From an uncultured bacterium (GTDB lineage: Bacteria; Acidobacteriota; Thermoanaerobaculia; Multivoradales; JAHZIX01), in contig CBDUPA010000024.1 in NCBI GenBank assembly GCA_965368975.1, forward strand, positions 1-64,000: a stretch of DNA of 64,000 bases. The letters run 5' to 3'. The position numbers and the translations under genes were made by a program. Position 1 is the stretch's first letter. Each line of letters opens with the position of its first letter. This document shows, piece by piece, positions 1 through 64,000 of this stretch. The notes beneath the pieces were generated by a model that saw nothing but the letters and a program-made list of their open reading frames with translations, was not told the origin of the DNA and ran no database searches.

Positions 1-935
1 TGGCGGACTGCGATCACATCGCAGGCTGGGTGCGCGACGCGGACTACACCGGTCGAACGCAGGCCCATATCTACCGTGACGGTCCTGCCGGTGGCGGCGG
101 CACGGTAGTAGCGACGATCTGGGCGGATCTGCATCGTCCCGGCTTGCCGTTCCCCGACCAGGACCACGGCTTCGATTGGTCTGTGCCCGCGGGGTCGATC
201 CCGCACGGTACGCCGATCTACGTCTACGGTCTGAACGTCGATTCACACGGTGACTTCGACGGCGACAACACGCTGCTCAACGGCTCTCCGATGAGCTTCA
301 ACTGCCCGAGTGCTCCGGCGGCCCCGAGCGGTGTCAACGCCACGGACGGCACCTATTCGGATCGTGTCCGCATCACCTGGAATGCCACTTCGGGTGCGAC
401 GTCGTACAGCATCTGGCGTCACACGTCGAACAACTCGGCCCAGGCGGTGAGTGTTCGGTCAGGACAGACGTCGACGCTGTGGGACGACATGGGTGTGACA
501 CCTGGCACGACCTACTACTACTGGGTCAAGGCGCACAGCAGCGCCGGCACCAGCCCGTTCAGTGCGGTCAACTCCGGCTACGCGAACAACACACCGGTGA
601 ACCAGCACTTGCCGGACGGCACGCTGGACGTGGCGGACTGCGATCACATCGCAGGCTGGGTGCGCGACGCGGACTACACCGGTCGCACGCAGGCCCACAT
701 CTACCGGGATGGCCCTGCCGGTGGCGGCGGTACGGTGGTGGCGACAATCTGGGCGGACTTGACTCGCCCGGGTCTACCCTTCCCAGACAAGGACCATGGC
801 TTCGATTGGGCGGTGCCCGAGGGGTCGATTCCGCACGGTACGCCGATCTACGTCTATGGCTTGAACGTCGATTCCCATGGCAACTTCAACGGCGACAACA
901 CGTTGCTCAACGGCTCTCCGATGAGCTTCAACTGT
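1..935 (+). repeat. Intragenic direct repeat, ~305 bp copies at 1 and 631 (630 bp period)
   Basis: First 55 nt identical in both copies; later differences are mostly third-codon positions. Confidence 0.9.
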
Positions 936-1298
936 CCGGCATCGGCACCCCCGGTCAACAATCACCAGCCGGAAGGAACGCTCGACGTGGCCGACTGCAC
1001 GCACATCGCGGGCTGGGCCCGCGACGCCGACAACACCGACCCGATCCAGGTCCATATCTACAAGGGTGGTCCGGCCGGAGCGGGCGGCCAAGTCGTGGCG
1101 ACGATCCTGGCTGATCTGAATCGCCCCGGTTTGCCGTTCCCCGACACCAACCATGGCTTTGACTGGCCTGTCCCGGCCGGCTCGATCCCCGCCGGCACGC
1201 CGATCTACGTCTACGGCATCAATGTCAACTCCCACGGCGAGATCAACGGCAGCAGTCCGTTGCTCAACCTGTCTCCGCGGCCATTGACGTGTCCGTGA
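1..1298 (+). CDS. C-terminal part of a large repeat surface protein (5' truncated by window edge)
   Basis: Frame is open from base 3. Three copies of a ~105 aa module (GxLDVADCxHIAGWxRDAD...HGFDW...SP...C) plus one FN3-like module (TDGTYSDRVRITW...YYYWVKA). Same modules as the C-terminus of 3473..9847. Confidence 0.85.
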   Translation, partial: ADCDHIAGWVRDADYTGRTQAHIYRDGPAGGGGTVVATIWADLHRPGLPFPDQDHGFDWSVPAGSIPHGTPIYVYGLNVDSHGDFDGDNTLLNGSPMSFNCPSAPAAPSGVNATDGTYSDRVRITWNATSGATSYSIWRHTSNNSAQAVSVRSGQTSTLWDDMGVTPGTTYYYWVKAHSSAGTSPFSAVNSGYANNTPVNQHLPDGTLDVADCDHIAGWVRDADYTGRTQAHIYRDGPAGGGGTVVATIWADLTRPGLPFPDKDHGFDWAVPEGSIPHGTPIYVYGLNVDSHGNFNGDNTLLNGSPMSFNCPASAPPVNNHQPEGTLDVADCTHIAGWARDADNTDPIQVHIYKGGPAGAGGQVVATILADLNRPGLPFPDTNHGFDWPVPAGSIPAGTPIYVYGINVNSHGEINGSSPLLNLSPRPLTCP

Positions 1299-1393
1299 TG
1301 TAGCTGGATCCCAAGGTTACTGAGGGCCTTACTTCCCCGAGGTTCCTCGTTGCAGTAACCCTCCCTCACCAGGTACCCGTACCGGGAACCTGA

Positions 1394-1438
1394 ACCGGGC
1401 GCCGGTCCTTCTCCTTGGGAGGGCCGGCGCCTTCTCCT
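1394..1438 (+). terminator. GC-rich hairpin downstream of the repeat-protein gene
   Basis: ggcgccggtcct...agggccggcgcc stem followed by ttctcct. Confidence 0.55.
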
Positions 1439-1671
1439 GTCTGTGGTTCCAACACCTGTCGCACTGCTCCACGAGCCGCTAAACCATCGAGCTGAGGCAC
1501 AATCTTCCGAACCATGATCCCGTAGGGGGCTTGTTTGCGCCAACTCCTTCGCAGTTCTCAGAGGTCCGATTGGGCCAAACTCTCGTTGAGGCCTGTCGTA
1601 CCGTTTGCATCTTCTACCTCATGCGAGCCGCGACCGCTTTCGGGCACGCAAGGCTCGAAAGGAGTCATGAC

Positions 1672-3288
1672 ATGAGCAGCGCACTTCCGTTTTTCCGTTT
1701 CTCCCGCAGATCTCGCCGCTTGCACGGATTGGATCTGGCGATCGTCGGTTCTCTTTTCTCTGTGCTCCTGACCATTGGAGCGCAAGCGCAGTCGGTCAAG
1801 ACCGTGCCTTGGGAACAAGCCGAAGTAGAGATCTCGTTCGACGAGCTTGGAATGGCCGGTCCTCTGCCGGTGAGTCACGCGACGAGCATCTCGCCTGCGT
1901 ACGGAGTCCTGGAGGACAACAAGGGTGATTCCTTTCGCTACCTACCGACGTCCGAATTCTGGCAGGCCGGTGTTGACAACTTTCAGATAGAGGTAGATGG
2001 GCAGCTGCGGGATGTGTTTCTGATCGCCAACCTGCGTGAGGATGATTTCGCCGGTGAAGCCTTACCTGGATGCTCGATCGGAGAGTTGTGGCAGCTGGAG
2101 GGCGATCTCACTGGGTTCACTGTGGTCGCTGCCGAAGGGCTGAACGGTGACTGCGGTATGCAGTTGCAGCTGGGCGTTCCGGCCATCGCCCTGCGCCCGC
2201 GCCCGCAGGCGCTGACCGGACCCGGAGGTGGCAACACCTCGATCACGCTCGATCCAGGCATCGGTGGGTTTCCCGGGTTCCCGAACGTACCCGATGGGCT
2301 GACGGTGGCGCTGGCTGCGGGAATCCTCCAGAACGGATCCGTTGCCTTCGAACTGGTGTTGATCGACGATGCGACCCTGGTTGCTCGCGCCTATGATGCG
2401 GAAGGCGTTTACACCGAGTCGGCGCCCATAGTTCTCGAGCTGGGCCCACAGGAACTCGAGTTGGACTGGTGGTTTGCCAGTGCTCCGGGGGCCAGCGATG
2501 GTGGGCTTCTGCTATCGCGCAACGGCCTCTTGGAGGCCGAGATCAACGGTGTAGACAACTTCGGCTTGTTGGAGCAGCCCTGGAACTGGCACTTCGGTGT
2601 TCTCGGCGAATCCGTTGGCGCGAGTGGCGGCTTCATCCTGTACGACCCAGAGGTTTGGACGAGTCCACGCCAACCGATCTTCGAGCCGATCTTCGCCGAC
2701 AGCGCGGGCACCCTCTCGCTGGAGCGCTGGAGTTCATTGGTCAACGGTCAGTACATCTCGGTCGTTACCGACCCACTGAAGCAGGACCCGCAGTTCTCGC
2801 TGATGTTCGACGGCACTCGCCGCCAGGTGGCGATGCGCGACGGTTCTCCGCAGGCCGAGCGACACTACCGAGCGCGCTTCTCGGTCAATGTGGAGGATCT
2901 GGCTCCGGGAGCTCTCGGTTGGACGCTCCTCAAGGCTCACAATGCCGAGCGTAGCAACGTACTCTTCCGCGTCCAGACTCGGTACTCGGCCGCGCTCGGA
3001 GCGTATCAGCTACGCATCGTTGCAGGTACCGGAACCGGCCAGGTCGGTTCGACGTGGGCGACCTTGGAGCCGGGCGTGACGGCTTTCGATGTGGCCATGC
3101 AGTGGTGGGCGCAGGAAGGGGCAGACGGCGGAGGAATGCGCCTGTGGTCGGACGCGGAACTGGTTGCCGAGCTGCAGGACGTGCAGAACGCCGGTATGCG
3201 TGTCGAAGAGGTCTCGATCGGTGGCATGGGGGTGCTGGAGGACTGGACGGGATCCCTGACGATCGACGATGTCTTCACGTGGCGCTGA
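1672..3288 (+). CDS. Secreted beta-rich protein (Ig-like plus two concanavalin/lectin-like domains)
   Basis: AAGGAG RBS before ATG 1672; basic then hydrophobic signal peptide ending AQA; two similar regions (ELDWW..DGGLLL and MQWW..GGGMRLW); EPIFADS motif between them. Confidence 0.7.
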   Translation: MSSALPFFRFSRRSRRLHGLDLAIVGSLFSVLLTIGAQAQSVKTVPWEQAEVEISFDELGMAGPLPVSHATSISPAYGVLEDNKGDSFRYLPTSEFWQAGVDNFQIEVDGQLRDVFLIANLREDDFAGEALPGCSIGELWQLEGDLTGFTVVAAEGLNGDCGMQLQLGVPAIALRPRPQALTGPGGGNTSITLDPGIGGFPGFPNVPDGLTVALAAGILQNGSVAFELVLIDDATLVARAYDAEGVYTESAPIVLELGPQELELDWWFASAPGASDGGLLLSRNGLLEAEINGVDNFGLLEQPWNWHFGVLGESVGASGGFILYDPEVWTSPRQPIFEPIFADSAGTLSLERWSSLVNGQYISVVTDPLKQDPQFSLMFDGTRRQVAMRDGSPQAERHYRARFSVNVEDLAPGALGWTLLKAHNAERSNVLFRVQTRYSAALGAYQLRIVAGTGTGQVGSTWATLEPGVTAFDVAMQWWAQEGADGGGMRLWSDAELVAELQDVQNAGMRVEEVSIGGMGVLEDWTGSLTIDDVFTWR

Positions 3289-3333
3289 TGGGGCGTTGAC
3301 CTTTCTCTCCGGGGTGCCCGACCTGGGCTTCCC

Positions 3334-3385
3334 ACCGGGCGCCGGTCACTCCTTGGCCTTCAAGTAGCCGGCGCCCTCTCTCCTT
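3334..3385 (+). terminator. GC-rich hairpin homologous to 1394..1438
   Basis: gggcgccgg...ccggcgccc stem followed by tctctcctt. Confidence 0.5.
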
Positions 3386-3472
3386 CTGATCCCGTGAGCC
3401 TCCCGTCTGCGCCAACCAGGGTGTCGTCGACCTTCGGGTCCTTCATCTAAGCAATGCAGAGAGGTAGCCGTC

Positions 3473-6400
3473 ATGAGTGTGCCATTCGAGAGACTGGTTC
3501 GGTCCGAACAGATTCCATCCATACGGGCGTTCACGTCGCCACGTCCACAACCCAGAGGCTCGGGAGACGTTCCCCTGCCGCGTGTCGTGCTCACGCTGTT
3601 GGCTGGCCTCGCGGCCTGGCTGCTGCTGGCGCTCTCGCTCTTACCCTTCGCGGCCGAGGCGCAGATTTCCGAAGGAGGCGGAGCAGCAGCGACGGTGGTA
3701 TCGGTGAAGCCGGCCATCAACTACGCGACCGGCTACCGCGTCGACTGTGGCACGCAGCTGGATCTGGTCGTGACACTGCAGAACACCGGCTCGCAGACCT
3801 GGGACGGTCGCGTGTCGCTGGGGGCCACCGGCGACGCGGACCCCTTCCGCACTGATCCGGCCCCACGCGTTGCCCTGCCGCGCTTGGTCAGGCCCGGCGA
3901 AACGGTCGACGTGACGGTGCCGCTGACCATCCCTGCCGACGTCCAGATGAGCGGTACCTCGGAGTGGCAGCTGGTGGCCGGCGACGGCAGCTGGTTTGGC
4001 GACATCGCGTCGCGCAAGTTGTTCGTAGTCTGCCAGCGTGACCTGACCGACGACGCGCGCGTCGTGTCGCACACGTTGCCGGAGTTGATGGAGTGCGGCA
4101 GCACGCGCCGCGTCGGCATCACCATGGAGAACACCGGCACCAGTTTCTGGAGCAAGGACCTGGCGATGCGCCTCGGCGATCCGGGTAATGCCGATCCGTT
4201 CGGCCTGGTCACGCGCGTCCACATGCCCGACACCGTCGAGGTCGCGCCCGGCCAGTCGCACACCTTCGAATTCGACATCCGAGCCCCGGACGCCGCGGGT
4301 ACCTACACCACGGACTGGCGCATGGTGCACACCTGGGTACGCTGGTTCGGCGAGGTCGCGGCGCAGCAGATCAACGTCACCTGTGACGACTACGGCGTGC
4401 GCTTCATGCAGCCGCGTGACCAGGTGCTGGAGAACGGCCAGGTCTTCGATTGGGGTGTGCTGCGGGAAGGTGATTCGCCAGCAGCCTTCACCTTCCGCGT
4501 CGCCGCGCCGGACAGCTTCGCCGGGTCGATGTACAACCTGCGAGTGGTCAGCGAGGAAGGACCGGTGAAGGTCGATTTCGGGGCGCTCGCCAGCGAGCTG
4601 ACGGGGACGTCCGAGATTCCGGCCCAGCAAGGCCTGGACGTTGCCGGCACGTTGGTGGTGCAGAAGAAGATGCTGCAAGAGGTGGCGCCGGGTGGGCAGG
4701 TGCCGTTCCGCGTCGTCATCGCCTTCGATCACGACCTGGGCGGGCCCTTCCAATTCGAAGTCGTGGGCACGGCGCAAAAGGCGGCCTGCGGTGACGCGGA
4801 CACCAACAATTGGGATTTTCAGATCGAAGACTATGGCGGGCCCTTCGTCGAGACCATTCCGGAAGACGATCTTCCGAGCCGGCTGACCTTCCGAGGGCGC
4901 GTCACCAACCAGGACCCGTCGGTCTGTCTCTCGATTCCGGTCAGTGGTTTCCGGGCCGACATTGTGGCCGCGCCACCGGGAATCTCGACCGCTTTCGATC
5001 TGCCGGGGGCTTCCGTCATCGAGCTGCAACCCGGTCAGAGCTACACCTTCAGCATTCTGATCGACGCCACCATCTTTGCCGAGAATGGTGAGTACTCGGC
5101 CAACATCGGCGTCAATCCCACCAACACCAGCGCCACGACGACGTTCAACATCTCGGGTACCTTCGAGATCCTGAGACCGGAGCTGTCGCTGGGCAATGTC
5201 ACCGTTCGGCTGGCCTCCGGAGCTGCAGGTAGCCATCTCGATTCGTTGTCCTTCGGAGCCGTGGGCGAGGATGTCGCCGTGGACTTCGAGGTCGAAAACG
5301 GCAACAACGCCGACATGCGTATCGAGGATCTCACCGCGACCCTGGTCGGACCGGCCAGTACCGGCCTGGCGTACTTCCCGTCGCCCACCTCGGCGGTGGT
5401 GCCGGAGTTCACTTCGGCACCCTTCGGGGGGCAGCTGCGGGTGCTCAGTACCGCCGTGCCGGGAGCTTTCACCATCCGCATCGCCTTCCGGGTCACCGAC
5501 ACCGCGATTCCGACCACCTTCGACGAGCTCTTCATGATCGACATCGATGGCTTCTTGACGGCGTGCGGTGGTGGTGGCAACTGTGGTCCGGTTGCGGCCG
5601 TCACGGATGCCCGTGGCGATGTGGTCTTCGACACCCATCGACTCCAGCTGTCGAACGTCGGTACGCACGATGTGGAGTTCTTCATAGCCAACGTCGGTGA
5701 CCAGGAGCTGGTCATCCAGCCGCCGGTTACGACTCTCGGTAGCTTCCACCGGTACAGCGTCGTCGAGCAACCATTCCCTACCCAGCTTCCAGCTGGCAGT
5801 GACGAGACCTCGCGATTCGTCGTGCGTTTCGATGGCGAGGGTCAGGGGACCGGCGAAGTCTTCGGAACCACCGTGACGATTCCGGGCGTCGGCACCAACA
5901 TGCCGTACACCTTCCGTCTGGAAGTCGAAACGGTGCGGCCGGCTCCCCTCGATGTCGAGGTGGTAGGGTTCACTATCGACAACGGTGAAGTGAACCTGGG
6001 GCAGCATGACCAACTTCCACTGCTGCCAGTGATCCGGATCACCAACCCAACGGGGTCCACGTACTACATCAACGCGGTACGTTCACTCAGGACCTCGGGC
6101 GGGCCACTGCGGTGGGCGTGGGTGACACGGGTACCCGAGGGAAGTGACCCTGGGGATGTCTTGGGCATTACCAAGAATGGTGGTGTTCTCAACCTCGGTG
6201 GCAAGATCGAGCTCAGTGGTCAAACGGGTGACGTCAATCGACCCTACACGTTCTCCTTCTCCTTCCGGTACGGTCGCACAGGCAATACCGATGACGGCAC
6301 CTATCGTTTGACTATCCGAGGCGACCTGATCCGCGTCTACAACCCGGACCTCGACGCGCCGGATATCGACTGCGAGAACGTGAACGCCGCCGACGTCTGT

Positions 6401-9400
6401 GCCACCAACTACTGCGGGACGGTGCGCGAGATCTACGCTGCTCATCCACTGCCCGCGTTCCTGTGTGTGACCGGAACGACCAAAGCGCTATGGGTCTGTA
6501 CCGGTTGCACGGGAATCGGCCCCTGCTTCGCAGCTTGTGCCGGCGCAGTCCTCGGTACAGCGGGCTGCATCGTGGCCGGCGGCCAGTTCTTCGAGGCCCT
6601 GGAACAGGCCTTGCGGGATACCAAGACGTGCTACTGCAACCGCGAGAATCGCTACTGTGAGAACACCTACTTCATCGGCTACGAGATCCTGAACCTGCCG
6701 GTTGGGGCGTCGGTCGACGTCTATTCCCGATGCCGTACTTCGGGAGGGTTGGATTTCGACGAGCGCGAGACGGTCAGCCTATCCAATTCGCTCGACTTCG
6801 ACTTGATGAGCTGTCCGGAAAGCAGCGCCTACGATGTCCGTACCTACCCCGTGCAGATGCCGGGGGGTAGCACGTACAAATGCACGTTGGCGGATGCCCC
6901 AGGGTCAGGGGACGAGCCGATGATTCCACAGTACAGCGGCAGCTTGACCGAGGCTATCGTGCCGCGTTTCGACTGCCGCTGTACCGATCCTGCAGGCTGC
7001 GGTCAGCTCTACACCTTGCTCGGCACGGCAGAGAACCTGCCGTCGGGCGCCGCGGTGACCGTGGTGGCACATCTGGAAGGCGACTTCCCGACGCAGATCG
7101 CCGCCCTGGTCACGGTGACCGAGAATGGTCAGTTCCAGTTCCCTGTCCCGGTGCCGGCAGCCGACTCGTACCTGCTGACCATCGAGAACAAGGACGACTA
7201 TCCGCAATGCTCCGTCGAATCGACGGGCAATGCGATCGGTGGTTCCGGCAACGTCGTGGATATCGCGAACCTGAGCTGTGATCCGACGCGGCCCAACGTG
7301 CGCATCCTGGTGCCTGCCGACGGTGACACCGTGCAGCCGACCGCCAACGGCACCATCCAGGTGACGGCGGTAGCCGGCGACTCCAGCGGCGTGCGAGAGG
7401 TGGTCTTCTACGAAGATGGCACGTCGATCGGCGTTTCCACCTCGTCTACCCACCTCTACGACATCGCCTGGGTGCCCAACGGCTCGGGATCACACACGCT
7501 ACAGGCCCTGGCTCAGAGTGTCACCGGCGCCACGACCTTCTCCGATCCCGTCACTGTGACGGTCACCGGCTCGGTGCTCTGCGACGGTGACTCCCAGGCG
7601 CCTGTGATCCAGCGTGTTTCACCGGCCGCCAACGAAGCGGCACCCATCGAGTTGGGGAACACACTGACGCTCGAAGCCGAAGTCAGCGATGACATCGGCA
7701 TGAGTCACGTCGACTTCTTCCTCGACGGCAACAAGGTCACCGTCTTCAACAACGGTCCGCTCTTCTTGGTCAACGTGCCACAGGTGAGCCTGGGCCAGCA
7801 CACACTCCGAGTCGTGGCTGTCGATGTCTGCGGCAAGGAGCGCTCAGTGGCGCAGTACAGCTTCACCGTCGTCGAGGGCAACGCGTCTCTCGCCACCGGT
7901 GCATTGACAGTTGCTGATTGCGAAATCCTCTATGGCTATGCCCAAGATCCCGATACCTCCGCCGCGGTCGTCGTGGAACTGTATCGGGACGGACCTCGCG
8001 GTGCGGGAGGCCTGATTGACCAGGTAGTCGCGAGTGAGTCCTGTACGGGCCTTGGCGGCTCGGGCAACTGCTTCACCGTACAGACTCCGAGCGAGTTGAA
8101 GACCGGACAAACGGAGGTCGTGTACGCCCACGCGCGAGACCTGAACGCGCAGGGACAAGCGACCGGCGAGTGGTCGGAGTTGCAGTTGTCGCCCCGGCTG
8201 TTGACCTGCTCTGGCGGAGGTGGTGGCAGCGCGCCAACGATCCCGGTCGGTTTCTCGGCCAGCAACGGTACCTACACGGACCGCGTGCAGCTGGGCTGGA
8301 CACCCGCCAACGGCGCCAATGACTACCAGGTCTATCGCAATACCACCAACAACAGCGGCGCCGCGACCATGGTCGCCGGCAACGTCACGACCACTGCCTA
8401 CGACGATATGAGCGTCCAGGCGGGTTCGACCTACTACTACTGGCTGAAGGCCAGCAATGGCAACGGCACCAGCGACTTCAGCTCCATGGCGACCGGCTCC
8501 ACCAGCGCAACCGTGGTCAACGATCACCAGCCTGCTGGTCACCTGGACGTCGCCGACTGCACGCACATCGCCGGCTGGGCGCGCGATGCCGACACTACCG
8601 GCCCGATCCAGGTCCACCTCTACCGGGGTGGTCCGGCCGGTGGCGGTGGCACGGTGCTGGCTCACGTGGTGGCCGACGATTTCCGTGGCGATCTACCGTT
8701 CCCCGACAAGAACCACGGCTTCGGCTGGAACGTGCCAACGGGCTCGATCCCCGACGGCATGCCGATCTATGCCTACGGCATCAATGTCGATTCGGGCGGC
8801 AACCAGGACGGAGACAGCAGCCTCCTCGGTGGCTCGCCGTTCAGTTTCGACTGTCCTGTTGACCTTGGGGCACCGACCGGCGTCGCGGCCACGGATGGAA
8901 CCTACCCGGACAAGGTGCGCGTGACATGGAATGCGGTCTCCGGCGCTACGTCGTACAACGTCTGGCGCGCCGAAGTCGGCAGCGGCGCGGCCGTCCTGCT
9001 GCAGTTGGGAGTGACCGGCCAGGTGTTCGACGACACCTCCGCCGTCCCAGGTCTGGTCTACGACTACTGGGTGGCGGCGCACAACAATACCGGCACCAGC
9101 GATTTCAGTTCCGCGGACACCGGCTACATCAGCGGTCCGGCAACCAACACCTACGAACCGGAAGGCTCGCTCGAGATCGCCGACTGCAGCCGCATTGTGG
9201 GTTGGACGCGGGACGGTGATTTCAGCGGCGCGATCGAAGCGCACATCTACCGCGATGCGCCGGCCGGTCAAGGCGGCACCGTGGTCGGCCACGCTCTGGC
9301 CGACATCTACCGCTCCGACCTGCCCTACGCGGACAAGAGCCACGGTTACGACTGGCAGGTGCCCGCCGGGGTCACGATCCCGCACGGCACGCCGATCTAC

Positions 9401-9847
9401 GTCTACGGCATCGGTGTCGACTCGAACGGCACCGAGACCGCCAGCAGTACGCTGCTCTTCGGCTCGCCGATGAGCTACAACTGCCCGGCCAACGGCCCGG
9501 CAGTGAACAACCACCAGCCCGAAGGCACGCTCGATACGGCAACGTGCACGCGTATCACCGGCTGGGCTCGCGACGCCGACAACACCGCGCCGATCCAGGT
9601 GCATCTCTACAAGGGAGCCCCCGCCGGTTCCGGCGGCCAGGTCGTAGCGACGTTCCTGGCGGATCTGTACCGCAGTGACTTGTCCTTCGCCGACAAGGAA
9701 CACGGCTTCGACTGGCCGGTGCCGGCCGGATCGATCCCCGCGGGCACGCCGATCTATGCCTACGGCATCAACATCGACTCGCACGGGGACTTGAACGGCG
9801 ACAACATCGAGCTCGTCCTGTCACCGCGTCCCTTGAGCTGCCCCTGA
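3473..9847 (+). CDS. Giant multidomain surface/adhesin-like protein (NBR1-like Ig x2, Ig domains, Cys-rich core, Big-like Ig x2, FN3 x2, C-terminal repeats x4)
   Basis: 2124 aa ORF; hydrophobic signal ending AEA-Q; NTGxxxW...WFG motifs twice; VVFYxDG/VDFFLDG Ig motifs; repeats shared with 1..1298. Start uncertain. Confidence 0.85.
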   Translation: MSVPFERLVRSEQIPSIRAFTSPRPQPRGSGDVPLPRVVLTLLAGLAAWLLLALSLLPFAAEAQISEGGGAAATVVSVKPAINYATGYRVDCGTQLDLVVTLQNTGSQTWDGRVSLGATGDADPFRTDPAPRVALPRLVRPGETVDVTVPLTIPADVQMSGTSEWQLVAGDGSWFGDIASRKLFVVCQRDLTDDARVVSHTLPELMECGSTRRVGITMENTGTSFWSKDLAMRLGDPGNADPFGLVTRVHMPDTVEVAPGQSHTFEFDIRAPDAAGTYTTDWRMVHTWVRWFGEVAAQQINVTCDDYGVRFMQPRDQVLENGQVFDWGVLREGDSPAAFTFRVAAPDSFAGSMYNLRVVSEEGPVKVDFGALASELTGTSEIPAQQGLDVAGTLVVQKKMLQEVAPGGQVPFRVVIAFDHDLGGPFQFEVVGTAQKAACGDADTNNWDFQIEDYGGPFVETIPEDDLPSRLTFRGRVTNQDPSVCLSIPVSGFRADIVAAPPGISTAFDLPGASVIELQPGQSYTFSILIDATIFAENGEYSANIGVNPTNTSATTTFNISGTFEILRPELSLGNVTVRLASGAAGSHLDSLSFGAVGEDVAVDFEVENGNNADMRIEDLTATLVGPASTGLAYFPSPTSAVVPEFTSAPFGGQLRVLSTAVPGAFTIRIAFRVTDTAIPTTFDELFMIDIDGFLTACGGGGNCGPVAAVTDARGDVVFDTHRLQLSNVGTHDVEFFIANVGDQELVIQPPVTTLGSFHRYSVVEQPFPTQLPAGSDETSRFVVRFDGEGQGTGEVFGTTVTIPGVGTNMPYTFRLEVETVRPAPLDVEVVGFTIDNGEVNLGQHDQLPLLPVIRITNPTGSTYYINAVRSLRTSGGPLRWAWVTRVPEGSDPGDVLGITKNGGVLNLGGKIELSGQTGDVNRPYTFSFSFRYGRTGNTDDGTYRLTIRGDLIRVYNPDLDAPDIDCENVNAADVCATNYCGTVREIYAAHPLPAFLCVTGTTKALWVCTGCTGIGPCFAACAGAVLGTAGCIVAGGQFFEALEQALRDTKTCYCNRENRYCENTYFIGYEILNLPVGASVDVYSRCRTSGGLDFDERETVSLSNSLDFDLMSCPESSAYDVRTYPVQMPGGSTYKCTLADAPGSGDEPMIPQYSGSLTEAIVPRFDCRCTDPAGCGQLYTLLGTAENLPSGAAVTVVAHLEGDFPTQIAALVTVTENGQFQFPVPVPAADSYLLTIENKDDYPQCSVESTGNAIGGSGNVVDIANLSCDPTRPNVRILVPADGDTVQPTANGTIQVTAVAGDSSGVREVVFYEDGTSIGVSTSSTHLYDIAWVPNGSGSHTLQALAQSVTGATTFSDPVTVTVTGSVLCDGDSQAPVIQRVSPAANEAAPIELGNTLTLEAEVSDDIGMSHVDFFLDGNKVTVFNNGPLFLVNVPQVSLGQHTLRVVAVDVCGKERSVAQYSFTVVEGNASLATGALTVADCEILYGYAQDPDTSAAVVVELYRDGPRGAGGLIDQVVASESCTGLGGSGNCFTVQTPSELKTGQTEVVYAHARDLNAQGQATGEWSELQLSPRLLTCSGGGGGSAPTIPVGFSASNGTYTDRVQLGWTPANGANDYQVYRNTTNNSGAATMVAGNVTTTAYDDMSVQAGSTYYYWLKASNGNGTSDFSSMATGSTSATVVNDHQPAGHLDVADCTHIAGWARDADTTGPIQVHLYRGGPAGGGGTVLAHVVADDFRGDLPFPDKNHGFGWNVPTGSIPDGMPIYAYGINVDSGGNQDGDSSLLGGSPFSFDCPVDLGAPTGVAATDGTYPDKVRVTWNAVSGATSYNVWRAEVGSGAAVLLQLGVTGQVFDDTSAVPGLVYDYWVAAHNNTGTSDFSSADTGYISGPATNTYEPEGSLEIADCSRIVGWTRDGDFSGAIEAHIYRDAPAGQGGTVVGHALADIYRSDLPYADKSHGYDWQVPAGVTIPHGTPIYVYGIGVDSNGTETASSTLLFGSPMSYNCPANGPAVNNHQPEGTLDTATCTRITGWARDADNTAPIQVHLYKGAPAGSGGQVVATFLADLYRSDLSFADKEHGFDWPVPAGSIPAGTPIYAYGINIDSHGDLNGDNIELVLSPRPLSCP

Positions 9848-9877
9848 GGTAGGGCTGTACGACTTCATTCGCTGCTT

Positions 9878-9930
9878 AGGGCGCCGGGCCTGTGCTCAGA
9901 CTCTGAGCGGAGGCTCGGCGCCCTTCTTTT
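9878..9930 (+). terminator. Rho-independent terminator between convergent genes
   Basis: agggcgccg...gctcag act ctgagc...cggcgccct stem followed by tctttt. Confidence 0.75.
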
Positions 9931-9955
9931 TAACCACTACAGTTGGTGCTGCCCG

Positions 9956-11170
9956 TCAGCGTCCCAGCACCTGCCGCAGCAAGTCGACCAGCTGCTGCAC
10001 CGAAGCCTCCGTGTTGCCATGGCCGAAGCTGATGCGCATCGACGCCAGCGCCTGTGCTTCGTCGATGCCCATCTGCCGCAGCGTCGCCGATGGCTGCGGT
10101 GTGCCCGAGTGGCAGGCCGAGCCGGTCGAGATGCACACGCCCAGCTCGTCGAGGGCGTTCATCACATCGAAGCCGCTCATCACGTCGAAGCCTGGCCGCC
10201 CGAGGAAGGCGACGTTGCTGATGTTGGGCAGGCGTGGAACGTCCTGGGCATGGACAGCGAAGGGCGAGAGGGGCTCCAGCGCCGACTCGAAGCCATCGCG
10301 TAGGGCTGCAAGCTTCTTGGTTCGTCCCGGCAGTTCTTCGCGTGCCAGCGCGGCGGCCTCGCCCAGGCCGGCGGTCGCGGCAACGTTCACCGTCGAGGCA
10401 CGCCGCCCACCTTCTTGCCCACCGCCGACCAGATACGGGGTCGGCACATCGGCTCCCGTGCGTGTCCACAGAGCAGCTGCACCCAGCGGGCCGTAGAACT
10501 TGTGGGCGCCGAGCACCAGGTAGTCGACGCCGAGATCCGCGACATCGACCTCGATCTTGCCCACCGCCTGCACCGCGTCGCACAGCAGGGGCACCCCCCG
10601 ATCGCGGCATGCCGCCGCGAGTTCGCGTACCGGCTGCAGAGTACCGATCTCGTTGTTGGCCAGCATCAGGCAGACCAGGCGTGTGTCCGGACGCAGGGCT
10701 TCGATCATCGTCTCTGCCGCCACCACGCCATCGCTGCCGGGAGTCACGCGCGACACCTCGACACCCGCTGTTTCTAGACGGGCGGCAGCGGCGGTGACGG
10801 AGGGATGCTCGAGCGTCGAGACCACGAGGTGTCCCGTGCCCGAAGTGTTGGCATCCCAAGGAGAGAAGCGGTCGAAGATCACGGTGTTGTTGGCTTCGGT
10901 GCCGGAGGCGGTGAACAGCACTTCTTCTGGACGTCCGTGCAGTAGTCGTGCGACTTGCGCTCGCGCCATCTCGACCGCTGCCAGCGCTTGCCGGCCGGCG
11001 CGGTGGGCGGACGAGGTGTTGCCCCAGGCCCCGCCCAGCCAGGGCAGCATGGCGTCGCGCACGCGCGGATGCAACGGCGTCGTGGCGCCGTGATCGAAGT
11101 AGAGTTCGGGGTCGACGCGGGGTGGAGAATCCGCGTCGGTGTGCGGCGAAGTGAAATTTGCGCTGTCCAT
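9956..11170 (-). CDS. iscS: Cysteine desulfurase (NifS/IscS family, PLP-dependent)
   Basis: YFDHGATTP, ANNEIGTLQP, DAVQAVGK, AHKFYGP (PLP Lys) and STGSAC (catalytic Cys). Confidence 0.9.
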   Translation of the reverse strand: MDSANFTSPHTDADSPPRVDPELYFDHGATTPLHPRVRDAMLPWLGGAWGNTSSAHRAGRQALAAVEMARAQVARLLHGRPEEVLFTASGTEANNTVIFDRFSPWDANTSGTGHLVVSTLEHPSVTAAAARLETAGVEVSRVTPGSDGVVAAETMIEALRPDTRLVCLMLANNEIGTLQPVRELAAACRDRGVPLLCDAVQAVGKIEVDVADLGVDYLVLGAHKFYGPLGAAALWTRTGADVPTPYLVGGGQEGGRRASTVNVAATAGLGEAAALAREELPGRTKKLAALRDGFESALEPLSPFAVHAQDVPRLPNISNVAFLGRPGFDVMSGFDVMNALDELGVCISTGSACHSGTPQPSATLRQMGIDEAQALASMRISFGHGNTEASVQQLVDLLRQVLGR

Positions 11171-11273
11171 GGTGTTGTTATTCTACGTGGCCGCAGATCC
11201 TGCGTCTGCCCCAATCGTCTGCCCGAGTTGTATGCCTGAGATCCCATCTTCGACCTTCGCAGCGGAGCCGTCC

Positions 11274-13889
11274 ATGACTCTGACCCGCCGTCTCGTTCTC
11301 CTCCTCGCTGTTCTCTCCCTCCTGCCCGGCCTGCTCGCCAGCCCGGCACACGCCTACTACAAGCGGGCGCATAAGGAACTGATCGAGCAGCAGGCGCCGA
11401 AGTACCAGGAGTTCCTGCTCGAAGTTGAGATGCTGATCTCGGAAGAAGAGTTCGACACCTTCGTCGAGCTGCTGAAGGACTACCAGCGCGATGCTTTCAT
11501 TGACCGCTTCTGGCGCGAGCGCGACCCCTATCCGGAAACCGCGCGCAACGAGTTCCGCGACCGCTGGCAGGAGCGCATCGCCTACGTGCGCAGCAACTTC
11601 GAGCGTATGGACAGCGATCGGGCCCGACTGCTACTGACCAACGGCGAGCCGGCGCAGATCCTCACCTGGGAGCGTTGCAGCACGATCAATCCGGTGCAGA
11701 TCTGGCTCTACGACGGCTCCGAGACGGTGGGCTTCCAATTCGTCCTGGTGTTCGTCAAGCGCGACGGCCGTCCGCCCTACCGCCTGTGGTATCCGTCCGA
11801 TGGTCTGGGGCACATCATCAATACCACGTTGCTCAGTCCGGGCAATGGCCTCGACCTGGGTACCATCTCTCGAGCCTGCCAGGATGGTGACGTCCTGGCG
11901 CGCGCCATCGGCTGGGTGATTGGGCAGGGTGTCACCGGCTGGAACGTGTTGATGACGCGCATCGACAAGGCGCCGGAGCCGGAAGTCAGCGAATGGGTGG
12001 CGACCTTCAACGCCTACTCGACCGACCTGCCGGAAGACGCTGGCACCTTCGACGCCGAGCTCACTCTCGACTTCCCAGGGCGACGCCAGACACGCACCGT
12101 TGTCCAGGGGCTGCTCGAAGTGCCGCCGTCGCAGTTGACGCCGGCCGAACTCGCCGACTACCGCTCCTACAACCTGGTGCTCAACGGTGAAGTCCTGCGT
12201 GACGGTGCGTTGTTCGAGAGCTTCCGCTACAAGTACGATTTCCCTGTCGGTGCCGACGCTGCCGGTGTGGATGCAGCCGCAGCCGACGCAGCCACGGATC
12301 CATCTACCGTTGTCGCCGCCAGCACCGAGACGGTCGCGGGACCCCGGCTGCCGCTCACCTTCCAGCGCCAGCTGCGTCCCGGTGACTACCAGCTGATCCT
12401 CAAGGTCGAGGACATCAACTCGGGCAAGTTTCATCGCGTCGCGCAGGCATTGGTGGTGCCCAAGCTAGAAGGCGAACTGCCGCCGCCCGAGCCCGAGGAT
12501 CCCGAGGATGCGGCGCTGCTGCGCGAGGCCTACGAAGTGATCGCGTCCGGGGAGACGACGATCCGACTCGTGCGCCCCACCGGCACCCTGCAAGCGGGCT
12601 TGCTGCGTCTGGAGACCCTGACCACCGGCAAGGCCTTCGACAAGGTCACCTTCTTCCTCGACGGAAAGCCGATCTTGTCCAAGCGCCGTCCACCCTACAG
12701 CGTCGAACTAGACCTGGGCCACCTGCCGCGCACGCGCACCTTGCGTGTCGTTGGCTACGACGCCGCGGGTGACGAGATGGCCAGCGACGAAATGTTGGTC
12801 AACTCGGGTGGCCATCGCTTCGCCGTGCGCCTCGTCGAACCGCGCAAGGGCAAGACCTACGAGCGTAGCCTGCAGGCGCGCGCCGAGATCACGGTGCCCG
12901 AGGGCGAAGTGGTCGAGCGGGTCGAGATCTTCCTCGGCGAGACCAAGCTGGCGACGCTCTACCAGGAGCCCTTTACCCACACCATCTTGCTGCCGGAACC
13001 CGGGCAAACCAACTACGTGCGCGCCGTTGCCTACCTGCCGGACGGCAACGCCACCGAGGACGTCGCCTTCGTCAACGCTCCCGACTACCTGGAAGAAGTC
13101 GACGTCCAGTTCGTCGAGCTCTACACTACCGTGCTCGATCGCTCGGATCGCCCCGTCCAGGGCCTGACCCAGGACGACTTCGAGGTGTCGGAGGACGGCG
13201 TGCCGCAGACCCTGGTGCGCTTCGACCAGGTCTCTGATCGTCCCTTCCACGCTGCCATTCTGCTCGATGTCTCGGCGTCGATGGACGGCAGCATGAGCGA
13301 GGTCCAGGAAGCCGCCCTCGGCTTCTTCCAGAACGCCGTTTCCCCCAAAGATCGCGCCACCCTGATCACCTTCAACGACCGGCCGCACCTGGCGGTCAAG
13401 TTCACCAACGACACCACCCGCCTGGCTGGTGGCTTGGCCGGTCTCAAAGCCGAGCGTGGCACATCGCTCTACGACAGCCTGATCTTCAGCCTCTATTACT
13501 TCAACGGTATTCGTGGCCAGAAGGCGATCCTGGTGCTCTCGGATGGAAAAGATGAGAGTAGCCGCTTCGAGTTCGAGGATGCCCTCGAGTACGCCCGCCG
13601 TGCCGGTGTCACCCTCTACGCCATCGGCATGAGCGAGGCCGCCGACGATCGTGACTCGCGCAAACGTCTGTCCGAACTGGCCGAAGAGACCGGCGGCCGT
13701 GCCTTCTTCATCGACAGCGCCGCGGAGCTGGGCGCCATCTACACCACCATTCAAGAAGAGCTGCGCTCGCAGTACCTGTTGGCCTACCAGTCGTCGAATA
13801 CCGGGGGCGAAAGCAGCTTCCGTGAGATCGAGGTCGAGCTGAGCCGTTCCGGGCTGGCAGCCAAGACCCTGCGCGGGTATTATCCCTGA
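11274..13889 (+). CDS. GWxTD-like domain + Ig + VWA domain exported protein
   Basis: Signal peptide ending AHA; FIDRFWRERDPYPETARNEF GWxTD-type motif; VWA MIDAS DVSASM, LSDGKD, ETGGRAF, ELRSQY. GGAG before ATG 11274. Confidence 0.85.
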   Translation: MTLTRRLVLLLAVLSLLPGLLASPAHAYYKRAHKELIEQQAPKYQEFLLEVEMLISEEEFDTFVELLKDYQRDAFIDRFWRERDPYPETARNEFRDRWQERIAYVRSNFERMDSDRARLLLTNGEPAQILTWERCSTINPVQIWLYDGSETVGFQFVLVFVKRDGRPPYRLWYPSDGLGHIINTTLLSPGNGLDLGTISRACQDGDVLARAIGWVIGQGVTGWNVLMTRIDKAPEPEVSEWVATFNAYSTDLPEDAGTFDAELTLDFPGRRQTRTVVQGLLEVPPSQLTPAELADYRSYNLVLNGEVLRDGALFESFRYKYDFPVGADAAGVDAAAADAATDPSTVVAASTETVAGPRLPLTFQRQLRPGDYQLILKVEDINSGKFHRVAQALVVPKLEGELPPPEPEDPEDAALLREAYEVIASGETTIRLVRPTGTLQAGLLRLETLTTGKAFDKVTFFLDGKPILSKRRPPYSVELDLGHLPRTRTLRVVGYDAAGDEMASDEMLVNSGGHRFAVRLVEPRKGKTYERSLQARAEITVPEGEVVERVEIFLGETKLATLYQEPFTHTILLPEPGQTNYVRAVAYLPDGNATEDVAFVNAPDYLEEVDVQFVELYTTVLDRSDRPVQGLTQDDFEVSEDGVPQTLVRFDQVSDRPFHAAILLDVSASMDGSMSEVQEAALGFFQNAVSPKDRATLITFNDRPHLAVKFTNDTTRLAGGLAGLKAERGTSLYDSLIFSLYYFNGIRGQKAILVLSDGKDESSRFEFEDALEYARRAGVTLYAIGMSEAADDRDSRKRLSELAEETGGRAFFIDSAAELGAIYTTIQEELRSQYLLAYQSSNTGGESSFREIEVELSRSGLAAKTLRGYYP

Positions 13890-13977
13890 GGTCGAACCGT
13901 GCCGGGCAGCGCACGATCTCATGATCGTCGAAGCGAAGTCCGAGCAGGATTGGATGAACTTCAGGAGGAAGAATCGT

Positions 13978-14925
13978 ATGGCGGTCAGACACGTCTTGTC
14001 GTTGGCGGAGGTCGGCACCGAAGCTGTCGCCCAATTGGTTCGACGCTCGGTGCAGTTCGGTGCTGGCCAGGCCAAGGATCGGCCCCTGTCCGGCCGCGTC
14101 GTCGGCATCTATTTCCGTGGTACCTCGACGCGCACGCGCACCTCCTTCTCGGCCGCCGCCTTGAAGCTGGGTGGGCAGATCATTTCCTATGGTCCCAAGG
14201 ACCTGCAACTGGTCACCGGTGAAACGCTCGCCGACACGGGGCGGGTGCTGTCCGGCTACCTCGACGCTCTGGTCATCCGGACCAACGAGAGCATGGAAGA
14301 GATGCAGATCCTGGCCGATCAGCCGCGCATGGCAGTGGTCAACGCCATGAACGAGGCCGAGCACCCGACACAGGCTCTAGCCGATCTCTCGACCCTGCTC
14401 GAACACTTCGGACGGCTCGAGGGCCTGCACGTGCTCTATGTCGGCGAGGGCAACAACTCCGCCGCCGCCCTCGCCCTGGCCACCGCCCTCACTCCGGGTA
14501 TGCGCCTGACGCTGGTGACCCCCGAAGGCTTCGGCGTTCCCGAGGACTATCTCTCGCGCGCGCAGGAGCTGGCCAAGACCAACGGCGCCTCCGTCGAGCA
14601 CCACCACCGCGTCGATGATCTACCGAAGGGAGTCGACGCCGTCTACGCCACGCGCTGGCAAACCATGGGCGTGGCCAAGAACGTCGACAACTGGAAGCCC
14701 CTCTTTCGTCCGCTGTGCGTCACCCCTGAACTGATGGACCGGGTCTCCAAGCCAGGAGGCAACGGCACCGTTTTTTTGCACGACCTACCCGCCGTGCGTG
14801 GCGAAGACGTCACCGACGAAGTCCTCGACGGCCCCCGCAGCCTCGCCTGGCGTCAGGCCGAACACAAGATGTTCAGCGCCATGGCTGTGTTGGAGTGGTG
14901 CCTCGAAGAGGCACCACTCCGCTAA
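13978..14925 (+). CDS. Ornithine carbamoyltransferase-family transcarbamylase, HDLP/TRWQTMG variant
   Basis: STRTR, HPTQALAD, GEGNN; HDLP replaces HCLP and TRWQTMG replaces DxWxSMG. AGGAGG before ATG 13978. Confidence 0.85.
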   Translation: MAVRHVLSLAEVGTEAVAQLVRRSVQFGAGQAKDRPLSGRVVGIYFRGTSTRTRTSFSAAALKLGGQIISYGPKDLQLVTGETLADTGRVLSGYLDALVIRTNESMEEMQILADQPRMAVVNAMNEAEHPTQALADLSTLLEHFGRLEGLHVLYVGEGNNSAAALALATALTPGMRLTLVTPEGFGVPEDYLSRAQELAKTNGASVEHHHRVDDLPKGVDAVYATRWQTMGVAKNVDNWKPLFRPLCVTPELMDRVSKPGGNGTVFLHDLPAVRGEDVTDEVLDGPRSLAWRQAEHKMFSAMAVLEWCLEEAPLR

Positions 14926-14997
14926 TCGCGCCCACCGCGCCCGGAGGGGCGTGTCGGCCAAATGTGGCCGTCGGTCTCTTCCGCGGAAACCTGGTGC

Positions 14998-15354
14998 CTA
15001 CTCGAGGTCACACTGGTCCAGCTGGAAGTGCAATTCCCCCAGCCGGAAGCACTGGATGTCGTTGAACAGCGGCACCGTGTGGACGATCGCGACAATCCTG
15101 TCGCCCGGCCGGGCGTTGACCTGAATCGAGCTGCCCTCGTCCGTGATCATGCCGTGCGCCTGCGGCACGCCGTTCACCAGCAAGACTGCCACGGCGCCCG
15201 TGTTCGGGCACAGACTGCTCTCGCCCCGACGCAAGACCATGATGATCTCGAGCTGCCCTGTGACCTCGTGCGTCACCAACCGCGCCGAGCCTGATTCGCC
15301 GACACAGCCAGTCGCGACCGTCTTGCAGAGTCCGGATGCTTGGGTGCTTGCCAT
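14998..15354 (-). CDS. Small hypothetical beta-rich protein
   Basis: AAGGAG RBS, GC3-rich codons, 118 aa, five Cys. Confidence 0.6.
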   Translation of the reverse strand: MASTQASGLCKTVATGCVGESGSARLVTHEVTGQLEIIMVLRRGESSLCPNTGAVAVLLVNGVPQAHGMITDEGSSIQVNARPGDRIVAIVHTVPLFNDIQCFRLGELHFQLDQCDLE

Positions 15355-15552
15355 GTGAAGTCTCCTTGGAAGGTGTGAGTTGGGTGTTCACTGGAGATCT
15401 GTCGCGAGGGTTCCGGATCTCTCACCTGCGAGCCAAGATATTGCTCAGTACCGCGTGACCGTCGGCGTGGGCTTGGATCGCGTTGGGACTGGAAGCGGGT
15501 GTCGCGCTGGTGCTGGGATGCCTCCCTCCGGTCGCTGTGCCGTGTCAGGAGG

Positions 15553-16647
15553 TCACAGCATTGCCGTCAGCAGCCGGTGGAAGTGGTGGACTCCGGCTTC
15601 GCGCTTGGGGGAGTAGCGGCCGGCGGTGTAGAGGCGCGAGCCGGCGCCTCGGTGGACCTGCTCGACGATTTCTTCGTCCTCGCGCTCGACGCGATCGAGG
15701 CCGGCACCGGCACCTCGATCGAGGCGACTCGGATCCCACACATACGTGCGGAAGCTGACCTTGGTGCGGTCGACGGCCAGGGGGTGCACGACGTTGGTCG
15801 AGATGCCCCAGGGATAGACGTTGACCATCAGGTTCGGGAACAGCCAGTAGTAGTAGGCGGCTACCGGCTTGAGCTGGCCGCTGGCGTCGGTTTCCTGGAT
15901 GCCGTCGAAGGCTTCCTCGCCGTCGCCAGCGATGCCGAGCTGCAGGTTGGCCCAAGGATAGAGCTCGCTCTGGTAGTTGTTGTAGTCGAGCACCGCGTTG
16001 AGGCTGGAGTGGACGTAGGGGATGTGGAAGCCTTCGAGGTAGTTGTCGCAGTAGAGGGCCCAGTGGGCCGTCACCAGGTAGTCACGTGAGCGGCCCGGGT
16101 CGAAGACCAACTGCTCCATCGGCGCCCAGTGCAGGCGCTGGCGTAGCGGCGCGAGCAGGTCGTCGAGCGGGAAGGCGGGGTCGAGGCTGACGAAGGTGAA
16201 GGGCCCCCAGCTGCCGAAGGCGACCTCGGGCAGGTTGTCGGCGGCGCACGGGAAGCCCTCGACGTCCTCGAACTCGGGCATGTGCTGGCAGGCGCCGTCG
16301 AGGCCGAAGCGGCGGCCATGGTAGCGGCAGCGCAGGTAGCGTGCCTTGCCCGGAGCCTCGACGACGAGGTTGGCGCGGTGGGTGCAAACGTTGGACAGGC
16401 AGTGCAACTGGTCGTCGCCGTCGCGGGTCAGCAGCAGCGGCTCGTCGAGGAAGCCTTCGAGCAGGGTGAAGGGATGCGCCTGACCGGGGGTGCGCAGCTG
16501 CGGCAGGTCGGGGCCGAAGTGCCAGCTGCGGGCGAAGACGCGCTCACGCAACTGTTCGAAGACGGTAGCGTCGCGGTAGAAGCTTCCCGGTAGCGTCGAG
16601 GCACGGCGGATGTCGGGGTCGATGGTCGGTGTGGTGGGCGGGGGCAT
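15553..16647 (-). CDS. Rieske 2Fe-2S ring-hydroxylating oxygenase alpha subunit (choline monooxygenase-like)
   Basis: CTHR and CRYHG Rieske ligands; DNYLEGFHIPYVH mononuclear Fe site; ED near C-terminus. Confidence 0.9.
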   Translation of the reverse strand: MPPPTTPTIDPDIRRASTLPGSFYRDATVFEQLRERVFARSWHFGPDLPQLRTPGQAHPFTLLEGFLDEPLLLTRDGDDQLHCLSNVCTHRANLVVEAPGKARYLRCRYHGRRFGLDGACQHMPEFEDVEGFPCAADNLPEVAFGSWGPFTFVSLDPAFPLDDLLAPLRQRLHWAPMEQLVFDPGRSRDYLVTAHWALYCDNYLEGFHIPYVHSSLNAVLDYNNYQSELYPWANLQLGIAGDGEEAFDGIQETDASGQLKPVAAYYYWLFPNLMVNVYPWGISTNVVHPLAVDRTKVSFRTYVWDPSRLDRGAGAGLDRVEREDEEIVEQVHRGAGSRLYTAGRYSPKREAGVHHFHRLLTAML

Positions 16648-16679
16648 AGTCGTCCTCTGTGCTCGAGCTGGGGCGGCGT

Positions 16680-17978
16680 TCAGACCGGCCCGGCCCCGCG
16701 TAGCAGGCTGCGCAGTTCGTCAGGGTGGTTGGCGCGCAGGAAGGCTTCTTCGTCGTGCAGATCGCCGCGCTGCACCAGCTGGGCCAGGGACGCTTCCAGG
16801 GACTGGCTGCCGTGTCGACGGCCGACGGTCAGTTCGGTCTGGATGTTCTGCAGGTTGTCCTTGCGGATGTGGTTGCGCACCGCGTAGTTGGCCACCAGCA
16901 TTTCGACTGCGGGCCGGCGGCCACCGCCGGGGCGGGGTACCAGCTGCTGGCAGACGACGGCATTCAGGCACAGTGCCAGCTGGTGGCGAATCTGTGCCTG
17001 CTGACCGGCGGGGAAGACGTCGACGATGCGGTGGACGGCCTGGGCGACGTCGTTGGTGTGCAGGGTGGAGAGGATCAGGTGGCCGGTTTCGGCGGCGGTC
17101 AGAGCGGTGGCGATGGTCTCGAGGTCGCGCATCTCACCGACCAGGATGACATCCGGATCCTGGCGCAGGCAGGCACGCAGGGCACCGGCGAAGTTACCGG
17201 CGTCGATGCCGATCTCGATTTGCTCGACGATGGCGCGCAGGTTGGCGTGCTCGTACTCGATCGGGTCTTCGATGGTCAGGATGTGTGCCTCGCGGCTGCG
17301 GTTGATCTCGTGCACGAGGGCGGCCAGGGTCGAGGTCTTACCGGCACCGGTCGGACCGCAGATCAGCACCAGGCCGCGCAGCTTCTTGACCAGCTCGGCC
17401 ATCGCCGGTGGCAGGTGAAGTTGGTCCAGCGTTGGCACTTCGGGCGGTAGGGCTCGCAGCGTGGCGGCCAGGCGTCCGCGCTGGCGGTGCACGTTGACGC
17501 GGAAGCGACGGCGCTCGGGGCTGCCTTGCTTGCCACTCTCGAGGGTGGCAGAGGCGTCTTCGAGGCTGCAGGCGAGCGCGAAGTCGGCGGCGCCGTGTTC
17601 GCGCAGCTGGTGGCGCAGGCGCTGGCTCAAGTGCGGCGCGAACAGCTCATCGACGCCGTCGCCTTCGAGGCGCGGCCGTTCGCTGCGCTGCAGCCGACCG
17701 TCGATGCGCAGCACTGGTGGTTCACTTGCCACCAGTAGCAGGTCGCTGGCACCCCGCCGCACCATGTCGCGCAGCAGCGGAAACAGGGGGGAGTCCGGCT
17801 GCAGGTGGTGCAAACGCGGTGGGTCGAGCGGCGGCGTCGCTGCAACGGTGGTGGACGTCTGTGGGGCCACGGGGCTCTCCACATCGGCGTCTTGTGCACC
17901 GGCTTCCAGCGTGGAGGACCGTCGGTTGAGTTCGGCGACCAGGGCGTCGAGGCTGGTATCGCGGATCAGATCAGGCAT
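16680..17978 (-). CDS. pilT: PilT/PilU family type IV pilus retraction ATPase
   Basis: GPTGAGKT, TIEDPIEY, LRQDPDVILVGEMRD, AETGHLILSTLHT. Confidence 0.9.
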   Translation of the reverse strand: MPDLIRDTSLDALVAELNRRSSTLEAGAQDADVESPVAPQTSTTVAATPPLDPPRLHHLQPDSPLFPLLRDMVRRGASDLLLVASEPPVLRIDGRLQRSERPRLEGDGVDELFAPHLSQRLRHQLREHGAADFALACSLEDASATLESGKQGSPERRRFRVNVHRQRGRLAATLRALPPEVPTLDQLHLPPAMAELVKKLRGLVLICGPTGAGKTSTLAALVHEINRSREAHILTIEDPIEYEHANLRAIVEQIEIGIDAGNFAGALRACLRQDPDVILVGEMRDLETIATALTAAETGHLILSTLHTNDVAQAVHRIVDVFPAGQQAQIRHQLALCLNAVVCQQLVPRPGGGRRPAVEMLVANYAVRNHIRKDNLQNIQTELTVGRRHGSQSLEASLAQLVQRGDLHDEEAFLRANHPDELRSLLRGAGPV

Positions 17979-18037
17979 GGTCTTGAGTCTACGGCCCTGG
18001 CTGGGGCCTTGTCACAGCTCGCCGTCACAACTCGCCG

Positions 18038-18847
18038 TCATAGCTCGATCACGCGCACCTGCCGGCGTTGCCAGTGTGCCTCGACCAGCGTCATGGTGAG
18101 GTCGCTGTCGCTGTCGTAGCGGCGATCGGGGATGCTGCGGCAGCGAATGGTGAAGGTCGTGCTGCCGGCGAGCGGGAACGGGGAAATGGCGAGCGTGTCG
18201 CCGTCGATCCGGAAGCGTGTGCCGTGACGCTCGATCTCGTGCGACCACTTGCCGAGACCACCGCTGCAGAGTGCCAGCGACATCAGGTCGGTCAGCTCCA
18301 GCCACACGTAGTCCGCGCGCACCTCGTCGAGCACCAGCTGGCGTGCTTCCTGGGCGTCGGCGTCGAGGTCTGTCTTCGCCCCTTCTGCGGCCGGCTCGAT
18401 GCCGGCCACGCGGTCGAGCAGGGCGTCGTAGCGCGGGTCGAGGGCAGCGAAGAAGTCGTGGTAGGCGTCGTCCTGGCGTTCAGGAGTGTGCAAGCAGAGT
18501 GTGTGGTGCGCGATCAGCAGCGCGGCATAGGGGTGCTCGTCGGCGAATCGGTCCACCGCGCGCGCCCACAGCTCGGCACGCTCGTTCGTGGGATAAGTGT
18601 GTACGTTGTAGGGCACACCCGTGGCCGGGTCGACGCTGGGGGCGGCGTCCGGTTCGCGCCAGCCGTTGTCGTGCTCGCGTACCGCGAACAGCAGTTCGGC
18701 GCGTCGCGGATGCTCGGGCAGACCGTCGCGGCGCCACAGGGATAGCAGCTCGGCGGCGAAGACCGCGTGCTCTGGTTGAGTGGTGAAAACCAGCTGCGCG
18801 GTAGCAGGAAAGTCCGGGCGTGTCGCAGCGACCCTGTAGAAGATCAT
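18038..18847 (-). CDS. DUF3891-like protein
   Basis: QPEHA...W...HDNGW...D..P and PYAALLIAHH motifs; start uncertain. Confidence 0.7.
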   Translation of the reverse strand: MIFYRVAATRPDFPATAQLVFTTQPEHAVFAAELLSLWRRDGLPEHPRRAELLFAVREHDNGWREPDAAPSVDPATGVPYNVHTYPTNERAELWARAVDRFADEHPYAALLIAHHTLCLHTPERQDDAYHDFFAALDPRYDALLDRVAGIEPAAEGAKTDLDADAQEARQLVLDEVRADYVWLELTDLMSLALCSGGLGKWSHEIERHGTRFRIDGDTLAISPFPLAGSTTFTIRCRSIPDRRYDSDSDLTMTLVEAHWQRRQVRVIEL

Positions 18848-19115
18848 GTGCAAAAGCTCGGAATCGTTCGGCGGGGCTTCGAATCCATCGCGCTTTACGT
18901 TAGCATCTATCGTCGAATGGACTCTCGAGTGAGTTCGCCGAAGTTCCTTCGGTCGAACTGTCCCGCCAGGGTTCATTCCCGGCACTAGAGAAGTTGGTGC
19001 CCGGTGTGTGCGCGCAGCTGTCGAGACAACAGACCTCGGTGTGCGGATCTCCGGGTTGAAAAACTACCGAACCGATTACCAGCCCCGCGCAGCGGCGGTC
19101 ATAGGAGGACTGAAA

Positions 19116-19367
19116 ATGGCCTGGGATGAGGAAGAGGACGACAAGACAATCTATCGTGTGGTGATCAACCACGAAGAGCAGTATTCCATCTGGCCCGCGG
19201 ATCGTGAGCTGCCTCTGGGGTGGAACGACGCTGGCAAGAGCGGCACCAAGCAGGAGTGCTTGGATCACATCGAAGAGGTGTGGACCGACATGCGCCCGCT
19301 CAGCTTGCGCAAGAAGATGGCAGAAGATGAGAAACGCCGCGCCGCTGAAGCTGCGCAGGAAAACTGA
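19116..19367 (+). CDS. mbtH: MbtH-like protein
   Basis: [10 protein letters not shown]...P.GW...[17 protein letters not shown] signature; AGGAGG RBS before ATG 19116. Confidence 0.95.
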
Positions 19368-19378
19368 GTGAGTTCACG

Positions 19379-19684
19379 ATGAGAAAATACAGTAAGGCCT
19401 ACTACCTGAAGGACCTGCGGGCCTTCCCGAACTGGAAGGAACTGGACCGCGAGGACAAGGACGAACTCAACGACGAGAGCATCGTCTATGTGCAGGACAA
19501 CCTGACCGTCGTGGTTGACGTCTTCAACGAGGAGGATTACCTCTACAACGACGTCAGCGACGATTGGAAGGCTTTCTGCAAGGACAAGCTCGAATTCGAG
19601 ATCCCGGAAGACCTGCGCTATGCCTACGAGGAAGACGAAGAGGGTGGCGCGTCCGAAGGGAGTTCCGAGGGCGACGCCAACTGA
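19379..19684 (+). CDS. Small acidic hypothetical protein co-transcribed with mbtH
   Basis: 11 bp after mbtH; strong coding bias; YSKAYYLKDLRAFPNW...W..FC...L.FEIP. Confidence 0.8.
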   Translation: MRKYSKAYYLKDLRAFPNWKELDREDKDELNDESIVYVQDNLTVVVDVFNEEDYLYNDVSDDWKAFCKDKLEFEIPEDLRYAYEEDEEGGASEGSSEGDAN

Positions 19685-19723
19685 GGCGTCCAGCGGACGA
19701 GCGTCTCGTGAGAGTTCGCCGTC

Positions 19724-19769
19724 GAAGCCTCCCCTCCCGGACCTGGGAGCGGGAGGCTTCTTGCTTTTT
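19724..19769 (+). terminator. Rho-independent terminator
   Basis: gaagcctccc...gggaggcttc stem followed by ttgcttttt. Confidence 0.8.
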
Positions 19770-19792
19770 CGGGGTACTCGAGGACTGAAACC

Positions 19793-20623
19793 ATGGCCAC
19801 TTACGCGATCGGCGACATCCACGGCTGCTGGACCAGCCTGCGTACTCTGCTACGCCAGCTGCCGTTCGAACCGGCTCACGACCGGCTCTGGCTGGTCGGC
19901 GACCTGGTCAACCGCGGCCCGGACTCGCTGGCTGTGCTGCGCTGGGTCACCGAACTGTCGGCGGCGATGGGGGAGCGCCTGGTTGCGGTCTTGGGCAATC
20001 ACGATCTACATCTACTGGCGCGCCACGCCGGACTGGTCGAGGCCAAGAACAAGGACACGCTGGAGACGGTGCTCGAAGCTCGTGACATCGACGATCTGGT
20101 TTCCTGGTTGCATGCGCGTCCCTTCCTGCACCTGGGTGGTGTCCACGCCGCCGCCGACCATCTGCTCGTGCATGCCGGCCTGCGTCCCAAGTGGACGGTG
20201 TCGAAGGCGATGGCCGCGGCGCGCAAGCTGGAAGCCGCCCACCGCGAGCCACGGCGGGCACGCGCGCTGCTGCAGCGCGATGCCAGCGGCGATCAGGCCG
20301 CTGGGCTGGCTGCAGGCCGGCGCAAGGCACAGGAGGCCTTCACCCTACTGCGCACGTGCACCGTGGACGGTGAGCTGTGCCACGGATTCAGCGGTCCGCC
20401 GCGAGAGGCGCCGAAAGGCTGCTTGCCTTGGTTCGACGTGCCGGGCCGGCGATCGACGCTGGAGCAGGGGGGTGTTGCCGTGGTGTGTGGCCATTGGGCG
20501 GCGCTCGGTCGGCTGCTGCGCAAGGATCTCGTGGCGCTCGACAGTGCTTGTGTCTGGGGCGGTGCACTGACCGCCGTGCGTCTCGACGACCGAAGGGTCT
20601 TCAAGCAGAAGGCGCTGGAGTAG
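19793..20623 (+). CDS. apaH: Symmetrical bis(5'-nucleosyl)-tetraphosphatase
   Basis: MATYAIGDIHGC, GDLVNRGPDSL, LGNHD, VHAG, GHWAALG, LDSACVWGG. Confidence 0.92.
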   Translation: MATYAIGDIHGCWTSLRTLLRQLPFEPAHDRLWLVGDLVNRGPDSLAVLRWVTELSAAMGERLVAVLGNHDLHLLARHAGLVEAKNKDTLETVLEARDIDDLVSWLHARPFLHLGGVHAAADHLLVHAGLRPKWTVSKAMAAARKLEAAHREPRRARALLQRDASGDQAAGLAAGRRKAQEAFTLLRTCTVDGELCHGFSGPPREAPKGCLPWFDVPGRRSTLEQGGVAVVCGHWAALGRLLRKDLVALDSACVWGGALTAVRLDDRRVFKQKALE

Positions 20624-22073
20624 CCGCCGCCCGCACCGCCGCTAGCAGCGCCTCGTCGTCGTCCGGGTCGACGGTGCGTAGGTCGAGGATCAGTACCTCT
20701 CCGCGCACGTAGCCCATCACCGGTGTTGCTCCCTGCCGCAGCCGTGCCGCGAACTCGTTCGGAGAGACGCGGCTGTCGGCAGATCCTGGCTTTTGGCCAG
20801 CTCCCTGTTCCTTGCGAAGGGGGGCTCGCACACCCAGAGCCTGGCCTGGGATCGGGCTCTCGGGCGCTGAGCCGCCACCGAGGTAGGCGTCGGCCTGCAA
20901 GATCTCCGTCTCGACGCCGCCGCGGCGCAGTGTCTCGGCGGCACGTTGCAGCCGCTCCTGGTGGGCCTCGGTGTCCGGCCACAGGCGATCGAGGGGCATC
21001 GGTGCACCCGCCAGGTGCCGGCGCAGGACGGCCTCCAGCGTCGCCAGCACCGTGCGGTCCGGGCGTAGCGCTCGGTACAACGGGTGCTGGCGGCAGCGCC
21101 GGACCAGGTCTGCGCGACCGACCAGCAAGCCGGCCTGCGGTCCGCCGAGCAGCTTGTCGCCACTGCCGCAGGCCAGGTCGCAGCCATCGGCGATCAACTG
21201 TTGCAGGCTGGCGTGATCCCGCAGCTGTGGTGACGCGTGCGGGCGCGGCAGGCCGCTGCCTTCGTCGACCAGCAGAGGCACGTCGTGGCGCCGGGCCAGC
21301 TCGGCCAGCTGGCGTGGCGACGCGGCCTGCGTGAATCCCTCGATCCGGTAGTTGCTCGGGAAGACCTTGAGCAGCAGGCCGGTGTCGTCATGCAGGCGTG
21401 CTGCGTAGTCGCCCAGACGCGTGCGATTGGTGGTCCCGACCTCAGCCAGGCGGGCACCGGACATCTCGAGGATGTCCGGGATGCGAAACGAGCCGCCGAT
21501 CTCCACCAATTCGCCGCGCGACACCAGCACCTCGCGCCCCTTGGCCAGCGTGCTCAGCACGAGCACCATGGCAGCGGCGTTGTTGTTGACCACGAGGCCG
21601 GCGTCGGCGCCGGTGAGTGCGGCGAGTAGCTGCCCGACCCGCTGGTTCCGGTCGCTGCGGCGGCCGGTGGATAGATCGACCTCGAGGTCACAGTAGGCGT
21701 CGAGGAAGGGGGGCAGAGAGGCCGTTACTGCACGCGGCAGCGGAGCACGGCCGAGGTTGGTGTGCAGCAGGATGCCGGTGGCGTTGAGCACGCGGCGCAG
21801 CGGCGTTCCGAGGGCTGCCTCCAGGCGCCGTGCCAGCACTTGCGCGGGAGTCCGTTCGAGTTCACGCAAGGCGTCGCCCGCGTCACCTCCCTGCTGCAAC
21901 GTGCGGCGCAAGGCGTCGAGTTCGAGTCGAGCTTGGACCCGTACTTGGTCCCGACCGTATAATGCTACGAGGTTCGCCACCGCCGGATCGTCGAGCAGCC
22001 GGTTGACCGCCGGCAAATGCCGACGCCGGTCGTCGGTTCTCGCCGATTCGGTGTCCGTAGAAATCTCGCTCAT
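20601..22073 (-). CDS. selA: L-seryl-tRNA(Sec) selenium transferase
   Basis: NATGILLHTNLGRAP, VVNNNAAA, SRGELVEIGGSFRIPD, EVGTTNRT, SGDKLLGGPQAG. Confidence 0.95.
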   Translation of the reverse strand: MSEISTDTESARTDDRRRHLPAVNRLLDDPAVANLVALYGRDQVRVQARLELDALRRTLQQGGDAGDALRELERTPAQVLARRLEAALGTPLRRVLNATGILLHTNLGRAPLPRAVTASLPPFLDAYCDLEVDLSTGRRSDRNQRVGQLLAALTGADAGLVVNNNAAAMVLVLSTLAKGREVLVSRGELVEIGGSFRIPDILEMSGARLAEVGTTNRTRLGDYAARLHDDTGLLLKVFPSNYRIEGFTQAASPRQLAELARRHDVPLLVDEGSGLPRPHASPQLRDHASLQQLIADGCDLACGSGDKLLGGPQAGLLVGRADLVRRCRQHPLYRALRPDRTVLATLEAVLRRHLAGAPMPLDRLWPDTEAHQERLQRAAETLRRGGVETEILQADAYLGGGSAPESPIPGQALGVRAPLRKEQGAGQKPGSADSRVSPNEFAARLRQGATPVMGYVRGEVLILDLRTVDPDDDEALLAAVRAAATPAPSA

Positions 22074-22093
22074 CGCTTGAGGCATTGTAGATC

Positions 22094-22765
22094 ATGGACC
22101 CATACAAGCCCTATCGGTCGCAGAACGCGCCCGCGCCCGCCGGCTACGATCCGACCAAGCCGTATCGCCAGCAGCTGCACGACGAGCAGCAGCAGCGCAA
22201 GGATTCTCTGGGGCGCCCCATCCACATGGGAGAGATCGAGGCGCTGGAGCGAGCCTTCAAGGAGCTGCAGGTCGAGTACGAGAAGTTCTTCAATGGGGCG
22301 AGCGAGATTCCACCCGAAGAGATGCGCCAGAAGCTGCAGACGCAGCTGCGCCGCTTGCGCAACCAGCCTCTGAGTTCGACCGAGAGCTTCCGTCTCGGCA
22401 CTTTCGAGGGCAAGTTCAACAGCTACACCGAGATGTTCAACCGCCGCATGCGCCTGATGGAAGAAGGCCGCACGCGGATTGGTACCGTGCGCACGACGGC
22501 GGTGTCCAAGGAGCGTGCGGCACACGATCCACAGCGCGGTGTCGTCATTGGCGACAGCGTCGATGCCGGCGCCGCGGAGGCGCTCTATAGTGGTTTGGCG
22601 GCCGGCTCCAATCCGCCGAAGTTCGACCTCGACAGCTTCAACACCTATCTCCAGCGTCAAGCCGAGCAGATTCGCCAGAAGACGGGTGCCGCTCAGGTGC
22701 AGTTCCGGCTGGAGCAGGACGATGGCGGCAAGATGCGCCTGAAGGCGCGGCCGCTGCGTTCTTGA
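22094..22765 (+). CDS. Hypothetical protein resembling MXAN_5187 C-terminal-domain proteins
   Basis: Helical N-domain (LQVEYEKFFNG...PP) and C-terminal LY...F...L..Q...IRQK.G...V.F pattern; alternative start 22226. Confidence 0.65.
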   Translation: MDPYKPYRSQNAPAPAGYDPTKPYRQQLHDEQQQRKDSLGRPIHMGEIEALERAFKELQVEYEKFFNGASEIPPEEMRQKLQTQLRRLRNQPLSSTESFRLGTFEGKFNSYTEMFNRRMRLMEEGRTRIGTVRTTAVSKERAAHDPQRGVVIGDSVDAGAAEALYSGLAAGSNPPKFDLDSFNTYLQRQAEQIRQKTGAAQVQFRLEQDDGGKMRLKARPLRS

Positions 22766-22841
22766 AAGCCCGTTCCTGAATCGATCCAAGATGATCCGAG
22801 TTGCTACATCGCGATCCGAGAAATGAGAGTTCGGCGCCCCG

Positions 22842-23861
22842 GTGCCGGCCGATAGGAGATCTCCTCCCTTGCGTAAAATCATCCTCCGTACCTGCTGCCT
22901 CGCCGCCGGTTTCGGCCTTGCCGTCTCCCTGACGGTGGCCTCGCCGGCGCCACCCAACCTCCAACGTGCGCTGGAAGTTCAGCAGACTCTGGCCGCGCAG
23001 CGTCCAAGCGATGCCGACACGCTCAACGACCTGGGCAATCTGCTACTTCTGGCCGGCCGCCTGGGCGAGGCCGAGAGTGCCTACCGCCGCGCCATCGAGC
23101 TCGATGCCCAGCACGCTGGCTACTATTACAACCTGGCGTTGTTGCTCGACCGTCGCGGGGATGGTGCCGGCGCGCGCAAGGCCCTGGAAGAAGCGGTTCG
23201 GCTCGATCCCGAGCACGCTTGGGCGTTCTACCAGTTGGGCACCGTGCTGCACGGGCAGGGTCTGGTCAACGCCGCGGTGAAGGCCTACGCCGAGGCGCTC
23301 TTCCTCGACCCCAACCTGGCGTCCAGTCGCGTCAATCCGCACGTGATCGAGAATCCCCTGCTCACCGAGGCCATGATCTTGGCCTACCGCAAGACCTCGA
23401 CGCAGCCGCTGGCACCGCGGGACTACGAAGATCCGCAGCGCATTGCCGAGCTGATGGTGCAGTTGGAGTTCACCGACGACCAGCGGGCGGCGGGGGAGCC
23501 AGCCAGCGACACCAGCGCGCGGCCTGATCGGCCACGTTCGACGATGGCGCCAGGCGACGAGGAGGCAGAGGGTGCACTCGATGAAGATGCAGAGGAGCGG
23601 GCACGCTCGGGTGGCGGTTCCCTGACCGTCAGCGGTAGCACGGTAGGTGCCGATGCTGCGACCAGTGACACGGCTCCCGGCACGCGCGTGCGTGGCCTGA
23701 CCACGCGCAGCCTACGCACCGAACCGAATGCCGGTGGCGCAGCTCCCAATGCCGTGCGTCCGCCGCGCGGTACACGCTACGTGCCGCGCAGCACGGGCAG
23801 CCTGGAACTGCAGTTGCTACCCGGACCAGGCCAGCAGAAAGACGAAGATCGGCAGACGTGA
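22842..23861 (+). CDS. Exported TPR protein with low-complexity tail
   Basis: Signal-like N-terminus; three TPRs (NDLGNLL, YNLALLL, YQLGTVL). Start uncertain. Confidence 0.8.
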   Translation: MPADRRSPPLRKIILRTCCLAAGFGLAVSLTVASPAPPNLQRALEVQQTLAAQRPSDADTLNDLGNLLLLAGRLGEAESAYRRAIELDAQHAGYYYNLALLLDRRGDGAGARKALEEAVRLDPEHAWAFYQLGTVLHGQGLVNAAVKAYAEALFLDPNLASSRVNPHVIENPLLTEAMILAYRKTSTQPLAPRDYEDPQRIAELMVQLEFTDDQRAAGEPASDTSARPDRPRSTMAPGDEEAEGALDEDAEERARSGGGSLTVSGSTVGADAATSDTAPGTRVRGLTTRSLRTEPNAGGAAPNAVRPPRGTRYVPRSTGSLELQLLPGPGQQKDEDRQT

Positions 23862-23890
23862 GTTCCGGCTCCGAGGAAACTCCCCTCTGG

Positions 23891-23917
23891 GTAGGGGTAC
23901 CCCCGTGTGGGTGCCCC
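23891..23917 (+). repeat. GTAG-type REP-like palindrome
   Basis: gtag followed by gggtaccc ccgtgt gggtgccc imperfect hairpin between convergent genes. Confidence 0.5.
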
Positions 23918-23940
23918 ACGGTATAGCCACATCCGATATC

Positions 23941-24813
23941 TCACTCCAGCGCGTCGAGGAACTTCAGCAGATCTCGCACGAACGCGTCCGGCTGATCCAG
24001 GAAGGGCCAGTGGCCGGCATGCGCGATCGGCCAGTACTCGACGCCCGCCTCGCGCAGCCGCGAGCGCGAGAACTCGCCGGTGCCGCGTGGATCGCCGAGC
24101 AGGTAGATCTGCGGCAGCGTCAGATTCGCCAGGCGTGCCGCCAACTCGCCGGTGTCGGACACCGCGGCGCCGGGTTCGGCCGCCTTCGACAGGGCGACCA
24201 GGTCCAGGCTGTTGCGGTGGTACTGCCGCGGGTCGCACAGGCGCAGGCTCGGGTAGTAGGTGCGTAGCGCCAGGTCTTCGACGCCGTCGAGATAGAGCTG
24301 CTGGGCGATCGCCGCGAAGCCGTTGTTCACGAAATCGGCCAGCGAGTAGGCTGCCGCCTTGCTGCTGAAGCCGCAATCGTCGAGCGAGATGTTGCCCTCG
24401 ACGTTGACGAAGGCGCGTACCAGCTCCGGTGCGCGCTCGCACAGCAGCAACCCGAGGACGCCGCCCATCGAATGTCCGACCAGTACCACCGGTGCCTCAC
24501 CGCGGCCGCGCAGCCAGGCGGCGAGGAGGTCGGCGAGGCCGTCGAGGTCGAGGGGCTGCTCGCGCCAGGGGGTCTTGCCATAGCCCGGCAGGTCGACCGC
24601 CAGCTGCCGCCAAGCTGCCAGCCGCGGATCGGCCAGCTGGTTCTCGAAGCCAAGGCCGGATTCTCCCAGGCCATGGATGTAGAGCAGCGTGCCGAGGGGT
24701 TGGGTGCCGAGGGGCTGCGCATCCGCGGCAGCGGCCTCGCACGTGCTGCGCAAGTAGAGGCCGTCTGTGAAGCCATGCTGTACCAGGCCGTTTCGTACCT
24801 TGATCGACTCCAA
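23941..24813 (-). CDS. Alpha/beta hydrolase
   Basis: YIHGLG, DLPGYG, GHSMGG nucleophile elbow, AGHW catalytic His. Confidence 0.9.
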   Translation of the reverse strand: MESIKVRNGLVQHGFTDGLYLRSTCEAAAADAQPLGTQPLGTLLYIHGLGESGLGFENQLADPRLAAWRQLAVDLPGYGKTPWREQPLDLDGLADLLAAWLRGRGEAPVVLVGHSMGGVLGLLLCERAPELVRAFVNVEGNISLDDCGFSSKAAAYSLADFVNNGFAAIAQQLYLDGVEDLALRTYYPSLRLCDPRQYHRNSLDLVALSKAAEPGAAVSDTGELAARLANLTLPQIYLLGDPRGTGEFSRSRLREAGVEYWPIAHAGHWPFLDQPDAFVRDLLKFLDALE

Positions 24814-24870
24814 GAGTGAACTCCTTTCGCAGCGATTCTACCGGTGTGGCCTCGAAGATGACACGATTCC

Positions 24871-24899
24871 TTGCTTCATGAATAGTCTTATGCTAATTT
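24871..24899 (+). promoter_or_regulatory. Putative sigma70 promoter upstream of mtaB
   Basis: TTGCTT-17 nt-TAATTT with TG extended -10, in a locally AT-rich patch. Confidence 0.5.
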
Positions 24900-25141
24900 C
24901 TCTATGTCTCATCCTCTCCGACGAGTCACCCGAAGCTGGTTCGAGGCTTCGTGTCTGGGAGGAGGGACCCCATACAGTCATCCCACCCCGTTTCCTGCCC
25001 CATCCGGCGGCGAGCGTCAGGCTTCATTGTCTGGCTCGCCGCTCTTGCCGTATGCCTGGGAATCGCCGCGCTTGCATCGAAGGTTCCGGCGCGGGCGCCG
25101 TGGCCGCAGGTGGAATCGAGGTTTGCTAAGCTGTCGCGGCC

Positions 25142-26539
25142 ATGCGCGTCTGTTTCACCAACCTCGGCTGCAAGCTCAACCAGGCGGAGCTGGAGAAGAT
25201 GGCGCGGCAGTTTCATGCCGCCGGCCACCAAGTCGTAGCGACGCTCGACCGTGCCGACCTGCACGTCATCAACACCTGCACCGTCACCCACATGGCCGCC
25301 CGTGGCTCGCGCAAGCTCGCGCGCCGCGGCAGCCGCCACCATCCGGGCCTGCGCACCGTGCTCACCGGTTGCTATGTGAGCGAGCAGCCGGAGCAAGCCG
25401 CCGAATTGGCCGGCGTCGACCTGGTGGTGCCCAACGACGTCAAGGATGAACTCTTGGCGCGCGTTCACGCCGCCTTCCCGGACGAGGTCCCCGAGCAGCT
25501 GCACGGGCACCTGCAGGGACGTCCCGGCGACCTGCCCTACCTGCCCGAAGTCGCAGGCACCTGGGGGCCGCTCGAGTTCGGCAACACGCGCGGCCTGGTG
25601 AAGGTCGAGGACGGCTGCAACATGCGCTGCTCCTTCTGCATCATCCCGTTCACTCGCGGACGCCAGCACAGCCGTCCGTTGACCGACTGTGTTGCCGAAG
25701 TGCAGGCGCTGGCCGAAGGTGGCTACCAGGAAGTCGTCGTCACTGGCGTCCAGATCTCCTCCTACCGCACCCCCGAGGGTGAACGCCTCTACGACCTCGT
25801 GCACGCCCTGCTCGCCGACACCGACATCCCGCGCCTGCGCCTGACCTCCATCGCCCCCTGGCAGCTCGACCGTCGATTGCTGCGCCTCTGGTCCGAAGCC
25901 GGCAGCGCGCGTGGCGGTCGCCAGGGGACAAGCCACCACGGAGCAAGCCACCAGGGGACGAGCCACAGGGGCACCCGACTGTGCCGTCACGTCCACTTCT
26001 CCCTGCAGAGCGGCAGCACCGAAACCCTGCATCGCATGCGCCGCCCCTACACGGCCGAGCAGTACGCCGACCTGCTGGCCGAAGTGCGCGACGCCGTCCC
26101 CGGCATGGCCGTCACTACCGACGTCATCGTCGGTTTCCCGGGCGAGACCGACGCGGAGTTCGATGACAACCTCGCCTTCACCCAGCGCATGGTCTTCGCC
26201 AAGGTCCACGCCTTCCCCTACTCCAGCCGCCCCGGCACCCTCGCCGCCAACCTGCCGGACCACGTCGAGCACAGCGTCAAGCGCGAACGCATGGCCCGCA
26301 TGTTGGCGGTCACCGAGGCTGCGGAAGAAGACTTCCGCCGTGCCCAGTTGGGGCAAACAGCGGAAGTGTTGTGGGAGGGAGCGAGAGAGGGAGTGTGGCA
26401 GGGGATGACCGACAACTACCTGCGTGTCTTTACTGAGAGTAGCGAGGATCTGGGGAATCGTCTGCTGCCGGTGCAGCTGGAAGAGATGGTCGATGGGGGC
26501 GTCAAGGGACGGGTGCTCAGCGGTAGACGAGCTGCGTAG
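25142..26539 (+). CDS. mtaB: tRNA t6A37 methylthiotransferase (MiaB/MtaB radical SAM family)
   Basis: LGCKLNQAE, INTCTVT, TGC, CNMRCSFCIIPFTRG, DVIVGFPGET, HAFPYSSRPGT, GMTDNY. Confidence 0.9.
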   Translation: MRVCFTNLGCKLNQAELEKMARQFHAAGHQVVATLDRADLHVINTCTVTHMAARGSRKLARRGSRHHPGLRTVLTGCYVSEQPEQAAELAGVDLVVPNDVKDELLARVHAAFPDEVPEQLHGHLQGRPGDLPYLPEVAGTWGPLEFGNTRGLVKVEDGCNMRCSFCIIPFTRGRQHSRPLTDCVAEVQALAEGGYQEVVVTGVQISSYRTPEGERLYDLVHALLADTDIPRLRLTSIAPWQLDRRLLRLWSEAGSARGGRQGTSHHGASHQGTSHRGTRLCRHVHFSLQSGSTETLHRMRRPYTAEQYADLLAEVRDAVPGMAVTTDVIVGFPGETDAEFDDNLAFTQRMVFAKVHAFPYSSRPGTLAANLPDHVEHSVKRERMARMLAVTEAAEEDFRRAQLGQTAEVLWEGAREGVWQGMTDNYLRVFTESSEDLGNRLLPVQLEEMVDGGVKGRVLSGRRAA

Positions 26540-28370
26540 CTTTGGGTAAGGGTGGCGGCGCGTCGGGCTGGGCGAGCAGCATGTAGGCGAGCCACGCCGT
26601 GCCGCCCTTGCGCGCCACCACCCAGCGTGCGATACGTAGGGCACGAGCGACTGTCCGGCCGCCGGCGATGGCCCGGTAGAAGACGCGGGCCAAGATGGCC
26701 GCTTGACTATCCGGAACTTCCCAGCGAGTGCCGATGAAAGCGGCGGCACCGACCTCGAGGAAGCGCTCGGCGAAGCCGACGTCCCGGGTCAGGGCGAGGC
26801 CGGCTTGCCCGGACTTGCAACCGTTGAGGAAGACTAGGGGGTGACCGAGGCCCAGATCTCCGGCGCTACCGTTGAGGTCGACAGGGGTAAACTCTTCGCT
26901 GGCTTCCAGATGTAAGGCGTTGCGCAGCGGGTTAGTACTGGAAGCGGTCGCATGACCAGCGTAGTGAATGAGGTGGAAGTCGCCTCTCGACAGGGCGCTG
27001 GTCACCGCGTTGCGGCGCGCCACCACGTGCTGCCACTCGGGAGGATCTGCCAGGCCAAAAGATGCGGGTGTCAGGCGTGAGGCTTCCGGAAGCTTCGAGT
27101 CACCGGGCACGATGAGCAGAGCCTTGCGCCAGCGCGCTAGTTTGTAGGCCTGGGCCTTGGAGTGCCAGCGCGTCACCTCGAAGCGTTCACACAGCATGCC
27201 GAAGACTTCCACTCGACCCTGTGCATTCTTGCTCTGCAAGGTGCAAAGTTCCCAGGGGACCCAGCTCTCGTCCGAGTGAATGTGCAGCGTCCGAATGTGA
27301 TTACGGTGCTGCCATAGGAGGGCCTGGATTTCTGCCGGGAGCAGTTGATCGGTCAACTCGAAGCCCAGGTTGCGCAGATGCTGGCGAGACGGTTGCTTCA
27401 AGTCTTGCAGGTCCCGCAACAGTGGCCTCAGGAACTCCTGCGGATCTTGAGTCAACCACAAGGGCTCGGAGGCTTCGAAGTGAAATCCGATTGGCTGCGA
27501 GTGAGCGCGGACCACCCAGCCTTGACGTCCGTGTCGCCAGGTCCGACGAATGATCAGGTCGATGTCGGGTGCTGCGTTGCGCAGGCCGTCGAGATCTACG
27601 GACGACAAGGTTGCATTGTGCGTAGAGTGGCTTGCCGCCCGCATCTGCTTCGGCTCCGCCGTTACCTCCACCCTCAGCGTCAACTTGCCCAGTGCTTGAC
27701 CCTCGTGAAAGGCATAGATCAGGACCTTCGTGTTTCCGGTCTTCACGGCTCTGATCTTGAATTGCTCTGCGGGGGAATCTTTATCGGCATCGAAGATCAG
27801 AGTTGCCTCCCGCCGTTTGCCCCGCTCCAGTCCCGGTTCGACCTCGATCACTACGTCGACCTCGGCGCCCGGTGGCAAGTAGATCGGCATGGCGTCGAAG
27901 GCGTAGACGACCTCGGGTGTGAGGTAGACGAGGAGAGATGCAGTGTCACCGAGAACAAGCTGCTGCGGGAATTTCGCGTGCAGCGAGCCCGACACCCTCC
28001 CGCCGCTGCGCGCGCTGCGCGTCGGCCCCAGGGACCGCAGCTCGGGCGCGAGAAAGCCATAGACCTCACCGTCGTCATCGAGCACAACGCAAGTCTCGAG
28101 GGCCTGCTCGATCGGCAGGTTCCACGAGACCTGTTCTACTGCCTGTAGCTGGCCGAGTTGCAGCGCCTGCGCCAGTGGCTCATCAGTGTCGAGACGCAGG
28201 TGGCGCAGTGTCCGCCGGCTGAGCAGGTAGTAGAGCGCTCCGTGCTCGTCCTGCCGGCGCACGAGGACGTGGGTGAAGTCGACCTCTACCAGCCACTGCC
28301 CCAGACGCCGAGCCAGTTCGTCGGCGTCCAGGAGCAGGAAGCTGTGGTGCGCGGCTGTGCGTAGGGTCAT
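26517..28370 (-). CDS. CHAT domain (caspase-clan) protein with N-terminal accessory domains
   Basis: VPWEL, IHYAGH and VFLNGC dyad, FLEVGAAAFIGTRWEV; ATGA overlap with upstream gene. Confidence 0.85.
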   Translation of the reverse strand: MTLRTAAHHSFLLLDADELARRLGQWLVEVDFTHVLVRRQDEHGALYYLLSRRTLRHLRLDTDEPLAQALQLGQLQAVEQVSWNLPIEQALETCVVLDDDGEVYGFLAPELRSLGPTRSARSGGRVSGSLHAKFPQQLVLGDTASLLVYLTPEVVYAFDAMPIYLPPGAEVDVVIEVEPGLERGKRREATLIFDADKDSPAEQFKIRAVKTGNTKVLIYAFHEGQALGKLTLRVEVTAEPKQMRAASHSTHNATLSSVDLDGLRNAAPDIDLIIRRTWRHGRQGWVVRAHSQPIGFHFEASEPLWLTQDPQEFLRPLLRDLQDLKQPSRQHLRNLGFELTDQLLPAEIQALLWQHRNHIRTLHIHSDESWVPWELCTLQSKNAQGRVEVFGMLCERFEVTRWHSKAQAYKLARWRKALLIVPGDSKLPEASRLTPASFGLADPPEWQHVVARRNAVTSALSRGDFHLIHYAGHATASSTNPLRNALHLEASEEFTPVDLNGSAGDLGLGHPLVFLNGCKSGQAGLALTRDVGFAERFLEVGAAAFIGTRWEVPDSQAAILARVFYRAIAGGRTVARALRIARWVVARKGGTAWLAYMLLAQPDAPPPLPKATQLVYR

Positions 28371-29983
28371 GGCTCGAGGTCAGGTGAACCTGAAAGCGGC
28401 ACTGTCTGATGGTAGCCCGCTCGCTTCAGATGTCCGCCAAGCAACCGGGTCGCCGGATCGCCCAGTAGTACGAAGTTGCGCGCGTCGTTGTTGGCCAGCC
28501 ACAGCGCGTTCTCATCACGCGCAACCAATTGGGTGTTGCGGTTGGGGTCGATCTCGGCGTTGAGCATCGTGGAAAGCTGAGAGTGACGCGAGTTCAGCCA
28601 TTCCATGGCGTAGCCGGTGGTGTAGCCCATCATCAGGGAACGCAACACGGCTTCGTAAGTGATCAGCTCACTGCTTTCGCCGAGGAACGAGAATGAGGTC
28701 TCCCAGGCGCGATCGACGTGGCCGATGAAGGCGGTCGCACCGTTGGCGAGCAGCTCTTGTGGCAGCTTGGCCAGGAAGGGCTCTTCGGCGCTGAAGTCGG
28801 TGCCGTGGCGGTTCTGCTGTCGGAAGTGGTCATAGTTCGGGGTGCCGGCGCCGAAGCAGCTGAACTGGAAGAACACCCGTCCCAGCAACTCCATGTCTCG
28901 GCTGAGATCGCCGGCATGGAAGCACTGTCCCACTTCGGGTGGGTGACCGAGGCCGGGCCAATCCTGGCACAGCAAGGCACCTTGCTGGCTTTGCTGCAAG
29001 GGGTGGCTGCGCGGGTAGGCGAGACCATGCCCACCGAGGAAAGTACAAGCGGAGTTGCTGCTGCCAGCGAGCAATGACGCAAGTTGCTGCTTAGAAGCCT
29101 GATCCCCGAGGTAGCGGTGAATTTCCCACGCTTCCGGGATCTTCTCCAGGCGTTGGATGAGCGGAAGGATCAACTCCGCTTGCATCAACTGAGTCGCCAC
29201 GTCACGGGGGTTGCGAGCGGCAAAAAAGTCAATTCCCGGTTCGAGAGGACACCGTTGCTGTTCCGCACGCACGATGTTCTGCGCGTAGCGGGCGTAGTCC
29301 TCGATATCGTCGAAGTGCAGTCGGCCGACGGCATATTGGACGTCGAGTTCGAACTGTAGCTGATAGGGAATTTCGGCTGGACTTCCGACCAGTAGGATGA
29401 AGTAGGGCAGAGTCTCGGCATCCGGCGGACCCAAGCCGACGCCGACACGGCGCAGGAACTGGAAGGTCGATTCTCCTGGGCGGTAGCCGTCCGGCCCACT
29501 CCAGATCTTGTAGCGCTTTCCAGCTTCGTCTTCTCGATGGTCCAGCAGGCGCCGGAGCTTGTGCTCGATCTTGGGATCAGCATGTTGAGGGATGACCACG
29601 GCCCAGCCCGCTTCGTCCAGCCGCTGGTGGTTCACCCACGGCACGGGTGCACGCCTGGGCTCTAGCTTGGTGAGACGGTGTATCCGCTCGACCCAGCGCC
29701 GGATCCAGTCCAGGATCGTCTTATCTTTGGGTGGGGGAGTGCCGAAGCGGGCAGCATGAATCTCGTCCCAGCTCAAGGGGGGAGCCAAGTACTCGCCACA
29801 CCGGGCGTCGATGCCATTGAGATAGACCCACTCGCCGGGGGGAGGGAAGTCGAGATACGCAGCTTGCGGGTCTTCGCCTTCCCCCTTCGGGGTCTCTTCG
29901 ATTGAGCCGGGATCTTCGCGCCAACGTTTGCGCCACGTTGGGAGGACCGATCGAAACTCCTTCTCTGACGGTTCCTGCATCAT
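28367..29983 (-). CDS. Gingipain/C25-like caspase-clan peptidase
   Basis: PYFILLVGSPAEIPY..VGRL, GGHG and FSCFGAG dyad, FIGHVDRAW, FVLLGDPA; ATGA overlap with upstream gene. Confidence 0.75.
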   Translation of the reverse strand: MMQEPSEKEFRSVLPTWRKRWREDPGSIEETPKGEGEDPQAAYLDFPPPGEWVYLNGIDARCGEYLAPPLSWDEIHAARFGTPPPKDKTILDWIRRWVERIHRLTKLEPRRAPVPWVNHQRLDEAGWAVVIPQHADPKIEHKLRRLLDHREDEAGKRYKIWSGPDGYRPGESTFQFLRRVGVGLGPPDAETLPYFILLVGSPAEIPYQLQFELDVQYAVGRLHFDDIEDYARYAQNIVRAEQQRCPLEPGIDFFAARNPRDVATQLMQAELILPLIQRLEKIPEAWEIHRYLGDQASKQQLASLLAGSSNSACTFLGGHGLAYPRSHPLQQSQQGALLCQDWPGLGHPPEVGQCFHAGDLSRDMELLGRVFFQFSCFGAGTPNYDHFRQQNRHGTDFSAEEPFLAKLPQELLANGATAFIGHVDRAWETSFSFLGESSELITYEAVLRSLMMGYTTGYAMEWLNSRHSQLSTMLNAEIDPNRNTQLVARDENALWLANNDARNFVLLGDPATRLLGGHLKRAGYHQTVPLSGSPDLEP

Positions 29984-32900
29984 CGCGTTTTTCCTCTCCA
30001 ATCGCCGAGGTGGATAAAGCCCGCCCAGTGTGACACTGGCATGCCGTTCTCAATCAGCTGCTTCTGCGCTGCCCGCAGCGCTGCGGCGGGGCGCAGGCCC
30101 TGCTGGTACATGCCGCTGTAGAAGCGCGTCATCAAGTCTGCTGTGGCGTTGTCATCGACCTTCCACACACTCACCACCAGACGCGGTGCGCCGGCAACCA
30201 GGAAGGCGTGTGCCAGGCTCTGGACGCCTTCGCCGCGTAGCTCTCTGCCCTGGCCCGTATCGCATGCGCTGAGCACCACCAAGTCTGCTCGCAACCGAAG
30301 GCGGGCGATCCGCTGGACATAAAGGTAGCCGTCCTGGGCTTCGCCTTGTTCGTTCCACAGCGACAACACCAGTCCGGAGAGTTCCGGATGCTGGTTGTGT
30401 ACTAGGCCGTGCGTAGCGAAGTGCAGGATCCGGAAGTCGTCTAGCTGAACTCGGTCGAGGGTGGTTCGGCTGGCTGTAAAGCCCAGAGCCGAGAACGCGG
30501 GCCGGTCCCCGATCAGCGCGAGTATGGCTTCTGCCTCGCGCCGGGTACCAGGTAGGCGCGGCAAAGTGACGCGCCCATCGCTCAAGGCCCCGCGCAGGCG
30601 TTCACTCGGGATGTCTAGCTTTGTCGCAGTGTTACCGTTCCGTGGGTCGCTGGAGGAGTACACCGCGTCGGCGAGCAAGAACAAGTCCTGAGAAGGGGTC
30701 GTACGCTGCTCCAGGATGGGTTGTAGTGCGGCGAGGACGGTCACTGATGGAACCTGGACTACTTCGTAATCCTGGATCAGGAAGTTGCTTCCGCCACCAG
30801 GGGCGCGGAGGGCAGCGAAGGGGAGAGCGTGTAGCGGCCCGTCTGCACTGATCACCAAGCGAGATTTTGGCGCCCAGCGCGCTAGCGGGCCGAGCAGGAT
30901 CGTGCTGAGGTCGGCTTCCAATGCTCCCGCGGTAGTTGCGCCCTGACTCCAAGCATCGTGCAGTCGACGAACCTTCTGTTCCAACTCGGAGCGAGGTGGT
31001 AACCGAGCGTGTTGGAATTGGTGGTCGTCGATGTACCAAAGGTGACTTTGGTTTTCTCCAAGCTGATAGCTGACGAGGGCGGTGTCTTCGTTGAGCCAGT
31101 CTGCGCGTAGCTGTTGCAGTGTCAGAGAAGGTGGGTCGTTGAGATTCCGATAGTGGCGGCTGTCGACGCGGATCTCTGCATCGAGCATCTTGTACTGGTG
31201 CTGGACGGCGGTCAGTTGCGTCTCGATGGCCTCACGCTGCTCGGCAGGTACCTGCGGGCGCATCGTCCTCAAGCGTCGCTCCTGGAGCTCGTCGATCTCG
31301 GTCTCCAGGTCGCGCAGCCGGGCCAGAGTTGCCGGGGCGACATCGCTGTAGAGATCGACGTGCTGTTCCTGGAGCTGGTCGAGAAGGAGACGGGCCTTGG
31401 CACGGTCGGAGGCCTGCCAGGCGAGAACGCTGTAGTCCGGCAAGTCCGGACCGCTTTCGGCGATTACCACTGCTTCGGCCTCGAGTCGGATTCGATCGTC
31501 CATCGGAGGAGACGGTTGACCGAGTTCCGCCAAGACCTCGACGTGGAGCTCGTGGTAATGGTGCTTGATCGCCTGGAGCTCGCCGCGCAGCTGGCGATTC
31601 GGGTGTTGCTGGCGCAGTTGCTCCGTGAGTCCTAGGGCGCGCTCGATGTGATGGAGTGCCGTCTGGAGGTCACGCTGCTGGCGTTGAACCCAAGCGAGGC
31701 CGAAGTGGCAGGATGCTTGGACTTGAAGGATTTTTTGCTCTTCGGCGAGTTTCAGGGCCGAGTCGAAATGGGCAATCGACCCTTCGAGGTCGCCGGTCAA
31801 GCCGAGCGTTCGGCCCAGGTTGGCTCGAGCCAAGGCGATTCCAGGTGGAAATTTCGCCTTCTCAGCCAGTTCGACGGCCTGTTGGAGGTACCGAACGCTT
31901 TCGTCGTAGCCACCGAAGCGTCGGTACAGCTGGCCCAGGCTGTTGAGCGCCTGCAGCTGACCAGCAACCAGCCCATGCTGGCTGAAGAAATCCAGGGCCT
32001 GGCGATGGCTGGCTGCGGCGGTGCGCAGGTTGTTTCCCGCTTCTGCCAGGCGGGCGCGCGCTAGGATCACCTCGTCGCGAAGGGTAGGAGGCAAGCTCTC
32101 CAGGTCGGCGATAGGGTCGAGTAGATGGGCCGCATCGTCTGCCAGGTTGAGGGTCAGGTAGACGTTGGCGGCGCGAACGCGCAGGCGGATCTCCATCTCC
32201 CGCCTCGCCGGCTGCATTTCGGCTCGTGCGAGGGCGTCGAGATAGAGGCGCAAGGCCTGTTCCTGCTCGCCGAAGAGTTCGCGTACCTGCCCCTCGTTCT
32301 GCAGGGCAGCCGCAAGGCCGGCTTCATCTTGGTGCTGGGTCGCAAGCTGGCCGGCCTGTTGGAAGTGCGCGATGGCGGTGGTCGCATCTCCGGCCTTGCG
32401 CAGTGCCTCACCGAGATCGTTGTGGATGGTCACGAGCCAGATCTCACCCTCTGTGCCCAACTCTTCGAAGTGACCGCGTGCTGCCTCCAGTGGCACCAGG
32501 GCGGCCCCGCTCTGGTTGGCTCGCAGCAGTGCCTTTCCTTGCGCGCGCAAACTGAAGGCCAACCAGTCGCGCACCTGCAATTGCTGCCAGAGTTCGGCGG
32601 CAACGGCGAACTCGCTGGCTGCGACTAGATGATCGGTAGCTCGAAGCAGGCGTCCACGCGCGTAAGCCCTCTCGGCGTCCTGCTGTTGATGATGAACAGG
32701 GCCAACCGGGCTTTCGATTCGCAACGTGATCCGGCAGGTTCCGCTGCTGACTGCCGTCGAGGCGATGCGCAGTTGACGGCGGATCGTCTGTGCCCCATGG
32801 TGAACCACAGACAGCCTCTCGGTGCCACGGATGCTGGTCGGACGGTCCACCTCGATCTCGACGTTGCCCTCGGCATCGAGCAATCGGAGCGCGACATCTA

Positions 32901-33141
32901 CTCCTTGTTGTTCCGCCTCGATTTGACCAAAGGTGTTCGGTGGTAGGTCGAATTCGAAGTCCTGCCTGTCTTCGGCTGCGAAAGCAGTCGTAACAGGGGT
33001 GTCGGGAAGCAGCAGCATAGACTCCTCCGAAAGGGAACGCGAAGAGTGGTCTCCAGGCACACCTGGAACAATGCTGGCCAACGCTAGGAACAGACCGCCC
33101 GCCAGCTGCGAGAACGAAAACCGAATCGGGAATACACGCAT
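29980..33141 (-). CDS. Exported TPR-CHAT protease
   Basis: Signal-like N-terminus, EQQGVDVALRL beta domain, TPR array, ADGPLHALPFAAL, HFATHG, VVLSACDTG, SVWKVDD, HWAGF. Confidence 0.92.
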   Translation of the reverse strand: MRVFPIRFSFSQLAGGLFLALASIVPGVPGDHSSRSLSEESMLLLPDTPVTTAFAAEDRQDFEFDLPPNTFGQIEAEQQGVDVALRLLDAEGNVEIEVDRPTSIRGTERLSVVHHGAQTIRRQLRIASTAVSSGTCRITLRIESPVGPVHHQQQDAERAYARGRLLRATDHLVAASEFAVAAELWQQLQVRDWLAFSLRAQGKALLRANQSGAALVPLEAARGHFEELGTEGEIWLVTIHNDLGEALRKAGDATTAIAHFQQAGQLATQHQDEAGLAAALQNEGQVRELFGEQEQALRLYLDALARAEMQPARREMEIRLRVRAANVYLTLNLADDAAHLLDPIADLESLPPTLRDEVILARARLAEAGNNLRTAAASHRQALDFFSQHGLVAGQLQALNSLGQLYRRFGGYDESVRYLQQAVELAEKAKFPPGIALARANLGRTLGLTGDLEGSIAHFDSALKLAEEQKILQVQASCHFGLAWVQRQQRDLQTALHHIERALGLTEQLRQQHPNRQLRGELQAIKHHYHELHVEVLAELGQPSPPMDDRIRLEAEAVVIAESGPDLPDYSVLAWQASDRAKARLLLDQLQEQHVDLYSDVAPATLARLRDLETEIDELQERRLRTMRPQVPAEQREAIETQLTAVQHQYKMLDAEIRVDSRHYRNLNDPPSLTLQQLRADWLNEDTALVSYQLGENQSHLWYIDDHQFQHARLPPRSELEQKVRRLHDAWSQGATTAGALEADLSTILLGPLARWAPKSRLVISADGPLHALPFAALRAPGGGSNFLIQDYEVVQVPSVTVLAALQPILEQRTTPSQDLFLLADAVYSSSDPRNGNTATKLDIPSERLRGALSDGRVTLPRLPGTRREAEAILALIGDRPAFSALGFTASRTTLDRVQLDDFRILHFATHGLVHNQHPELSGLVLSLWNEQGEAQDGYLYVQRIARLRLRADLVVLSACDTGQGRELRGEGVQSLAHAFLVAGAPRLVVSVWKVDDNATADLMTRFYSGMYQQGLRPAAALRAAQKQLIENGMPVSHWAGFIHLGDWRGKTR

Positions 33142-33201
33142 CGCTAGACTACGCGAGATCGGCGTCCGAAAGAGACCAGACCCGGCATGCCCCCCTCGTG
33201 T

Positions 33202-34251
33202 TCAGGATCTAGGCGGAGTCGGCTCGACCCCTGGTGGCAGCAGTCGTATCCGTAGGTCCAGAGGTTCCGGTTCGCCGGAGAGTCGCAGGCGCAGCAGACC
33301 ATCGTCTTGCAACAGCGACCGAGGGAGGTTGACGTTGAGCTGGTCGTTCTTGGGCCAGTGCTCAGCAAGACTCAAGAGAACTGTGCCGTCTGCAGCAAGG
33401 AGCTGTAACTCTAGGGTTGGGGCCACGGTGGGCAGAATCGGCAGCTCGATGTTGACGGAGGCCACCGGCCTGCTGCTGTGCGGAACCTGGACCTCACCGA
33501 TCTCTGCGCGCTGACCCGCAAAGCGCGCGATCGTCTCCGGTTGGATGCTGACAGCCTGGTATTCCCCCAACTCCCGCTGCGCTCCCCACCATCCCCATCC
33601 CACCCCCACCAACGCCACGGCCAGCACCGCCGCCAACGCCCGCAGCCACACCGGGGACGTCGGTGTCCGGCGCGCTGCCAGGTTGACGACGTTGTCGACG
33701 CGACCAGCGCCTCCGCCGCCAGCCGTGTGCGCGGCTAGAGCCGTCAGGGCGGGGCGAATGGCCTCTTGGATCCAGTCCTGGTACAGGGGATCGAAATCGT
33801 CGTCTTCCTGGCGTGCCGAGGGGTCCAAGGTGCCGGATTCGAAGGCTTCGTGCACTTCGACGGCTCGTCGAAGCAAGGCTGCCGGCAACTGGCCGACACA
33901 GTGAGCATCGGCCAGGGCCGGGGTGCGGGCCTCGGTTTCGGCGAGGAAGGCACAGCGGAGCGTGAGGGGGCCGGGGAAGAAATCGGCCGGAACGCGCAGG
34001 TCGCTGATTCCAGTCCACTCCCGGTCGTCTGCTGGAATCAGGGTCAGCGCTTGGTCCTGCGTTTTCAAGACCAGCCACCAGAGCGCCGCTTCGCAGGTCG
34101 GAAGGACCAGCAGGTCTCCCGGCTGCAGGGTGGCGCCGTGCCGCTGTGCCGGGCGGCTGAGCCGCAGTGCAGCCTCGCCGGTCTGCAGACGCAGACGCTC
34201 TCGACGCTCAGCGGCGTAAGGGCTCGAGGGGGGTAGGCCTCCTTGCTTCAA
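33202..34251 (-). CDS. Single-pass membrane protein, putative anti-sigma/substrate partner
   Basis: GGGGAG RBS and TTG at 34251, 14 bp after the upstream stop; cytoplasmic N-domain, TM (WLRALAAVLAVALVGVGWGWWG), beta-rich C-domain. Confidence 0.65.
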   Translation of the reverse strand: MKQGGLPPSSPYAAERRERLRLQTGEAALRLSRPAQRHGATLQPGDLLVLPTCEAALWWLVLKTQDQALTLIPADDREWTGISDLRVPADFFPGPLTLRCAFLAETEARTPALADAHCVGQLPAALLRRAVEVHEAFESGTLDPSARQEDDDFDPLYQDWIQEAIRPALTALAAHTAGGGGAGRVDNVVNLAARRTPTSPVWLRALAAVLAVALVGVGWGWWGAQRELGEYQAVSIQPETIARFAGQRAEIGEVQVPHSSRPVASVNIELPILPTVAPTLELQLLAADGTVLLSLAEHWPKNDQLNVNLPRSLLQDDGLLRLRLSGEPEPLDLRIRLLPPGVEPTPPRS

Positions 34252-34265
34252 ACTCGTCTCCCCGG

Positions 34266-35381
34266 TCAGTTGGGTGGCTCTCGCCGGCAGCCTTGGAGTA
34301 GCCGTCCGAGAGTGGCGTAGAGCTCCGCCAGCCGGTCGCGGGGGATGTCGAGCAATTCCGACACCTTGCGCCGCGACGGGAAGTCGTCGAGATCTTCCAG
34401 GCTGGCGGTGCGGCCATTCGGCAGTCTCAGCTCTCCGGCGGTACTCTCGGCACTGAACACACACAGGAAGCGCCAAAGGCGGTGTAGGTAGTCCAGGGTG
34501 CGGTGGCGAGCAGGCAGGTTGTCGATGGCGTCCTCGACGCAGCGTACCAGGGCGCGGAAGACGTTGTGGGCTTCGAAGTCGCAGGCCTCTGGCTGGACTT
34601 GGCGCAGGATCTGACCCAGGTCACTGTCCGCGTGCTCCTGGGGGACCACTTCACCGGCTTCGTAGAGCAGGGTGCTCCAGTGCGAGCGCACGTAGCGCTT
34701 GATGACGTCGAGCAGCTGCTTGACGGTGAAGCCGTGGATGCCTTCCGAGCGCAGTTGGGGCAGTTGGGAACGCAGCCTCTCGGCGACTTGCCGTCGCCGC
34801 TTGCCACGCGCGGTGATCAGGTCGGGCAGCAGGTCCTGAGCCCACACGGGCACGACCCGGTCGAGGCTCTGTTCGATGTCGGGCTCGATGACGCCGCTGT
34901 CCGTGAAGCTGAGCCGCGTGTCGTTGCGCAGCACGCTGGTGCCGCCCAGGACGCGCAGCTGGCCGGCGTCGACAGCGCCCTTGAGCGCGGAGTGTGCCAC
35001 CTCGAAGACCCGGTAGCCCAGGGGGTCGTTGGTGCGTTGACGCTCGAAGACGAAGTGCTTGATGTTGAGCCGGACGAGGCCGTCGATGTCGTCTTTGACT
35101 TCGAGCTGGTGGAGTAGCGCGTTCAGCCGATCTAGAAAGATGTAGGTATACGCATCCGCCGTCAGCTCTTCCAGCGCGTCGCCGCGCTCGCTGTGTTCAT
35201 ACCAGTGGCCATAGCCATGTACGCCCAGGTAGCTGGGTGGGCTTTCCCACAGTCCACGGCGATTCAGTTCGCGCTTCAGCCAGGCACGTAGGGCCTGCCA
35301 GACGAGGCGAAAAGTTTCGTTGTCGGGTGGCTCGCCCTGTGGGTCGAGCTGCCGCACGTAATCGGTAAATAGACCGTCCAA
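34266..35381 (-). CDS. Atypical sigma factor-like protein with C-terminal HTH
   Basis: Region 2-like DALEELTADAY...; region 4-like LVRCVEDAIDNLP and PSRRKVSELLDIPRDRL; GGAGGGAG RBS with TTG start. Confidence 0.65.
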   Translation of the reverse strand: MDGLFTDYVRQLDPQGEPPDNETFRLVWQALRAWLKRELNRRGLWESPPSYLGVHGYGHWYEHSERGDALEELTADAYTYIFLDRLNALLHQLEVKDDIDGLVRLNIKHFVFERQRTNDPLGYRVFEVAHSALKGAVDAGQLRVLGGTSVLRNDTRLSFTDSGVIEPDIEQSLDRVVPVWAQDLLPDLITARGKRRRQVAERLRSQLPQLRSEGIHGFTVKQLLDVIKRYVRSHWSTLLYEAGEVVPQEHADSDLGQILRQVQPEACDFEAHNVFRALVRCVEDAIDNLPARHRTLDYLHRLWRFLCVFSAESTAGELRLPNGRTASLEDLDDFPSRRKVSELLDIPRDRLAELYATLGRLLQGCRREPPN

Positions 35382-35493
35382 ATGAACTCCCTCCGAACAA
35401 GGGCTCCCCGCAGGGATCCTACAGCATCCCGCGTCGACGAAATTCTTTTCCTCCGTTTCCGGCCAAAGTTGATTGTTAGTGCGTTAGGCAGGG

Positions 35494-35520
35494 GTGAGTC
35501 GAAAAAATAGATTGACTCGC
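35494..35520. promoter_or_regulatory. Inverted repeat in AT-rich divergent promoter region
   Basis: gtGAGTCga-N9-ttGACTCgc. Confidence 0.35.
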
Positions 35521-35610
35521 GTTTCGAAGTTCAGAAGCAGTGCCTGAGGCCCGTGAATAAGGGGCTTTGGGGAAAATTACAGAGGTTCTCTGTTAACCGG
35601 AGGTTTGTCA

Positions 35611-36714
35611 ATGTTTGGAAGTAGTTCATTTGGTGTATTTGTTTCCGTGCGTGTTTTTCTAGTGTCTTGCGTGGTGGTTGTGGGGGTCGGGCTCTCGGGT
35701 GCTGAGCTGCTGGCTCAGAGCTCGGAGCCCGGCCCTGGTCTCAGCCGACACGCGCTAGGCACTTCCCCACTCGGCATCTCGGCCGACGGGCTGCGCACGG
35801 TACGTGGGGCTGAAGGCCCCGAGAGTGACTCGGGAGTTTGTGTTGCCACCGCGGCGGCGCAGCTGAACCGCATCCTGCCGCACTACGAGGGCATGATCCG
35901 GCGACCGGGTGACGCGTCGAGTCTCGACAAGTCGACCACGACCTACAGCGCGGACGTCATCACCTTCACCGCTTCGCCTACCGGCGGTTGCTCGGCGCAT
36001 GTGGTGGAAGATGTCGACGAGTACGACGCTGACCTGGTGTCGATCTCCTTCAGCCCGCTGTGTGGTTCCAGCGTTACTCAGGAGACCGGTAGTGAAGACG
36101 ACTACCTGACGCTCGATCCCACCGCCACCAGCGGCTGTACCGCGCACGTGGTGGAGGATGTCGACGAGTACGATGCTGACCTGGCGCAGGTCACCTTCGA
36201 TGGCGGTGGCTGTGACGGCACGCTGACGGAGAGCTCGTCGAGCATCTACGTGCTGGACGGCACGGCCGGTTTCGACGCCGAGGTGCTGGCCATCCGCTTC
36301 GCCCGGACCTGCAGCGCCACCATGGCGCCGATCGCCGGCTTCGGCCCGCGCCTGGCGCTCACCTTCGATGGCGGCTGCAGTGCCAGCCTGGCAGACGACA
36401 TCGATGCGGCACAGGTCGACGTCGTCACCCTGACCGTGCTCAGCGCCGGCTTCCTGCGCCTGCAGGCCGACGGTGCCGAGCTCGACGCGGTGCTCTTCGA
36501 CGCCGGCGATTGGCTGGACGGCGCGCCGTTCTCCGAGGATGCGGCGGTGAGTGCGGGACGTCTGAGCCGCGACGGCAGCCTCTTCCTGCCGGTGGTGCCG
36601 GGCGCCTACACGCTGCACCTGCGCGGGGCGGCCGGCTTCGCTGGCGCCTACGAACTGCAGGCTGATTTGTTCGACGCTCCGGCGCCGGACGGTGGTCTCT
36701 GCGGCGACCGCTGA
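35611..36714 (+). CDS. Secreted acidic protein with internal 49 aa repeat
   Basis: GGAGG RBS; hydrophobic N-terminus; GCxAHVVEDVDEYDADL twice; C-terminal PGAYTL..GAYEL PPC-like domain. Confidence 0.75.
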   Translation: MFGSSSFGVFVSVRVFLVSCVVVVGVGLSGAELLAQSSEPGPGLSRHALGTSPLGISADGLRTVRGAEGPESDSGVCVATAAAQLNRILPHYEGMIRRPGDASSLDKSTTTYSADVITFTASPTGGCSAHVVEDVDEYDADLVSISFSPLCGSSVTQETGSEDDYLTLDPTATSGCTAHVVEDVDEYDADLAQVTFDGGGCDGTLTESSSSIYVLDGTAGFDAEVLAIRFARTCSATMAPIAGFGPRLALTFDGGCSASLADDIDAAQVDVVTLTVLSAGFLRLQADGAELDAVLFDAGDWLDGAPFSEDAAVSAGRLSRDGSLFLPVVPGAYTLHLRGAAGFAGAYELQADLFDAPAPDGGLCGDR

Positions 36715-36760
36715 CGCTATCGACGTGCACCGGTGTGCGCGCCGGTCGTGTGCAACTCGA

Positions 36761-36794
36761 TCCCCCCTCGGCCTCAGGTCGAGGGGGAGTTTCT
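36761..36794 (+). terminator. Hairpin, possible terminator
   Basis: ccccctcg gcctcaggt cgaggggg followed by agtttct. Confidence 0.5.
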
Positions 36795-36822
36795 GCGTAG
36801 GCTCTATGACAGACTGAGGGCC

Positions 36823-37038
36823 ATGGAGAAGACGCAGCCTTCGCCGCCATGGAACCCAGTGGTACCGAACGCGCCGCCATCGAAGTCAGCAGCGGAGCAG
36901 CAACGTATCGAGCGCGTCGCCCGCTCGGCGGTCGAGCTGCACCCGTGCGTGTGGGCGGAGTTTATCGAGCACGCTTGCGGTGACGACCGACTGCTGGAGC
37001 GCGATGTCGTGCGCCGTCTCGAGCTGCGCTTGAAGTAG
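36823..37038 (+). CDS. Small protein resembling the N-terminal module of Ser/Thr kinases
   Basis: GAGG before ATG 36823; RIERV...AVEL...AEFIEHACGDDRLLERDV..L pattern. Confidence 0.55.
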   Translation: MEKTQPSPPWNPVVPNAPPSKSAAEQQRIERVARSAVELHPCVWAEFIEHACGDDRLLERDVVRRLELRLK

Positions 37039-37063
37039 AAGGTAGCGCCCGCGAGAGAAGGCC

Positions 37064-38041
37064 TTACCAGTTCAGCAAGCGGGCGAAGATCAACGGTGCG
37101 ACGATGGTGGCATCGGACTCGATGATGAACTTCGGCGTGTCCACCTCCAGCTTGCCCCAGGTGATTTTCTCGTTGGGCACGGCGCCGGAGTAGGAGCCGT
37201 AGCTGGTCGTCGAGTCGCTGATCTGGCAGAAGTAGCCCCACATCGGGATGTCTTCCAGGTCCAGATCCTGGTGCAACATCGGCACCACGCAGATCGGGAA
37301 GTCACCGGCGATGCCGCCGCCGATCTGGAAGAAGCCGATCGAACCTTGTTCGCTGGTCGCCTGGTACCAGCGTGCCAATTGCATCATGTACTCGATGCCG
37401 CTGCGCACGGTGCGCGGGTCTTTCAGCTCGCCGGCCAGGCAGGCGGCTGCGAAGAAGTTGCCGAGCGTCGAGTCTTCCCAACCAGGGACGAAGATCGGCA
37501 AGTCCTTCTCCGCGGCGGCGACCATCCAGCTGTTCCTCGGGTCGATCTGGTAGTGCTCTTCGAGACTGCCCGAGCGCAGAACCCGGTACAGGAACTCATG
37601 CGGGAAGTGGCGCCGCCCTTCTTGGTCCGCGGCGCACCACTCGCGCTTGACGTGCACCTCCAGCCGCCGCATCGCTTCTTCCTCGGGGATGCAAGTATCG
37701 GTGACCCGGTTGAGGTGACGGTCGAGGAGCTCCTGCTCCTGCTGTGGCGTCAGATCCCGGTAGTGGGGCACGCGCACGTAGTGGTCGTGGGCCACCAGGT
37801 TGAACAGATCTTCCTCCAGGTTGGCACCGGTGCAGCTGATGGCGTGGACCTTGTCTTGGCGGATCAGCTCGGCCAAGGACAGCCCGAGCTCAGCGGTACT
37901 CATCGCACCGGCCAGGCACACCAGCATCTTGCCGCCATCCTCGAGGTGTGCGGCGTAGGCGTCAGCGGCGTCGACCAGGGCAGCGGCGTTGAAGTGGCGG
38001 TAATGGTGGTGGATGAACTGGGTAACGGGACCTTGGCTCAT
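37064..38041 (-). CDS. Deoxyhypusine synthase family protein
   Basis: AGAMST, SCTGANLEED, DSTLG, IGGG, SYSGAVPNEKITWGK, ESDATIVAPL. Confidence 0.9.
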   Translation of the reverse strand: MSQGPVTQFIHHHYRHFNAAALVDAADAYAAHLEDGGKMLVCLAGAMSTAELGLSLAELIRQDKVHAISCTGANLEEDLFNLVAHDHYVRVPHYRDLTPQQEQELLDRHLNRVTDTCIPEEEAMRRLEVHVKREWCAADQEGRRHFPHEFLYRVLRSGSLEEHYQIDPRNSWMVAAAEKDLPIFVPGWEDSTLGNFFAAACLAGELKDPRTVRSGIEYMMQLARWYQATSEQGSIGFFQIGGGIAGDFPICVVPMLHQDLDLEDIPMWGYFCQISDSTTSYGSYSGAVPNEKITWGKLEVDTPKFIIESDATIVAPLIFARLLNW

Positions 38042-38136
38042 GATCTGTCTCCTCGGCGGATCGTCGGACCGGCTGGGCGCTAGCTTCCGCACTGGGGCCA
38101 GCGAGCTCTGAAGAAGGAAACCCTATCAAGAATTTT

Positions 38137-39213
38137 TCAGGGTTGGTGTTCGGCCTGCTGGCGGTTCTGCTGCATCTGTAGCGGTACCTTCGATGCGGCA
38201 CCAGGGATCTCGCGCACCAGCTTGGGGACCAGGTAGCCCGGTAAGCGGGCCAGTAAGCCGCCGTAGAGACCCAGGGCCTCGAGCTCGGGAACATCGAAGT
38301 GGTGTGCGCCCTGCACTGGGTCGAGCAGGTTGAGGTAGTAGGGCAGCGCGCCGCATTCGAAGAGGCGTTCACTCAGCCGGGCCAGGGTCTCGACGTTGTC
38401 GTTGACGCCGCGCAGCAGTACTGCCTGATTTAGCACCGTGACGCCGGAAGCGCGCAGGCGACCGATGGCGGCGGCGACCTCGGCATCCAGCTCTCGAGCA
38501 TGGTTGGCATGGAGCACCAGCACCGGCGTCAAGCGTCCGCCGGTCAGCCAGGCGAGCAGCGCATCGTCGACGCGCGCGGGCAGCACCACGGGCTGGCGGC
38601 TGTGTACGCGCAAGCGCCGCAGGTGCGGGATGGCGGCCAGTTCGCCAGCCAGCCGCGCCAGGGTGTCGTCGTGCAGCGACAGTGGATCGCCGCCGCTGAG
38701 CAGAACTTCCGTGATCGACGGGTCGGCCGCCAGGTAGTCGAGGGCTGCTTGGTGCTGCGAGCGGTGGACGGCCTGGTCAGCGTAAGGAAAGTGGCGGCGG
38801 AAGCAGTAGCGGCAGTGGATGGCGCAGGCACCGGTGAGCACCAGCAGGGCACGCCCACGGTACTTGTGGAGCAGGCCGGGGACGCCGGGGCTCGCCTCGG
38901 TCTCGGCCTTCGAGGTTCCGACCTCGGCCAAGGGGTCGCGAGAAAAACCCGCCACGGCCTCCTGCTCGACGTCTCGCGGCAATACCTGCAGCAGCAGCGG
39001 ATCGCGTGCATCACCCCGCCGCATGCGAGCGACGAAGCCACGCGGCACGCGCAACGGGAATTGCTGCTGCGCACCACGGGTGGCCAGCACGGAAGGCACG
39101 TCGACATCTTGGCGGTCGAGGTCGAGCAGGCTCAGTAGCTCGTCGAGGTCGGTGACGGCGTCCGCCAGCTGGCGCTGCCAGAGTGGTACATCCCGGTGTG
39201 CACGCGATATCAT
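38137..39213 (-). CDS. epmB: EF-P beta-lysylation lysine 2,3-aminomutase
   Basis: [52 protein letters not shown]; divergent from efp. Confidence 0.93.
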
Positions 39214-39358
39214 GAGCGGCCGTCCCGTGGACGCAAGAGATCTTCGACTTCCCGGACGCTCACGGTACGGTCCAGCCCCCATCGAGACAGCGGTCGAAGA
39301 GCATCCCGTTCAAGAAACACCATCGCGGTGCAAGCATAGCGGCAACGCAGGAGGAATG

Positions 39359-39922
39359 ATGGCCACCTACAACACCAATCAGCTACGCAACGGCCTCAAG
39401 CTGTTGATCGACGGCGAACCGTGCAACATCGTCGACATCGATTTCGTCAAGCCGGGCAAGGGCCAGGCGTTCGCGCGTGTCAAGATTCGCAACCTGCTCA
39501 ACGGCCGTGTGCTGGAGAAGACGTTCAAGTCGAGCGAGTCGCAGGAAGGCGCCGACGTCATGGAAACCAACATGCAGTACCTGTACAACGACGGCGAGTA
39601 CTGGCACTTCATGGATCCCAACAGCTACGAGCAATACCAGGCCGACGAGACCGCCTGCGCCGACGCCAAGCAGTGGATCTTGCCTGAGGACGTGTGCACC
39701 GTCACGCTGTGGAACAGCTCGCCGATCTCCGTGGCGGCGCCCAATCACGTCGAGCTGACCATCACGCAGAGTGACCCGGGCGTCAAGGGCGATACGTCTT
39801 CGGGTGGCACCAAACCGGCGACCCTGGAGACTGGCGCGGTGGTCAAGGTGCCGCTGTTCGTGCAGGAAGGCGAGAAGATCAAGGTCGATACCCGCACTGG
39901 TGAGTACCTCTCGCGAGCCTGA
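39359..39922 (+). CDS. efp: Elongation factor P
   Basis: [44 protein letters not shown]; AGGAGG RBS. Confidence 0.97.
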
Positions 39923-40982
39923 CGCCTCCTCGGGCGCGTGCCGCGCACCGAGGTGGCGCCCGACGGCGACGCTCGAGACGCTGCGCCAGCGTGGCGCCAT
40001 CTTGGCCGAGCTGCGAGCCTTCTTTGCCGAGCGTGGTGTGCTCGAGGTCGAGACGCCGCTGCTCGGCCGCGCCAGCGTGACGGCCGTGCACTTGCACAGC
40101 TTTTCCTGCACCTATCAGCCGCCCTTCGGCCAGGATCTCCCGGGCGAGCGGCTCCCTCCTGACGAGTCGCGCCTCTACCTGCAGACTTCCCCCGAGTACG
40201 CGCTCAAACGCCTGCTGGCCGCCGGCGCGGGGGCCATCTACCAGCTCGGCAAGGTGTTTCGCGACGGTGAGGCCGGCAGCCGTCACAACCCCGAGTTCAC
40301 CATGTTGGAGTGGTACCGCCCGGGCTGGGACTACCACCGCTTGATGGATGAGGTCGACGAGCTGCTACAGCGTATCCTGGGCACGCGCCCGGCCGAGCGT
40401 GCCAGCTACCGCGACGTCTTCCGGCGCCATCTTGGCCTCGATCCACACCAAGCAACGGGGGCTGAGCTGCGCGCCGTGGCGGCGCGCGCCGGCCTCGACG
40501 TCGAGGCGCTAGGACTCGAGGCGGACGACCGGGACGGTTGGCTCGATGCCCTGATGAGCTTGGTCGTCGAGCCGCGCTTGGGGCTCGACGTGTCCGGGGG
40601 CAGGCAGCCTCTCCTGCTGCACGGCTACCCGGCGTCGCAGGCCGCGCTGGCGCGCCTCGGCCGCGACGAGGAGGGAACGCTGGTGGCCGAGCGCTTCGAA
40701 GCGTATGTCGACGGTGTCGAACTGGCCAACGGCTACCAGGAGTTGACCGACGCCGCTGAGCTGCGCCGCCGCTTCGAGGACGACCTCGAACAGCGACGCC
40801 TCCGGGGCCTGCCCGCGGTGCCGCTCGACGAGCGGTTGCTGGCGGCCCAGGAGGCGGGCTTTCTGGAGGTCGGTCTGTCGGCGTGTGCCGGTGTGTCGGT
40901 CGGCGTCGATCGTCTGGTGATGCTGGCTGTCGGTGCCCGTCGCATCGAGGACGTGCTCACCTTTCCGATCGACCGCGCCTAG
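39900..40982 (+). CDS. epmA: EF-P lysine aminoacylase (GenX/PoxA)
   Basis: WRPTA N-terminus, [42 protein letters not shown]. Start uncertain (GTG 39900 overlaps efp). Confidence 0.93.
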
Positions 40983-40994
40983 CTGCCAATGGTT

Positions 40995-42311
40995 TCAGTT
41001 GTTGCGCTGGCGCGCCGTGTCCGAGTGCTGCGGCATGATCTTGTCCTTGCGGCTGAGGGTCGTCGCCTGCGCCGCGGCCAGTGCAGCCGGGTTCAGCATT
41101 GCCGCCTGCACGCCGGAGCCAAACTCGAACTCGCTGCCGCGCTCGGTGTCCTGCACGTGCTGGCGCCGGAAGGCCGGCGGCTCGCCATCGAGGCGGCCAG
41201 CCAGCAGCAACACGCGGGCGTTGCTGTCGTCGATGCGTCGAGCGCGGCGCAGCATCTTCTTGGCCAGTCGTTCGTCGCCTGCCTGTGCCGCCCACCAGCC
41301 GAGTGCGGCGTGGGTTTCCGCCAAGTCATCGTCCAGACGCAGCGCCTTGCGGTAGAAGTCCTCCGCCGTTTCTAGGTCGCCCATCTGCATGCTGATGTCG
41401 CCCAACTCCATGTAGGTGAAGGGGTTGCGGTTGTCACGCTGGTTGGCCAGCAAGAGGACGTCGGTGGCGATCTCCTGGCGGCCGTGCTGCTGGTAGAGCG
41501 CGGCCAGATTCTGGTACGCCGTCGACGCTGACGGGTCCACCGCCAGTGCCTGCCGGTAGGAGCGCTCGGCGCCCGCGATGTCGCCTTGACGGCGCTTGAT
41601 CACACCCAGGTTGATCCAGCCATCGACCATCTGCGGGTCCAGCTGCACCGAAATGTCGGCCAGTTCGCGGGCTCCGTCCAGATCGCCAGCGCGGAGCAGC
41701 TCTGTGCCGCGATTCGAGTAGTAAAGGGCCAGCGCGGTGATGTCGTCGAGGCGCTGCATGTAGCGATAGTCGATGCCTTCGATCTCGGTGAACTCCAGGA
41801 TGATGCGGTTCTGCTCCGGCCCGGTGCCGGCCGTCACGTGCCCGGAGTTGATTACCAGGTCGCCTTCCTGGCGGAAGCTCTGCAGGTCGCGCACCTGCAG
41901 GAAGTAGACGTCGAGGTCCATCTCGCGCGCCAGCGCCACGAACAGCTGCGTGAAGCCCAGGCAGTTGGCCTTGCGGGTACGGAAGACTTCCTCGGCGGTA
42001 CCGGTGACGTCGTTCTGGTATTCCAGTGCCAGCCCGTCCTCGCCCAGGATCGCCTGCAACAGACCCTTGAGCTTCTTCTGCGTCATGCCCCGCTGCGGCA
42101 CGTTCTCTTCCAGCCAGGCACGCATCTCGTCGGTCACGTGCAGCGGATGAGAAACCTCTCGTGGATCGAAGCCGCGTTCGCGGATCTGCTGATCCAGTTC
42201 GCGCTCGGACACAGCGCCGACGGGCGCGGCGAGTGTCAAGCCGAGGCTGATCAGAGCCAGGGCGGTCAGGATAGTGCGGGGTGCGGCGGGGAATCGGCTG
42301 GTTCGAGTCAT
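40995..42311 (-). CDS. Exported transglutaminase-like + TPR protein
   Basis: Signal peptide; TAEEVF...ANCLG catalytic Cys, SGHV; TPRs from YYSNRG onwards. Confidence 0.8.
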   Translation of the reverse strand: MTRTSRFPAAPRTILTALALISLGLTLAAPVGAVSERELDQQIRERGFDPREVSHPLHVTDEMRAWLEENVPQRGMTQKKLKGLLQAILGEDGLALEYQNDVTGTAEEVFRTRKANCLGFTQLFVALAREMDLDVYFLQVRDLQSFRQEGDLVINSGHVTAGTGPEQNRIILEFTEIEGIDYRYMQRLDDITALALYYSNRGTELLRAGDLDGARELADISVQLDPQMVDGWINLGVIKRRQGDIAGAERSYRQALAVDPSASTAYQNLAALYQQHGRQEIATDVLLLANQRDNRNPFTYMELGDISMQMGDLETAEDFYRKALRLDDDLAETHAALGWWAAQAGDERLAKKMLRRARRIDDSNARVLLLAGRLDGEPPAFRRQHVQDTERGSEFEFGSGVQAAMLNPAALAAAQATTLSRKDKIMPQHSDTARQRNN

Positions 42312-42365
42312 AGCGGTCCTCCAGTGTGTCTCGCTATAGGTACGAACAGCGGCGCTGTCGGTTTT

Positions 42366-42403
42366 CTTCCGAGCTCACTTCCGAACTCACTTCCGAGCTC
42401 ACT
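42366..42403. repeat. 12 bp tandem repeat x3
   Basis: cttccgagctca cttccgaactca cttccgagctca. Confidence 0.85.
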
Positions 42404-42641
42404 GTCCCCGCGTCGCTTTCCACCTCGCCCGCAGCTCGGCGTGCAGCCGGCTCTGGAACTCGATGGGGATCTCGTAGACCTCGTTCTCTTTGTACAGGCG
42501 GATCGTCTTGCGGATGTTGTCCACCACCACCTGGCACGGGTTGCAGCCTTCCAAATGCGCTTCCAGGTCGTCGCAGACAGCGGGATCGATGTCGCCGTCG
42601 ACATAGTCGTTGAGCGCGCGCAGTAGGTCGTCACACTTCAT
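42399..42641 (-). CDS. zf-HC2 zinc-binding anti-sigma factor
   Basis: MKC...YVDGD...HLEGCNPC; overlaps the sigma gene end. Confidence 0.9.
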   Translation of the reverse strand: MKCDDLLRALNDYVDGDIDPAVCDDLEAHLEGCNPCQVVVDNIRKTIRLYKENEVYEIPIEFQSRLHAELRARWKATRGQ

Positions 42642-43368
42642 CGTTGTTCCCTGGATCTTGCAGGCCGGCCGATCGAGTTTGTTGATGCTCATGGCCGTCT
42701 CCGTCATGCTGATCCGACTCGTCGTGCTTATGGGGCAGGAGTCGAGTGGACGGATCGCCGAAGCGGCGGGTGAGGATCTCGCGCAGGGCCAGGCGGGCAC
42801 GCAGCAGGCGTACTTTGACGTTGCCCTCGGTGATGCCCAGGATCGATGCGGTCTCCTTGACGCTCAACTCGCGTACGTCGCGCAGCAGGAAGATGATGCG
42901 GTAAGACTCGGGCAACTCGGCGGCGGCCTGTTCGAGGAACGTGCGCACCTGGGAGCGCTGTGCCAGCTCGGACGGGTCCTGGCTCCAGTCGGCGATGTAC
43001 TCTGGGTGCGGGATGCTGCCTTCGCTGTTCGGCTCGGTGGCGGCGTCGAGAGAGACGGTGGGCAGTCCCTTGCGCTTGCGGATCACCTTCAGCGCGGTAT
43101 GGGTGGTGATACGTGTGATCCAGGTGGCAAAGGAGGCTTCTTCGCGGAAGCCGTCGAGGTGTTCCAGGGCGTTGAGCAAGGCTGTCTGGACGGCCTCCTC
43201 GGCGTCTGGTGGGTTGCGCAGCAGGGTCATCGCCAGGGCGTACAGCCTGCGCTCGTGACGCCGGACCAGGGTGTCGAAGGCCTCGAAGTCGCCGGCCTTG
43301 GCCTGCTGGACGAGGACTTCGTCGGTCACTTCTGGGGCGGAGGGTGGAGTGGGGGGCGACGTGTTCAT
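42631..43368 (-). CDS. ECF RNA polymerase sigma factor
   Basis: GDFEAFDTLV, DAEEAVQ, FATWITRI, LPESYR...LRDV..LS..E.A.ILG...NVKVRLLRAR. Confidence 0.93.
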   Translation of the reverse strand: MNTSPPTPPSAPEVTDEVLVQQAKAGDFEAFDTLVRRHERRLYALAMTLLRNPPDAEEAVQTALLNALEHLDGFREEASFATWITRITTHTALKVIRKRKGLPTVSLDAATEPNSEGSIPHPEYIADWSQDPSELAQRSQVRTFLEQAAAELPESYRIIFLLRDVRELSVKETASILGITEGNVKVRLLRARLALREILTRRFGDPSTRLLPHKHDESDQHDGDGHEHQQTRSAGLQDPGNNDEV

Positions 43369-43391
43369 GCGCCCCTGAGCCTACCGCAGCT

Positions 43392-46300
43392 TTACTCCTC
43401 ATCACCGGCCTCCTCGGGATCGGGTTCGCTCTGTATCTTGGGTGCGGGCATCTCGCGTGCCACCTCGCTCTTCTCGAGCATGGCGTAGATCAGCGGCACG
43501 ACGACCAGCGTCAAGGCGGTCGAGGCCAGGGTGCCGGTCATCAGGGAGATGGCGAGGCCCTGGAAGATGGGGTCGAAGAGGATGACGAAAGCACCCACGA
43601 CGACGGTACCGGCCGTCAGCAGGATGGGGCGCAGACGCACGGCGCCGGCTTCGAGCAGGGCGTCGTGGAGGCCGCGGCCGCGGTCGAGGGCGAGGTGGAC
43701 GAAATCGATCAGCAGCACGGAGTTGCGCACCATGATGCCGGCCAGGGCGATGAAGCCGATCATCGAGGTGGCGGTGAAGAAGGCGCCGAACAGCCAGTGT
43801 CCGGGCAGGATACCTACCAGGCTCAGGGGGATGGCGACCATCATGACGACCGGCGTGCGGAAGGAGCCGAACCAGCCGATCAGCAGCAGGTAGATGAGCA
43901 CCAGCACCGCGCCGAAGGCGGCGCCGAGGTCGCGGAAGACCTCGTAGGTGATCTGCCACTCGCCGTCCCACTTGAGGCTCGGCTGCTCCTCGGACAGTGG
44001 CTGTGCGGTGTACAGCTGCGCGACCTGCGAGCCGTCCGGTGCGTGCAGCTCTTCGACCTGCTTGGCGAGGTCGAGCATGGCGTAGACCGGGCTCTCGACC
44101 TCCACCGCGACGTCAGCGGTGACGTAGACCACCGGCTGCAGATTCTTGCGGTAGCGGCTGGGCGGTGCCGGGCTGTCGTCAACGGTGACCAGGTCGGCCA
44201 GTGGCACCAGGGCGCCGGTGCTGGGTGAGGCGATGCGCAGCTGGCGCAGTTGATCGAGACCGGCGCGCTGGGCTCGCGGCAGCTCGAGGCGTAGCGGCAC
44301 GGCGGCTGTCTCACGCGGGTCGTGCAGGCTGCCGGCGTCGAGGGCGCCGAAGGCGAGGCTCAGCATGCCGGCGATCTGCGCCGGGCTGATGCCGTGCAGC
44401 GCCGCCTTCTGACGGTCGACGCCGAAGCGCAGGCGCGGCTGCGGGTCTTCGACCATCCAGTCGACGTCGACCACGCCCGGCGTCTGCTCGAACAGCTCGC
44501 GCACCTGCTCGGCCAGCGCCAGGCGGCTGTCCATGTCGGGGCCGTAGACCTCCGCCACCAGGGTCGACAGCACCGGCGGTCCTGGCGGCACCTCGACCAC
44601 CTTGACGCGGGCGCCGTGCCGTTCGGCGATGGCTTCTAGCGGCGGCCGCAGGCGCTTGGCGATGTCGTGGCTCTGCTCGTCTCGGTGTTCCTTGTGCACC
44701 AGGTTGACCTGGATGTCGGACAGGTTGCTGCCCTGACGCAGGTCGTAGTAGCGCACCAGGCCGTTGAAGTTGATCGGTGCCGCGGTGCCGGTGTAGAGCT
44801 GCAGGTGGGTGACCTCGGGCACGGTGCGCAGGTAGTCGGCCGCCTCGCGGGTCACGCGTGCGGTGGTCTCGAGCGTTGTGCCCTCGGGCAGGTCGAAGAG
44901 GACTTGTAGCTCGCTCTTGTTGTCGAATGGCAGCATCTTGACAGTCACCAGCTGCAGCGGGAAGAGAGCCAGTGACGCCAGCAGCAGCAGCCCGACGACG
45001 CCAAGAGTGGCCCAGCGCAGCAGAGGACGCTCGAGCAGCGGACCGAGGATGCGTCGGTAGAGGCGGTAGGTGCGCGTGTTGCGGATGCCCGCGCCTTCGT
45101 CGGCCTCTCCCTGCAGATGCCCCTCCTCCTGCAGATGACCCGTCGCGCGCAGCAGGCGGTAGCCGAACCACGGTGCGGCGATCAGCGCGACGCCGAGCGA
45201 GAACAGCATGGCCAGTGAGGCGCCGATCGGCATCGGTCGCATGTACGGGCCCATCAGGCCGCGCACGAAAGCCATCGGCAGCACCGAGCCGATAACCGTC
45301 AGGGTCGCCAGAATGGTCGGGTTGCCGACCTCGTTGACCGCTTCGATGGCGGTGCGCAGGCGGCTCTTGCGGTCGCTGCCGCGCTCCTGTGCCAGGTGGC
45401 GCACGATGTTCTCGACCACGATGATCGAGTCATCGACCACGATGCCGGTGACGAAGACCAGGGCGAAGAGGGTGACACGGTTGAGCGTGTAGCCGAAGGC
45501 GTAGTAGACGAAGAGGGTGAGCGCGAAGGAGATCGGTACCGAGATCAGCACCACCAGCGCGCCGCGCCAGCCGAGGGCGAAGCCAATGACGATGGTGACC
45601 GCCAGGATGGCGAGCGTCAGGTGCATCAGCAGCTCGTCGGCCTTCTCGGTGGCCGTAGCGCCGTAGTTGCGGCTCACCGTCAGCTCGACGCCGGGCGGCA
45701 GCAGGTGCGCTTCTAGCACTTCGAGCTTGGCGTTCACCTGGTCGACCACGTGTTGCGCGTCGGCGCCCTGACGCTTGGCCAGGGCCAGGGTCACGGCCGG
45801 ATGCGGCACGGAAGCCGCGCCCTCACCCTGGACGGGCACGTGTTCGACGTAGCTAGTCGCGTCGGCCGGACCGTCGAGGATCGTGGCGATATCTTGCAGG
45901 TAGATGGGCTGGAGCCCTGAGTGGACGCCGACCACCAGCCGGCGCAGTTCGTCGGCATCGGTCAGGAAGGCACCGGTCTCGACCAGCACTTCCTGGTTGC
46001 CGGACTCGAAGCGACCGGCCGGGCCCCCCGCGTTCTGACGGCGCAGAGCGCTGGCGATCTGCAGGGGGTCGAGGCCGAAGCCCGCCAGGCGGCTGGCGTC
46101 GAGCTGCACGCGGAGGGTGCGGGTCTGGCCGCCGTGCAGGCGAATGTCGGACACGTCCGGCAGCTTGCTCAGCTCCGTCGCCAGCTCGCTGGCCAGCCGC
46201 CGCAGCTGGTAGCCGTCGTAGCTGCTACCACGATAATTGCCTCCACTGTAATCGTCGCCACTGGGGCCATCAACGTCGCTGGCCCACAGCGTCAGCGTGT

Positions 46301-46748
46301 AGACGGGGACGTCGTCGATGGTGCGGTGCTTGATCAGTGGTGGCGTGGCGCCGTCCGGCATGCGGTCGAGGCCCGAGGTGACCTTCTCGTAGACACGCAC
46401 CAGCGCGCGCTCGGGGTCGTCGCCGACGTGGAAGCGAGCGGTGACGACGGCGCCGTGCGCGCGCGCCGCCGAGTAGACGTACTCGACGCCCGGAATCTCC
46501 CACAGGCGCTTCTCGAGCGGGATGACCAGCCGGTTCTCGACCTCCTCGGGCGTTGCGCCGGGCAGGCCGAGGTAGAGGTCGACGATCGGCACCACGATCT
46601 GTGGCTCCTCTTCGCGCGGCGTCAGCTCGATGGCGGCGACGCCGAGCAGCAGCGCGGCGAGCACCAGCAGCGGTGTCAACTTGGAGTCGATGAAGAAACT
46701 GCCCAAGCGGCCCGCGGGGCCCAGGTGAGAGGTGTCAGGATGACGCAC
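43392..46748 (-). CDS. RND efflux permease subunit
   Basis: PREEEPQI, GIVVDDSIIVVENI, GIMVRNSVLLIDF, RLRPILLT; two TM bundles. Confidence 0.95.
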   Translation of the reverse strand: MRHPDTSHLGPAGRLGSFFIDSKLTPLLVLAALLLGVAAIELTPREEEPQIVVPIVDLYLGLPGATPEEVENRLVIPLEKRLWEIPGVEYVYSAARAHGAVVTARFHVGDDPERALVRVYEKVTSGLDRMPDGATPPLIKHRTIDDVPVYTLTLWASDVDGPSGDDYSGGNYRGSSYDGYQLRRLASELATELSKLPDVSDIRLHGGQTRTLRVQLDASRLAGFGLDPLQIASALRRQNAGGPAGRFESGNQEVLVETGAFLTDADELRRLVVGVHSGLQPIYLQDIATILDGPADATSYVEHVPVQGEGAASVPHPAVTLALAKRQGADAQHVVDQVNAKLEVLEAHLLPPGVELTVSRNYGATATEKADELLMHLTLAILAVTIVIGFALGWRGALVVLISVPISFALTLFVYYAFGYTLNRVTLFALVFVTGIVVDDSIIVVENIVRHLAQERGSDRKSRLRTAIEAVNEVGNPTILATLTVIGSVLPMAFVRGLMGPYMRPMPIGASLAMLFSLGVALIAAPWFGYRLLRATGHLQEEGHLQGEADEGAGIRNTRTYRLYRRILGPLLERPLLRWATLGVVGLLLLASLALFPLQLVTVKMLPFDNKSELQVLFDLPEGTTLETTARVTREAADYLRTVPEVTHLQLYTGTAAPINFNGLVRYYDLRQGSNLSDIQVNLVHKEHRDEQSHDIAKRLRPPLEAIAERHGARVKVVEVPPGPPVLSTLVAEVYGPDMDSRLALAEQVRELFEQTPGVVDVDWMVEDPQPRLRFGVDRQKAALHGISPAQIAGMLSLAFGALDAGSLHDPRETAAVPLRLELPRAQRAGLDQLRQLRIASPSTGALVPLADLVTVDDSPAPPSRYRKNLQPVVYVTADVAVEVESPVYAMLDLAKQVEELHAPDGSQVAQLYTAQPLSEEQPSLKWDGEWQITYEVFRDLGAAFGAVLVLIYLLLIGWFGSFRTPVVMMVAIPLSLVGILPGHWLFGAFFTATSMIGFIALAGIMVRNSVLLIDFVHLALDRGRGLHDALLEAGAVRLRPILLTAGTVVVGAFVILFDPIFQGLAISLMTGTLASTALTLVVVPLIYAMLEKSEVAREMPAPKIQSEPDPEEAGDEE

Positions 46749-46753
46749 GGCGC

Positions 46754-47890
46754 TCAGCTCCTTCCTACCTGTGCCGCCACCGGGAGTTCCGTGACGGGGG
46801 CGCCGTCGGTCAGCGTGGCCGGCGGTGCGACGACATAGTGCTCCCCGGCTTCGAGGCCGGACAGCACCTCGACGCTGCCGTCACGGCTGCCGCCGATGCG
46901 CACCCAGCGCAGGCGGGCGTGCCCGTCCGCGACCACGTAAAGGCCATCGAGTTGCCCGCGGCGCACCAGCGCCGAGGCCGGAACGAACAAGGCCTGCTGG
47001 TCCAGGGTGGTGGCGGCCGGCACCTCGACGCGCACGAACATGCCGGACTTCAGCCGGCCATCGGGATTGGCGACGCGCGCTTGGAGCTGGAAGGTGCGTG
47101 CCCGGCTGTCGGCGGCGGGCAGCAGGCGTTCGAGGGTGGCGTCCAGCGTCAAGCCGAGGGCGTCGACCTCGATCCGCAGCGCCGGCGTCTCGCTCTCGCG
47201 GGTCAGCGCTGCCACGTTCTGTTCCGGAATCTCGGCGACGATCTTGGCTGGATCCATGTCTTCGATCACGAACAACGGTTGACCGGGCGCCACCATGTCG
47301 CCGATCTCGACGTGCTTGGCGCTCACCCAGCCGGCGAAGGGACTGGCGACGCGGGCGTAGCTCAGCGTCACGCGCGCCGCCTCCAGGTTGGCCTCGGCCT
47401 GGGCCACGGCGGCGTCGGCGGTGCGGAAGGCTGCGGTGGCGTCTTCCAGATTCTTCGCCGTCACGGCGCCACGTTCGAGCAGCGTTTGCATGCGCTCATG
47501 CTGGGCGCGAGCATTCTCGCGCTGCGCCTCGGCCATAGTCACCGCGGCCTCGGCTTGCGCCACCGCGGCACGCAGGTCGCGATCGTCGAGCCGAACCAGC
47601 AACTGGCCGGTGGTCACACGTTCGCCCTCGCGCACGGGGACGGCGGCGGCACGGCCCAGGATCTTGGTGCCGGGCAGGGCTCGCCGTGACGGCTGCACGC
47701 TGCCGGTCGCGGTGATCGTGCTGGCGACAGCCTGCAGGCTCGCCTCCGCGGTGCGCACCGAGATCGGCTGCGCGGGTGTGCCGGCGGTCGCGGTCGGGGC
47801 TTCGCCGCCGCCACAGCCGGAGAGGCCGAGCAGCAGTACGAGTGCCCCGAGGGCGGGAAGAGTGAAGGTCTTCAGGGTTGGGCGTGTCAT
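46754..47890 (-). CDS. RND periplasmic adaptor (MFP) lipoprotein
   Basis: LSGC lipobox, VREGERV..GQLL, SPFAGWV, LKSGMF, EVLSGL. Confidence 0.92.
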   Translation of the reverse strand: MTRPTLKTFTLPALGALVLLLGLSGCGGGEAPTATAGTPAQPISVRTAEASLQAVASTITATGSVQPSRRALPGTKILGRAAAVPVREGERVTTGQLLVRLDDRDLRAAVAQAEAAVTMAEAQRENARAQHERMQTLLERGAVTAKNLEDATAAFRTADAAVAQAEANLEAARVTLSYARVASPFAGWVSAKHVEIGDMVAPGQPLFVIEDMDPAKIVAEIPEQNVAALTRESETPALRIEVDALGLTLDATLERLLPAADSRARTFQLQARVANPDGRLKSGMFVRVEVPAATTLDQQALFVPASALVRRGQLDGLYVVADGHARLRWVRIGGSRDGSVEVLSGLEAGEHYVVAPPATLTDGAPVTELPVAAQVGRS

Positions 47891-47891
47891 G

Positions 47892-49355
47892 TCATTTTCC
47901 TCGGGCCACATGGCTTCGTACCGACTCATCTCGTGCCCCAGATCCTCTAGAAAGCGTGAGGGCCGCTTCGGCCAGCTGCCAGTCGCGGGAAGCGCGCAGG
48001 TACGCAAGGCGGGCGCCGCGCAAGGTGGTCTCGCTTTGCAGCAACTCAACGATGGTGGTCAATCCTTCTTGGTAGCGATCGCGGACGATCTGCGCGTTGC
48101 GCTCGGCCAGTTGCACGGCACGCCTGGCCTGCGCGTCGCGCCGGATCGCTGCTTCCAGCAGCCGGAATGCCTGTTCGACTTCCAGGTCGACGCGCTGCTG
48201 CTGCAGGCGCAGCATCTGCTCGGCGCGGTCCACATGGGCGCGCGCCTGTCGTTGCCGCGCCGCTCGTGCGCCACCGTCGAAGGCGGTCCAGCGCAATCCG
48301 ACGGCGACGCTCCAGTTCGTGCCGGCATCGTCGAAGCTATCGCTCAGATCTCCGGCATGGCGCTCGTAGCTACCACTCCAACCCAGCTGCGGCCAATCGT
48401 CGCGCTCGGCCCGGTGCAACGCTTGGCGCGCCGCCGCCACTTGCGCCTCGGCGGCGCGCAGGTCGGGGCGCTGCTGCCTCGCCTCGTTGCGCAGGCCACT
48501 CAAGGTCGAGGAGGTGCCGATCGAGGAGGTGCCGATCGACTCCTGAGAAGCGTCCGCCGGATCCGGCAGCGGAGCCAGGGTAGGCGGTTCCGCCAACTCT
48601 AGTGGTGTGTCGAGGTCGCGACCCAACTCCAGGTTGAGTGCCGCTCGTGCCACCGCCAGATCCGCTTCCGCCGCCGCCAGCTCGGCGTCACGACGGCTCA
48701 CCTCCACCGCCGCCTGCAAGGGGTCCGACTCGACCACCAGGCCGCCGTCGAACAGCGCGCGCACCATCTCCTCGTGCCGCCGCGCCGTCTCGAGGCTCTC
48801 CTGCGCCAGTTCCAGGGCCTGCTCGGCCAGACGCAGGCCGGTGTAGCGCTCGGTGACGCGGTAGATCAAAGCATGCCGCGCCCGTTCCTGCGCCGCGGCG
48901 GCCGCGTCGTGCTGGTAGCTCGCGGCCCGAATGCCGGCCTGCAGGCGTCCACCGGTCCAGATCGGCTGGCGCACCGTCAGGCGCTGCAGGAGGTCGTCGG
49001 TGGCCGGCGGCTGGTTGAGGAAGTTCGGGTCGAAGTTGGGTTCGGCGAAGCGCTCCTGGTTGAGCAGACTGCCGAACACCTGCACCGGATTCGTCGTCCG
49101 TGCCGCACCCGCCTCCAGCTCCACCGTGGGCCACCACGCCGCCTTCGCCTCGTCCACTCCACTCCCGGCCGCCTCGACCGTCGCGGCCCCGGCGGCCAGA
49201 TGGGCGTTGTGCTCGATCGCCAGCGCAAGGGCGGCGTCGAGGGTGAGCGGGGCGGTGCCACTGGGCGTCGCAACCGGCTGCGCCGCGAGGCTTGCTGTGG
49301 TGAGCAGAACTGCCAGCAAGAGCAGCAGCAACGGCAGTTCAATGTGTCGAGTCAT
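47892..49355 (-). CDS. TolC family outer membrane protein
   Basis: Signal peptide, LTLDAAL, QPIWTGG, RPDL, RYQEGL.TIVELL. Confidence 0.9.
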   Translation of the reverse strand: MTRHIELPLLLLLLAVLLTTASLAAQPVATPSGTAPLTLDAALALAIEHNAHLAAGAATVEAAGSGVDEAKAAWWPTVELEAGAARTTNPVQVFGSLLNQERFAEPNFDPNFLNQPPATDDLLQRLTVRQPIWTGGRLQAGIRAASYQHDAAAAAQERARHALIYRVTERYTGLRLAEQALELAQESLETARRHEEMVRALFDGGLVVESDPLQAAVEVSRRDAELAAAEADLAVARAALNLELGRDLDTPLELAEPPTLAPLPDPADASQESIGTSSIGTSSTLSGLRNEARQQRPDLRAAEAQVAAARQALHRAERDDWPQLGWSGSYERHAGDLSDSFDDAGTNWSVAVGLRWTAFDGGARAARQRQARAHVDRAEQMLRLQQQRVDLEVEQAFRLLEAAIRRDAQARRAVQLAERNAQIVRDRYQEGLTTIVELLQSETTLRGARLAYLRASRDWQLAEAALTLSRGSGARDESVRSHVARGK

Positions 49356-49410
49356 TCTCGGAACCTCCATAGCGTTCTCCATGGGCATAGAGCCGCGGGG
49401 AGCTTGGAGG

Positions 49411-50178
49411 TTACAGCTGTAGGTCGACGACCCAAGCCTCCGGCACTGACGCTTGCACTACCTCCCACGCCAGGTTGACCCACCGCACGGCCATCTTCTG
49501 CTGCCCCGGAGCCTCGATCCGTTCGCTCGCCAGGATCGAGCTGTCCAAGATGGCACTATCCGCCGTCGCGATGATCTCGGACGTGCGCTTGAGCAGGTGG
49601 TCGGGGTTGGGTACGAGTTCGACGCTCCACGGCCAGCCGTGTTGTTCAGCGACTTCGAGCATCAGGCCGCGCAAGCGACTGCTGTTGGAGACGGGGCGGT
49701 CGAGGTACCAGGTGGTGTGCCGGCAGCGATTCGTCTCGAGGAAGCGACCGATCAACTCCAGTGCCGGCAGCGTCTGGTGCACGCGGCGGTAGTGCCCCTG
49801 CATGGAGGCCAGATCGCGCGCGGTGCCGTCGAAGGCGTGGAAGACGACCCCACCACCGAGGGCGGATTCGACGGTGAGCAGGACGTTGTAGCCGTCGACA
49901 TGCAGGGGCTGGTCACGTAGGGCTTTGGCTTCGACCCGCCGAGCTCGCCGCGACGCCACCGCGTCGGCGGACGCGACGCAGCGCTGCAGCGCCTGGCGTT
50001 GACGTTGCCGCAGGCGGTGGCGGTCGCCCACCAGCTTGAGCGAAGCCCTGGTCGAATAGTCGCGGCTGAGCAGCCAGGCATAGTCGGCTGCCGCCCGGCG
50101 CAATACGCCTAGCTCGGCGTCGGCGAAGTCGTGGGCGTCCTTGGGATGGGCGCCGCGGTTGGTCCTGGTGTCGGGCAT
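49411..50178 (-). CDS. DUF434-domain PIN-like protein
   Basis: RGAHPKD, LLSRDY, VGDRHRL, VDGYNVL, RDLA, LDRPVSNS, ATADSAILD. Confidence 0.8.
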   Translation of the reverse strand: MPDTRTNRGAHPKDAHDFADAELGVLRRAAADYAWLLSRDYSTRASLKLVGDRHRLRQRQRQALQRCVASADAVASRRARRVEAKALRDQPLHVDGYNVLLTVESALGGGVVFHAFDGTARDLASMQGHYRRVHQTLPALELIGRFLETNRCRHTTWYLDRPVSNSSRLRGLMLEVAEQHGWPWSVELVPNPDHLLKRTSEIIATADSAILDSSILASERIEAPGQQKMAVRWVNLAWEVVQASVPEAWVVDLQL

Positions 50179-50199
50179 GAATCCACCGCAGGCAGGTTT

Positions 50200-50850
50200 C
50201 TAGGACTTGTCCTCGCCTACAGCCTCCTGCGCGACGACATTCTGCAAGTCGAAGCGGAAGGGAGTGGCGCTGGCTCCGGGACCGCCACCGGTCATGACGA
50301 TGTCGGCGGAGGCGACGCCCAACAGCGAGATCTCGGTGTTGATCGTCGACACGATCGCCGAGTTCAGTACTTCCCCTTCCTGCACTTGCGATACAACGCC
50401 AATGTACAGCGAGCGATTGAACTGGAACACGGCTCGCTGTTGGGGGACGACGTTGGGCCACAGCGCCAGCCTCTTGCCGTCCCGAAAGATGTGGGCGTCG
50501 ATCACTCCCTGTTGCAGGGCATTGAGGATCGCGACCTCGCTGGGCTCGGGAGCCGGGTGCTGGCTGCGTTGCAGGACGGTGCCGGTGGCGGTTTGCACCA
50601 TGTCCCACTGCTCGCCGGCGTGGACGTCCATCAGGGGCGTGAAGTTGCCGTAGGCATCGCTGGCGCTGGCCTGGATCTGCATCGGGAAGGCGAAGGGGTG
50701 GAAGTCGCCGATGCCGAGGTTCTGGACGACGCGCCAAGCGATCGGGCTTGGGTCGTTGCTGAGCGCGAGATTCTTCTGAAAGATCACGATCTCGACGTCG
50801 CCCGAGTCTTGCGACCGGTTGATCAGGTTGAGTTGAGTGGCGGTGTGCAT
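50200..50850 (-). CDS. Conserved hypothetical all-beta protein
   Basis: AAGGAG RBS; IVIFQKN..IAWRV..HPF, ASDAYGN, INTEISLLGV.SADIVMTGGG; no signal peptide. Confidence 0.75.
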   Translation of the reverse strand: MHTATQLNLINRSQDSGDVEIVIFQKNLALSNDPSPIAWRVVQNLGIGDFHPFAFPMQIQASASDAYGNFTPLMDVHAGEQWDMVQTATGTVLQRSQHPAPEPSEVAILNALQQGVIDAHIFRDGKRLALWPNVVPQQRAVFQFNRSLYIGVVSQVQEGEVLNSAIVSTINTEISLLGVASADIVMTGGGPGASATPFRFDLQNVVAQEAVGEDKS

Positions 50851-50906
50851 GGTCTCTCCTTGTGTTTCCCTACTTCGGGCTCTTGAACGGTAAGATCTGC
50901 GCCAGC

Positions 50907-53567
50907 ATGAGCACCACACGTCACTTGAGGGAATCTCCCTCCGAACCGCCGAACTCGGACCTGATCAGTGACGAGGTCAGCAGCTCGGGCTGGCCGGAGC
51001 GCCTGGGGGCGTACCGAGTGCAGCGGTTGCTCGGACGCGGCGGCATGGGGGAAGTGTACCTGGCTTGGGATCAGAGACTCGAGCGGCACGTGGCGATCAA
51101 GAGGTTGCGGCCGGAGCGGGTGACGGATGCGCAGCGGGAGCGGTTCCGGCGCGAGGCGCGGGCGGCGGCGCAACTGCAGCATCCTTCGGTGGTGCAGGTG
51201 TTCGACATCCTGGAGCTCGACGAAGGCGACGGCATCGTCATGGAGTACGTGCCCGGGCGGACGGTGGCGGAGCTGGTGCGCCACGGACCGCTGGCGATGC
51301 CGCTGGCGATGCGCTTGGCACAGCAGGTGGCGGAAGGCCTGGCGGCAGCGCATGCGCGCGGGCTGGTGCACCGCGATCTGAAGGCCGAGAACGTCATTCT
51401 CACCGAGTCGCTGGACGCCAAGATTCTCGACTTCGGCCTGGTCACGACGCGCGCGCCGACGGTCGCGGAAACCACCCTCACCGAACCGGGCGCGGTGCTG
51501 GGGACGGCGTCGGCGATGGCGCCGGAGCAGGCGCGCGGTGAGGCGACGGACGCGCGCACGGACTTGTTCGCGCTCGGCGTGCTGCTCTACCGCATGCTGT
51601 GCGGCGCGGCGCCCTACGCGGGAGCCGACTCGGCCGATACGTTGCGCCGGCTGCGCGACGAGACGGCGATTCCGCTCTCCGAGCGGCGCTCCGAGGTGCC
51701 GGCACCGCTGGCGCGGCTGGTCGACCGGCTGTTGTCGAAGAATCCGGATCGGCGGCCGCAGAGCGGGCAAGAGGTGGCACAGTCACTGGCCGCCATGACT
51801 GGCAGTGCGGTGGTGCCGGAAGCCGACACGGGCGGCAGTACCTCGACCCTGCTGCTGCCCCCGGCGCGGCGCCGCCAGGTCCAGCACCAGGTGCGGCAAC
51901 GTCGCCGTCGGTGGCTGCGCTGGATCGGCGTGGTACTGGCCGCTACGGTGGTACTGGCGGGGCTTTTCGCCTGGCTGCTGTCGTCGAGAGTGTCGCCCCC
52001 GCTGCGCGTCCTGGTGCTGGAGCCGGAGGTGACCGTGCGCGACGAGGTCGAGCGCCAGCGCCTGCAGGCGGTGGCCTCGGCCGTGCTGACCGCGTCGCTG
52101 AGCGGTCTGGGTGGCCTGGACGGCGTTCAAGCGCTGGACCCGGCGCTGGCGGCTGAGGCGCAAACGCCTGTGTTGCAGGCGCGGGCGGCGGCGGCGGACG
52201 AGTTGCTCTACGCCGAGGTGGCGCCAGAGCCCTTCGGCGGTGGCGGGCGGGTGTCTCTGCGGCGCCTGGATGGGGCTACGGGTGCGGTTCTCTGGGCGGA
52301 CAGCTTCGCGGTGCCGACCGATCGACTGGAGTTGCGCCTGACGGCGGACAGCGTTGCCGCCTACCTGCAGCGGGCCTGGCCGCATCAGCGGCCGCGCGAG
52401 GGCGTGCCGGTGCTCGACGTGCGACCGTTGGACTACGCGGCCTTTCTGGATCTACGCCGGCAGTTCGTCGCCGAGCGCCTGGTCGAGCCGTCGCAGCTCG
52501 ACACCATCGAGACCATCCTCGAGAACTCGCCGCGTTTCTACAGCGGCTACCTCCTGGCGGTCACGATGCACTTGCAGCGTTTCACCTCCAGCCGCCGCGT
52601 CGAGCACTTGCAGCACGCCTCCGATCAGCTCGACCGCGCCGCCGAGCTGGCACCGGAGGCCCCGGAGGTGCTGTCCCTGCGCTTCGTCGTCCAGCGCCTG
52701 GGTGGCCAGCTCGAAGAAGCCGGCGCGACCCTCGACCGGCTGACCCGCCTGACGCCCGCCGATGTCAACCTGCTGTCGATGCGCGCTGATCTGGCGCGTC
52801 AGCAGGGTGACACGGAGGTCGCGCTGACCTTCCTGCGCAAGGCGGTCGAGCGGGTGCCGTCCTGGGAACTGCGCTACCGACTGGCTTCCCTGGCGTCCAG
52901 AACCGGCGATCTGGCGACCGCGCGCGAACAGCTGCAGCACATCCTCGAACAGCAGCCGCAACACCCGCGGGCGCTGGCCCGCTTGGCCGACGCGGAGCTG
53001 CTCTACGGTGACGTGGGGGCCGCGGTCGAGCTCTACCAGCAACTGGTGGTAGCAGCACCGCGGCGCAGTCTGCTGACCAATCTGGGGCTGGCGCAGTACC
53101 TGCTGGGCCGCTACGACGACGCCGTCGACAGCTACCAGCAAGCCCTGGAACTGGATGCCGAACATCCGATCGTGCTGCTCAACCTGGCGGATGCCGAGAC
53201 GGCCTTGGGGCACGCGGACGAGGCGCGGGAGATCTACCAGCGTCTGCTGCAGCGGCTCGATGCCGCGGGTACAGACTTGCCGTTGAACTACCGCATGGTG
53301 CGGGCACAGTGCCTGGCCCACCTGGGGCAGGTGCAGTCGGCGCTGGAAGTCGTGCAGCGTACCTGGCAGCAGGATCAGGACAACCCGGACCTGGCCTACC
53401 AGGCGGCCGTGGTCTATGCCGTTGCCGGTGAACGGGCGTCGGCGCTGCTGGCGGCGCGCCAGGCGATCGAGCGCGGACTGCAGCCGCGCTGGTTGCGCGT
53501 GCCGGTGTTCGACAAGCTGGCGGCGCAGCCCGGGTTCCAGGACTTGTTGGCCTCGCCAGCGCTCTAG
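50907..53567 (+). CDS. Membrane-anchored Ser/Thr kinase with C-terminal TPRs
   Basis: LGRGGMGEV, VAIK, HRDLKAEN, DFG, MAPEQ; TM after RRRRW; TPR array. Confidence 0.93.
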   Translation: MSTTRHLRESPSEPPNSDLISDEVSSSGWPERLGAYRVQRLLGRGGMGEVYLAWDQRLERHVAIKRLRPERVTDAQRERFRREARAAAQLQHPSVVQVFDILELDEGDGIVMEYVPGRTVAELVRHGPLAMPLAMRLAQQVAEGLAAAHARGLVHRDLKAENVILTESLDAKILDFGLVTTRAPTVAETTLTEPGAVLGTASAMAPEQARGEATDARTDLFALGVLLYRMLCGAAPYAGADSADTLRRLRDETAIPLSERRSEVPAPLARLVDRLLSKNPDRRPQSGQEVAQSLAAMTGSAVVPEADTGGSTSTLLLPPARRRQVQHQVRQRRRRWLRWIGVVLAATVVLAGLFAWLLSSRVSPPLRVLVLEPEVTVRDEVERQRLQAVASAVLTASLSGLGGLDGVQALDPALAAEAQTPVLQARAAAADELLYAEVAPEPFGGGGRVSLRRLDGATGAVLWADSFAVPTDRLELRLTADSVAAYLQRAWPHQRPREGVPVLDVRPLDYAAFLDLRRQFVAERLVEPSQLDTIETILENSPRFYSGYLLAVTMHLQRFTSSRRVEHLQHASDQLDRAAELAPEAPEVLSLRFVVQRLGGQLEEAGATLDRLTRLTPADVNLLSMRADLARQQGDTEVALTFLRKAVERVPSWELRYRLASLASRTGDLATAREQLQHILEQQPQHPRALARLADAELLYGDVGAAVELYQQLVVAAPRRSLLTNLGLAQYLLGRYDDAVDSYQQALELDAEHPIVLLNLADAETALGHADEAREIYQRLLQRLDAAGTDLPLNYRMVRAQCLAHLGQVQSALEVVQRTWQQDQDNPDLAYQAAVVYAVAGERASALLAARQAIERGLQPRWLRVPVFDKLAAQPGFQDLLASPAL

Positions 53568-53622
53568 GGCTCTCGCTCCAATCGGCTGCGGCAGCTTGCC
53601 GCCCTACGGGCGCCACGGGCGC

Positions 53623-54432
53623 CTACGGGCGGATCGAGGGCGAGATCGGGCCGACCAGTTCACCGTCGTTGTCGATCGCTGGGTCTTCGCTCGACAGTGC
53701 CATCAGGCCGTCGACGGTACGGATGCGCACCAGGTAGCCGAAGCTGCCACGTTGCCCGCTGTCACCGCTCAGCACGACCTGGGCCGGTACGTCGAGGAAG
53801 GACGTCACGTTCTTGAACGGCCCCAGGATCGGCTGGTCTCCCGGGAAGGCCACCTCGGGGATCCAGCGCGCGTCTTGGCCGAAGAAGTCGGGCGCGATGT
53901 TGAACTCGAAGACGGCCGTGTCGCCCGGTTGAATCGACAGGTTTGGAGGGTCGAGCGCCAGGGTCAGTGGCAGTCGGATCGACTTGTTGCTGCCGCTACC
54001 GGCCAGCTCGGCGCGTACCGTGACCTTGATGCGCTTGCCGGCGGCGAATGTACCCATGCGGTTGGCGGGCGTCAGAGTGATGCGGCCTCGGTTGCTGCGC
54101 TTGACGGCGCGGATGCGCCAATCTTCGCTGCGCGGCACGAGGGCGGCGTGATAGTCGAAGCGCAAGGGTTTCTTCGGCGCGCAGGGGTCGAGGAAGTGTT
54201 CGAAGCCCTCGAGGATCACGGTACTTCCGGAGACGGAAATGCGCGTGAAGGTCCCGCTGGGGGACAGCACCGTAGGGGCGAATTGCTCGTTGTTCAGCAG
54301 AGCTTGGTCGAACTCCCAGATCAGGCTGTCGCCAGCACGGAACTGATTGATCACAGTGTTCGTGGGGATCTTCGGCGTACCGGGCTGGCTCCGGTCGTTT
54401 TCGACCTGGATCCGGAAGTACTGAGAACTCAT
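53623..54432 (-). CDS. Hypothetical two-domain beta protein
   Basis: GGAG 9 nt before ATG 54432; two similar halves (AGDSLIWEF and PGDTAVFEF); the upstream part of the listed ORF overlaps the methylase. Confidence 0.6.
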   Translation of the reverse strand: MSSQYFRIQVENDRSQPGTPKIPTNTVINQFRAGDSLIWEFDQALLNNEQFAPTVLSPSGTFTRISVSGSTVILEGFEHFLDPCAPKKPLRFDYHAALVPRSEDWRIRAVKRSNRGRITLTPANRMGTFAAGKRIKVTVRAELAGSGSNKSIRLPLTLALDPPNLSIQPGDTAVFEFNIAPDFFGQDARWIPEVAFPGDQPILGPFKNVTSFLDVPAQVVLSGDSGQRGSFGYLVRIRTVDGLMALSSEDPAIDNDGELVGPISPSIRP

Positions 54433-54524
54433 GACGGTCATCTCCGTGAAGCGAGCGCGCCGAGGCGCTGCGGGAAAGAAATCGAGGATGTGAAGAAGTC
54501 CAGTGTATCTCAGCGTGACGTCGG

Positions 54525-55751
54525 CTAGCTCCGTCCCACCAGCACGTACTCGCGCACTAGCGTGCGCTTGCGGTCGACGCCGGCGTGGTTGCCGAAGTGG
54601 TAGCGATGCGGCCGCTCGTGCACGTCGACGCGCGGCTTGTGACGCTGCAGCAGGTCGCACAGCACGTCGAGGTCGGGGAAGCCGTTGGAGGAGTAGGAGA
54701 GCACGACGGTGGCATCGCGGAACTGCGCGAACAGGCGCTCGAAGGCGTCGAGGGCGGTGCGCTTGGAACCGAATGGGGTGCGCCTCTTTTTGAGTTTCTT
54801 GACCCGGCTGGTGCTCAGGATTTCGGCGTCTGGTGCCCGCCACCAGGACATCAAGCCCTCGACGAAGTGGTAGCGCTTGATGTAGCAGTTGTCGTCGGCG
54901 CGTGGCACGTAGGGCGGGTCGAGGTAGACCAGGTCGATGTCCTCCAAGGTCTTGCCCAGCACTTCCGGTAGCGCGAAGACGTCGGCGCGCAGCGCTCGGT
55001 TGTCGCGGCCGTTGTCGAAGACCGCCCCCTGGAACACGTCCAGCGACTCCCGGAACAGCTGCGACAAGGGCAGGCGCAGATCGCGACGACCGTCCTTGTA
55101 GCGCTCCGGGTCCCCAGCAACGGTGAACACGCCGCGCGGTTGACGCTTCATGCAGGCGCGGGCCAGCGCCGCGAGCACCAGGGCACGTGCGTGGTGGTGC
55201 TCGGCCGTCGTCTCCCAGGTGTCGATGCGAGCCCACACCGTGTCCAGGAAGCGCAGGTCGTCGAGAGTGAAGAAGATGCCGCCGAAGGTCTCTTCGATGA
55301 AGCGTCGAGGTGGCTGGTCGGGCCGCGCCGAGGGTGGCGTCAGCAACGCCTCGACCTGCGCCTCGTCGAGCCGGCGGTGCGAGTTCTCGACGGTGGCGCG
55401 CGCGATCTGGTGTCCCAGTTCCAGGGTGTCGGCGGCGTGGACCTGCTTGCCCATGCGCTTGAGCAAGTAGGGCACGCAGCCACTGCCGCAGAACGGGTCG
55501 AGTGCGCTGTCGAAGTCGAGATCGGCGAAGATCTCGTGCAGCCAGGTCAGCAGCCGATGCTTGCTGCCCATGTAGCGCAGGCGTGGAAAGCGACCGGCGT
55601 CGCGCAGGATGGCTGGCGAAGCGGAGTTGGATGCAGGTGGTGGATCGGCGGCGGGCGCTGGCGAGGACGTCACGCCGCCGATCCTAGCAGGGCGCTGGCT
55701 TGCTCGTGGCGCGAGCCTGTGGGGAATGCCGAGGACCGAAACAACACTCAT
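54525..55751 (-). CDS. DNA adenine methyltransferase (D12/Dam-like), orphan
   Basis: RYMGSK, DPFCGSG, LVYLDPPY, VLSYS. Start uncertain. Confidence 0.9.
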   Translation of the reverse strand: MSVVSVLGIPHRLAPRASQRPARIGGVTSSPAPAADPPPASNSASPAILRDAGRFPRLRYMGSKHRLLTWLHEIFADLDFDSALDPFCGSGCVPYLLKRMGKQVHAADTLELGHQIARATVENSHRRLDEAQVEALLTPPSARPDQPPRRFIEETFGGIFFTLDDLRFLDTVWARIDTWETTAEHHHARALVLAALARACMKRQPRGVFTVAGDPERYKDGRRDLRLPLSQLFRESLDVFQGAVFDNGRDNRALRADVFALPEVLGKTLEDIDLVYLDPPYVPRADDNCYIKRYHFVEGLMSWWRAPDAEILSTSRVKKLKKRRTPFGSKRTALDAFERLFAQFRDATVVLSYSSNGFPDLDVLCDLLQRHKPRVDVHERPHRYHFGNHAGVDRKRTLVREYVLVGRS

Positions 55752-55884
55752 AGGACGGAAAGACCGCTGGATCCGTATGACTAGATAGATTTCCCGTCCA
55801 GCTCACTTGCCTTCAACTTGCAGCATGGTGGAGTACCCAACCCGGCTCCGAGAGCCGTCACAATTTTCCCTCGGGAGACGAAGC

Positions 55885-58800
55885 ATGAAGCGAGCACTGC
55901 GATCCGCACTGCACAACCTGCTGCTGGTGGCACTGGCCCTGGTCCAGCCCTGGGATTCGATACCGTTGGCAGCACAAGAGCTGTCGATTTCCGGCCGCAT
56001 CCTGGACGACACCGGGCAACCCCTGGCGGCCGCGACGCTGGAGCTGGTGGCGGAACCGACGGCTTACGAGAGGTCGCAGTTGCTGGCCGAGGGGCGGGCG
56101 TATCCGGCACCGACGGTGCAGACGCGCAGTGCCGCGGACGGTCGTTTCCGCCTGGTCGCTCCGCAAGCCGGAATGTGGGTCGTGCTGGCCAAGGCGCCTG
56201 GACGGGGGACACAGGAGTTCGCGCTCCACCCGCTCGTACACTCGATGGCACTGCCGGACGTCGAGTTACAGCCGGTGACCTGGTTGGTGGTGCGTGGTTT
56301 GCCGGCGTCGGCCCGGGTCTTGGGGCAAGGCTGGATGCTGCGCGCCAATCCCTTCCAGTTGCAAGCCTGGGGGATGGCGACGCGTGTGGTGTCGGCGCCG
56401 CGGGCAGGTGGCCCGGTACAGGTGCCGGTCGACGCTGGTGAGCGGCTGCGCCTGGAGGCCTGGGCGCCTGGGTATTCGAGCGCCATGGTGGACGCGACGG
56501 GGCGCGATAGCTCCGTGACGCTGACCTTGCAGCCGCTGGGCGCGCGCTCCGTGGTGGTCAAGGATGCTCGGGGGCAGGTGGCCGCTGGTGTTGTGCTGCG
56601 GCTCGGGGAGGCTGGCTGGCCGGCCGCCGAAACCGATGCCGAGGGACGGTGCGCGCTGGCGCCACCGATGGGTGTCGAGAGCTTGTGGATCGAGCTGCTG
56701 GCGCCCGATGGTCGCCGGGGACGCACCGCGCTGGAAGCGCCTCCTGACAATATGCCCCTGGAGCTCACCCTGCCGGCCTTGGTACGCACTCGTGGCCGGG
56801 TACTGGTCAAAGACAGTCGCCAGCCGATCGCGGGAGCCTGGGTCTGGTATTCCGGGCGTGAAGCCGAAGTGGTGCGCACAGGGGCGGGGGGTACCTTCGA
56901 CATGGAGACCGGAACCTTGTCACCCGGCACCGGGCGCGCGCAGAGTGTCCTGCAGGCCGCCGCGGCTGGGTACTTGAACTCCTTCGATGGGGTGGCTCGC
57001 AGGGGCGGCCCGCGCACGGTCCAGATTGCCGACGATACGGAGTCCACCTTGACCCTGCTGCCGGCGGTGCAGGTGCACGGCAGGGTGGTCGATACTCAGG
57101 ATCGCGGGCTCGCCGGTGTTCGTGTGAGTGCTCGGCCGGATCTGGTGCGGCGGCAGTTCCAGACACTGTCGGGGGACGGGGCGGTTACCGATGCCCAGGG
57201 CCGATTCGTCCTGGCTGCCCTGGGTCCTGAGAGCGCTTACGAGATCAGCTTGCAGGCCGAGGGGTATGCGCGGATGTCGCAAACCCTGACCACACTGCCC
57301 GCTGGCCAGGAGCAGCCGCGGCCGACCTTCACGCTGCAGCGTGGCCGTCGCATCTTCGGTTGGATTCTCGACGTCGAAGGGACGCCAATCGCCGGTGCCG
57401 GCGTGGTCCTGGCCGAGAGCCAGCCGGCCATGCAGCGGACGTATCGCCGAAGTCTGCGCTTCCTGCAGGGGGCACCCGAGAAAGGACTGGAAGCCTTCAC
57501 CGATGCCGAGGGCCGCTTCGAGTTCGTACACGTACCCGCCGGCACCTACGATCTGGAGGCCGACGCGGTCGGGTTTGTCGCCACGACGGTTCCGGGCTTG
57601 GAGGTCGCGCCGGGAACGGACGATCTGGACCTGGGAGACATCTATCTGGACCCGGGCGTGACGATCAGCGGCCGGGTGACCGATGCGCAGGGCCAGCCGC
57701 TGGCGGAAGTGTCCGTAACGGCCCGGCCGGTTGGGCAAGTGGGGGGCAGCCTGGTCAGAGATCTCATGCGGAGGCGACTCGGTGGCGAAGACGGTGGGAT
57801 TCGCAGCGCCGTGGATGGTGTCTTCGAAGTGCCGGATCTGGCGCTCGGCAGCAAGGTGAATCTGCACTTCGATCGCGAGGGCTACCAAGGGGTGGAGATC
57901 CCCGGCGTCGAAGTGCCGCCGGCCCTGCCGGTCGAAGCCGTGATGCAGGCGTCGAGCCAGGTGCGTGGCCGCGTCGAGACCGAGCAGGGAGAGCCGGTGG
58001 AGCGAGCGCGGGTGATGCTGGTGACGCGTGGTAGGACCGATCGCTTCCGGGGACCGCTGTTCCATGTGACCGAGCTGGATGGAACCTTCATCCTCGATCA
58101 GGTGCCGCCGGGCACCTACCAATTCAACGTCGCTGGGGAGAGCTTCTTGCCCTACCAGGGAGCTGACGTCGAAGTGACGGCGGGCAGCGATGTCGAGGGC
58201 TTGGTAGCGGTGCTGCAGCCGGGTTCTGAGGTCGCTGGTCGCGTGCTCGATCCGCAGGGACGCCCCGTTGCCGGAGCCCTCGTCCAGCTGATGGTCGAGT
58301 CTGAGAGCAATCCCTTCGTGCGCGGCGTGATGAACACGGCGCAGGCCAGTACCGATGGCGATGGCCGCTACCGGTTGCAGGGCCTGCCACCCGGTCGCCA
58401 ATCGATCGAGGCGAGGCACGAGGCGTACCGCCGTGTGGTGGCCGATCTCGAGGTTCGAACGGGCACCAACGCGCTCGATCTGCACCTCGAGACCGGCTTC
58501 GAGATTCGAGGTCGCGCGGTCGATGCATTCGGCACCCCGCTGTCGGGCGTGGGCGTGCGGTCGTTCCCCACGGGGGGTGGCGATTTTCGCGAAACGGTAA
58601 GCGATCGTGCCGGTAGCTTCGTGCTCAGCGGTCTGCCCGAAGGCATGTTCCGGCTCAGTGCGGAACTCGAGGGCTACACGTCGGACGAGCGTTACACCCA
58701 AGTCCAGCTGGTGGGAGCGTCGGTCGATGGTGTCGAGCTCGTGCTGCGCCAGGGAGGCGCCATCGTCGGCACCATCAGCGGTCTCGAGTTCTTCGAGCTG

Positions 58801-60048
58801 TCCCAACTGCGCGTCAACGCCCGCCGTGCCCGTAGCAACGGTGGCGACGGCACGGTCAATCACCAGGGGGACTACCGCATCGACTCCCTGGCTCCCGGTA
58901 CCTGGACAGTGGTCGCCTCTCTCGACGGACAGGGACGTACAGTGCAGGGAGACATTGAGCTGCCCGAAGGGGCGACCGAAGTGCGGCTCGACCTCGAGTT
59001 CACGCCGGGCTTCGAGGTGACGGGGATGGTCGTGCAGGGTGGGCAGCCGGTGACCGATGCCAGGGTCAACTTCGTGCCCAGCGGCGAAGGCGCCGAAGAG
59101 CGGATCGGCGCATCCGTATCCACCGACTACCAGGGCCGCTTCCGGCTCGAAGTATCGGCTCCCGGCACCTACACCGCCAGCATCCACCACTTCGACAGCG
59201 GCATCCAGCACAACGAGGACGTCGAGGTGAGTCATGGCAGCGACCTGACCATCGAGCTGCCCACCAACCTCCTCGCAGGCCAGGTCCGCGACGCCAGCAG
59301 CCGCGAGCCGTTGGCCGACGCGCGGGTCGAGCTGCAGTCAGAGGGAGAACGGCGTTTGCCCGGTGGTCGCGTGACCACCGATGGCGAAGGCCGTTTCCGT
59401 TTCGAGGGCGTGGCCGCTGGAGACTGGACCGTCCGTGCCAGCAAGGACGGTTACGCCCCAGCTGAGCGGCGGGTGACTCTGGCGTCCGGGGACACCGTCG
59501 ATGACGTGGTGCTCGACCTCAGCGCCACCGAGGGCCTGACCCTCGACGTCCTGCTGCCTTCCGGCGAAGCTGCCGATCAAGTCACGGTGGCGGTGGTCGA
59601 CACCGGCAATCGCCCCAGCTTCACCGGCAACTACGGCACGGGTGAAGGAGGTCGCGTGCACGTCCCCTCGGCGCCGCCCGGGCAATGGGACGTCCTGGTC
59701 AGCGGCAATGGTGGTGCCACCGTGCGCATCAGTGCGAGTATTCCCGGTCCACCGATTGCCATCCGCCTGCCCTACGCCGGCAGCGTCGAGGTGATCGTGC
59801 CCGAACTCGACGGTGGCAGCGTGCAGCAACCGGTCAAGGCCGAGCTCGTGAGCGCTGACGGCCGTGCCCACGCCGCCGTCTACCGCTTCGGAGCACCGCG
59901 CTCCGCCTGGACGCTGCGCGGTAGCCAGGTGCGCATCGACTCCGTGCCCGTCGGGTCGTGGCGGGTCAACGTCACGGCCGCTGATGGCACCAGCTGGAGC
60001 GGTAGTGTGACCGTCACCCCGGGGGGTGTCGCGCAGCTGGTGCTCTAG
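55885..60048 (+). CDS. Exported protein of tandem carboxypeptidase-regulatory-like (prealbumin-fold) domains
   Basis: Signal peptide; about ten GxVxD..G.P..GA.V...TD..GRF...PG.Y repeats; GGGAG RBS. Confidence 0.9.
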   Translation: MKRALRSALHNLLLVALALVQPWDSIPLAAQELSISGRILDDTGQPLAAATLELVAEPTAYERSQLLAEGRAYPAPTVQTRSAADGRFRLVAPQAGMWVVLAKAPGRGTQEFALHPLVHSMALPDVELQPVTWLVVRGLPASARVLGQGWMLRANPFQLQAWGMATRVVSAPRAGGPVQVPVDAGERLRLEAWAPGYSSAMVDATGRDSSVTLTLQPLGARSVVVKDARGQVAAGVVLRLGEAGWPAAETDAEGRCALAPPMGVESLWIELLAPDGRRGRTALEAPPDNMPLELTLPALVRTRGRVLVKDSRQPIAGAWVWYSGREAEVVRTGAGGTFDMETGTLSPGTGRAQSVLQAAAAGYLNSFDGVARRGGPRTVQIADDTESTLTLLPAVQVHGRVVDTQDRGLAGVRVSARPDLVRRQFQTLSGDGAVTDAQGRFVLAALGPESAYEISLQAEGYARMSQTLTTLPAGQEQPRPTFTLQRGRRIFGWILDVEGTPIAGAGVVLAESQPAMQRTYRRSLRFLQGAPEKGLEAFTDAEGRFEFVHVPAGTYDLEADAVGFVATTVPGLEVAPGTDDLDLGDIYLDPGVTISGRVTDAQGQPLAEVSVTARPVGQVGGSLVRDLMRRRLGGEDGGIRSAVDGVFEVPDLALGSKVNLHFDREGYQGVEIPGVEVPPALPVEAVMQASSQVRGRVETEQGEPVERARVMLVTRGRTDRFRGPLFHVTELDGTFILDQVPPGTYQFNVAGESFLPYQGADVEVTAGSDVEGLVAVLQPGSEVAGRVLDPQGRPVAGALVQLMVESESNPFVRGVMNTAQASTDGDGRYRLQGLPPGRQSIEARHEAYRRVVADLEVRTGTNALDLHLETGFEIRGRAVDAFGTPLSGVGVRSFPTGGGDFRETVSDRAGSFVLSGLPEGMFRLSAELEGYTSDERYTQVQLVGASVDGVELVLRQGGAIVGTISGLEFFELSQLRVNARRARSNGGDGTVNHQGDYRIDSLAPGTWTVVASLDGQGRTVQGDIELPEGATEVRLDLEFTPGFEVTGMVVQGGQPVTDARVNFVPSGEGAEERIGASVSTDYQGRFRLEVSAPGTYTASIHHFDSGIQHNEDVEVSHGSDLTIELPTNLLAGQVRDASSREPLADARVELQSEGERRLPGGRVTTDGEGRFRFEGVAAGDWTVRASKDGYAPAERRVTLASGDTVDDVVLDLSATEGLTLDVLLPSGEAADQVTVAVVDTGNRPSFTGNYGTGEGGRVHVPSAPPGQWDVLVSGNGGATVRISASIPGPPIAIRLPYAGSVEVIVPELDGGSVQQPVKAELVSADGRAHAAVYRFGAPRSAWTLRGSQVRIDSVPVGSWRVNVTAADGTSWSGSVTVTPGGVAQLVL

Positions 60049-60521
60049 CTGGTCTGCGCGGGAGAGTCTGCCCCACGCTGGGATCTCAACTGCTCGACCA
60101 TCACCGCCGCATCGAACGTGACCGGGAGCTGCTTCTGCAGGCTACCGTCCGGGCGCAGCACGAAGAGACGGGGAAAGCCCGCCGCCTCGTGCTGCTCCAG
60201 GAAGGCCTCGCCCTCGTCGGACTCGTACTCCAGTCGCACGACTTTCCACCGCGCCAGCTCGCTGCGCACGTCGGCATCCGCGAACACGCTCTGGTCCAGC
60301 TTGCGGCAGCTCGGGCACCAGATCGCCGAGACGTTGACCAGGATCGGCGAGCCGTCCTGCAAGGCTGCGGCTTGGGCGGCGTCGAGGGATAGGAATTCGA
60401 GTTCCGTCTCGGCCAACGCTTGACGGCCGAGGTAGCTCTGCACCTCGACGTTGACGAAGTACGCGGCCAGAACGACGACGGCGATGATCGCGAGCTTGAC
60501 GAGATTCGAACGCTGGAACAC
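60045..60521 (-). CDS. Membrane-anchored thioredoxin family protein
   Basis: WCPSC and GFP cis-Pro motif; N-terminal TM; AGGAG before GTG 60521. Confidence 0.85.
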   Translation of the reverse strand: MFQRSNLVKLAIIAVVVLAAYFVNVEVQSYLGRQALAETELEFLSLDAAQAAALQDGSPILVNVSAIWCPSCRKLDQSVFADADVRSELARWKVVRLEYESDEGEAFLEQHEAAGFPRLFVLRPDGSLQKQLPVTFDAAVMVEQLRSQRGADSPAQTS

Positions 60522-60564
60522 GGGGATCTCCTGACTGGATGTGACGTCGAGGGGCTGCGTGGAT

Positions 60565-61002
60565 TTAGCAGCGGTGGTGGTCCGGCGTCCAGGTACGGAT
60601 GCGTTTCTTGATTTCGCCGCGATCCCGGATGCCTTCGTCGAGTACTTGCCGCACCAACTCCGGCAGCTCTTCGTCACTGGCGAAGCGTAGCGCCACCATC
60701 TGGCCCGGCGTCAGCTCGGCGATGCGCGGGCGCAGGTCGTCGGACACCAGGTCTTGCAGGCGTAGCCGCATCTCCAGGCGGATCAAGCGGTCCTGCACCT
60801 GGAGCGCGAAGACACGGGCGTAGAGCAGCGTGCCGAGCAAGACGAACGCCAACACCACCATCGCTGCGCTATGGATCGATGGCTGGCGGATCAACTCCCA
60901 GACGGCCAGGCCGAGGAGCAGCATGCCCAAGGGGAACAGGACGAAGTGGTAGGCGGGGACGAACTTGGCGTGTTGTGCCAGAGATTGTTTCTGTTCGGAC
61001 AT
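60565..61002 (-). CDS. DUF6526-like membrane protein
   Basis: Two TMs; QDRLIRLEMRLR, QMVALRFASDEEL. Confidence 0.75.
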   Translation of the reverse strand: MSEQKQSLAQHAKFVPAYHFVLFPLGMLLLGLAVWELIRQPSIHSAAMVVLAFVLLGTLLYARVFALQVQDRLIRLEMRLRLQDLVSDDLRPRIAELTPGQMVALRFASDEELPELVRQVLDEGIRDRGEIKKRIRTWTPDHHRC

Positions 61003-61065
61003 AGTGGCCTCCTGTCAAGTCCGTCCAGCCGGTGCTGGATCGGCACCTGTTGTTCTAGGCGGACG

Positions 61066-61596
61066 TTACTTTCCGGGTCGGGTGACCGCTCCCGTGCCCT
61101 GCAACTGGACGATACGGTACGGACCATCTCCGAGGCTCTCCGGGTCGAATTCCAGACCCTGCTCTTCCGCCACGTGGCGCTGCCAGCCTTCGTAGTCTTC
61201 ACGGCTGAGGTCGAAGATGCGGATGGTGCCCTGAGCGGCGGCCTGGCGGCCGTTCTCGCCCTGCGGGAAGATGATGACGTCATCCTGTACCTTGACGCGT
61301 AGCAGATTGCCTTCGCCATCTGCGACCATCATCCAGCAGCCTTTCTTCTTGCACACCTCGGTGACGAGACCTTCGACGCGGACTGTCTTGTCAGCGTAAG
61401 CGTCGGGGTCAGCGAGGATGTCAGCGATCGGAGTCGCCTGCTCGACGGTGACGCCCTCGCCATAGCTGGCGTCACCAGAGGGTGTTTCTTGGGCTCCGGG
61501 ATAGTCTTGCGCTGTGACGGTGGTGGCGACAGGTAGCAAGAGGAGGAAGCAGAGGGAGAGGCACGAGAGGGTTTGATTCACGGTCTTTGTCTCCAT
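61066..61596 (-). CDS. DUF4920-like exported OB-fold protein
   Basis: Signal peptide; VEGLVTEVCKKKGCWM. Confidence 0.8.
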   Translation of the reverse strand: METKTVNQTLSCLSLCFLLLLPVATTVTAQDYPGAQETPSGDASYGEGVTVEQATPIADILADPDAYADKTVRVEGLVTEVCKKKGCWMMVADGEGNLLRVKVQDDVIIFPQGENGRQAAAQGTIRIFDLSREDYEGWQRHVAEEQGLEFDPESLGDGPYRIVQLQGTGAVTRPGK

Positions 61597-61723
61597 GTAG
61601 TTTCCCGTATCCTCGGCGAAGCATCGTTCGGATGCAACCTCCTACCGCTGGCGAGGAGCGTCCAGGATTCGCGAGAGGCGTCGACGAGCTGGGCTGAGAA
61701 GGTGAGGGGGAGTCAGGTCTCCG

Positions 61724-64000
61724 CTACACCGGAGGCGGTTCGCCGCCGCTCAGGGTCCCGCTCAGGCCGATACGCTCCAGGAGTTCCTGGAAGCGGGTCT
61801 CACCGCGCAGCGGGTCGAAGTACGGCCGTACATGCGTCCACACCAGGTCGGCGGCGCGGGCTTCGACGGCGTCGTCGAGGGCGTCCAGAGCCTCGGCGAT
61901 GCGGCCCAGGCCGGTGTAGCAGCAGGCGAAGAGCGTGGGGGCGACGTAGCGCAAGGTGGCGGTGGTACGCAGGGCGTCGAGCAATTCTTCGGCGCGCTGG
62001 GTTTGGCCCATGCGGCCGTACGTGTGGGCCAGCGCCGAGGTGATCTCCAGGCTACCGCCGCTCAGCCGAGCCGCTTGCTTGTGTTCCTTGACGGCTTCGT
62101 CGTACATGCCGACCTGCTCGTAGGCCTGGGCCAGGAAGCAGTGTGCCATGGCGAAGCTGCCGTCCATGTCGATGCAGGTGCGGTAGGCCTCGGTGGCTTC
62201 GCGGTAGCGACGGGAGTAGAAGTACAAGAGGCCGAGGCTGATCTGGATGGCGGGTGATAGCGGGTCGAGTTGTTGCGCGCGCTTGAGGGCTTCGCCGGCC
62301 TGTGCGACGTAGCCCAGGGGCAGCAGGCAATTCATGGCGTACCACTGGTGTGTGGTGGCGTAGTTGGGGTCCAGCTCCAGGCCGCGGCGGAAGTCTTGGC
62401 GGGCGCCCGCGAAGTCCCAGTCGTAGTTGGCGCGCACGCAGCCGAGGGCGGTGTAGACCTCGGCCTGGTTCGGGTTGAGCGCCAGCGCCTGCTCGCCATA
62501 GGCCTTGGCGCGTGGCATGACGTCTCGTGGTCGCGCGGCGCCGTAGATGCCGAGGATGGCGTAGGAGTCGGCGAGGCCGGCGTAGGCTCGGCTGTAGTCG
62601 GGGTTGCTCTCGAGCGCTTGCTGGAAGTAGCCGATACCCTTGTGCAGGTCATCTTCGGTGCGCTTGTTCCAGCAGAAGCGGCCCTTCAGGTAGAGGTTGT
62701 AGGCCTCGAGGCTGGCGGTGTCGCGACCGGCGGTGGTGCGGGGCGGTGCTTTGATCAAGGTGGTCTCGAGGGCTTCGGCGATCTCGGCGGCGATCTCGTC
62801 CTGGATGTCGAATAGGTCGCGTAGCTCGCGGTCGTAGCGGCTGGACCACAGGTGGTAGCCGTCGGCGACCTTGGTCAGTTGGGCGCTGATGCGCAGTCGC
62901 GAGCCAGCCTTGCGCACGCTGCCTTCGAGCACCCAGTCGACGTTCAGCTTGCGGCCGATCTTGCGGATGTCTTCGGAGCGGCCGAGGAACTGGAAGGCCG
63001 AGGTCCGCGACGCTACGCGCAGGCCGGGGACGCGGGTCAGCAGGTTGATCAGCTCCTCGGCCATGCCGCAGCAGAAGTACTCTTGGTCTTGCTCGGCGCT
63101 GAGGTCGGCGAAGGGCAGCACGCCGACGGACGATTCTCCGTCGCTCTGCTGGGGCGGCAGACTGGCGGGCGGGTACGCGGGAGTGATCAAGGTCACCGAG
63201 GTGCTGGCCTGGCGCAGCACGTGCAGCTCGTTGAGCATCTCGGTGGCATCTTGGTACCGGTCGGACGTTTCCTTGGCCAGCGCGCTGTCGAGGATCAGGT
63301 CGAGATTGCCGCGGTCGCCGTCGCCCAAGTTGTCGATCGGCTCGATCTCTTCGTGCAGGATCGAGTGCAGAGCCGCCATGTGGCTGTCACCACGGAAAGG
63401 GACCTTGCCGGTCAACATCTCGTAGAACACGACGCCGAGGGACCACAGATCGCTGCGGTGGTCGACGCCCAGTCCGCGCACCTGCTCGGGCGACATGTAG
63501 GTGACGGTACCGACGGCGGTGCCTTCCTGGGTCAAGCGGTCACCGGGATCGGGAGTGGAGCCGAGCTTGGCGACGCCGAAGTCGAGGATCTTGACCACGC
63601 GGTCGGGGGTGATCATCAGGTTCGCGGGCTTGACGTCACGGTGCACGATGCCGTGCTTGTGAGCGGCGCCGAGGCCGTGTGCCGCCTGGATTGCCACGTC
63701 GACCGCCTCGGACACGGGCATTGCGCCACGCGCGATTCGCCGGTCGAGCGTCTCGCCCGGGTAGTAGGCCATGACGATGAACAGCTGCCCTTCCGGGGTC
63801 TCGTCGATCTCGTAGATGGTGCAGATGTTGGGGTGGTCGAGAGCGGACGCGCTCTGAGCTTCCTGGAAGAAGCGGCGACGAGCGGTGGTCTCGTCGAGCA
63901 TGCCCAGGGGCAGGAATTTCATCGCCACCTGGCGCCGCAGCCAGGTGTCCTCGGCCAGGTAGACCACGGCCATGCCGCCGCGACCCAGTTGTTCCTGGAT
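61724..64000 (-). CDS. Ser/Thr kinase with TolB-like domain and TPRs (5' truncated by window edge)
   Basis: Frame open to 64000 (IQEQLGRGGM); HRDVKPAN, DFG, YMSPEQ; VLPFADLS...LEGSVR; TPRs. Confidence 0.93.
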   Translation of the reverse strand: MQEQLGRGGMAVVYLAEDTWLRRQVAMKFLPLGMLDETTARRRFFQEAQSASALDHPNICTIYEIDETPEGQLFIVMAYYPGETLDRRIARGAMPVSEAVDVAIQAAHGLGAAHKHGIVHRDVKPANLMITPDRVVKILDFGVAKLGSTPDPGDRLTQEGTAVGTVTYMSPEQVRGLGVDHRSDLWSLGVVFYEMLTGKVPFRGDSHMAALHSILHEEIEPIDNLGDGDRGNLDLILDSALAKETSDRYQDATEMLNELHVLRQASTSVTLITPAYPPASLPPQQSDGESSVGVLPFADLSAEQDQEYFCCGMAEELINLLTRVPGLRVASRTSAFQFLGRSEDIRKIGRKLNVDWVLEGSVRKAGSRLRISAQLTKVADGYHLWSSRYDRELRDLFDIQDEIAAEIAEALETTLIKAPPRTTAGRDTASLEAYNLYLKGRFCWNKRTEDDLHKGIGYFQQALESNPDYSRAYAGLADSYAILGIYGAARPRDVMPRAKAYGEQALALNPNQAEVYTALGCVRANYDWDFAGARQDFRRGLELDPNYATTHQWYAMNCLLPLGYVAQAGEALKRAQQLDPLSPAIQISLGLLYFYSRRYREATEAYRTCIDMDGSFAMAHCFLAQAYEQVGMYDEAVKEHKQAARLSGGSLEITSALAHTYGRMGQTQRAEELLDALRTTATLRYVAPTLFACCYTGLGRIAEALDALDDAVEARAADLVWTHVRPYFDPLRGETRFQELLERIGLSGTLSGGEPPPV

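Follow-up and report, generated by a model that had tools for sequence, protein, structure and literature searches.

A five-gene acidobacterial operon read as a CRISPR-free variant of gene switching by protein cutting

What is the use of three different caspase-clan proteases encoded directly behind a sigma-factor-like protein and a membrane protein? This question is raised by a minus-strand run of five co-oriented genes (G1 to G5, 26517-35381) in a stretch of 64,000 nucleotides from a soil-type bacterium, which is called the window throughout. The initial annotation described an operon encoding an atypical sigma-like factor, its membrane partner, an exported sensor protease and two cytoplasmic proteases, and proposed a CRISPR-independent proteolytic cascade for signalling, defence or cell death. 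The features of the locus are:

25142-26539, plus strand: convergent MiaB-like gene, one boundary of the cluster
26517-28370, minus strand: G5, 617 aa, cytoplasmic CHAT protease with TCAD7 (9-103), a beta-rich middle, H473 and C518; overlaps G4 by ATGA
28367-29983, minus strand: G4, 538 aa, cytoplasmic cysteine peptidase, C25-like (gingipain-type, caspase clan), dyad H319 and C376; overlaps G3 by ATGA
29980-33141, minus strand: G3, 1053 aa, exported TPR-CHAT protease with an N-terminal domain, TPRs, CHAT (744-1047), H911 and C960; 60-nt gap behind G2
33202-34251, minus strand: G2, 349 aa, membrane partner; TTG start 14 nt past the G1 stop
34266-35381, minus strand: G1, 371 aa, sigma-factor-like by predicted fold; TTG start with GGAGGGAG before it
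35459-35486, minus strand: bipartite motif TAACG-N16-TTGGCCGG, 105 nt upstream of the G1 start
35605-36714, plus strand: divergent gene for an exported repeat protein, the other boundary of the cluster

The proposed operon layout could be recovered in full, including the co-orientation, the gaps of 14 and 60 nt and the two ATGA overlaps. The MazF fold of G2, the DdvS/DdvA and CalpL/T/S precedents and the conserved promoter-like motif described below are additions to the initial annotation.

At the level of primary sequence G1 is not similar to sigma factors. It belongs to no Pfam family at E <= 0.1 and to none in NCBIfam or PADLOC, and is not recognised by the Sigma70_r2, Sigma70_r4 or Sigma70_ECF profiles. 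The family is represented by 666 homologues, and no sigma family was found by Pfam (E <= 0.01) among 47 of its members. The alignment of G1 with six PF07638 ECF sigmas by hhalign gave a probability of 0.5%, and a profile search against the PDB returned nothing under E 0.2, with a GntR-type HTH as best row (E 0.22). Hydropathy indicates no hydrophobic segment, neither membrane helix nor signal.

The AF2 model of G1 (pLDDT 86) was compared to known structures with VIA-align and is divided into three parts:

residues 1-120: sigma-2-like domain
residues ~134-245: inserted domain
residues 268-371: sigma-4-like HTH

Sigma factors make up about two dozen of the best 38 VIA-align (wide) rows for G1, with Z values of 5-6.8, a range where VIA-align itself warns of a mere common helical arrangement. 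The first domain is most similar to the T4 gp55-complex chain 7d7d_F (Z 6.6, rmsd 3.2, 94 aligned), followed by SigW (5wuq_A, Z 5.8), CnrH (4cxf_A, 5.3) and SigC (2o7g_B, 5.2). The last domain matches the sigma-4 domain 3mzy_A (Z 6.8, rmsd 2.3, 70 aligned) as well as SigL (6dv9_F, Z 6.2), WhiG (7lq4_A, 6.1) and SigA region 4 (6ono_B, 5.5). Full-length chains of SigB, AlgU, sigma-32 and SigH span both end domains. Foldseek places a sigma-D model in the top row, with no match at E <= 0.001. The sigma-like nature that had been suggested for G1 is therefore seen in a modelled two-domain fold, sigma-2 followed by a sigma-4 HTH at modest Z and without Foldseek significance, although no sequence family sees the protein. 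We read G1 as a lineage-specific sigma-70-family-like factor which would bind RNA polymerase.

In the AF2 model of G2 (pLDDT 78) the following segments can be distinguished:

residues 11-32: N-terminal helix
residues 40-140: MazF/CcdB-fold barrel, followed by helices
residues 201-229: transmembrane helix
residues 253-337: periplasmic Ig-like beta-sandwich

A single membrane helix is also indicated by hydropathy (19-mer 2.01 at residue 201). All of the top 12 VIA rows are MazF/Kid/CcdB/CptN toxins (Z 8.3-11.0), and the next unrelated row has a Z of 7.9. The toxin-fold chain 8zws_A covers the whole domain (Z 11.0, rmsd 2.3, 95/105 residues), and Foldseek also finds MazF, with target-normalised TM values of 0.60-0.76. 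The likeness is one of fold only, since none of 39 G2 family members matches PemK or CcdB in Pfam at E <= 1 and hhalign against 14 PemK proteins gave a probability of 1.3%. By sequence and by the conserved Arg/Thr site G2 does not belong to the PemK/MazF toxin family PF02452. Residues W59, D75, D84 and R99 are invariant in the G2 family, and C100, the only cysteine among the conserved residues, is near-invariant. In the aligned PemK set P23 and T45 are invariant and R22 is near-invariant, and none of the G2 invariants corresponds to them.

The fold of G2, together with the order of a DNA-binding-type gene upstream and a toxin-fold gene downstream, the short gaps or overlaps and an autoregulation-like motif, would also suit a toxin-antitoxin-like pair, with the G2 barrel as a toxin active as RNase and G1 as an antitoxin that binds DNA and regulates its own expression. 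We consider this very unlikely, as the sequence matches and the PemK site residues are missing, G2 is anchored in the membrane and carries a conserved periplasmic domain, and fusions of G1 exist. Moreover, the MazF-like domain of CalpT acts as an anti-sigma in the published excerpt describing it.

That G2 is instead the membrane partner of G1, as initially annotated, is supported by a complex model, the check that had been suggested for this pair. G1 with residues 1-200 of G2 scored 0.84, 0.83 and 0.84 in three runs, versus 0.00 for the best of 3 controls, with a partner pLDDT of 77-78 and at least 80% of the contacts common to the runs. The score expresses model confidence; in calibration, 116 of 157 solved complexes came up to this mark, as did 2 of 215 mismatched pairs, counts that are only rough here because author-built alignments were used. 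In the predicted interface residues 9-32 of G2 and the barrel loops 49-58, 76-78, 92-95 and 115-119 contact residues 12-28 and 63-113 of G1, which places G2 on the sigma-2-like domain. As described for CalpT, a MazF-like fold domain is thus predicted to touch a sigma-type factor. Both proteins are also found in one chain: a 731-aa ORF of the same genome has a G2-like C-terminal half (hhalign 99.35%, E 6e-21), and P0003 is a second G1-G2 fusion. Judged from these models, G2 probably holds G1 at the membrane as a toxin-fold anti-sigma-like partner.

Upstream of G1 homologues the pattern TAAC[AG]-N14-17-TGGNNGG was found in the sense direction in 37 of 79 cases and in none of the 79 in antisense, compared to a mean of 0.17 and a maximum of 2 in shuffled sequences. 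Across related loci 38 of 48 motif matches fall at most 350 nt upstream of G1. Three of the 17 matches in the whole genome lie upstream of G1 paralogues and none upstream of the 19 ECF genes; three of the four G1 paralogues in the genome have the motif and the fourth has a near-match. From its sequence and position the motif is a putative autoregulated promoter of the operon. It could instead be the operator of some other regulator.

The motif also bears on the reading of G1 as an HTH regulator rather than a sigma factor, which would be tethered via G2 or by fusion, be freed by proteolysis and bind upstream as activator or repressor. The T-rich centre of the motif, possibly one extended operator, would fit such a protein, and so would the lacking sequence similarity of G1 to sigma factors, its modest Z values and the GntR-type row in the PDB profile search. 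Covalent G1-G2 fusions point in the same direction, since fusions of sigma and anti-sigma factors are unusual. On the other hand the sigma-2 and sigma-4 matches occur in the right order and full-length sigma chains cover both domains, the motif is bipartite, strand-specific and promoter-distanced, and a sigma factor is bound by CalpT, the anti-sigma with a MazF-like domain, in the excerpt of its description. An HTH regulator of this kind seems rather unlikely to us, and we continue with G1 as a sigma-like factor.

Linkage of the genes was followed in related loci. G2 lies directly behind G1 in 42 of 80 loci, in most of them with a spacing of -11 to +39 nt. Where the downstream flank reached 8 kb or more (45 loci), G2 is present in 29, a same-strand downstream CHAT gene in 21 and G4 in 14. 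G4 is present only alongside G2 and CHAT, so that the initially proposed unit recurs as G1-G2-CHAT-G4 in 14 of 45 loci and in several families of the order, while G5 is never the fifth gene and the complete five-gene set was not seen elsewhere. G5 is a locus-specific addition outside the conserved cassette. Of 61 related genomes, 30 contain the G1 family, with at most six matches per genome, and no match came from 200 further genomes of the phylum; its members come mostly from records titled Thermoanaerobaculia or Acidobacteriota. Many G1-G2 loci contain an ECF sigma factor (18 of 45) or a Ser/Thr kinase (16 of 45), replacing the proteases or besides them.

The missing complete set and the wide occurrence of the G3 and G4 families on their own would be expected if the five genes were mere neighbours without a common function. 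This explanation is already disfavoured and appears highly improbable in view of the translational coupling, the recurring four-gene order, the fusion of G1 to G2 in other copies and the predicted binding interface.

All three proteases contain the His/Cys dyad motifs quoted in the initial annotation, and in each alignment both residues are invariant. G3 is assigned to CHAT by Pfam (6.6e-63, 213 bits, cut-off 24) in addition to TPR families, and H911 and C960 (motifs HFATHG and LSAC) do not vary across 10 aligned sequences. Its N-terminus is hydrophobic (12-mer 2.32 at residue 17), in line with the signal-like sequence reported earlier, and its orthologues are lipoprotein-like, with a Cys after the hydrophobic stretch wherever a plausible start could be chosen. 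G5 likewise combines the PF12770 CHAT profile (6.5e-22, 78.7 bits, cut-off 24) with the dyad, H473 and C518 (YAGH and LNGC), unvarying across 3 sequences, and has a TCAD7 domain (2e-5). Only 7 full-length relatives of G5 were found by a word-index search, and its core (268-600) is homologous to CHAT proteins directly behind G1-G2 in the loci L029, L030 and L040. For G4 the Peptidase_C25 match (E 5.2e-4, 19.8 bits) is below the cut-off of 23; among its 1538 homologues PF01364 is precomputed in most of 120 listed, and several of those listed are named C25 family cysteine peptidase by the source. H319, G320 and C376 (GGHG and FSC) are unvarying across 27 sequences. The G4 family is common outside the G1-G2 context in cyanobacteria, Chloroflexota and Gemmataceae. 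As had been stated, G4 and G5 are without signal: by hydropathy a hydrophobic N-terminus is absent from G4 and its orthologues, and G5 has neither signal nor membrane helix.

We also looked for a CRISPR or defence context. Cas1 was not found in the genome, which is 99.3% complete, and the window contains no array-like repeat; the system is therefore CRISPR-independent, as the initial annotation had assumed. Examination of Cas1, array and flanks gave no association with Cas7-11/gRAMP and an array as in craspase. PADLOC yields a generic TPR match for G3 and one weak BovA match for G5 (E 0.001), and none of its models fits G1, G2 or G4. The suggested role in defence or cell death thus finds no support in the context of the genes.

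Defence can nevertheless be argued for. In an anti-phage or abortive infection system the G1-G2 pair would merely turn on the operon, and G4 and G5 would be effectors degrading cell proteins, like SAVED-CHAT/PCaspase. TIR_2 is fused to some G4 homologues (P0162, P0172, P0173 and P0239), the TCAD7 domain of G5 is named in Pfam for ternary conflict systems, and there is the BovA match. The partners of G1-G2 differ between loci, like effectors in conflict systems, integrase genes occur near L042, L074 and L087, and the protease/anti-sigma/sigma triads in the published excerpts are all linked to defence. Against this, the window flanks are of housekeeping type (MiaB-like, deoxyhypusine-synthase-like, EF-P, tRNA-synthetase-like and SelA), no G1 homologue was found in 72,556 plasmid and 50,697 phage records, and the family recurs within related genomes, often beside pairs of ECF sigma and Ser/Thr kinase, as signalling families do. 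We regard a defence system as fairly unlikely.

Protease/anti-sigma/sigma triads were described recently and are, in the excerpts of the publications on which our comparisons rest, tied to CRISPR or defence islands (PMC11506125; bioRxiv 10.1101/2023.06.23.546230; bioRxiv 10.1101/2024.05.08.593097). DdvA is a transmembrane anti-sigma with a periplasmic TPR-CHAT that has been proposed to make the site-1 cut in DdvA itself before RseP acts, and DdvA-like proteins are described from Myxococcota and one Comamonas (PMC11506125, excerpt). Common to DdvS/DdvA and the present locus are a single-pass membrane protein whose cytoplasmic end holds a sigma-type factor, a TPR-CHAT with His-Cys dyad on the periplasmic side, the proposed order of CHAT cut, RseP and sigma release, and regulation without direct CRISPR effector action. 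In DdvA the TPR-CHAT belongs to the anti-sigma, whereas here it is exported as a protein of its own (G3); G2 does not combine a cytoplasmic CHCC zinc-binding domain of anti-sigma type with a TPR-CHAT in the periplasm, and Pfam detects neither TPR nor CHAT in it. In place of a zinc-bound three-helix bundle, the sigma-binding part of G2 has a helix with a MazF-fold barrel, G1 is not recognisable as an ECF sigma, two more cytoplasmic caspase-clan proteases are present, and no CBASS or CRISPR regulon is nearby.

CalpT, an anti-sigma with a MazF-like domain, binds the ECF-like CalpS in type III CRISPR-Cas (bioRxiv 10.1101/2024.05.08.593097, excerpt). CalpL/CalpT/CalpS share with our locus the tripartite composition, the MazF-like domain bound to a sigma-like factor and the proposed release by a specific cut and further degradation. 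CalpL is, however, a cA4-activated SAVED-Lon and not caspase-clan, and CalpT is soluble, with a C-terminal DUF2080 that docks CalpL. G2, by contrast, sits in the membrane and has an Ig-like domain in the periplasm, and DUF2080 was found in none of 39 family members at E <= 1. No CRISPR was found here (Cas1 and array searched), and G1 and G2 are likened to CalpS and CalpT by fold and published description. In type III-E CRISPR the TPR-CHAT protease Csx29 cuts Csx30 and thereby frees CASP-sigma (PMC10028731, excerpt). Here too a TPR-CHAT protease is encoded with a sigma-type factor and its binding partner, but Csx29 is cytoplasmic and activated by RNA-guided Cas7-11 while G3 is exported, and in distinction to Csx30 the partner G2 is a membrane protein in a genome without Cas1. 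The type III-B SAVED-CHAT/PCaspase cascade of Haliangium ochraceum is triggered by cytoplasmic cA3 (bioRxiv 10.1101/2023.06.23.546230, excerpt); that locus also has two differing caspase-like proteases, a putative sigma factor and an inhibitor. There one protease activates the other. In the present locus, which has no SAVED domain and has one of its proteases beyond the membrane, such a protease-on-protease step, the cascade of the initial annotation, would be hypothetical.

We consider it just about probable that the operon is a membrane-spanning, proteolytically controlled transcription switch, in our reading closest to DdvS/DdvA, CalpL/T/S and Csx29/Csx30/CASP-sigma, yet CRISPR-free and lineage-restricted. 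At rest, the N-terminal helix and barrel on the cytoplasmic side of G2 would sequester G1 at the inner membrane and mask the sigma-2-like domain, with G2 spanning the membrane once and its small Ig-like domain outside. The exported G3 would sense a periplasmic cue and cut the outer part of G2 in a site-1-like manner. Intramembrane cleavage could follow by an RseP-type protease, and a Peptidase_M50 of this type is encoded elsewhere in the genome (C5:178957-180204, E 1.9e-67). The co-conserved C25-like G4 is a candidate for removal of the cytoplasmic remnant, after which G1, now free, would guide RNA polymerase to its own promoter TAACG-N16-TTGGCCGG in a positive feedback loop. G5, as an extra cytoplasmic protease, might provide a further input or output. 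The basis of this scheme is in silico (folds, topology, predicted G1-G2 interface, gene linkage, fusion and motif), and from it we infer the signal, the binding of RNA polymerase and every cleavage step, including the pairing of proteases with substrates. The CHAT domain adjoining G1-G2 is cytoplasmic in L030 and L040, and the periplasmic site-1 scheme can therefore not be general.

A bolder reading, which we hold to be possible rather than probable, sees in G1 and G2 the founding pair of an unrecognised sigma/anti-sigma family with a MazF-fold anti-sigma anchored in the membrane. Release would come from a trans-envelope, CRISPR-independent caspase relay ending in transcription, with caspase-clan proteases to either side of the inner membrane, where the exported TPR-CHAT senses and the cytoplasmic C25-like enzyme finishes. 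The single-chain fusions, which would need cleavage to act, would then be bacterial counterparts of SREBP-like membrane-tethered transcription factors. The locus suggests that a single acidobacterial lineage uses the logic of the triads for ordinary signalling from the envelope to genes, with G1 and G2 eluding every profile library searched. If true, this would mean a new sigma-like family together with its promoter, a repeated or ancient recruitment of the MazF fold as anti-sigma, and a tractable bacterial caspase-type protease with a periplasmic site of action and a defined substrate.

Two further observations concern the neighbours. The pairs of ECF sigma and Ser/Thr kinase at G1-G2 loci are left unexplained by the switch model. 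The product of the divergent gene at 35605-36714 has a signal-like N-terminus and an internal repeat, and no Pfam family was assigned to it at 1e-4. Its membership in the system is uncertain, but it may be co-regulated with the operon. A divergent exported PPC-domain protein is encoded at the equivalent position in 18 of 45 related loci, and the similarity of the product to one such protein is not significant.

The five genes between positions 26517 and 35381 are best explained as a proteolytic switch, in which a membrane protein (G2) would hold a sigma-like protein (G1) at the inner membrane until proteases free it. The operon coordinates, gaps, overlaps and His/Cys motifs of the initial annotation were all borne out by the ORF translations of the window. 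The genes, their boundaries and a promoter-like motif are as follows.

35605-36714, plus strand: divergent gene for an exported repeat protein, upstream boundary of the cluster
35486-35459, minus strand: motif TAACG-N16-TTGGCCGG, 105 nt ahead of the G1 start
34266-35381, minus strand: G1, sigma-like, 371 aa, TTG start behind GGAGGGAG
33202-34251, minus strand: G2, anti-sigma-like membrane partner, 349 aa, start 14 nt past the G1 stop
29980-33141, minus strand: G3, TPR-CHAT protein, 1053 aa, preceded by a gap of 60 nt
28367-29983, minus strand: G4, C25-like peptidase, 538 aa, ATGA overlap
26517-28370, minus strand: G5, TCAD7-CHAT protein, 617 aa, ATGA overlap
25142-26539, plus strand: convergent gene for a MiaB-like radical-SAM protein, downstream boundary of the cluster

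The more distant flanks consist of housekeeping genes (deoxyhypusine-synthase-like, radical SAM, EF-P, class II tRNA-synthetase-like and SelA genes). Between 25000 and 37000 a scan for sigma-70 consensus promoters gave 0 sites, and terminator-like sites were not in excess of shuffled sequences.

G1 had been described as an atypical sigma-like factor, which holds for its fold but not for membership in a family defined by sequence. G1 has no match in Pfam, NCBIfam or PADLOC, none of the 47 aligned members matched a Pfam sigma family, and sequence searches of the PDB gave nothing under E 0.2. By exhaustive HMMER search 666 representative homologues were found, 348 of them with E below 1e-30. A search for related loci from G1 alone yielded 135 pattern matches, of which none was confirmed, and the ESM Atlas offered only clusters of 'hypothetical protein' without names, most frequent in Acidobacteriota and Actinomycetota. 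The AlphaFold model of G1 is confident (pLDDT 86). Foldseek returned no row at E <= 0.001, the top row being a sigma-D model with E 0.3. In a Foldseek-independent structure search residues 1-120 resemble sigma-2 domains (7d7d_F with Z 6.6, SigW, SigI6, CnrH, SigC, SigE and sigma-E region 2) and residues 268-371 resemble sigma-4 domains (3mzy_A with Z 6.8, SigL, WhiG, SigA region 4, SigD4 and sigma-E region 4), with modest Z values which, as the search tool itself notes, may reflect a common helical arrangement. Of the top 38 rows of that search some two dozen are sigma factors, and several full-length sigmas match both ends of G1. Profile-profile comparison of the G1 alignment with six ECF sigmas of PF07638 was negative (0.5%). 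Due to the modest Z values and this negative comparison G1 is called sigma-like by fold only, and is not counted in the sequence-defined sigma family.

Like G1, G2 matches no profile library searched. Its model (pLDDT 78) comprises an N-terminal helix (11-32), a beta-barrel (46-121), helices, a single membrane helix (201-229) and a periplasmic beta-sandwich (253-337). For the barrel region 40-140 the top 12 rows of the structure search are all MazF, Kid, CcdB or CptN toxins, of which 8zws_A is best (Z 11.0, rmsd 2.3 over 95 residues; next unrelated row 7.9), and Foldseek concurs on the MazF fold with TM 0.60-0.76 normalised to the target. This likeness is invisible to sequence methods, as neither Pfam nor an alignment against PemK toxins gave a significant match. 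In an alignment assembled from the loci (a word-index search gave only 2 G2 proteins) residues W59, D75, D84, R99 and W160 are invariant; they differ from the residues conserved in the aligned PemK set. Arg248, immediately N-terminal to the periplasmic sandwich, is invariant as well. A direct precedent for a MazF-like fold as anti-sigma is CalpT, which according to bioRxiv 10.1101/2024.05.08.593097 retains the ECF-like sigma CalpS; release follows when CalpL cleaves CalpT and the latter is broken down.

That the sigma-like protein has a membrane partner, as proposed initially, is supported by the predicted interface. Complex models of G1 with residues 1-200 of G2 scored 0.84, 0.83 and 0.84, while the best of three controls scored 0.00; in calibration 116 of 157 solved complexes attained the mark, as did 2 of 215 mismatches, counts which are only rough for this pair because our own alignments were supplied. 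The partner pLDDT is 77-78, and at least 80% of the contacts are common to the runs. The helix and barrel loops of G2 are predicted to lie on residues 12-28 and 63-113 of G1, which belong to the sigma-2-like domain. G2 is detectable in 42 of 80 related loci, in most of which it comes after G1 at a distance of -11 to +39 nt. In a 731-aa ORF of the same genome G1 is joined to a G2-like half (hhalign 99.35%), and the family member P0003 is a second such fusion. Among the best 150 representatives of the G1 family, 49 are 600 aa or longer. Not every long form is a fusion of G1 and G2, since the C-terminal half of the family member P0002 has no match to the G2 profile; no Pfam family was found in the 29 long forms scanned.

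Concerning the three proteases, G3 combines TPRs with a CHAT domain (Pfam, E 6.6e-63), and its H911 and C960 are invariant in an alignment of 10 sequences. Its N-terminus is hydrophobic, and orthologues for which a plausible start could be picked carry a hydrophobic stretch followed by Cys, as in lipoproteins; G3 is therefore read as exported. A sequence search of the PDB with G3 found TPR proteins only, and searches with G4 and G5 gave nothing useful. G4 reaches 19.8 bits against the Peptidase_C25 profile, for which the cut-off is 23 bits. Its family is large (1538 matches), PF01364 occurs in most of the 120 members listed, several homologues from Nostoc, Chloroflexota and Gemmataceae are named 'C25 family cysteine peptidase', and a few of the listed members are fused to TIR_2. 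H319, G320 and C376 are invariant among 27 sequences, and neither hydropathy nor the N-termini of orthologues revealed a signal. N-terminal to the peptidase domain (residues ~50-75) G4 and its homologues keep the motif FNGIDGATGxYLLPPL across phyla, with N56, G57, G63 and P68 invariant or almost so; this segment possibly serves in docking or regulation. G5 combines a CHAT domain (6.5e-22) with a marginal match to TCAD7 (2e-5), shows no signal by hydropathy and has only 7 full-length relatives in a word-index search. The CHAT core of G5 has homologues encoded directly after G1-G2 in three related loci (L029, L030, L040); the translations from L030 and L040 comprise a cytoplasmic CHAT domain followed by a membrane helix. 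In all three loci the genes after this G5-like CHAT gene encode proteins of 765-978 aa with a CsgG-like domain, a hint that this variant includes a component of the outer membrane or of secretion.

Members of the G1 family occur in 30 of 61 related genomes, with four copies in the genome studied here, and in none of 200 others drawn from across the phylum. Nearly all named relatives, obtained by a pattern search from a 7-row alignment (the 47-row alignment is too diverse), come from MAGs titled Thermoanaerobaculia or Acidobacteriota. Neighbours were counted in those 45 loci whose downstream flank reaches 8 kb or more. A GC3-based gene caller which in places assigns wrong strands served solely to pick ORFs for Pfam scans.

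Neighbours of G1 homologues in 45 loci
G2: 29/45
CHAT gene downstream on the same strand: 21/45
CHAT gene at any place within 10 kb: 27/45
G4-like gene, always along with G2 and CHAT: 14/45
PF07638-type ECF sigma downstream: 18/45
Ser/Thr kinase with TPRs: 16/45
Divergent exported PPC-domain protein upstream: 18/45
CHAT or ECF nearby: 38/45

From these counts G1-G2 is taken as the core. The five-gene set of the initial annotation is conserved in part: the first four genes recur as the cassette G1-G2-TPR-CHAT-C25, but G5 takes the fifth place only in the window. In L034, L045, L061, L062, L109 (contig C11 of the same genome, 205-209 kb) and others, genes for an ECF sigma of the PF07638 type and for a TPR Ser/Thr kinase come after G1-G2. 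Two of the four paralogues in the genome show this ECF/kinase association, with the ECF gene adjoining. This sigma type is greatly expanded in the genome (7.1 Mb), which has 31 matches to Sigma70_ECF (PF07638), ~19 of them strong.

Upstream of G1 homologues a bipartite, strand-specific element, TAAC[AG]-N14-17-TGGNNGG, was identified. It occurs in 37 of 79 upstream sequences in sense and in 0 of 79 in antisense orientation (shuffle mean 0.17), and many of the sequences without the full motif contain near-matches. Within 1.26 Mb of loci 38 of the 48 matches lie no more than 350 nt upstream of G1, and two others precede operon-opening CHAT genes (L077, L096). The whole 7.1-Mb genome has only 17 matches, three of which precede G1 paralogues; the fourth paralogue has a near-match, and no match was found upstream of 19 ECF genes of this genome. 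The motif looks like an autoregulated alternative-sigma promoter; alternatively it could be an operator. In closer relatives (L029-L065 and others) additional conserved blocks stand at a constant distance ahead of it, first the palindrome CCGATCGG or CCGGCCGG, next GGCGTCCCAAC and after that TCGCCTCAGGC; the window retains only CCTCAGG of these blocks, ~63 nt further upstream of the motif. The blocks may represent an operator or the divergent promoter.

Evidence backs the proteolytic switch as regards the folds and topology of the proteins, the interface predicted between G1 and G2, the coupling of the genes, the fusion and the motif. In the proposed sequence of events G3 would cut the outer part of G2, an RseP-type protease, of which one is encoded in the genome, would act next, G4 would clear the cytoplasmic remnant of G2, and G1 would then bind RNA polymerase. 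Separases and Arg-gingipain cleave after Arg; by analogy the invariant Arg248 of G2 near the sandwich is a lead, and only that, for the cut site of G3. The cytoplasmic CHAT domains of L030 and L040 suggest that the cut may also come from inside, as in CalpL/CalpT. The switch leaves the ECF sigma and kinase beside G1-G2 unexplained.

The locus joins features of the four nearest described systems. In DdvS/DdvA the TPR-CHAT is part of the anti-sigma, and CalpL/T/S has a MazF-like anti-sigma but uses a Lon protease and a CRISPR signal; the other two are Csx29/Csx30/CASP-sigma and the SAVED-CHAT/PCaspase cascade. The G1-G5 locus is CRISPR-free and lies among housekeeping genes. No description of the family was found in the literature on CHAT, anti-sigma and ECF proteins or on MazF transmembrane anti-sigmas, as covered by main texts and few subscription journals, and for TCAD7 only unrelated papers were retrieved. 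The main text of Kaur et al. 2020 (PMC7159879) mentions neither TCAD, sigma factor, gingipain, C25 nor MazF, and its 'ternary' passages have no bearing on the locus. The DdvA-like proteins listed in Table S7 of PMC11506125, as well as the source data of PMC7159879, could be relevant to whether the family is new.

Some observations concern the flanking genes. The divergent exported protein (35605-36714, plus strand) is without any Pfam family and comprises two copies of a ~45-residue repeat unit containing AHVVEDVDEYDADL; its place is taken in 18 of 45 related loci by a divergent exported PPC-domain protein. It could be a candidate substrate, ligand or co-regulated partner of the periplasmic CHAT protease. 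Between 37064 and 40982 the deoxyhypusine-synthase-like, radical-SAM, efp and class II tRNA-synthetase-like genes are grouped together, the last of which, we presume, could be of the EpmA/GenX type. A DHS homologue adjoining EF-P and genes of the EF-P-modification type may be worth a look. In the MiaB-like methylthiotransferase ORF (25142-26539, plus strand) a low-complexity insert, GGRQGTSHHGASHQGTSHRGT, which corresponds to a 15-nt tandem repeat at 25921-25971, splits the radical-SAM match in two stretches.
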